Source: Ilumatobacteraceae bacterium
GTDB taxonomy: Bacteria; Actinomycetota; Acidimicrobiia; Acidimicrobiales; Ilumatobacteraceae
NCBI GenBank assembly: GCA_041748635.1
Contig: JBGTCW010000226.1
Coordinates: forward strand, 1-27,111
Length of the DNA: 27,111 nt
Reading direction: 5' to 3'
Of the stretch, positions 1-27,111 are shown one piece after another. Numbering within the stretch: the stretch's first letter is position 1; every line of letters starts with the position of its first letter. The position numbers and the translations under genes are program-made. The notes beneath the pieces were generated by a model, which saw only the letters and a list, made by a program, of their open reading frames with translations, was not told the DNA's origin and did not search any database.

Positions 1-1
1 C

Positions 2-2011
2 GGCATCCTCACCGCACGCGGCGGGCTCGCCAGCCACGCCGCCGTCGTCGCCCGCGGTTGGGGAATCCCCGCCGTCGTCGGTGCTGGCGACGTGGTCGTT
101 GTCGAGGGCGGCGTCCGGATCGGCGACGACTTCCACGCCGAGGGCACCGAAATCTCGATCGACGGCGCCACCGGCAACGTGATGGCGGGTGCCGTCGTCG
201 CGTCGACGCGCTCGGCACCGCCCGAACTCGAGACGCTGTTGGGTTGGGCCGATCTGATCCGCGCCGGCCGGGTCGGGGTCCGCGCCAACGCCGATACCGC
301 GGAAGACGCCAGCCACGCTCGTCACCTCGGGGCGGAGGGCATCGGGCTGTGCCGCACCGAGCACATGTTCCTCGCCGAGCAGCGACTGCGCCTGGTTCGA
401 CGGCTCATCCTCAGCGACGATCCCACGCAGGAGCGCGAGGTGCTCCGGGAACTCGATCTGGTGCAGCAGGCCGACTTCGCGTCGATCCTCGCAGCGATGG
501 ACGGCCTTCCCGTGACCGTCCGTCTGCTCGACCCACCGCTGCACGAGTTCCTCCCCGACTACGAGCGACTGGTGGTCGCCGAGGCGACCGGCAAGCTCGA
601 CGACGAGACTCGCGCCGAGCTCGCGGCGGTTCGTCGATTGCGTGAAGCCAACCCGATGATCGGAACCCGGGGCGTCCGGCTCGGTGTGGTGAAGCCGGGC
701 GTCTACCAGATGCAGGTGCGCGCACTCGCCCGCGCCGTCGGTGACGCGCTCGAGGCGGGACGCGATCCGCAGGTCGAGATCATGATCCCGCTGGTGATGG
801 GTGCAGCAGAGCTGGCCATGGCGCGCGGCTGGGTGCTCGAAGCGCTCGACGAGGCGGGCGTCGGCAACCTCGACGCGGTGAGCATCGGCGCAATGGTCGA
901 GACGCCTCGGGCCGCGCTCGTCGCCGCGGACCTCAGTGCGCACGCCGACTTCTTCTCGTTCGGTACGAACGACCTCACGCAGCTGACGTTCGCGTTCAGT
1001 CGTGACGACGTCGAGGTCCGGTTGCTGCCCGCCTATCTCGAGGCGGGCGTGCTCCCGTTCAATCCGTTCGAGCAGCTCGATCAGGAGGGCGTCGGTCGGT
1101 TGATCGAGCTCACGTGCGACGACGCCCGTCGCGTCAAGCCCGAGATCAAGATCGGGATCTGCGGAGAACAGGCCGGCGATCCGGCATCGGCGCGATTCCT
1201 CGTCGACGCCGGCGTCGACTACGTGAGCTGCTCGCCGTACCGCGTGCCCATCGCTCGGCTGGCGATCGCGCAGGCGCTGCTCGACGCAGGTCGCGTCCCC
1301 GACGCCGAGATCGAACGGCTCACGGCGGACGTCGCAGACGATCACGCATCACCGACATCGACTACCGATCCCACCGACTCTCCGCAGGAGCCGTCGGCCT
1401 TCGACGACGACGAAGCCTTGTTCCTGGTGCTCCACGCGCTGCGCATCAAGGGGTTTTCCAGCGCCACGACGGTCGCTGAGTTGACGACGATCGACCAGGA
1501 CCGGACGAACCGGATCCTCGGCGAACTCGCCGAGAGCGGACACACCAAGTTCTTCGAGGCGCGCGAACTCTGGCAGCTCACTCCCGAGGGAAGGCAGCGC
1601 CACGGCGAAGCGCTGGGTGGAGTTGCCGCGATGCACGGCAGCGACCTCCGAGCCCACTACGACCACTTCCTCGGCCTGAACACGCGCCTCAAGGAACTGT
1701 GCACGACGTGGCAGACGCGTCACGGCGAACCCAACGACCATTCCGACGCGGACTACGACAGCGAGCAGCTCGAGGAGCTCGCTCGATTCAACGCCGAGTG
1801 CGCAGCCGTGCTCGATGGCTTCGCCGACGTCATCCCGAGGTTCGGTGCCTATCGACATCGCCTGACCGGAGCCGCCGCCCGCGCCGTGCACGGCGAGACG
1901 AAGATGTTCACCGGCGTCATGTGTGGCTCGTTCCACGACATCTGGATGGAACTTCACGAGGACCTCATCCAGATCCTCGGCATCGATCGCAGCGCGGAGG
2001 GCAGCTACTGA
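2..2011 (+). CDS. ppdK: Pyruvate phosphate dikinase (5' end outside window) with C-terminal fused winged-helix plus helical domain
   Basis: Frame is open from nt 2: GILTARGGLASHAAVVARGWGIPAVVG (phospho-His domain). It then carries the PPDK C-domain motifs GIGLCRTEHMF, VRLLDPPLHEFLP, EANPMIGTRGVRLG, FFSFGTNDLTQ, GICGEQAGDP and DYVSCSPYRVPIARLA. About 240 extra residues follow ~nt 1280 with no stop. Confidence 0.93.
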   Translation, partial: GILTARGGLASHAAVVARGWGIPAVVGAGDVVVVEGGVRIGDDFHAEGTEISIDGATGNVMAGAVVASTRSAPPELETLLGWADLIRAGRVGVRANADTAEDASHARHLGAEGIGLCRTEHMFLAEQRLRLVRRLILSDDPTQEREVLRELDLVQQADFASILAAMDGLPVTVRLLDPPLHEFLPDYERLVVAEATGKLDDETRAELAAVRRLREANPMIGTRGVRLGVVKPGVYQMQVRALARAVGDALEAGRDPQVEIMIPLVMGAAELAMARGWVLEALDEAGVGNLDAVSIGAMVETPRAALVAADLSAHADFFSFGTNDLTQLTFAFSRDDVEVRLLPAYLEAGVLPFNPFEQLDQEGVGRLIELTCDDARRVKPEIKIGICGEQAGDPASARFLVDAGVDYVSCSPYRVPIARLAIAQALLDAGRVPDAEIERLTADVADDHASPTSTTDPTDSPQEPSAFDDDEALFLVLHALRIKGFSSATTVAELTTIDQDRTNRILGELAESGHTKFFEARELWQLTPEGRQRHGEALGGVAAMHGSDLRAHYDHFLGLNTRLKELCTTWQTRHGEPNDHSDADYDSEQLEELARFNAECAAVLDGFADVIPRFGAYRHRLTGAAARAVHGETKMFTGVMCGSFHDIWMELHEDLIQILGIDRSAEGSY

Positions 2012-4350
2012 CGCCGAGCGTCCGGCATGAAGCGCGGGATCATCGCGATCAGCGAGCCGGCCACTGCGACCGCAGCAGCCGTGTACCCCCACGCAGCGTC
2101 CCAGAACAGCTCGAGCATGAAGTAGCCGCGCAGCCAGGGCACGACCAGCACGATGAGGTAGCCGACACCCATCGCCGCGACGAGGCCGACCTTCCAGTGC
2201 CGAAGTGGCCGGCTCGCCACGGTGAGCACCACGAGGCCGATCAGCAGCAGCGTGACCGTCGCGAGGCTGCGGGCCTGGTCGAGTTCGAGCTCCGCAACAT
2301 GGAGCGCGGCCTCGTAGGCGGCCAACGTCACGGAGCCGGCGATGAGACCGGCCGGGATCGAGAACCAGAGGACGCGCCGGAGGAACCCGGCCCTGATCAG
2401 GTCGACCTCGGGGGCGAGCGCCAGGAAGAAACCCGGAACCCCGATGCTGAACGTGCCGATCAGCGTCAGCTGGCGCGGCAGGAACGGGAACGGACTGTCG
2501 ACGAGCGCGACGCCGAAGGTGAGCAGCACTGCGTACACCGCTTTGGTGACGAACAGATTCGAGACGCGCTCGACGTTGTTGATGACCTTGCGGCCCTCGT
2601 TGACGACGGTCGGCAGGCTGGAGAAGGCATCGTCGGTGAGCACCAGATCGGCGACCGCCTTGGTCGCTTCACTCCCCGACCCCATCGAGATGCCGAGGTC
2701 CGCGTCCTTGAGTGCGAGGACATCGTTCACGCCGTCCCCCGTCATCGCGACCACGTGCCCACGCGACTGCAGCGCTCGCACCATCGCCTGCTTCTGCTGC
2801 GGCTTGACCCGCCCGAACACGGTCGCCGCATCCAGGATTCGCGCGAGCTCGTCGATGTCGGTCGGCAGCGCTCGTGCATCAACCGGGTCGCCGACGACGG
2901 CGAGGCCAGCCCGCTCGGCGATCGCCGCAACCGTGTCCTGGTTGTCACCGGAGATCACCTTGAGCGTGACGTCCTGCTCGGCGAAGTACGCAAGGATCTC
3001 CGCCGCGTCGGGACGGATCTCGTCTTCCAGTTCCACGATCGCCAACGTCCGCGTGGTCTCCGGCAGTTGATCGCCGTCCGGACCCCCATCGCAGGTCACG
3101 ACGGCGAGCAGCCGCTTTCCGCCGACGCTCAACCGTTCGATGAGCGCCCGCTGCGGATCGTCATCGCCCACCAGGAAGTCCGGCGCGCCGAGGTAGAACC
3201 ACCCGCGGTCCGCGAACGACGCGGCCGACCACTTGCGTTCGCTGTCGAACGGTTCGACGTGCTCGACCGTCCACGACGAGTCGCTTCCCACAGCCACCGC
3301 GATCGCCGCCATCGTCGGGTTCGGCGACCGATCCGCCATCGCCAGCGCCACCAGCGCGTCGGTGACCTCGGCGTCGGCGCGGCCGTCGGCCGCGTGCGCC
3401 GCTGCGAACGTGATGTCGCCAGTGGTGATCGTGCCGGTCTTGTCCAGACACAACACGTCGACGCGGGCGAGCACCTCGACGGTCGAGAGCTGTTTGGCCA
3501 ATGCGTTGCGACGGGCCAGCGCGAGCATGCCGGCCATGAACGACAGGCTCGTCAGCAGTACCAGTCCATCGGGCACCATCGCCACCGCAGCAGCGACCGT
3601 CCCGAGGAGCGCGTCCTGCCAACGATCCTCGGTGTCGATGAGGCGGACGAAGAGGAAGATCGCCGCGACCGGGATGATGACAGTGAGCCAGCGCAGGATC
3701 GTGTCGATGCCGCGCCGGAGGCGAGACTCGACCGCAGCGAACTGCTTGGCCTCGGTGGCGAGCGTGCTGGCGTAGCTGTCGGCGCCGACGGCCTGGGCGC
3801 GGATGAGTCCGTTGCCGGCGACGACGAAGCTGCCCGACAAGACACTGTCGCCGATCGACTTGGCGACGGGCAACGACTCACCCGTCAACATCGACTCGTC
3901 GAGACGAAGGCCGACCGAGTCGAGCACCACGCCGTCGACCGCAACCTGACCACCGAGGCGCAGCTGGACCACGTCGTCGAGCACGACCTCGTCGGACGAG
4001 ATCTCGACCGGCTCGCCATTGCGAATCACGTGTGCCCGCGGCTCGGTGACCACCTCGAGGCGTTGCAATTCGCGTCGAGCACGGACCTCTTGCACGACCC
4101 CGATGACGGAGTTCGAGATCACGACGCCGACGAACAGTCCATCGCCGGGGTTGCCCGAAACCAGGACCAGCGCGAACAGCGTGAGCATGATGGCGTTCAC
4201 GACCGTGAACACATTGGCGGCGACGATCTGGCCGAACGATCGCCCCGGTGGCTCGGGAGCGACGTTCACCTTTCCGGCAGCGACCCGCTCGGCGACCTCG
4301 GCGAGCGACAACCCACTGATCTCGGTGTTTTCCACGTGCGGTTGCTCCAT
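2005..4350 (-). CDS. Cation-translocating P-type ATPase, CtpE-like
   Basis: Motifs DESMLTGES, VPDGLVLL (TM4), DKTGT (phospho-Asp), VISGDN, FGRVKPQQK and MTGDGVNDVLALK. Start moved to ATG 4350 (MEQPHVENTEISGLSLAEV), because the ORF-track extension to 4599 overlaps the opposite-strand M23 gene. The stop overlaps the ppdK stop by 7 nt. Confidence 0.92.
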   Translation of the reverse strand: MEQPHVENTEISGLSLAEVAERVAAGKVNVAPEPPGRSFGQIVAANVFTVVNAIMLTLFALVLVSGNPGDGLFVGVVISNSVIGVVQEVRARRELQRLEVVTEPRAHVIRNGEPVEISSDEVVLDDVVQLRLGGQVAVDGVVLDSVGLRLDESMLTGESLPVAKSIGDSVLSGSFVVAGNGLIRAQAVGADSYASTLATEAKQFAAVESRLRRGIDTILRWLTVIIPVAAIFLFVRLIDTEDRWQDALLGTVAAAVAMVPDGLVLLTSLSFMAGMLALARRNALAKQLSTVEVLARVDVLCLDKTGTITTGDITFAAAHAADGRADAEVTDALVALAMADRSPNPTMAAIAVAVGSDSSWTVEHVEPFDSERKWSAASFADRGWFYLGAPDFLVGDDDPQRALIERLSVGGKRLLAVVTCDGGPDGDQLPETTRTLAIVELEDEIRPDAAEILAYFAEQDVTLKVISGDNQDTVAAIAERAGLAVVGDPVDARALPTDIDELARILDAATVFGRVKPQQKQAMVRALQSRGHVVAMTGDGVNDVLALKDADLGISMGSGSEATKAVADLVLTDDAFSSLPTVVNEGRKVINNVERVSNLFVTKAVYAVLLTFGVALVDSPFPFLPRQLTLIGTFSIGVPGFFLALAPEVDLIRAGFLRRVLWFSIPAGLIAGSVTLAAYEAALHVAELELDQARSLATVTLLLIGLVVLTVASRPLRHWKVGLVAAMGVGYLIVLVVPWLRGYFMLELFWDAAWGYTAAAVAVAGSLIAMIPRFMPDARRQ

Positions 4351-4460
4351 CCCGCTGCGCAGCGTAAATGAGCCCGAGCGCTCGGACCGCTTCACGCGAC
4401 GTTCGACCGGAGTCCCTCTCGGACCCACCGCCAACCGGGCTTCGATCGACTGACACCGAA

Positions 4461-4491
4461 TCGTCACGAAACCGTCATATAGGGCTAGGCT
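4461..4491 (+). promoter_or_regulatory. Putative promoter of the M23 gene: 11-bp-period direct repeat plus -10 TAGGCT
   Basis: TCGTCAC-GAAA-CCGTCAT at 4461-4478 and TAGGCT at 4486-4491, 8 nt before ATG 4500. Confidence 0.4.
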
Positions 4492-4499
4492 CGGCGCCC

Positions 4500-5726
4500 A
4501 TGTCGGCAATCGGACGGATGCGAGCGCTCGGCGCCCGACGCGCCATGGCGTCGCTCGCGCTCGTCGCCGCAGTCTCCGTCGGTTCGACGACACTGCCACT
4601 CACCGCTGCGCAGGCGCAGGATCCGGCTGCCGTGCGCGCCGCCGCCGAGATCCAGGCGGCACGTGACCGCGCGAATGTTGCCTCGCAGGCGATGTTCGAC
4701 GCCGAGTCACGACTCGACGGTCTCCAGATCGAGATCGAGACCGCCGAGAAGGACCTCGCTGCTGTCGAAGCCCAGGCCACAGCGATGCGCAGCAGCCTCC
4801 AACAGGACGCACAACGCAGCTTCGTCAACTCCGGCACCTCGATCCCGCTGTTGATCGACCTCGACCAGGCGAATGCCAGCATCACAGCTGAGCGTCAGGC
4901 GTCGGTGGCGAGAGGCGCAGCGTCGGTGGAGCTCGACGACTTCGCTGCCGTGATGAAAGAGGTGAACGCCCAGCGCACCGACCTCGAACGCCAGCAGGAG
5001 ACCACGACCGCCGCACGTGAGCAGTTCGAATCGCTCAAGGCGACAGCGGAGGCCGAGGTGGTCGCGCTCGCCGAGATCGAAGAGCAGCGACTGGCCGACG
5101 TGGCCGTGCAGCGCGAACTCGAACGCCAACGACAGGCCAAGCTGGCCCAAGACGCCGAGGCCGCTCGTCAGGCACAGATCGTGAGCGACCGGGCAAACGC
5201 CAGTGCCCCCGTCGCCGCCGCCGCTCCCGCTCCCCGTGGTTCGGGTTCGTCCGCCCCGTCGAACGGTGGATCAGCGGCGACGAATCCCCCTCCGGCAGCG
5301 CCCGCTCCGGTTCCCGCCTCGCCACCGCCCTCGAACGCAGGCAGCGGCATCGTGTGCCCGGTCGCCGGCCCTCACGCATTCGCCGACACCTGGGGCGCCG
5401 CGCGATCCGGCGGTCGCAGTCACGAAGGCGTCGACATGATGGCACCGCGGGGCACGCCGCTCGTTGCGGTCGAGTCTGGTTTCGCCCAGTTCAAGACCAC
5501 GAACCTCGGTGGGAACTCGATCTGGGTGAACGGCGCCAGCGGCACTCGCTACTTCTATGCCCACCTGAGCGCATGGGAGGGTTCGAGCCGAAACGTCTCG
5601 CGCGGCGAGGTGATCGGCTACGTCGGCGCCACCGGCAACACCACGGCGAACCACCTCCACTTCGAGGTGCACCCGGGCGGCGGGCGGGCGGTCAACCCGT
5701 ACCCCTACGTCCGCGGCGTCTGCTGA
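4500..5726 (+). CDS. Secreted M23 family peptidoglycan endopeptidase with N-terminal coiled coil
   Basis: Signal peptide ending about TAAQA, a long Ala/Glu/Gln coiled coil, a Pro/Ala/Ser linker, then the M23 zinc motifs HEGVD, YAHLS and HLHFE. Start at 4500 (or 4518). Confidence 0.9.
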   Translation: MSAIGRMRALGARRAMASLALVAAVSVGSTTLPLTAAQAQDPAAVRAAAEIQAARDRANVASQAMFDAESRLDGLQIEIETAEKDLAAVEAQATAMRSSLQQDAQRSFVNSGTSIPLLIDLDQANASITAERQASVARGAASVELDDFAAVMKEVNAQRTDLERQQETTTAAREQFESLKATAEAEVVALAEIEEQRLADVAVQRELERQRQAKLAQDAEAARQAQIVSDRANASAPVAAAAPAPRGSGSSAPSNGGSAATNPPPAAPAPVPASPPPSNAGSGIVCPVAGPHAFADTWGAARSGGRSHEGVDMMAPRGTPLVAVESGFAQFKTTNLGGNSIWVNGASGTRYFYAHLSAWEGSSRNVSRGEVIGYVGATGNTTANHLHFEVHPGGGRAVNPYPYVRGVC

Positions 5727-5752
5727 CCCGCCTCATCTCCCGGCCGCTCCGA

Positions 5753-5804
5753 CGTTCATGTGACAGTTCGGATGAACAGGGTCATCCGAACTGCAACGTG
5801 AACG
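5753..5804. repeat. 52-bp palindromic intergenic repeat, copy 1; likely also a bidirectional terminator
   Basis: CGTTCATGT-GA-CAGTTCGGATGA-acaggg-TCATCCGAACTG-CA-ACGTGAACG: a 12-bp perfect inner stem plus a 9-bp outer stem, between convergent stops at 5726 and 5811. Confidence 0.8.
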
Positions 5805-5810
5805 GGGTGG

Positions 5811-6476
5811 CTACGCAACGGGGTAGCCGGCGAGGAGCACTCCGGCCACCGCCAGGACGGCGCCCGACCCGGACAGCAGCAGGAACTTGCTGATTCCGTT
5901 GCTGAATGACGCGGTGATTCCGGCGAAGAACAGCGCGCTCGCGAAGAACAGCGTGAGCTGGATGTAGTCGTCGGCGTGAGCGCCCGACTCCTCACTGCGA
6001 ACGGTCGCTGCGAGCGCTTCCGCGTCGGCCGCTTCGGACGCAGCGAACAGCTCACCGAGGTAGTCCTGATCGGCGAGCAGGTTCGTGGGCGTCTGGCCCA
6101 CGGCGAGTTGTGCCTCCCAGTTCTCGAACACAGGCAGGAAGCCGGGGCGGACAAGCGTGGCACGAAGAAAATCCTGCAGCTCCTGGTTGTCAGCAGCAAC
6201 CGCTGCGGCGTACTGACTCACCGTCGCCGAGTCGTACGCGACGATCTGGGTCGCCAGGGCGTACTCCCGCGATGCGTCGAGGCGAGAGACCGCCGACGCA
6301 CGTGCCTCGTCGGTCTCGACGCCGTTCCACCGAGAGACCTGATAGGCCGACCACGCCGATCCGACGGTGGCGACGCCGAGCAGCAGCACGGTGATGATCT
6401 CGATCAATCGACCTGGTTGCGACCGCGACGACCTGCGCGACCCCTCCTTCGACGCCGACCAGGGCGAGTCGCTCAC
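5811..6476 (-). CDS. Membrane protein of unknown function, DUF4337-like (1 N-terminal TM, soluble helical loop, 2 C-terminal TMs)
   Basis: Hydrophobic segments IITVLLLGVATVGSAWSAY and YIQLTLFFASALFFAGI...VLLAGY. The GTG start overlaps the SPFH stop (GTGA). The family label is from recalled resemblance only. Confidence 0.7.
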   Translation of the reverse strand: MSDSPWSASKEGSRRSSRSQPGRLIEIITVLLLGVATVGSAWSAYQVSRWNGVETDEARASAVSRLDASREYALATQIVAYDSATVSQYAAAVAADNQELQDFLRATLVRPGFLPVFENWEAQLAVGQTPTNLLADQDYLGELFAASEAADAEALAATVRSEESGAHADDYIQLTLFFASALFFAGITASFSNGISKFLLLSGSGAVLAVAGVLLAGYPVA

Positions 6477-7363
6477 AGCTGTTCGGCGGTCGGGTCGCCC
6501 GCATCATCGGCTGTCGCGAGGTGGACGTCGGCCGTGGACCCCTGCGGCACGATGAGCGGCAAGGTGAGCGCCGCAGGGATCGGCTGGTCGCCATTCCAAC
6601 GCTGCATGATGTCGCGCCACGTTTCGATCTGGCGGTAGCGCAACAGGATGTCGCCATCGAGACCCTCGACCAGCGAGCTGACCGCCACGTCGTTCTCGAG
6701 TCGAGCCGTGCGCACTTTCGCAAACGCTTGCTCGCGCTCGAGCTCTGCGTCAGCACGCACGGTCGCCTGGATGACGTCACCGGTGTCGCCGAGGTCGATC
6801 TCGCGCAGGCTGAACATCTTGAGCTCGAATCCGACGTTGCCGAGCGCAGGTCCGAGCGCCGTCGTGAGACGCTGCTCGAGCTCGGCGAACTCCACGCCGT
6901 ACGCGTCGTCGATCGAGGCCGCGCCGTTGCCGATCTCGGCCAGCATTGTCGAACGGGTGACATCGCGCAGCGCCGCCCAAATTCCCTCGGGGCCGTAGCG
7001 ATCGTGCACATCTCTGAGTCTGGACGGATCGAGCTGGCAGCGAACCGTGTAGCTCACCTTTGCGAACGCCTTGTCACCGAGGTGGACGCGCAGGGCATCG
7101 TCGACGTACTCGACGCGAGCATCGTCGATCGATCGCCCACCCGCCACCAGGCAGAGCTCGCGCGAGGGATAGATCTGAAGCATCAACTTCTGCCACGGCA
7201 AGACGAAGTGACGCCCGGGTGGCAACGCTCGTCCGGTCGCCTTTCCCCGCTTGAGCACGACGGCGACCGTGCCGGGGTCGACGATGATCGCGGTTTCGAA
7301 CAGCACGATCCCCGCGACGACCGCCACGATCGCGACGACACCGAGGACGATCCAGACCTCCAT
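6473..7363 (-). CDS. SPFH/band 7/prohibitin domain membrane protein
   Basis: N-terminal TM (MEVWIVLGVVAIVAVVAGIVLF), then IIVDPGTVAVV..G....LPPGRHFVLPW, GFELKMFSLREIDL and a coiled-coil tail. Start placed at ATG 7363. Confidence 0.85.
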   Translation of the reverse strand: MEVWIVLGVVAIVAVVAGIVLFETAIIVDPGTVAVVLKRGKATGRALPPGRHFVLPWQKLMLQIYPSRELCLVAGGRSIDDARVEYVDDALRVHLGDKAFAKVSYTVRCQLDPSRLRDVHDRYGPEGIWAALRDVTRSTMLAEIGNGAASIDDAYGVEFAELEQRLTTALGPALGNVGFELKMFSLREIDLGDTGDVIQATVRADAELEREQAFAKVRTARLENDVAVSSLVEGLDGDILLRYRQIETWRDIMQRWNGDQPIPAALTLPLIVPQGSTADVHLATADDAGDPTAEQL

Positions 7364-7451
7364 CAGTTTGACCCCGCCGGCAGTAACGCATCTGCGTCCA
7401 TAGGAAAGCACACATTAGCCACCCGGCCGTTGCCCCGAACCCGTGCGGGGG

Positions 7452-7499
7452 GCGCTGTCTGGTCGTCGGGCCTCGAACGGACCGACGACCAGACAGCGC
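7452..7499 (-). terminator. Strong hairpin, probable intrinsic terminator after the small lipoprotein gene
   Basis: 18-bp perfect inverted repeat GCGCTGTCTGGTCGTCGG / CCGACGACCAGACAGCGC, starting 12 nt after the stop at 7512. There is no U-tract, which is common in actinobacteria. Confidence 0.75.
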
Positions 7500-7511
7500 T
7501 TCATCGGCAGA

Positions 7512-7718
7512 TCAGCCGTCGGTGGTCTCACTCTCGATCTCATCGGCGATCGTGTTCGAGATGTCGTCGAGCTGATCGTCGACGCCGTCGACAGGGTTGT
7601 CGATGTCGTCGTCGTCGCCGTCGTCGTCACTGCACGCCGCAGCGCCGAGTGACAGCACGCCGACCGCTGATGCAGCAATGATTTTCCGGGTGATCTGGGG
7701 GAATCGTGAGTTTGTCAT
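7512..7718 (-). CDS. Small (68 aa) highly acidic putative lipoprotein
   Basis: Basic n-region (RK), hydrophobic IIAASAVGVLSLG and lipobox-like AAA-C29, followed by a 40-aa mature part with 18 D/E. It is flanked by a promoter motif and a terminator hairpin. Confidence 0.75.
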   Translation of the reverse strand: MTNSRFPQITRKIIAASAVGVLSLGAAACSDDDGDDDDIDNPVDGVDDQLDDISNTIADEIESETTDG

Positions 7719-7727
7719 CGGCCACGC

Positions 7728-7753
7728 GTACCCGCAGGCTCACCGAGCGAAAC
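7728..7753 (-). promoter_or_regulatory. SigF/SigB-type promoter GTTT-N16-GGGTAC
   Basis: Minus strand reads GTTT-cgctcggtgagcctgc-GGGTAC, 9 nt before the lipoprotein ATG. This matches the GTTT-N15-17-GGGTA consensus of mycobacterial SigF / SigB-like sigmas. Confidence 0.55.
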
Positions 7754-7815
7754 GTACGTACGCCCGTACCGGCAGCGGCAGCGGCGAGATCTCTGCTCCT
7801 TACGCGCCGTGGCGC

Positions 7816-8193
7816 TCAGTCTGGTTCTGCAGCTCGATCGATCGTCCCGTCGCGATCATCGAGCCGCTCCGCCGCAGCGAGCGTGCGCTCGGGATCGGCC
7901 AGCTCGTCGATGCGCATGTGCGACGGGGTGGTGCGGTGGGTCGCACGGAATAGCAGATGGGTACTGGCGGGCAGCGTGAGCAACAGCGCGGCAGCGACGA
8001 TCGCAAGTTCGGCCGCTCCCTTGGCACCCACCTCGATGCCGGCTCCGACCGCGACGAGCAGGAACGCGATCGGACTCGCCTTGCCAGCGGCGTGGAACCG
8101 TGCGTATGCGGTGTTGAACGTGAGCAGACCGATCCCGGCGAGCAGCGCGACGAACGCACCGAGCAGGACGAACATCGACGCGACAGGGCTCAC
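7816..8193 (-). CDS. mrpG: Mrp Na+/H+ antiporter subunit G
   Basis: YARFHAAGKAS (cf. RLHAATK) and LLTLPASTHLLFRA; last gene of the coupled operon. Confidence 0.88.
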   Translation of the reverse strand: MSPVASMFVLLGAFVALLAGIGLLTFNTAYARFHAAGKASPIAFLLVAVGAGIEVGAKGAAELAIVAAALLLTLPASTHLLFRATHRTTPSHMRIDELADPERTLAAAERLDDRDGTIDRAAEPD

Positions 8194-8447
8194 GGGCGCC
8201 CCGTCGTCTCGATGAAGCGACTGAGTGCGACCGTCGCCGTGAACGCAACGATGGCGATCACGACCAGCACCCCGATGTAGAGCGTGTCACCAGTTTCGGC
8301 AACCCTCGTGCCGATCGCCCCCATCAACGCGACCAGCGCTGCGTCGAGTGAGATCACCCGATCCGCGAGCGTCGGTCCTCGCACCAGCCGGATGCCCGCC
8401 AACACCCCTGCCAACAGGAAGATCCCGACCGCGATGTCTGCGATCAT
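8190..8447 (-). CDS. mrpF: Mrp subunit F
   Basis: RLVRGPTLADRVISLD and VIAIVAFTATVALSRFI. ATG 8447 overlaps the mrpE stop (ATGA). Confidence 0.9.
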   Translation of the reverse strand: MIADIAVGIFLLAGVLAGIRLVRGPTLADRVISLDAALVALMGAIGTRVAETGDTLYIGVLVVIAIVAFTATVALSRFIETTGRP

Positions 8448-8995
8448 GCCGGCACCTCGGCGACGGGAAGCGCTCGACAGGCGAGTGAGGCGAGATGGGC
8501 GACGTGCCGCTCGATCTCGGGCGCCTTGTCGGCGTGCAGCAGGTGCAGGTACAACCGGCCCGTGTCGCTGTCGGTGTCGATCACCGCGGTGCCCGGCGTG
8601 ACCGTGATCGCCACCACGAGCAACAAGAAGTGCGACCGCGATGCAATGGTGGTGTCGACAGCGATGATCGCTTCGTCGGTGTAGTCCGTCGGCGTCAGGA
8701 TCTCCCACGCCACGTAGGCCGTCGACGCGACGAGGTCGACGGCAACCAGCCATCCGAAGTGCAACAGGGGAACGATTCGAACACCGCCGCCGTGTCGATC
8801 GACGCCCCCGAACAGCGTGGCGGCCACGGCGATGAGCGTGCCCGACAGCACGTTGGCGACCGACACTGCCCCCCACAGCGCACACCACGCGCCGACGAGC
8901 AACAACAGCGCCATCGAGCGTCGGGGCGTCAGCAACGCCCACACTCGCGAACGAATCGACGACGACCACGTGGATCGATGCGCTGCGGTTTCCAT
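8444..8995 (-). CDS. mrpE: Mrp subunit E
   Basis: AWCALWG..SVANVLSG and AITVTPGTAVID. ATG 8995 overlaps the mrpD stop (TGATG). Confidence 0.9.
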   Translation of the reverse strand: METAAHRSTWSSSIRSRVWALLTPRRSMALLLLVGAWCALWGAVSVANVLSGTLIAVAATLFGGVDRHGGGVRIVPLLHFGWLVAVDLVASTAYVAWEILTPTDYTDEAIIAVDTTIASRSHFLLLVVAITVTPGTAVIDTDSDTGRLYLHLLHADKAPEIERHVAHLASLACRALPVAEVPA

Positions 8996-10497
8996 CAGTC
9001 GGATGCCTCGCGGACTTCTTCGGTCAACACCTCGGTGATGTACGGCGTGCGCTCGATCAGGTCGCCGGCCACCTGTTCGCTCATGCGCCACAGCGGGCCA
9101 GCAGCGACGGCCACGACGATCGTGCCGGCGACGGCCAGCCCGGCGGCGCCCTGCATGATCGCGACCGAGCGCCGACTCGACGCCGGGACGGCCGACGGCG
9201 TGACGTCGCCCCAGAACGCTCCAAGCCAGATCTTGGTCATCGAGAGCAGCGTCAGCATCGAACCGACCAGTGCCACGGCGACGATGACGTACGCGCCGGA
9301 CGCCACGCCGGCGTCAACCAGTGCCAGCTTGGCGATGAACCCCGAGAACGGCGGCAGCCCGGCAAGGCTCAACGCCGGCAGCGCGAACAGCACGGCGATC
9401 ACCGGCTTGCTCGTGGCCAGGCCGCCGACCTTCTTGAGCGCCGAGGTCCCCTGGTCATCCTCGATCAGGCCGCCGGCCAGGAACATCACCGTCTTCACCG
9501 GGATCTGGTGGACGAGGAACAGCACCGCTCCGGCGACGCCGGCAACGGTGAACAGCCCGAGGCCCATGATCATGTAGCCGATCTGGCTGACGACGTGGAA
9601 CGACAAGATCCGCTTGACGTCGTCCTGGGCGAGGGCGCCAGCGACGCCGACGATCATCGTGAAGCCGGCGATCACCAGCAACAGCGGCCCGAGTGCGTCG
9701 AGTTCCATGAGCGTGAAGAACCTGATCATCACGTACACGCCGATCTTGGTGAGCAGACCAGCGAAGACCGCCGTGATCGAGGTCGGCGCGGTCGGGTAGC
9801 TGTCGGGGAGCCACGAGAACAACGGGAAGATTGCCGCCTTGGTCCCGAACACCACGAGGAACCACAGCCCGATGCCCACCTGGGTCGCCTCGGGCAGCGC
9901 CGGAATGCGTTCAGCGAGCAACGCCATGTTGACGGTGCCCGTCGCCGAGTAGACGATCGCCACGCCGAAGAGGAACAGCGTCGACGCGAACAGGTTGATC
10001 ACCACGTAGGTCATGCCCGAGCGGACCTGCGACTCGTGGCCTTGGTGCGTGAGCAGGACGTAGCTGGCGACGAGGATCAGCTCGAACGCGACGAACAGGG
10101 TGAACAGGTCGCCGGTGAGGATCGCCAGCGCCACGCCGCCGGCGAGCACCAGCAGGATCGGGCTCACGACGGTCGGGTCGGCTCCCGCAGGTGTCCGACG
10201 CTGACCGATCGCGAACAGTTCGACGACGAGGATCGTGGCCGAGGCAACGACCAGGATCAACGCCGCGAACAGATCGGCGACGAGGACGATGCCGAGGTCG
10301 GGCGCCCAGTCACCGACGCGCAACACGACGGTGCCGTCACGGTCCACCTCGAAGAGCAACGCCGCGGCGAGTCCGGTCACCGCCGCCAGCGTCGACACGG
10401 TGATGAGATCGCGGATCTTCGCCTGACGGCGCAGACCCAACACGAGCGCCGAGGCGAGGAGCGGCAGCACCACACAGAGCGCAACCACCGCGCTCAC
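8995..10497 (-). CDS. mrpD: Mrp subunit D
   Basis: FTLFVAFE, TKAAIFPLFSWLPDSY, LLTKIGVY, VKRILSF and LPPFSGFIAK: the conserved Glu/Lys residues are present. Confidence 0.93.
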   Translation of the reverse strand: MSAVVALCVVLPLLASALVLGLRRQAKIRDLITVSTLAAVTGLAAALLFEVDRDGTVVLRVGDWAPDLGIVLVADLFAALILVVASATILVVELFAIGQRRTPAGADPTVVSPILLVLAGGVALAILTGDLFTLFVAFELILVASYVLLTHQGHESQVRSGMTYVVINLFASTLFLFGVAIVYSATGTVNMALLAERIPALPEATQVGIGLWFLVVFGTKAAIFPLFSWLPDSYPTAPTSITAVFAGLLTKIGVYVMIRFFTLMELDALGPLLLVIAGFTMIVGVAGALAQDDVKRILSFHVVSQIGYMIMGLGLFTVAGVAGAVLFLVHQIPVKTVMFLAGGLIEDDQGTSALKKVGGLATSKPVIAVLFALPALSLAGLPPFSGFIAKLALVDAGVASGAYVIVAVALVGSMLTLLSMTKIWLGAFWGDVTPSAVPASSRRSVAIMQGAAGLAVAGTIVVAVAAGPLWRMSEQVAGDLIERTPYITEVLTEEVREASD

Positions 10498-10916
10498 GAT
10501 CCACCCTCCTGTTGGTCGTTCGACTGCTCGAGCTCACGGGTCTCGTCGATCGCCGCCTCGCGCGCCTGCTCGGTGGTGGCGATGCGCCGATCCTCGACAT
10601 CGTCCTCGACGAGATCGTCCCCCGTGAGCACCTGCTGACGACGCGCGAGCGCCAACACGAACAGGGTGAGGCCGAACGAGATCACGATCGCGGTCAGCGA
10701 CAACGCCTGCGGCAGCGGGTTGGCGATGTCGTCGGCCGATTGGCCATCGACGATGGGCGGCGCACCCGCCGGCCCGCCGGCCGCAAGCAGCGCGACGACG
10801 GCTGCATGGCCGAGCAGTGCAAAGCCGAGAACGACCCTGCTGAGCGAACGCGACGTGACGAGGAAGGTGCCGGCGGCTACCAGGCCGGCGACCGCGAAGA
10901 TCATCGCGACGCTCAT
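10494..10916 (-). CDS. mrpC: Mrp subunit C
   Basis: NPLPQALSLTAIVISFG, with an acidic C-terminal tail. Confidence 0.92.
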   Translation of the reverse strand: MSVAMIFAVAGLVAAGTFLVTSRSLSRVVLGFALLGHAAVVALLAAGGPAGAPPIVDGQSADDIANPLPQALSLTAIVISFGLTLFVLALARRQQVLTGDDLVEDDVEDRRIATTEQAREAAIDETRELEQSNDQQEGGS

Positions 10917-11398
10917 GTCGACGCCCCGTCTGACGAACCGGTCTCGATGGAGGCGACGTCGGCCGCGATCGGCCGGTGGCCCCGGTCGCCGAGCGATGCA
11001 GCATCGAGCCCGTCGAGCAGCGAGATCACCAACCCCACCACGATCGCCACCACGCCGAGGTCGAACAGCAGCGCCGAGCCGGTCTTGACATCGCCGAGAA
11101 TGGGAACGTCCCAGGTGACCACGACCTGGTCGAGCAACGGTTCACCCCACAGCATTGGCGCAATCGCCACGATGCCGGCGACCACGCCGCCGACCGACAG
11201 CCACACCGGCGCGTGTCGGGGCTGTTGGATTCCCGCCACCGTGCGCAGCACGATGATTGCGCCGAGCATCAGGCCCGCAGCGAAGCCGCCGCCCGGCTGA
11301 TTGTGGCCTGCGAACAAGGCGTATGCGGCGACGACGAGCGCGATCGGCGTCACGGCACGCACCGCGAGCGACACGATCGGAGAAATGCGCGAGATCAC
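10913..11398 (-). CDS. mrpB: Mrp subunit B (MnhB domain)
   Basis: GHNQPGGGFAAGL and FDLGVVAIVVG. It is a separate frame overlapping the mrpA stop (GTGA). Confidence 0.9.
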   Translation of the reverse strand: MISRISPIVSLAVRAVTPIALVVAAYALFAGHNQPGGGFAAGLMLGAIIVLRTVAGIQQPRHAPVWLSVGGVVAGIVAIAPMLWGEPLLDQVVVTWDVPILGDVKTGSALLFDLGVVAIVVGLVISLLDGLDAASLGDRGHRPIAADVASIETGSSDGAST

Positions 11399-13722
11399 TG
11401 CGGCACCTCCTCGACGCGACCTGTTTCGACGAGGGCGAGCCCGGCGGACGTCTCGCCGGCCGGCACCGGCAGATCCGTACGGTTGCGCCGAGTGCTCAGC
11501 GTCAGGATCCCGACGGCCACCACCATCAGCACGATGACCTCACCGAGGGTGTCGAGCGCTCGCGTGTCGGTGAGGATCACGTTGACCACGTTCTTGCCGC
11601 CACCTTCGGTCTGCGCGGTCTCCGCCAGTTCTCGCACCGGCGCCTCGCCGGTCGGGCTGGCCGCGCTTCCCGCCAACGCCACCGCAACAGCTGTGCCCAT
11701 CGCTCCAGCGATCAGGACTCGACCGACCACCCAGAGCCGCGTCGGCGATGGGAACTTCGTGGCGAGACGGCCGAGGCCGACCACAAAACCGACGACGACC
11801 ACGGTCTCGACGAGCAGCTGGGTGAGGACGAGGTCGGGGGCGCCGTTTGCAACGAACAGCCCGGCGACGCTGAAGCCGACCGCGCCGAGCACGAGTGCGG
11901 CACCGAGTCGAGACCGCACCTGCGTGGCGGCCAACGCGACGGCAACGATCATGACGGCGACCACCGCCTCGACGCGGTTGTCCCACCAGTACAGAGTCGC
12001 TGTGTCGATCTCGCCAGCGAACGGCACCGCCGCGGCACACACGACGATCACGGTGGTGGCCAGATACAGCGGCAGCGAACCGTGCTGCACCCGACCGGCG
12101 ACCCGCTGCGCGAGACGGCCGGTGCCGTCGATGCCACGATCGACGTTCGCCGCGCCGCGCGCCACCGGTCCGCTCGCCACGTGTCGGCGAGTGAGCAGCA
12201 CTCCGACGACCAGACCGATCGCGACGATCACCGCGGAGGTGATGAACGCGTCGGTCAGCCCGGGCCAGCGATACAACGAGTAGACCTCGGCGTCGGGTGC
12301 CACCGTCACCGCTGCGGAGCGGACAACGCCGGTGACCCACCCGATCGCCACGAACCCGGCGACCGATGCTGCGGCGAGAATCACCTGCGGAGCGGACATC
12401 GCTCGACGTCGGGGAGCGACGGTGCGATCGGGCATCGGCCCATCGGCGGCGAACATCCCGATCAGCAGCCTGGTCGTGTAGGCCACGGTCAGGATCGAAC
12501 CGAAGATGATCAGTCCTGCGACGACGAGCCGTTCCGTGCCCGACAGGCCGATCGCCGCCTCGATCGCGGCCTCCTTGGTCGGGAAGCCGAGCAGCGGCGG
12601 GACACCCGCCATCGAGGCGCCGGAGATCACCGCCACGGCGAAGGTGATCGGCATCGCACTGCGCAAGCCGGACAGCTCGTTGATGTTGCGGGTGCCGGTG
12701 CGGGCATCCACTTCACCGACCACCATGAACAGTGCCGCCTTGAACACGGCGTGGGCCACCAGCACCGAGATGGCGGCGAACGTGGCCTTCGGCGTGCCGA
12801 TGGCGAGCAACGCGAAGAGGAAGCCGAGCTGTGACACCGTGCCCCAGGCGAGGATCAGTTTCGCGTCGACGTGGCGGAGCGCCCCGATACCACCCCAGAC
12901 CATCGTGGCCAGGCCGAACGAGAGTCCGAGCGGCTTCCACACGTCGGTGTCCTGGAATGCCGGCGCGATGACTGCGACGAGGATCACCCCCGCCTTCACC
13001 ATCGTGGCGGAGTGCAGATAGGCGCTGATCGGAGTCGGGGCCGCCATCGCGCCGGGGAGCCAGACGTGGAAGGGGAACTGCGCCGACTTCGTCGCGGCCG
13101 CGACGAGGATCAAGATCGCCGCCGCAGTCGCGGTCGAGCCGCTGATGGGCGTGATCTCGCTGAGACGCGCCGTGCTGGCGGCATCGACGAACAGCACGAA
13201 CCCAGCGAGGAGCGACAGCCCACCCGCAGCGGTGATGAACAACGCCCGGCGCGCTGCGATGCGCGCAACCGGGTCGCTGTGCTTGAAGCCGACCAGGAGG
13301 AACGACGTGACCGACGTCAGCTCCCAGAAGATGAACAGCGTCCAGACCGAGTCGGCCCAGACCAGCCCGACCATCGCCGTCGAGAACGCAACGAGCGTGG
13401 CGGCGAAACGACCCATGCTCGCAGCCGAGCTCGAGAAGTACCCGACGGAGTAGACACAGACCAGCGCACCGATCCCCGAAACCAACACCGAGAGCAACGA
13501 CGCCATCGCGTCGACACGGAACTCGAACGCCACGTCGAGTCCGGGCACCCACTGGAAGCCTGCGGTGATGACCTCGCTCGATCCGAGCCGGGTGATCGAC
13601 CACAGCGCCGTCGCCGCCATCGGGGTCGCCGCCAGCCACAGTGCCCGACGGCCGATTCGTGCACCAACGGTCGGCAGAGCTGCAACGACCACCACGTGAA
13701 AGGCGAGCAGGAACCAGATCAA
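11395..13722 (-). CDS. mrpA: Mrp subunit A
   Basis: FWELTSVTSFLLVG, TKSAQFPFHVWLPGAMAAPTPISAYLHSATMVKAG, HAVFKAALF and C-terminal NVVNVILTDTRALDTLGE; TTG start. Confidence 0.93.
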   Translation of the reverse strand: MIWFLLAFHVVVVAALPTVGARIGRRALWLAATPMAATALWSITRLGSSEVITAGFQWVPGLDVAFEFRVDAMASLLSVLVSGIGALVCVYSVGYFSSSAASMGRFAATLVAFSTAMVGLVWADSVWTLFIFWELTSVTSFLLVGFKHSDPVARIAARRALFITAAGGLSLLAGFVLFVDAASTARLSEITPISGSTATAAAILILVAAATKSAQFPFHVWLPGAMAAPTPISAYLHSATMVKAGVILVAVIAPAFQDTDVWKPLGLSFGLATMVWGGIGALRHVDAKLILAWGTVSQLGFLFALLAIGTPKATFAAISVLVAHAVFKAALFMVVGEVDARTGTRNINELSGLRSAMPITFAVAVISGASMAGVPPLLGFPTKEAAIEAAIGLSGTERLVVAGLIIFGSILTVAYTTRLLIGMFAADGPMPDRTVAPRRRAMSAPQVILAAASVAGFVAIGWVTGVVRSAAVTVAPDAEVYSLYRWPGLTDAFITSAVIVAIGLVVGVLLTRRHVASGPVARGAANVDRGIDGTGRLAQRVAGRVQHGSLPLYLATTVIVVCAAAVPFAGEIDTATLYWWDNRVEAVVAVMIVAVALAATQVRSRLGAALVLGAVGFSVAGLFVANGAPDLVLTQLLVETVVVVGFVVGLGRLATKFPSPTRLWVVGRVLIAGAMGTAVAVALAGSAASPTGEAPVRELAETAQTEGGGKNVVNVILTDTRALDTLGEVIVLMVVAVGILTLSTRRNRTDLPVPAGETSAGLALVETGRVEEVPQ

Positions 13723-13731
13723 GACGGGCCC

Positions 13732-13737
13732 ATGATA
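13732..13737 (-). promoter_or_regulatory. Possible -10 element TATCAT for the mrp operon
   Basis: TANNNT hexamer 9 nt upstream of the mrpA TTG; no clear -35. Confidence 0.35.
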
Positions 13738-13773
13738 CGGGTTCGATCGATTCGCGCCCGGTCGTTCAGCGCT

Positions 13774-14730
13774 CTACAGCGAGCGCGTCACCTCATTGAC
13801 GAGCGGTTCGCCGCGGACGTACCGCCCGAGGTTGTCGAGGAAGATCTCGGCGACGCGGCCGGTCGTGCCGTTGCTCGATCCCGACGTGTGCGGGCTGATG
13901 ATGACGTTGGGGAGATCCCACAGAGCGTCGTCGGAATCGAGTGGCTCCGGGTCGAAGACGTCGAGACCGGCGCCGGCCAGCCTTCCCGATGCGAGCGCAT
14001 CGGTGAGCGCCGCCTGGTCGACCAGCTCACCGCGGCCCACATTGACGAGCACGGCGTGCGGCGGCATCGCGTCGATCACCGTTGCGCTGATGATCCCCTT
14101 GGTCTCAGGGGCCGCGGGGAGCGCTACGACGACGGCGTCAGCGTCAGTCACGACGTCCCCCAGCTCCGTGAGTTCGCGCACGTCACAGGGTTCGTCGCCA
14201 TGCGCCGACCGTCGCACCACGACGGGGTCCATCCGGAACGCCGTTGCGAGGCGCACCACCTCCTGGCCGATCGGGCCGTACCCCACGACCACGATGCGTT
14301 GGCCGTCCAATTCGCGGAACGGAGCCGGCGACCACTCGTGGGCGGCCTGTGCGCGCAGCCAACCGGGGAGGTCACGACTCAGCGCCAGCAGGTAGAGCAT
14401 CACCGTGCCGGCGATCGGTGGTGCACTCGCTCCCGACGAGGTCGTCAGTCGTGCACCGCGTTCGAGGAACGTCGAGAACACCGGGCTGTCGACACCTGCC
14501 GACATCGAGTGGAACCATTCGAGGTTCGACGTCGCCAGGGCGACCTTGAAGAACGGCCCAGCTTGTGCGGGCCACGCGTCGTTGGAGAAGAAGGCGATGG
14601 TGATTCGTTCGATCTCGTCCTCGGAGATCTCCTCACCAGTTCGGAGCACGATCGCGTCGAGACCAGGTGCGATCTCCGAGATCCGCTCGCCGTACGCATC
14701 GAAGAACGTATCGGTACAGAACAGTGCCAT
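13774..14730 (-). CDS. D-isomer-specific 2-hydroxyacid dehydrogenase family protein
   Basis: GYGPIG Rossmann motif followed by VVVRRS (suggests NADP preference), NVGRG, GLDVFDPEPL and SPHTSG. Start at ATG 14730, 5 nt after the upstream stop. Confidence 0.9.
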   Translation of the reverse strand: MALFCTDTFFDAYGERISEIAPGLDAIVLRTGEEISEDEIERITIAFFSNDAWPAQAGPFFKVALATSNLEWFHSMSAGVDSPVFSTFLERGARLTTSSGASAPPIAGTVMLYLLALSRDLPGWLRAQAAHEWSPAPFRELDGQRIVVVGYGPIGQEVVRLATAFRMDPVVVRRSAHGDEPCDVRELTELGDVVTDADAVVVALPAAPETKGIISATVIDAMPPHAVLVNVGRGELVDQAALTDALASGRLAGAGLDVFDPEPLDSDDALWDLPNVIISPHTSGSSNGTTGRVAEIFLDNLGRYVRGEPLVNEVTRSL

Positions 14731-14735
14731 GTCGC

Positions 14736-16109
14736 TCAGGCGGTGAGTTCGTCGGCGAACTCCGCGAAGACATCGGCGTAGCGCATGGCGTCGGCCTCGG
14801 TGTGCATCACCGAGATGAGCCACTGCTCGTCGAGGCCCGGCGGCAGCAGGATGCCGCGGTTGATGCCGTGCATCCACTGGGCGAACGCGAGATCGAAGTC
14901 GGTCGCCTTGTAGTCGCGGTAGTTGCGCACCGGATCGATCGACCAGGTGATACAGCCCTTCGCGCCGAACTGGACGGTGTGCGCCGGCAGGTGGGCATCG
15001 TCGATGATCTGCTGACACGCTTGGACAAGACGATGGTTGAGGGCGATCGCCGCATCGATCGTCTCACGCGTACACGCCTCCGTGAGGGTGGCCTTCGCGG
15101 CTGCCATCACCAGCGGATTGCCGTTGTAGGTCCCGAGGTGGAGGACCTCGCCCGTGGTGATCAGTTCCATGTACTCGGCCTTGCCGCCGAACGCCCCGAC
15201 GGGGAAGCCGCCACCGATCGACTTGGCGAGCGTGATCAGGTCGGGCGTCACCCCGAGCTGCTTGGTGGCACCGCCGACACCGGCGGTGATCCCGGTCTTC
15301 ACCTCGTCGAAGATCAACAGCGTGCCGTACTTGTCGCAGATCTCCCGAACCGCTTCGAGATAGCCCGGCAGTGGCAGACAGATGCCGATGTTCTCCATCA
15401 CCGGCTCGACGATGAAGCAGGCGACCTCACGGCTCGCAAGTGCTCGTTCGAGCGCCGGCGCGTCGTTGTACGGAATGACGATGACGTCGTCGATGGTGCC
15501 CTGGGTGATCCCGGCCGACTGGGGAACCGACCACGGCGCGTCCGCCGGACCGGCGCGATCGATCGGCGGTTTGTTCGAGATCATCACCTCGTCGTGGTGG
15601 CCGTGATAGCCGCCTTCGACCTTGACGAGCTTCTCGCGCTTGGTGACGCCGCGCGCGAGGCGGATGGCGTCCATCGTCGCCTCGGTGCCCGAGTTGGTCG
15701 GTCGCCACATGGGGAATCCATAGCGCTGGCCGAGTATTTCGGCGACTTCGGCATCGAGTTCGCACGGGGTGACGTAGAGCGTGCCGTCATCGAGTTGCGC
15801 TTCGACGGCGCGTCGAACGGCCGGGTGCATGTGCCCGGCGAACAACGCACCGAATCCCATGTCGTAATCGATGTACTCGTTGCCGTCGACGTCGATCATC
15901 TTCGATCCCGAAGCGTGCTTGACCACGATCGGGTGCGGGTCGTAGGCCTGGAAGCTGGAGGGGACTCCAGCCGGCAGGACTCGGCGGGCCCGTTCGGTTG
16001 CACGCTGGGAACCTTTGGTTCGTTCGGCGTAGGTCACCAGCTCGCGCTCGGTGATCTTCTTGGCTCTTGCCGCTAGCTCGGACGTGTGAGTCGAGTCGGT
16101 CACGGACAT
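14736..16109 (-). CDS. Class III PLP aminotransferase, glutamate-1-semialdehyde aminomutase (HemL)-like paralog
   Basis: DVDGNEYIDY, NSGTEATMDAIRLARG, EGGYHGH, LIFDEVKTG, LAKSIGGGFPVGAFGG and GTYNGNP; AGGA SD upstream. Confidence 0.88.
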   Translation of the reverse strand: MSVTDSTHTSELAARAKKITERELVTYAERTKGSQRATERARRVLPAGVPSSFQAYDPHPIVVKHASGSKMIDVDGNEYIDYDMGFGALFAGHMHPAVRRAVEAQLDDGTLYVTPCELDAEVAEILGQRYGFPMWRPTNSGTEATMDAIRLARGVTKREKLVKVEGGYHGHHDEVMISNKPPIDRAGPADAPWSVPQSAGITQGTIDDVIVIPYNDAPALERALASREVACFIVEPVMENIGICLPLPGYLEAVREICDKYGTLLIFDEVKTGITAGVGGATKQLGVTPDLITLAKSIGGGFPVGAFGGKAEYMELITTGEVLHLGTYNGNPLVMAAAKATLTEACTRETIDAAIALNHRLVQACQQIIDDAHLPAHTVQFGAKGCITWSIDPVRNYRDYKATDFDLAFAQWMHGINRGILLPPGLDEQWLISVMHTEADAMRYADVFAEFADELTA

Positions 16110-16271
16110 GAGGTATCACTTCCTGATCTCTGTGTTGGACCGGCGAATGCCGGGATCGGACCAGCGTAGAGCCTCCGCGCCCGACCCACCTCCCGACTGC
16201 GGTCCTTCGGGGTCGGGTCCGGGAGGACCGGCGGTTCGCTGAGGTGGGCTGACGGCGGACACAATGAGTCC

Positions 16272-17417
16272 ATGAGAACTGCCGCCACCGAGATGCTGGA
16301 CATCGAGTTCCCGATCTTTGCGTTCAGTCACTGCCGCGACGTCGTCGCCGCCGTGTCGAAGGCCGGTGGTCTCGGCGTGCTCGGCGCCGTCGCGCATTCG
16401 CCCGAACAGCTCGAGATCGACCTGAAGTGGATCGAGGCCGAGATCGGCGACCGGCCGTACGGCGTCGACCTCATCGTGCCGGCCAAGTACGCAGGCGACG
16501 AGGGCGGTGGGTACACGCTCGACGACATCCGTTCGCTGATTCCCGACACCCACCGCGAGTTCGTCGACGACATCCTCCGCCGCTACGACGTCCCTGAGTT
16601 CCCACCCGACGAAACACGTTCGAGCGGTCGCTCGACCGGCGGTCATGGCGGCATCGCCCCGTTCAGCGCTGCGGCTGCCGGCCCGCAGTTGGAGATCTCG
16701 CTTGCTCACAAGACGGCGTTCGTTGCCAACGCGCTGGGTCCGCCGCCGCAGTTCCTGATCGACCGGGTGAAGGAGGAAGGTCGTCTGATCGGTGCGCTCG
16801 CCGGGCGACCGGTGCACGCCGAACGACACCAGGCCGCCGGTGTCGACCTGATCATCGCCCAGGGCTCCGAGGCCGGCGGTCACACCGGCGAGATCGGTTC
16901 GATGGTGTTGATCCCCGAGATCGTCGACGCCGTCGACATCCCAGTTCTCGGCGCCGGCGGCATCGGGCGCGGTCGCCAGATGGCCGCCGCAATGGCGCTC
17001 GGTGCGCAGGGAGTGTGGTGTGGCTCGGTCTGGCTGACCACCGACGAGGCCGAGACGCATCCGGTCGTGAAGCAGAAGTTCCTCGCGGCCACGTCGGCCG
17101 ACACCATCCGTTCGCGGTCGCTCACCGGCAAGCACGCTCGAATGTTGAAATCGGCGTGGACCGAAGAGTGGGATCGCGTCGACACGCCGGATCCGCTCGG
17201 CATGCCACTGCAGCCGATCCTCACCAACGAAGCCCAGGCGCGCATCAACCGTGCCGCGCACACGCACGGATCGGGCGCCGAGAAGTTGGCGAACTACTTC
17301 GTGGGCCAGATCGTCGGCACGATGAACCAGCCGAAGTCCGCCGGCCAGGTCGTGATGGACATGGTGACCGAGTTCATCGACGCCGTCGAATCACTGGCCG
17401 GCCAACTCGAATACTGA
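16272..17417 (+). CDS. Nitronate monooxygenase family FMN-dependent oxidoreductase
   Basis: GGLGVLGA, QGSEAGGHTG and AGGIGRGRQMAAAMALGAQGVWCGS. CACAAT (16260-16265) lies 6 nt before the ATG, suggesting a leaderless mRNA. Confidence 0.9.
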   Translation: MRTAATEMLDIEFPIFAFSHCRDVVAAVSKAGGLGVLGAVAHSPEQLEIDLKWIEAEIGDRPYGVDLIVPAKYAGDEGGGYTLDDIRSLIPDTHREFVDDILRRYDVPEFPPDETRSSGRSTGGHGGIAPFSAAAAGPQLEISLAHKTAFVANALGPPPQFLIDRVKEEGRLIGALAGRPVHAERHQAAGVDLIIAQGSEAGGHTGEIGSMVLIPEIVDAVDIPVLGAGGIGRGRQMAAAMALGAQGVWCGSVWLTTDEAETHPVVKQKFLAATSADTIRSRSLTGKHARMLKSAWTEEWDRVDTPDPLGMPLQPILTNEAQARINRAAHTHGSGAEKLANYFVGQIVGTMNQPKSAGQVVMDMVTEFIDAVESLAGQLEY

Positions 17418-17429
17418 GCACCAAAACCA

Positions 17430-17481
17430 CGTTCATGTTGCAGCTCGGATGGGCCGCCCCGTCCGAAGTGTCACGCGAACG
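17430..17481. repeat. 52-bp palindromic intergenic repeat, copy 2 (inverted relative to copy 1)
   Basis: CGTTCATGTTGCAGCTCGGATGGG-ccgc-CCCGTCCGAAGTGTCACGCGAACG; 40/52 identical to the reverse complement of copy 1 (manual count). Confidence 0.78.
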
Positions 17482-17498
17482 GATGCGCGCGCTGAGCG

Positions 17499-17535
17499 TA
17501 GGATTGCCGGGCTCACCCCTTCGCCCACGAGGAGC
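17499..17535 (+). promoter_or_regulatory. Putative -10 TAGGAT and SD (GAGGAG) of the DUF808 gene
   Basis: TAGGAT at 17499-17504; GAGGAG shortly before ATG 17539. Confidence 0.45.
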
Positions 17536-17538
17536 GCC

Positions 17539-18507
17539 ATGGCCAGCGGTCTCGCCGCACTACTCGATGACATTGCCGCCCTGGCGAAGCTTGCGGCCGC
17601 GTCGGTCGACGACGTCGGTGTCGCGGCTGGGCGGGCGAGTGTCAAGGCCGCCGGCGTCGTGGTCGACGACGCGGCGGTGACGCCCGCCTACGTGAGCGGG
17701 CTGGCCGCGGACCGCGAGTTGCCGATCATCCGCAGGATCGCGACAGGTTCGCTCCGCAACAAGATCCTGTTCATCCTGCCGGCGGCGCTGCTCCTGAGCA
17801 CCGTCGCTCCGGTCACGGTGGAGGTCATCTTGATGCTGGGCGGGACGTACCTGTGCTTCGAGGGTGCCGAGAAGGTCCGCCACCGCTTGGGTCGACACGA
17901 CGCCCACACCGACGAGCATGCGAACGGCGAGAGTGACCTGCCGGCCGTGATGCTCGGGCCGGAGGCCGAGGAGCACACGGTCAAGGGGGCGATCCGCACG
18001 GACTTCATCCTGTCGGCGGAGATCATGGTCATCGCGTTGAAAGAGGTGATCGACGAGGGGATCGTCCAGCGTGCGATCATCCTGGCGATCGTGGCGGTAC
18101 TGATCACCGCGGTGGTCTACGGCGTGGTGGCGCTCATCGTGAAGATGGACGACGTCGGGCTGCGCCTCACCCAGCGCGACGATCAGCGCTCGCAACGCCT
18201 CGGGCGGTCGTTGGTGATGGGCATGCCGAAGCTGCTCGCAGCGCTGTCGATCGTGGGAACTGCCGCGATGCTCTGGGTCGGCGGACACATCCTGCTCGTC
18301 GGTGCCGACGAACTCGGCTGGCACACGCCATACGACCTCGTTCACGACGTCGAACGCTGGGTCGCTGACGTCCCTGTGATGGGTGGGGTGTTCGCCTGGT
18401 CGGTGAACACGCTGATCTCTGCCCTCATCGGCTTCACCGTCGGCTCGATCGTGGTGACGATCGTGTCGAGGGTGCACCGTTACCGCTCGCACGCCACCGC
18501 GGCGTGA
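17539..18507 (+). CDS. DUF808 (YedI-like) inner membrane protein
   Basis: MASGLAALLDDIAALAK, AGVVVDDAAVTP, GSLRNKILFILP, KGAIRTDFILSAEIMVIAL and VYGVVALIVKMDDVGL. Confidence 0.88.
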   Translation: MASGLAALLDDIAALAKLAAASVDDVGVAAGRASVKAAGVVVDDAAVTPAYVSGLAADRELPIIRRIATGSLRNKILFILPAALLLSTVAPVTVEVILMLGGTYLCFEGAEKVRHRLGRHDAHTDEHANGESDLPAVMLGPEAEEHTVKGAIRTDFILSAEIMVIALKEVIDEGIVQRAIILAIVAVLITAVVYGVVALIVKMDDVGLRLTQRDDQRSQRLGRSLVMGMPKLLAALSIVGTAAMLWVGGHILLVGADELGWHTPYDLVHDVERWVADVPVMGGVFAWSVNTLISALIGFTVGSIVVTIVSRVHRYRSHATAA

Positions 18508-18547
18508 CCTCGAGCACCTCGATCGAGTCAGCTCACGGTGCCCGCTC

Positions 18548-18594
18548 TACCACAGTCTCAGGTGGAGTGGTACACTCATGCGATGAGTGGTACA
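18548..18594 (+). promoter_or_regulatory. vapBC promoter/operator: -10 TACACT embedded in inverted and direct repeats
   Basis: TACCAC-N13-GTGGTA (18548-18572); CACTCAT-gcg-ATGAGTG (18573-18589); GAGTGGTACA twice (18565, 18585). The -10 at 18571-18576 is 6 nt before the ATG. Confidence 0.6.
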
Positions 18595-18828
18595 TACTCG
18601 ACAACGATGGGAGACCGTGGGCGATTCGTCATGCCTGCCGAGTTGCGGTCCCGCGCAGGACTGACGGAGGGGACGCCGCTCGTGCTGCTCGACACGCCAG
18701 GCGGGGTGGTGGTGATGACCCGAGAACAGCTCCGGGCGCGCGTTCGCGAGGAACTCAGCGGGGTCGATCTCGTGGGCGAACTCCTGGCCGATCGGCGCCG
18801 AGCCGCAGCCGACGAGGACCACAGATGA
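18583..18828 (+). CDS. vapB: AbrB/MazE/SpoVT-family antitoxin (VapB)
   Basis: TTMGDRGRFVMPAELRSRAGLTEGTPL swapped-hairpin signature; ATGA overlap with the PIN toxin. Confidence 0.88.
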   Translation: MSGTYSTTMGDRGRFVMPAELRSRAGLTEGTPLVLLDTPGGVVVMTREQLRARVREELSGVDLVGELLADRRRAAADEDHR

Positions 18829-19193
18829 ACGTCGTCCTCGATGCGTCCGCCGTGCTTGCGTTCCTGCAGGACGAGCCGGGTGCATCCATCGTCGAGGCTT
18901 CACTCACGACCGGCGCAACGTGCAGTGCCGCAAACTGGTCGGAGGTCGCTCAGAAGGTTCGAGCTGCAGCCCGGGACTGGGATCTCGTCCGAGCGCTGCT
19001 CGTCAGCTATGACGTCCGCGTCGAACCCGTGACCGTGGATGATGCCGAGTGGGCGGCTGGTCGCTGGCGCTCTGGAGAGGGCTTGTCGCTCGCCGACCGG
19101 CTCTGCCTCGCTCTCGCCGAGCGGGTTGACGCCGAGGTCCTCACCGCCGACACGACGTGGGGAGCAGCGGGCCGCGTCCGTCAGATCCGCTGA
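18825..19193 (+). CDS. vapC: PIN-domain ribonuclease toxin (VapC)
   Basis: VVLDASAVLA, NWSEV, LSLADRLCLALA and VLTAD: the four acidic PIN residues are present; 122 aa. Confidence 0.92.
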   Translation: MNVVLDASAVLAFLQDEPGASIVEASLTTGATCSAANWSEVAQKVRAAARDWDLVRALLVSYDVRVEPVTVDDAEWAAGRWRSGEGLSLADRLCLALAERVDAEVLTADTTWGAAGRVRQIR

Positions 19194-20019
19194 TCAAATT
19201 GCCGCTGTGCCGAGGCCGGTGGCGTCGAACCAGTCGAGGAAGCGGTCGATCCACGTGTCCGACGGCAGACCACGGATGCGCATCCCGAATCCGTGACCGC
19301 CGCGCGCATACATGTGCAGCTCCACCGGCAGGTGGCCGGCCCGCCAAGTTTCGTACAGCGTGATCGAGTCGGCAGCGAGGCCGAGTTCGTCGTCGGTCGC
19401 CGCGGCGACGAACATCGGTCCGGAGCCCTCGGGTGGGCCAGCGAGTTCGACACCCCGCAGGGTGGCGTAGATCGGAGCGAGGAAGTCGGGTCGCGCGGCT
19501 GGATCGGTTGTGGGCGACCCGTACCGCGACGTTCCCTCCGGCCGAGAACCCCATGAAGCCGACGCGTCGAGCGTCGACACCGAACTCGTCGGCTCGGGCA
19601 CGAACGAGTTTCATCGCTGCTTCGGCGTCAGCGGTGGCAAGTGGTGCGACGCCCAGCATGTCGTCGAGCATCGCCCCGAGGTCAACGGACGCCTTCCGGA
19701 CCATCTCGGCGTCAGCGGTGTCGGCGCACGGGACGAGGCGGTAGACGAGCACGAAGGCGGCGATGCCGCGCTCGGCGAGTCGTTCGGCGACCTGCAGCCC
19801 CTCGCTCTGGATCGACAGGACGTGATAGCCACCGCCTGGCGCAATGACAACCGCCGCACCGTTGCCCGCTCCGGCTGCGGGGAGCACCGGAATCAGCGAC
19901 GGCGCGACGACGTTGGTGATCACCTCGGTGTCGAGCAACTCGCTGAAGTACCGCTGCTCGACGTGGGTCCAGGCCTCACTTCCGGGCGCGGGTCCGTCGA
20001 ACAGCTGGATCGCTTCCAT
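19194..20019 (-). pseudogene. Alpha/beta hydrolase (esterase) split by a single-base frameshift near 19512-19514
   Basis: The first frame has VVIAPGGGY and the nucleophile motif GFSAGG. The second frame continues RPDFLAPIY, AATDD and GGHGFG (Asp, His). Removing one C of the minus-strand CCC restores VATTDPAARPDF. It could be a sequencing error. Confidence 0.8.
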
Positions 20020-20054
20020 GTCGCGAAGTCTGCCGTACCGGCTTCACCGGCTGG

Positions 20055-20897
20055 CTACTCGTAGAGGCAGATGGCGCGCAACTCGATGCTCGACCGCGCC
20101 GGGTTGCCGATCTCGACGTCGGGATCACGGAACGCAGAGTGCGGTGTGAACCACGTCTCGCCGCGCTCGACGAGGTCCGTGTCGTAGGTGCGGAAAGCGA
20201 CGACCTCGTCGGGGCGAAGCTCGGGGAAGGCGAACCAGTGGTACTGCCCGGGCTCGGCTGGCCCGAGCACGGCGACGGCCTCGAAGTCGACCCCGGAGCC
20301 TGCGTAGTCAGAGACCGGAATCGGGCGGGCATCGGCGGGCGTGACGGTGCGGGCGTCACAGAATCCCAGCGGGAAGTCCATCTTGGGTGGGCCGAGGTTC
20401 CGCCAGAACTGCAGGATGACGAGCCTCGACGCCCGCGTGACGTCGTCGGGGGTCACGCCGTTGCGTTCCAGCGATCGGGCCGACCCCGGACGATCGGGCA
20501 GATCGTACGATCGTCGCACGAGGTCGTCGTAGCCGATGGCGAAGTCGGAATGCACGAACGCGATCGGCGCCAGGTCCTGGTGTCGCTGCGCATGCTCGGG
20601 CCCTCGCTTGATGTGGTTCGACACCAGCGCCACATCGCATCCGGTCAGCTGACGGGCGAGATCCTCCATCTCACGATGGTGGACCGCAGCCAGCTCGTCG
20701 TCGTCACCCCAGCTCGACACCGCCGACGTGTGCGCCACGAGTTCGAAGCCACACTCGTCCCAGCCGGGCAGGTCGATCCGTCGCCCGTCGAGGATGTCGA
20801 CCTCCTCCGGACGCGCTTCGAACTCGCCGCTGCGGGCGGCGAAGTTGAGCGTCGCGCGACAGAACACGTCGTCAGGATTCCAACCCCGTTCGTCCAT
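20055..20897 (-). CDS. CmcJ/NvfI family Fe(II)-dependent oxygenase-like protein
   Basis: GFELVAH, FVHSDF (HxD), LQFWRN, PLGFCDARTV, FTPHSAF and RSSIELR. TAGCGT (20904-20909) lies 6 nt before the ATG. Confidence 0.82.
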   Translation of the reverse strand: MDERGWNPDDVFCRATLNFAARSGEFEARPEEVDILDGRRIDLPGWDECGFELVAHTSAVSSWGDDDELAAVHHREMEDLARQLTGCDVALVSNHIKRGPEHAQRHQDLAPIAFVHSDFAIGYDDLVRRSYDLPDRPGSARSLERNGVTPDDVTRASRLVILQFWRNLGPPKMDFPLGFCDARTVTPADARPIPVSDYAGSGVDFEAVAVLGPAEPGQYHWFAFPELRPDEVVAFRTYDTDLVERGETWFTPHSAFRDPDVEIGNPARSSIELRAICLYE

Positions 20898-20961
20898 GCC
20901 GTCACGCTACGCCGATGACCAGGGCGCGAACGAACGACGTGCGCATCCCGGCAGCATCGAC

Positions 20962-21921
20962 TCAGCGGTCGTACCCCGGTGCCGGCTCGCTCAGCTTGAA
21001 CGTGACGCCCTGGTCGTCCTCGCAGATGGCCTCACGCCCCGAATCGTGAGCGTTCAACTCCACGACCGTGCCGCCGGCCACGCGCACCCGCTCGACGGCC
21101 TCGTCGAAGTCGCGCACGGCGAACCACATCTCGATCTCGCCGGGCTCGGTGTTGCCGAACGGGTTCTCGGTGGCACGCAGACCGATCGGCATCTCGGTAT
21201 TGGTGACGTGGTGGCCACCATTGCCCTGCGCCTGGAACTCCCAGCCGAGCACGGCGCCGTAGAACGCTGCGCCGCGCTCGACGTCGGCCGTCGTGAGCGT
21301 CATGTAGTATGGCTCAGAGGGGGCTCGACGCGCTGCGATCTGCGCGGCGTCATGGACCGGCGTTCCGACGTTCCAGCGATGGCCGAACGGGTCGACGATC
21401 CACGCACTGCGCGAGCCGTGCGCCTCCTCGATCGGGCGCTGAACCACGGCACCACCTCGCACGGCCCGATCGACGAACTGCTCGACCGCAGCCACCTGCA
21501 GCACGATGCTGACCGAGCTCCGCGAACCGTCGCGGGTGGGCGCCACGACACCGAGCTGTGGCGCCTCGTCGCTGAGGTAGAACACCGCGCCCGACACGTC
21601 GAGTTCCGCGTGTCCGACGCTCCCCTCCCACGGGATGACATTGCTGACGCTGGCGCCGAAGTGGTCTCGGTACCAGTCGAGAGCGGCGTTGGCGTCGTGT
21701 ACGCAGACGTACGGGGTGATGACCTGGTTCACGGTGGTGCTCCTGTCCGGGTGGTGATCGGTGGCGGCCAGTTGGATGTCGGGCAGGTCGATGGTGACGC
21801 GTTCGGGTTCGACACCGAGGGCGCGCTGCACCCGTGCCCGCAACCGAGCTGCGAACAGTGGGTCGACGGCGTCCGTGGTCATCGGGGTCAGCCGGTCGAA
21901 GGGGTCGACGAAGTCGGTCAC
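20962..21921 (-). CDS. Tandem VOC/glyoxalase-fold protein with N-terminal extension
   Basis: Domain 1: ITPYVCVHDANAALDWY...IVDPFGHRW (PhnB-like). Domain 2: LTTADVERGAAFYGAVLGW...EDDQGVTF. It has a ~60-aa N-terminal extension, and its GTG overlaps the ECF stop. Confidence 0.88.
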   Translation of the reverse strand: MTDFVDPFDRLTPMTTDAVDPLFAARLRARVQRALGVEPERVTIDLPDIQLAATDHHPDRSTTVNQVITPYVCVHDANAALDWYRDHFGASVSNVIPWEGSVGHAELDVSGAVFYLSDEAPQLGVVAPTRDGSRSSVSIVLQVAAVEQFVDRAVRGGAVVQRPIEEAHGSRSAWIVDPFGHRWNVGTPVHDAAQIAARRAPSEPYYMTLTTADVERGAAFYGAVLGWEFQAQGNGGHHVTNTEMPIGLRATENPFGNTEPGEIEMWFAVRDFDEAVERVRVAGGTVVELNAHDSGREAICEDDQGVTFKLSEPAPGYDR

Positions 21922-22451
21922 GACACACCTCCGTGCTGTCGTTCGTACACGGTTCGAAAGCGTCGCCGCGCCCGGACCAGGAGTGTCTCGGTCGCCTCAA
22001 CGGTGCGACCGAGATGCGCCGCGACGTCCGGCACCGGCAGCCCGTCGAAGTAGCGCAGGGCGAGTGCCGAACGGTGGTGGGGACCGAGTTCGGCCATCAC
22101 GTCGCCGACGAGGTGTTGGTCGATGACGGCGTCCCACACGTCGTCGACGTCGGCGGAGGCTTCCCTTGCGTCGTCGTCGAGGCGACCAGCGCTCGGTCGG
22201 CGCGCCGATCGTCGCCACTCGTCGATCAGTTTGTGGCGGGCGATCCCGATCAGCCAGGCCACAGTGACCTCGTCGACTCGTCCGCGGCGGATCTGCGCAA
22301 CGGCGGCGAGGAAGGTGTCAGCAGTCAGATCCTCCGCCTGGGCACGCTGTCCGCAGCGGGCGTGCAGGTACCGGAACACGTCACCGACGGCGACATCGTA
22401 GATCGCCAACAACGTCGCGCCGTGGTCGACCGAAGGTGCACTGGAACCCAT
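21918..22451 (-). CDS. ECF-type RNA polymerase sigma-70 factor
   Basis: Region 2: VFRYLHARCGQRAQAEDLTADTFL and AWLIGIARHKLIDEWRR. Region 4: LALRYFDGLPVPDVAAHLGRTVEATETLLVRARRRF. 177 aa, start 22451 (or GTG 22454). Confidence 0.92.
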   Translation of the reverse strand: MGSSAPSVDHGATLLAIYDVAVGDVFRYLHARCGQRAQAEDLTADTFLAAVAQIRRGRVDEVTVAWLIGIARHKLIDEWRRSARRPSAGRLDDDAREASADVDDVWDAVIDQHLVGDVMAELGPHHRSALALRYFDGLPVPDVAAHLGRTVEATETLLVRARRRFRTVYERQHGGVS

Positions 22452-22485
22452 CACCTCATCATCGTCCTCGGGCCCCGATCTCCGA

Positions 22486-22520
22486 CACCCCGAATCACCC
22501 CGGACACCCCTGCCCACCCC
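22486..22520 (-). repeat. Four GGGGTG units at 10/9/10-bp spacing; G-quadruplex-forming motif
   Basis: Minus strand GGGG-TGGGCA-GGGG-TGTCC-GGGG-TGATTC-GGGG-TG, 35-69 nt upstream of the ECF start. Confidence 0.7.
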
Positions 22521-22571
22521 GTTCGTGTGCGGATTCGGATGACCCGACCCATCCAGAATGCAACGCGAACG
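22520..22571. repeat. 52-bp palindromic intergenic repeat, copy 3
   Basis: CGTTCGTGTGCGGATTCGGATG-acccgacc-CATCCAGAATGCAACGCGAACG; 38/52 identical to copy 1 (manual count), same length and same termini. Confidence 0.7.
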
Positions 22572-22597
22572 TGGGTTGGGCGGTGACTTCGGGCGCT

Positions 22598-22623
22598 CGA
22601 CGGTGCTTTTCGCGCCGCGTTCC
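22598..22623 (-). promoter_or_regulatory. Putative ECF-type promoter GGAAC-N16-CGTCG facing the ECF gene
   Basis: Minus strand GGAAC (22623-22619), a 16-nt spacer, then CGTCG (22602-22598); a typical actinobacterial ECF -35/-10 pattern. Confidence 0.45.
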
Positions 22624-22637
22624 GGCAGCGTTGGAGC

Positions 22638-23864
22638 GTGAGTTCGCAACGAGTCGACATCGCCGTGATCGGCGCCGGTCCAGCGGGCGCGGCCACTGCG
22701 ATCCAGGCCGCCCGGTCGGGAGCGAACGTGGTGGTGTTCGAGAAGGGCGCCCACGGACGCGACAAGGTGTGTGGCGACGGCCTCACACCACGAGCGGTCG
22801 GCGCGTTGAATGAATTGAAGATCCCACTCGACGACGCCCATCTCATCCGCGGCTTGCGGATGATCGCCGGCAAACAGGTCCGTGAGCTCGACTGGCCGAC
22901 GACCGACCGGTTCCCGAACCACGGAGCGGTCTGGCCTCGTCGTCGTCTCGACGCAGCGTTGATGGACGCCGCCGTCGAAGCGGGCGCCGAGATCGTCTAC
23001 GAGACCGAGGCGACCCCGGTGTTCGGCGACGACGGCCGCGTGACCGGCGTCGAGGCCAACGGCAATCGATTCGACGCAGGCCTGACCGTGATCGCCGCCG
23101 GTGCACAGGGTGCGGTGGCCCGCAAGCTCGGCGCCGACCGCGTTCCCGACGAACCGTTCGGTCTGGCGATCCGTACCTATGCGGCGACATCTCGTCACAC
23201 CGACAGCCACCTCGAGGCATGTCTGTCGTTGAAGGACGAGAACGGCGTTGCGATCCCCGGCTACGGCTGGATGTTCCCTGCGGGCGACGGCACGGTGAAC
23301 ATCGGAGTCGGCGCGCTGTCGACCATGAAGGGGTTCAAGAAGCTGAACCTCAACACGTTGCTCGAGTCGTACCGCCACCTGGTGCAGGACGACTGGGATC
23401 TCGGCCCGAACATCGAGCGTCCGCGGGCGTGGCGCCTGCCGATGTCGACCCAACGCCGCCACGGTCCGGGCTGGGTGGCGATCGGCGACGCGGCCGGCCT
23501 CGTCAACCCGATGAACGGAGAGGGCATCGACTACGGCCTCGAATCGGGCATGCTCGCCGCCGACCTGTTCCTCGCCGACCCGGCGACGGCTCCGGTTCGC
23601 TACGACGAACTGGTCGGCGAACGCTTCGACGCCTTCTTGCGGACCGGTCGACGCTTCTCGTTCCTGATCGGGCACCCGTGGATCCTCAAGCCCGGCCTGC
23701 GGCTGTCGGTGAGCACCGATGCGATCGCCAACATCACCCTTGCCGTGATGGGCAACCTCGTCGACAACACCACCCCCGGCGCCGCCGGCCGGGTGCTCTC
23801 GATCGCCGACAAGGCACTCGGCCTCGCCGATCCGATCCTCCGCAAGACCCGCGCCGCCGCCTGA
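22638..23864 (+). CDS. Geranylgeranyl reductase family FAD oxidoreductase, MenJ (menaquinone reductase)-like
   Basis: VIGAGPAG, RDKVCGDGLTPRAV, GYGWMFP and IGDAAGLVNPMNGEGIDYGLESG. CAGCGT (22626-22631) lies 6 nt before the GTG. Confidence 0.88.
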   Translation: MSSQRVDIAVIGAGPAGAATAIQAARSGANVVVFEKGAHGRDKVCGDGLTPRAVGALNELKIPLDDAHLIRGLRMIAGKQVRELDWPTTDRFPNHGAVWPRRRLDAALMDAAVEAGAEIVYETEATPVFGDDGRVTGVEANGNRFDAGLTVIAAGAQGAVARKLGADRVPDEPFGLAIRTYAATSRHTDSHLEACLSLKDENGVAIPGYGWMFPAGDGTVNIGVGALSTMKGFKKLNLNTLLESYRHLVQDDWDLGPNIERPRAWRLPMSTQRRHGPGWVAIGDAAGLVNPMNGEGIDYGLESGMLAADLFLADPATAPVRYDELVGERFDAFLRTGRRFSFLIGHPWILKPGLRLSVSTDAIANITLAVMGNLVDNTTPGAAGRVLSIADKALGLADPILRKTRAAA

Positions 23865-23880
23865 CCCGGCCCTCCGGCGA

Positions 23881-23922
23881 GCGATGAGCCACGCATGCGT
23901 ATACGCAGGTCTCGCTCATCGC
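23881..23922. terminator. Hairpin between convergent genes, probable bidirectional terminator
   Basis: GCGATGAGC / GCTCATCGC 9-bp arms enclosing the perfect palindrome TGCGTATACGCA (23896-23907). Confidence 0.6.
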
Positions 23923-23949
23923 AGGAGCCGCGACCAGCTGGGGAAAGTG

Positions 23950-24711
23950 TCAGTCGATGTCCTGGTTGGACAGGCGCCAGGACGCGATCGCGACGGCGAC
24001 CACAGCGACGACGAGCGGGACGATCACGGCGGTGGCGAGCGTGAAGTCGGCGAGATCGAGGTCGGCGCCGGTGCGATCGACGAGGATCGAGCGGCTGTAC
24101 TTGCGCAACGCGATCCTGGCCACCCCAGCGCCGGCCTGCGCGATGAACCCCTCCCAGATCAGGATGTAGGCGAGCCCCCACACGATGAAGCGCTTCAGCC
24201 ACACACCGAACAGCGTGAACACGCCGACATAGCCGACGAGGCCGACCAACGTGGCGAGCAGCGTCCCCGCGACGATTCCGTTGCCCGCCCCGGTGAGGAT
24301 CGCCGCAGCGACGATCGGCACCACCGTGATCGGCGCCACCAGCGTGGCGGCGGCGAGCGCGGCGCCGACGACGAGGGGCCAACGGTCCATCGGTCGCAGC
24401 CACAGGTACACGAGCGTCTTGTCATCGCGCAGGTCGCCGATGGCGGCGCCGGCGAACACGAGCGACACCACCGGAAGCACCACCGCCAACCCGACGCTGG
24501 CGATCAGCCGCACCGAGTCGTCGAGTGATGCGTCCGCGCTGCCCAGAGCGAACCCCGAGATCGGCGCGACCAGCGCGAGGAGGCAGAGCCCGATGATGCG
24601 CGAGCGGCTCGTCAGCTGCCGCAGCACCACGCGATACGACAGCGCCACGGCCACGCCGGGAGCGACATGGCGAGACGACTTGCGTCGGTCGGGTTGCGCA
24701 GCGACGCTCAT
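23950..24711 (-). CDS. ABC exporter permease (ABC-2 type)
   Basis: About 6 TMs and AAIGDLRDDKTLVYLWLRPM; ATGA-coupled to the upstream ATPase. Confidence 0.88.
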   Translation of the reverse strand: MSVAAQPDRRKSSRHVAPGVAVALSYRVVLRQLTSRSRIIGLCLLALVAPISGFALGSADASLDDSVRLIASVGLAVVLPVVSLVFAGAAIGDLRDDKTLVYLWLRPMDRWPLVVGAALAAATLVAPITVVPIVAAAILTGAGNGIVAGTLLATLVGLVGYVGVFTLFGVWLKRFIVWGLAYILIWEGFIAQAGAGVARIALRKYSRSILVDRTGADLDLADFTLATAVIVPLVVAVVAVAIASWRLSNQDID

Positions 24712-25733
24712 CGTCCCTCCACGAGGTAGCGGAACACCGACTCGAGGTCGTCGTCGAGCGGCGACACCTCGGTCAGCCGCACGCCGAGCTCCACGCTCAA
24801 CGCCGCCACCTGCCGACCGAACGCGTCGACGTCGAGCGTGTCGACCATCACGTTGCGATCATCGATCGACAAGCCACTGACCAGGCCGCGTTCGACCAGC
24901 GCCGTCGCGAGCTTGCGCGGGTCGGAGGCAGCGAGACGAATCCGGTGGGCGCGGTCGTCCATCAGTTCGCGCAGATCGCGATAGTCGCCGCTCGCGACCA
25001 ACCGGCCCTGGGCGATCACCAACACTCTCGAGCCGATCTTGGCGACCTCGTCGAGAACATGGCTCGACACGAGCACGCAGCGACCCTCGTCGCCGAGCCG
25101 ATGGAACAACGAGATCATGTGCCGACGCTGCACGGGGTCGAGCCCGGTGAGCGGCTCGTCGAGGATCAGCACCTCGGGGTCGTTCACGAGTGCCGCAGCC
25201 ACCTTGACCCGCTGGCGCATCCCCTTGGAGAACTGTCCGACCGGCTTCGTCCCGACGTCGACGAGGTCGACGAGTTCCAGTGCGTGACGCCCGGCGGCGA
25301 GCGGATCAGCGACGCCGTGAGTTCGAGCGGCGAAGTCGAGGAACTCGCTGGCGCTGAGATGGTCGAACAGCGCATCCTGCTGGGGCACGAGGGAGATGCG
25401 CCCGCGGACATCACGATCGGTTCGCGGATCGGCACCCAGCACGGTGACGTCGCCCCGAGATGGTGGGGTCAGCCCGCACAGCATGCGGAACAGCGTCGAC
25501 TTGCCGGCACCGTTGGGGCCGAGCAGAGCGGTCACCCCCTCGTCGATGCCGAAGCTGACGTCGCTGACGGCCACTACCGAACCGAAGAACTTCGAGACCA
25601 CGTTCGCCGCGATCATCCCCCGGTGAGTGGGAACGCTCGGGAGACCCATCGCCCCAGCAACCACGCCCGGCGGCGGAAGCGGACTCGCCGGGGTGACGGG
25701 TACATCGGCGCTGGGAGGGGGAAGGCTGCTCAT
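24708..25733 (-). CDS. ABC transporter ATP-binding protein
   Basis: Walker A GPNGAGKST, signature FSKGMRQR, Walker B LILDEP and H-loop SSH. ATG 25733 overlaps the permease stop. Confidence 0.93.
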   Translation of the reverse strand: MSSLPPPSADVPVTPASPLPPPGVVAGAMGLPSVPTHRGMIAANVVSKFFGSVVAVSDVSFGIDEGVTALLGPNGAGKSTLFRMLCGLTPPSRGDVTVLGADPRTDRDVRGRISLVPQQDALFDHLSASEFLDFAARTHGVADPLAAGRHALELVDLVDVGTKPVGQFSKGMRQRVKVAAALVNDPEVLILDEPLTGLDPVQRRHMISLFHRLGDEGRCVLVSSHVLDEVAKIGSRVLVIAQGRLVASGDYRDLRELMDDRAHRIRLAASDPRKLATALVERGLVSGLSIDDRNVMVDTLDVDAFGRQVAALSVELGVRLTEVSPLDDDLESVFRYLVEGR

Positions 25734-26611
25734 CGGGCGATCACCAGCTTCGAGTACCGCCACCACACCACTGCGATCCCGCCGAACGTCCAGACGAGAT
25801 TGCTTGCAAGCACCGTCCACGTTGCGAGTTCAGGGAAGTTGCCGGGGTCCCCGAAGATTCGGAACACCAGCTCGAACGGCATGGTCGAGATGTCGATCAA
25901 CCGCCAGTTCGCCGAGAGATCAGCCCCTTCGACCAGCGCAGCCGCCAGGATGGGCGTGGCGAACAGCAGCAGCACGATGCCGATCGCAGCGAACGCCCGG
26001 CGGTCGGTCAGGCTGGATGCCGCCATCGAGACCGCGGCGAGCGCCGCGGAGATGGCGAGGCCTGACAGGACGATCCGTCCGAGCGTGGTCAGCCACCCGA
26101 CGAGACCGTCGGGCCCGGCGTTCTCGACGGTGTAACCGATCAACATCAGCACCGGCGGCAGCAAGGTGACGAGGCCGAGCATGGTGGCGACTGCAACTGC
26201 CTTGGCGACCAGGTACGTCCGCCGATCGAGCGGAGTCGACAGGTACATCGCGAGCATCCCGTTGCGGCGATCGGACACGAGCACCTCGGGGGCGACGAGG
26301 GCGGTGAACAACACGATCGCCAAGATGATGAAGCCGTAGTAGCCGGGATAGTCGGCGACTTCCTGCGGGTCGAGGATGTCGCCGGGGATCAAGACCGCGA
26401 TCCCGATGAACACCACCGCCGGCAGGTAGGCGATGACGATCGAGATGACGGGAAAGATCTTGTTGCGCGCTGGTCGACCGAGGCCGAGTGTCGAGCGGAT
26501 GCTCTCCCAACTGACGCTGCGGATCGCGCCGGCGACACCCGAGCGACGCCCTTCGTAGCGCTGGAATCCCCGCTCGACGATCTGTGCGTCTCCGCGCAGC
26601 GGCACGTTCAT
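25730..26611 (-). CDS. ABC exporter permease (ABC-2 type)
   Basis: Multiple TMs and APEVLVSDRRNGMLAMYLSTPLDRRTYLVAK. Confidence 0.88.
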   Translation of the reverse strand: MNVPLRGDAQIVERGFQRYEGRRSGVAGAIRSVSWESIRSTLGLGRPARNKIFPVISIVIAYLPAVVFIGIAVLIPGDILDPQEVADYPGYYGFIILAIVLFTALVAPEVLVSDRRNGMLAMYLSTPLDRRTYLVAKAVAVATMLGLVTLLPPVLMLIGYTVENAGPDGLVGWLTTLGRIVLSGLAISAALAAVSMAASSLTDRRAFAAIGIVLLLFATPILAAALVEGADLSANWRLIDISTMPFELVFRIFGDPGNFPELATWTVLASNLVWTFGGIAVVWWRYSKLVIAR

Positions 26612-27111
26612 GCCGCTCCCCGATCGATCGGTTCCGAGTCGGTGGCAAAGATGTCGTCGAGGGTGCGGCGATGATGGCCGAGGCGACGGATTCGAGCGCC
26701 GACGTCGGCGACGCTGCGCGCTGCGAGGTCGAACAGCGCGTCGTCGGCCAACCCGACGACCGACAGCGTCGCTCCATTTCGCCGAACACCGGCACCACCG
26801 GCGACGAGCCGTGCCACGACATCGTCGATCGAGCTCGGCCGGTCGACGATCTCCACCAGCTCCAGTTCGATTCCACCTGACGCCCCGGCCAGGTCGGTCA
26901 TCGAACCCTGCGCAATCAGCTTGCCCTCGGCCAATGCGACGACGTGATCGCAGACCCGCTCGACTTCCTCGAGCACGTGCGACGACAACATGACATCGAT
27001 CCCGAAGTTGCGATGGACCTGCACGATGATGCTCAGCATCTCGTCGCGCTGCACCGGGTCGAGTCCGTCCGTCGGCTCGTCGAGCACGATCAGTCTCGGG
27101 TCGGCGGCGAT
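26608..27111 (-). CDS. ABC transporter ATP-binding protein, C-terminal part (5' end outside window)
   Basis: Frame open from 27111: IAADPRLIVLDEPTDGLDP and MLSSHVLEEVERVCD. Confidence 0.88.
   Translation of the reverse strand: MAADPRLIVLDEPTDGLDPVQRDEMLSIIVQVHRNFGIDVMLSSHVLEEVERVCDHVVALAEGKLIAQGSMTDLAGASGGIELELVEIVDRPSSIDDVVARLVAGGAGVRRNGATLSVVGLADDALFDLAARSVADVGARIRRLGHHRRTLDDIFATDSEPIDRGAA

Follow-up and report, generated by a model that had tools for sequence, protein, structure and literature searches.

Orphan palindromic repeats such as the CGTC-type REPs and TRIT leave two standing questions, namely how they spread and whether they are useful to the cell. Three palindromes lie in a stretch of 27,111 nucleotides (hereafter the window), which is contig C226 of a metagenome-assembled genome (MAG) from a hot spring (G000; 2.9 Mb in 614 contigs, 75% complete, 67% GC). 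Four DNA runs of the hot-spring metagenome study contain the organism, and no RNA run does. The copies are at 5753-5804, 17430-17481 and 22520-22571, and each is exactly 52 bp long, with ends CGTTC...GAACG and the centre GGATG-N8-CATCC (CGTCC in copy 2). When the sequence was re-read, the coordinates, length, termini and core motif given in an earlier note were all reproduced, and a repeat finder placed the copies in a single three-member family (D6). The copies and their extended units are as follows, with scores under the covariance model R1.

Copy 1, 5753-5804, no strand assigned: 52-bp core palindrome with G/T-type arms (GTGACA...TGCAAC); 70.1 bits.
Copy 1 extended unit, 5727-5810, no strand assigned: C-rich, G-poor left flank, core, and GGGTGG on the right.
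Copy 2, 17430-17481, no strand assigned: 52-bp core with T/G arms on the + strand; 69.5 bits.
Copy 3, 22520-22571, no strand assigned: 52-bp core with the rarer GTGCGGA left arm; 59.6 bits.
Copy 3 extended unit, 22514-22580, no strand assigned: CCACCC, core, and TGGGTTGGG.

Copy 1 is in an 84-bp convergent gap between an M23-peptidase gene (4500-5726, + strand) and an unassigned gene on the opposite strand (5811-6407, −), and its extended unit spans the entire gap from stop codon to stop codon. Copy 2 starts 12 nt past the stop codon of a nitronate-monooxygenase-family (NMO) gene (16272-17417, +), and there are 57 nt between its end and a DUF808 gene (17539-18507, +). Copy 3 is in a 183-bp divergent gap between an ECF sigma-factor gene (21918-22454, −) and a FAD-oxidoreductase gene (22638-23864, +), and its arm variant was also found at C388:104 and C581:155 and in the genomes G077 and G123. 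Self-trained ORF calls thus bore out the convergent, tandem and divergent settings that had been described. The three cores fold into stems of 21-23 bp with loops of 4-8 nt (−20 to −33 kcal/mol; z −2.3 to −7.9 against shuffled sequences), while copy 1 folded with its flanks reaches −46.8 kcal/mol (z −7.3). The earlier note described the differences among copies as clustering in the loop. The loop does differ, but so do fixed two-state stem positions, which give the arms GTTGCA, GTGACR and GTGCGGA. The G/T-rich flank that it described is real, but it is one half of a symmetric pair, in which CCACCC (G-depleted) on the left is matched by its complement GGGTGG on the right. The absence of a GTAG foot was confirmed, and the genome-wide flank consensus is CCACCC / GGGTGG. 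What had been missed was a strong tie to gene 3' ends and the conservation of positions across species.

The rest of G000 contains many more copies. A strict degenerate pattern gave 43 matches per strand and its reversed control none, which puts the family far beyond chance. A fuzzy scan found about 65 copies, every one of them 52 bp and with no indels, a count that includes one doublet locus (two copies) twice as contigs C32 and C139 overlap. The covariance model gave 131 strand hits, or about 66 loci. The doublet locus counted twice (C32:2489-2613 and C139:1729-1853) is at two contig ends, in opposite orientation; the pair represents overlapping contigs or strain variants. Contigs end within a few hundred bases of many other copies too, a sign that assembly probably breaks at the repeats.

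Genes of G000 were called with a self-trained codon-usage ORF caller (2,938 genes, 90.6% coding). The suspected intergenic bias is complete in this gene-dense genome: 65 of 65 copies are intergenic, two seeming overlaps with genes being doubtful ORF calls only. About 56 copies could be classified by gap type, with 41 in tandem, 8 in convergent and 8 in divergent gaps. At loci with only one gene ending towards the element, copies begin a median of 19 nt past its stop codon (IQR 16-27); tandem gaps in G000 have a median of just 24 nt. Direct doublets occur at 12 loci, ten of them with a period of 71-73 bp, and in doublets the flanks were partly duplicated together with the core. The unit can be written CCACCC-[52]-GGGTGG, about 64-72 bp in all, with loosely conserved flanks whose skew (C-rich and G-poor on the left, G-rich on the right) reaches about 15 nt out. 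The arm variants GTTGCA, GTGACR and the rarer GTGCGGA are combined freely among copies. G/T-type copies show a modest orientation bias relative to the upstream gene (16 vs 5, p = 0.027, uncorrected).

The family is largely confined to one genus. With the covariance model, 48 of the 54 species of an uncultured Ilumatobacteraceae genus have matches at E <= 1e-5, many of them up to the scoring cap, and copies were also found in long-read assemblies of other species. Among 145 other genomes of the family, three have one or two weak loci, and none of 150 genomes from other Actinomycetota (115 genera) matches the model. Scans with the exact pattern had found nothing in 24 congeners, hits in two of 400 family genomes, and two other Ilumatobacteraceae MAGs among 185,579 species. 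Since that pattern demanded CGTTC/GAACG and most congeners have CGTTT...AAACG, the family looked restricted to three species; this confinement was an artefact of the exact pattern and was overturned by the covariance model. An Rfam match would have removed the novelty of the family, and none was obtained over the window at gathering scores; permissive searches returned nothing but sub-threshold matches to eukaryotic miRNA precursors, of the kind that any long hairpin gives. A literature search found no palindromic repeats of this kind described from Ilumatobacter or Acidimicrobiia. The proposal of a REP-like dispersed family is supported in that the copies are many, all extragenic, hairpin-forming and lineage-restricted.

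As a single strand, whether RNA or DNA, the unit forms a stem of 23-29 bp with a 6-nt loop. The basal 13 bp (CGTTYRYGTKRCA and its complement) are conserved in sequence throughout the genus, and the distal stem is kept only as structure. Covariation, which had been suggested as a check, was found between species but not within the genome. In the 43-copy alignment from G000, 80.5% of cells are paired, against 80.9% when 3' partners are shuffled; each arm thus departs from a palindromic master sequence independently of the other. The consensus is particular to each species, and where species differ the changes are compensated. The inner stem is GGATG:CATCC in G000, G444, G256 and G359, GGGTG:CACCC in G023, G077 and G123, and GGTTG:CAACC in G155, where GGCGC:GCGCC also occurs, while others have GTTGC:GCAAC. 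The termini are CGTTC:GAACG or CGTTT:AAACG, and one stem pair shows three different base pairs.

Pairing between species was tested on 50 sequences from ten genomes, of which seven represent species of the genus and three belong to two other genera. Paired cells made up 87.7% vs 80.2 ± 0.5 in shuffled alignments, and double-sided changes numbered 119 vs 48 ± 7, with neither value reached in 500 shuffles, but the changes amount to few lineage-wide events and the statistic thus overstates their independence. In slid registers of the same alignment pairing always dropped to about 30-40%. Because the consensus shifts by compensated pairs, the hairpin is preserved. The same pattern could also be produced by a symmetric DNA-binding protein or by foldback copying. 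Folding energy did not differ between sense and antisense strands (19 vs 19 loci), and selection specific to the RNA strand is not supported by folding energies.

An unrecognised transposase had been proposed as a possible mobiliser, and RAYTs are the obvious candidates. G000 has three Y1_Tnp (PF01797) genes, which are below the NCBIfam RAYT cut-off yet clearly of RAYT type. The one on C43 is bracketed by a palindrome family of roughly 33 bp (GATTACATC...GATGTAATC), the one on C140 by a 37-bp family (GATGTAACG...CGTTACATC, 49 copies), and the one on C164 by a family of roughly 29 bp (GGTCCTCCGGGGTCGGGTCCGGGAGGACC, at least 23 copies). Since each gene has its own palindrome, linkage between RAYT and REP is detectable in G000, and the three genes serve as an internal control. 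For the 52-bp family no such linkage was found. Around 27 RAYT-like genes from 11 genomes, out to 1.5-2 kb, no sequence scored above 20 bits (best 19.7), while true copies score 36-77 bits under the covariance model. A RAYT as neighbouring mobiliser was therefore ruled out, there being no copies or half-sites at the three Y1_Tnp genes of G000 and the 24 in ten other genomes. RAYT presence is also uncoupled from the 52-bp family across the 54 species: copies occur without any Y1_Tnp match in G013, G434, G077 (95% complete, about 20 contigs), G440, G009 and G443, and Y1_Tnp genes occur without copies in G433, G008, G006, G374, G024 and G020.

Two of the RAYT-linked families deserve description on their own. 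The C43 family (GATTACATC[AG]SGGGTC[AT]GACCCSYG[AT]TGTAATC) has about 70 copies, often as inverted doublets 40-70 nt apart in a REPIN-like manner, and four copies bracket a 281-aa RAYT-like gene (L008 1411-1442 and 2292-2325; C43:5171 and C43:7474). This family and its gene are a canonical REP-RAYT pair in an acidimicrobial MAG. The C140 family has the structure GATGTAACG-N-TTGGTGTC-N-GACACCAA-N-CGTTACATC and flanks a 267-aa RAYT-like gene on both sides (L006 1001-1037 and 1869-1905).

The suggestion of a MITE was not supported either. When single arms were searched for throughout G000, one real orphan half-site turned up. No gene there is bracketed by single arms, as would be expected of a parent insertion sequence (IS) with these ends, although short-read MAGs often leave insertion sequences unassembled. 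The genes found between full copies include the housekeeping gene lysA and genes for an AbiEi/DUF559-like protein, a Rieske-type protein and an aldo-keto reductase, and none is a transposase. Comparison with relatives, which the earlier note had suggested, yielded both filled and empty orthologous sites, but the borders carry no direct repeat that would indicate target-site duplication; the flanks of the unit (CCACCC / GGGTGG) are complementary and not direct repeats. The four metagenome runs showed no presence/absence polymorphism at any of the three window copies, and the only joint at these copies (17456 to 22550) is an assembly-graph link caused by the repeat. Integron attC sites, dif/Xer sites and CRISPR were also considered and dropped: there was no R''/R' core, cassette array or 11-6-11 geometry, and at most two units are in tandem.

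The orthologous sites in other species indicate that the positions are old. Downstream of the M23-peptidase gene (copy 1), 8 of the 14 species compared have a copy. In G434 the convergent stop codons are 2 nt apart, in G204 and G018 the site contains unrelated sequence, and in G023, G015 and G014 it is occupied by other palindromic repeat families. Downstream of the NMO-family gene (copy 2), a copy is present in 15 of 24 species; the site is empty in G001 and G021 (gaps of 15 nt and 3 nt) and has other palindromes in G007 and G374. At the NMO site, G435 (L142) has a 64-nt tract that is purely C/A-rich and G359 (L124) a shorter C-rich tract, with no hairpin in either. The C-rich flank may be an independent 3' UTR feature of the genus, perhaps rut-like, or the footprint of a lost copy. 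The third locus is the argS-lysA junction, where the order argS, doublet, lysA, copy is common to G000, G023 and G123, lysA being followed by another copy or doublet in these three species. Its coordinates are C54:627-750 and C54:2091-2214 in G000, and the locus is L169 in G023 and L171 in G123. The doublet forms a pair of hairpins that is conserved between the two cistrons, and the locus is well suited to testing. Thus, at all three loci examined the orthologous positions are occupied in many species.

The sequences at these old positions are nevertheless species-specific. Paralogs within a genome have a mean pairwise identity of 0.74-0.90 (in genomes other than G000 they were sampled by top-scoring hits, which inflates their likeness), while orthologous copies have 0.55-0.65. 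Orthologs from G000 and G155 fit the profile of their own genome best. Old positions with paralogs more alike than orthologs point to concerted evolution, which needs either gene conversion between copies or their copy-and-paste replacement at favoured sites.

Among known systems, the closest is TRIT, the Tuberculosis Rho-independent terminator motif of Mycobacterium, a bidirectional and genus-restricted palindrome that measures about 50 nt and is present in 147 copies (Gardner et al. 2011, PMC3152330). It is tightly positioned at gene ends, with a narrow distance to stop codons (PMC3152330). TRIT overlaps few true termination sites (bioRxiv 2022.06.01.494293), and its dual cleavage pattern is suggestive of RNase III, like that of Correia elements; both are putative substrates of RNase III with a part in shaping 3' ends (PMC13714241). 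The likeness, which is drawn from the published description and not from sequence alignment, is extensive: an Actinomycetota host, palindromes of about 50 nt conserved in both sequence and structure, tens to about 150 copies per genome, usability in either orientation, a narrow stop-codon distance, restriction to one genus, no canonical U-tract and no known mobilising enzyme. The two differ in host genus and class (the 52-bp element belongs to Acidimicrobiia) and in placement, as the 52-bp element has a median position 19 nt past the stop codon whereas TRIT overlaps the coding end (about −8).

The REP/BIME and REPIN-RAYT systems of Proteobacteria (PMC2817692, PMC3116915) resemble the 52-bp family in being high-copy extragenic imperfect palindromes of lineage-specific sequence, with regularly spaced clusters and vertical persistence, and two inverted arms of 23 nt around a 6-nt loop form one long hairpin as in REPINs. 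However, the element is 52 bp (64 with flanks) while REPs are 20-40 bp, and it has neither a GTAG tag nor a cognate RAYT flanked by copies; the three canonical RAYT-flanking families in the same genome show how such linkage looks there. A GTAG or CGTC foot is absent, and the CGTTC/CGTTT termini lie within the stem. Its doublets are direct repeats of the whole palindrome and not alternating REPs as in BIMEs, and stand-alone half-elements are virtually absent (one in the genome), unlike in REPINs. The CGTC-tagged REPs (Di Nocera et al. 2013, PMC3733652) are likewise abundant palindromes for which no dedicated transposase was found, even where genomes encode tyrosine transposases (PMC3733652). 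The 52-bp element differs from these in that its termini are part of the stem and not a CGTC tag at one foot, and in its greater length, and the survey did not report the element from the Ilumatobacteraceae lineage (PMC3733652). Correia repeat-enclosed elements of Neisseria are also dispersed intergenic inverted repeats, and RNase III cuts their hairpin when it is co-transcribed, which influences where mRNAs end. They are, however, MITE-like elements of 100-155 bp with 26-bp terminal inverted repeats and TA target duplication, neither of which was seen in the 52-bp family. The test for a canonical intrinsic terminator found the hairpin without the U-tract of 7-9 nt: the six positions 3' of the core are GGGTGG, with T at no more than 42% at each. 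By these comparisons the family is not a RAYT-linked REP, a MITE or a canonical terminator, and it is filed with the orphan REP-like/TRIT-like palindromic 3'-end elements. New here are the lineage, the sequence, the RAYT independence beside three canonical REP-RAYT pairs, and the finding that positions stay fixed while sequences evolve in concert.

With moderate confidence we favor, on the basis of these analyses, a REP-like and TRIT-like genus-specific element that serves as a transcript 3'-end or intercistronic hairpin and is homogenised independently of RAYT by an unspecified process. In transcripts reading through it from either side, the long hairpin would be preceded by a C-rich tract and followed by a G/U-rich one. 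This hairpin would define or process the mRNA 3' end or the intercistronic junction, possibly as a double-stranded substrate of the RNase III type, as a block to exonucleases, or as a pause hairpin behind a rut-like C-rich tract (Rho). The missing U-tract sets it apart from canonical intrinsic terminators. In vitro, hairpins that lack a U-tract do not cause termination by mycobacterial RNA polymerase (PMC3993855), and this observation, together with the TRIT literature, favors a processing or stabilising RNA hairpin. The copies of one genome would be kept alike by gene conversion or copy-and-paste replacement, and the homogenising machinery would be something other than a neighbouring RAYT. 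A 3'-end signal has no obvious use at the copies in divergent gaps (about one in seven), which are upstream of genes.

Another reading, possible though we think it somewhat unlikely, is that the family is purely selfish, a non-autonomous mobile hairpin like a REPIN that is mobilised in trans by an enzyme recognising single-strand hairpins. The enzyme might be a promiscuous RAYT of G000 or an unrecognised one, and the sites behind stop codons would merely tolerate insertions. A high-copy palindrome built of two inverted 23-nt arms, the fixed doublet period and the orientation bias of the G/T-type copies (16 vs 5, p = 0.027) suit such an element, and a genome-specific consensus with paralogs closer than orthologs implies ongoing copying. 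A given intergenic site may be vacant in one species and taken by a different palindrome family in another, and with a median tandem gap of 24 nt the nearness to stop codons could be passive. On the other hand, none of the 27 RAYT-like genes is flanked by copies, six species have abundant copies without Y1_Tnp and six species with RAYT have no copies. A target duplication, a parent element and a stand-alone half-site population were all sought in G000 and at orthologous sites and not found. Moreover, the presence of the three window copies is invariant across the four metagenome runs, and 3/3 loci are at orthologous positions in many species, including the conserved argS-lysA doublet. The possibility of an assembly or contamination artefact, or of chance resemblance, is negligible. 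It could draw on a MAG in 614 contigs, on copies often near contig ends and on one locus appearing twice (C32, C139), but independent contigs from the four runs match the three window copies exactly, the family occurs in long-read assemblies of other species, and the reversed control pattern had 0 matches.

The copies might also be bound, as duplex or cruciform DNA, by a protein of the host (for example a nucleoid-associated protein, or gyrase or IHF as happens at the BIMEs of E. coli), with the two conserved 13-bp boxes read by a symmetric protein that co-evolves with its sites. We regard this as improbable. It is true that the outer boxes keep their sequence throughout the genus around a variable centre, that the arms in one genome differ independently of each other in the manner of separate half-sites, that the length and geometry are fixed (0 indels in 65 copies), and that copies are present in divergent, promoter-side gaps as well. 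However, the box centres are about 39 bp apart in the duplex, which is awkward for a dimer, and the changes in the inner stem are compensated, which matters only if the arms pair. In addition, the bias to the first 10-30 nt past the stop codon and the placement in the argS-lysA operon suit an RNA role better, and there is no known candidate protein. We also consider it unlikely, though less so, that the element is a host-maintained signal whose 13-bp basal stem is read by a dedicated, genus-specific factor, with about 60-100 copies kept identical and their positions fixed. Such a factor could be a hairpin-specific nuclease, a processing enzyme or a non-Y1 copying enzyme, and the same factor or an associated conversion process would homogenise the dispersed copies in each species. 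If a dedicated factor does exist, REP-type elements could be propagated and homogenised by a route that needs no RAYT, which would explain orphan REPs (such as the CGTC class and TRIT) in general.

Whichever of these readings applies, the genus is a clean comparative setting, with three canonical REP-RAYT pairs and one abundant RAYT-less family in a single genome. The 54 species genomes (48 carriers and 6 without copies), with their species-specific compensated stem variants, make phylogenetic profiling for the missing factor feasible. Several orthologous sites, including the argS-doublet-lysA junction, can be traced through gain, loss and replacement by other palindromes, and the setting of the 52-bp family allows simple reporter or RNase III tests. 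For annotation, the element flags gene 3' ends in MAGs of this genus and accounts for many contig breaks.

Three other palindromes were noticed in the window. A copy of the palindrome GGTCCTTCGGGGTCGGGTCCGGGAGGACC is at 16201-16229 in the divergent gap 16110-16271; its family has at least 23 copies, of which tandem copies bracket the RAYT-like gene on C164 (L007). Many alternative joints were found in Logan contigs exactly at 16201-16229, as expected of a repeat. A 44-bp palindrome (GAGCGATGAGCC...GCTCATCGC) is at 23879-23922 in the convergent gap 23865-23949, and this gap folds at −41.6 kcal/mol. It belongs to a separate dispersed family with copies on C8, C10 (two) and C12, and in G014 a related element is at the site downstream of the peptidase gene. 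The tandem gap 7364-7511 contains a 48-bp palindrome (7452-7499) whose 19-bp stem is perfect. This palindrome appears to be unique in the genome, other matches being noise, and it may be an ordinary terminator-like hairpin.
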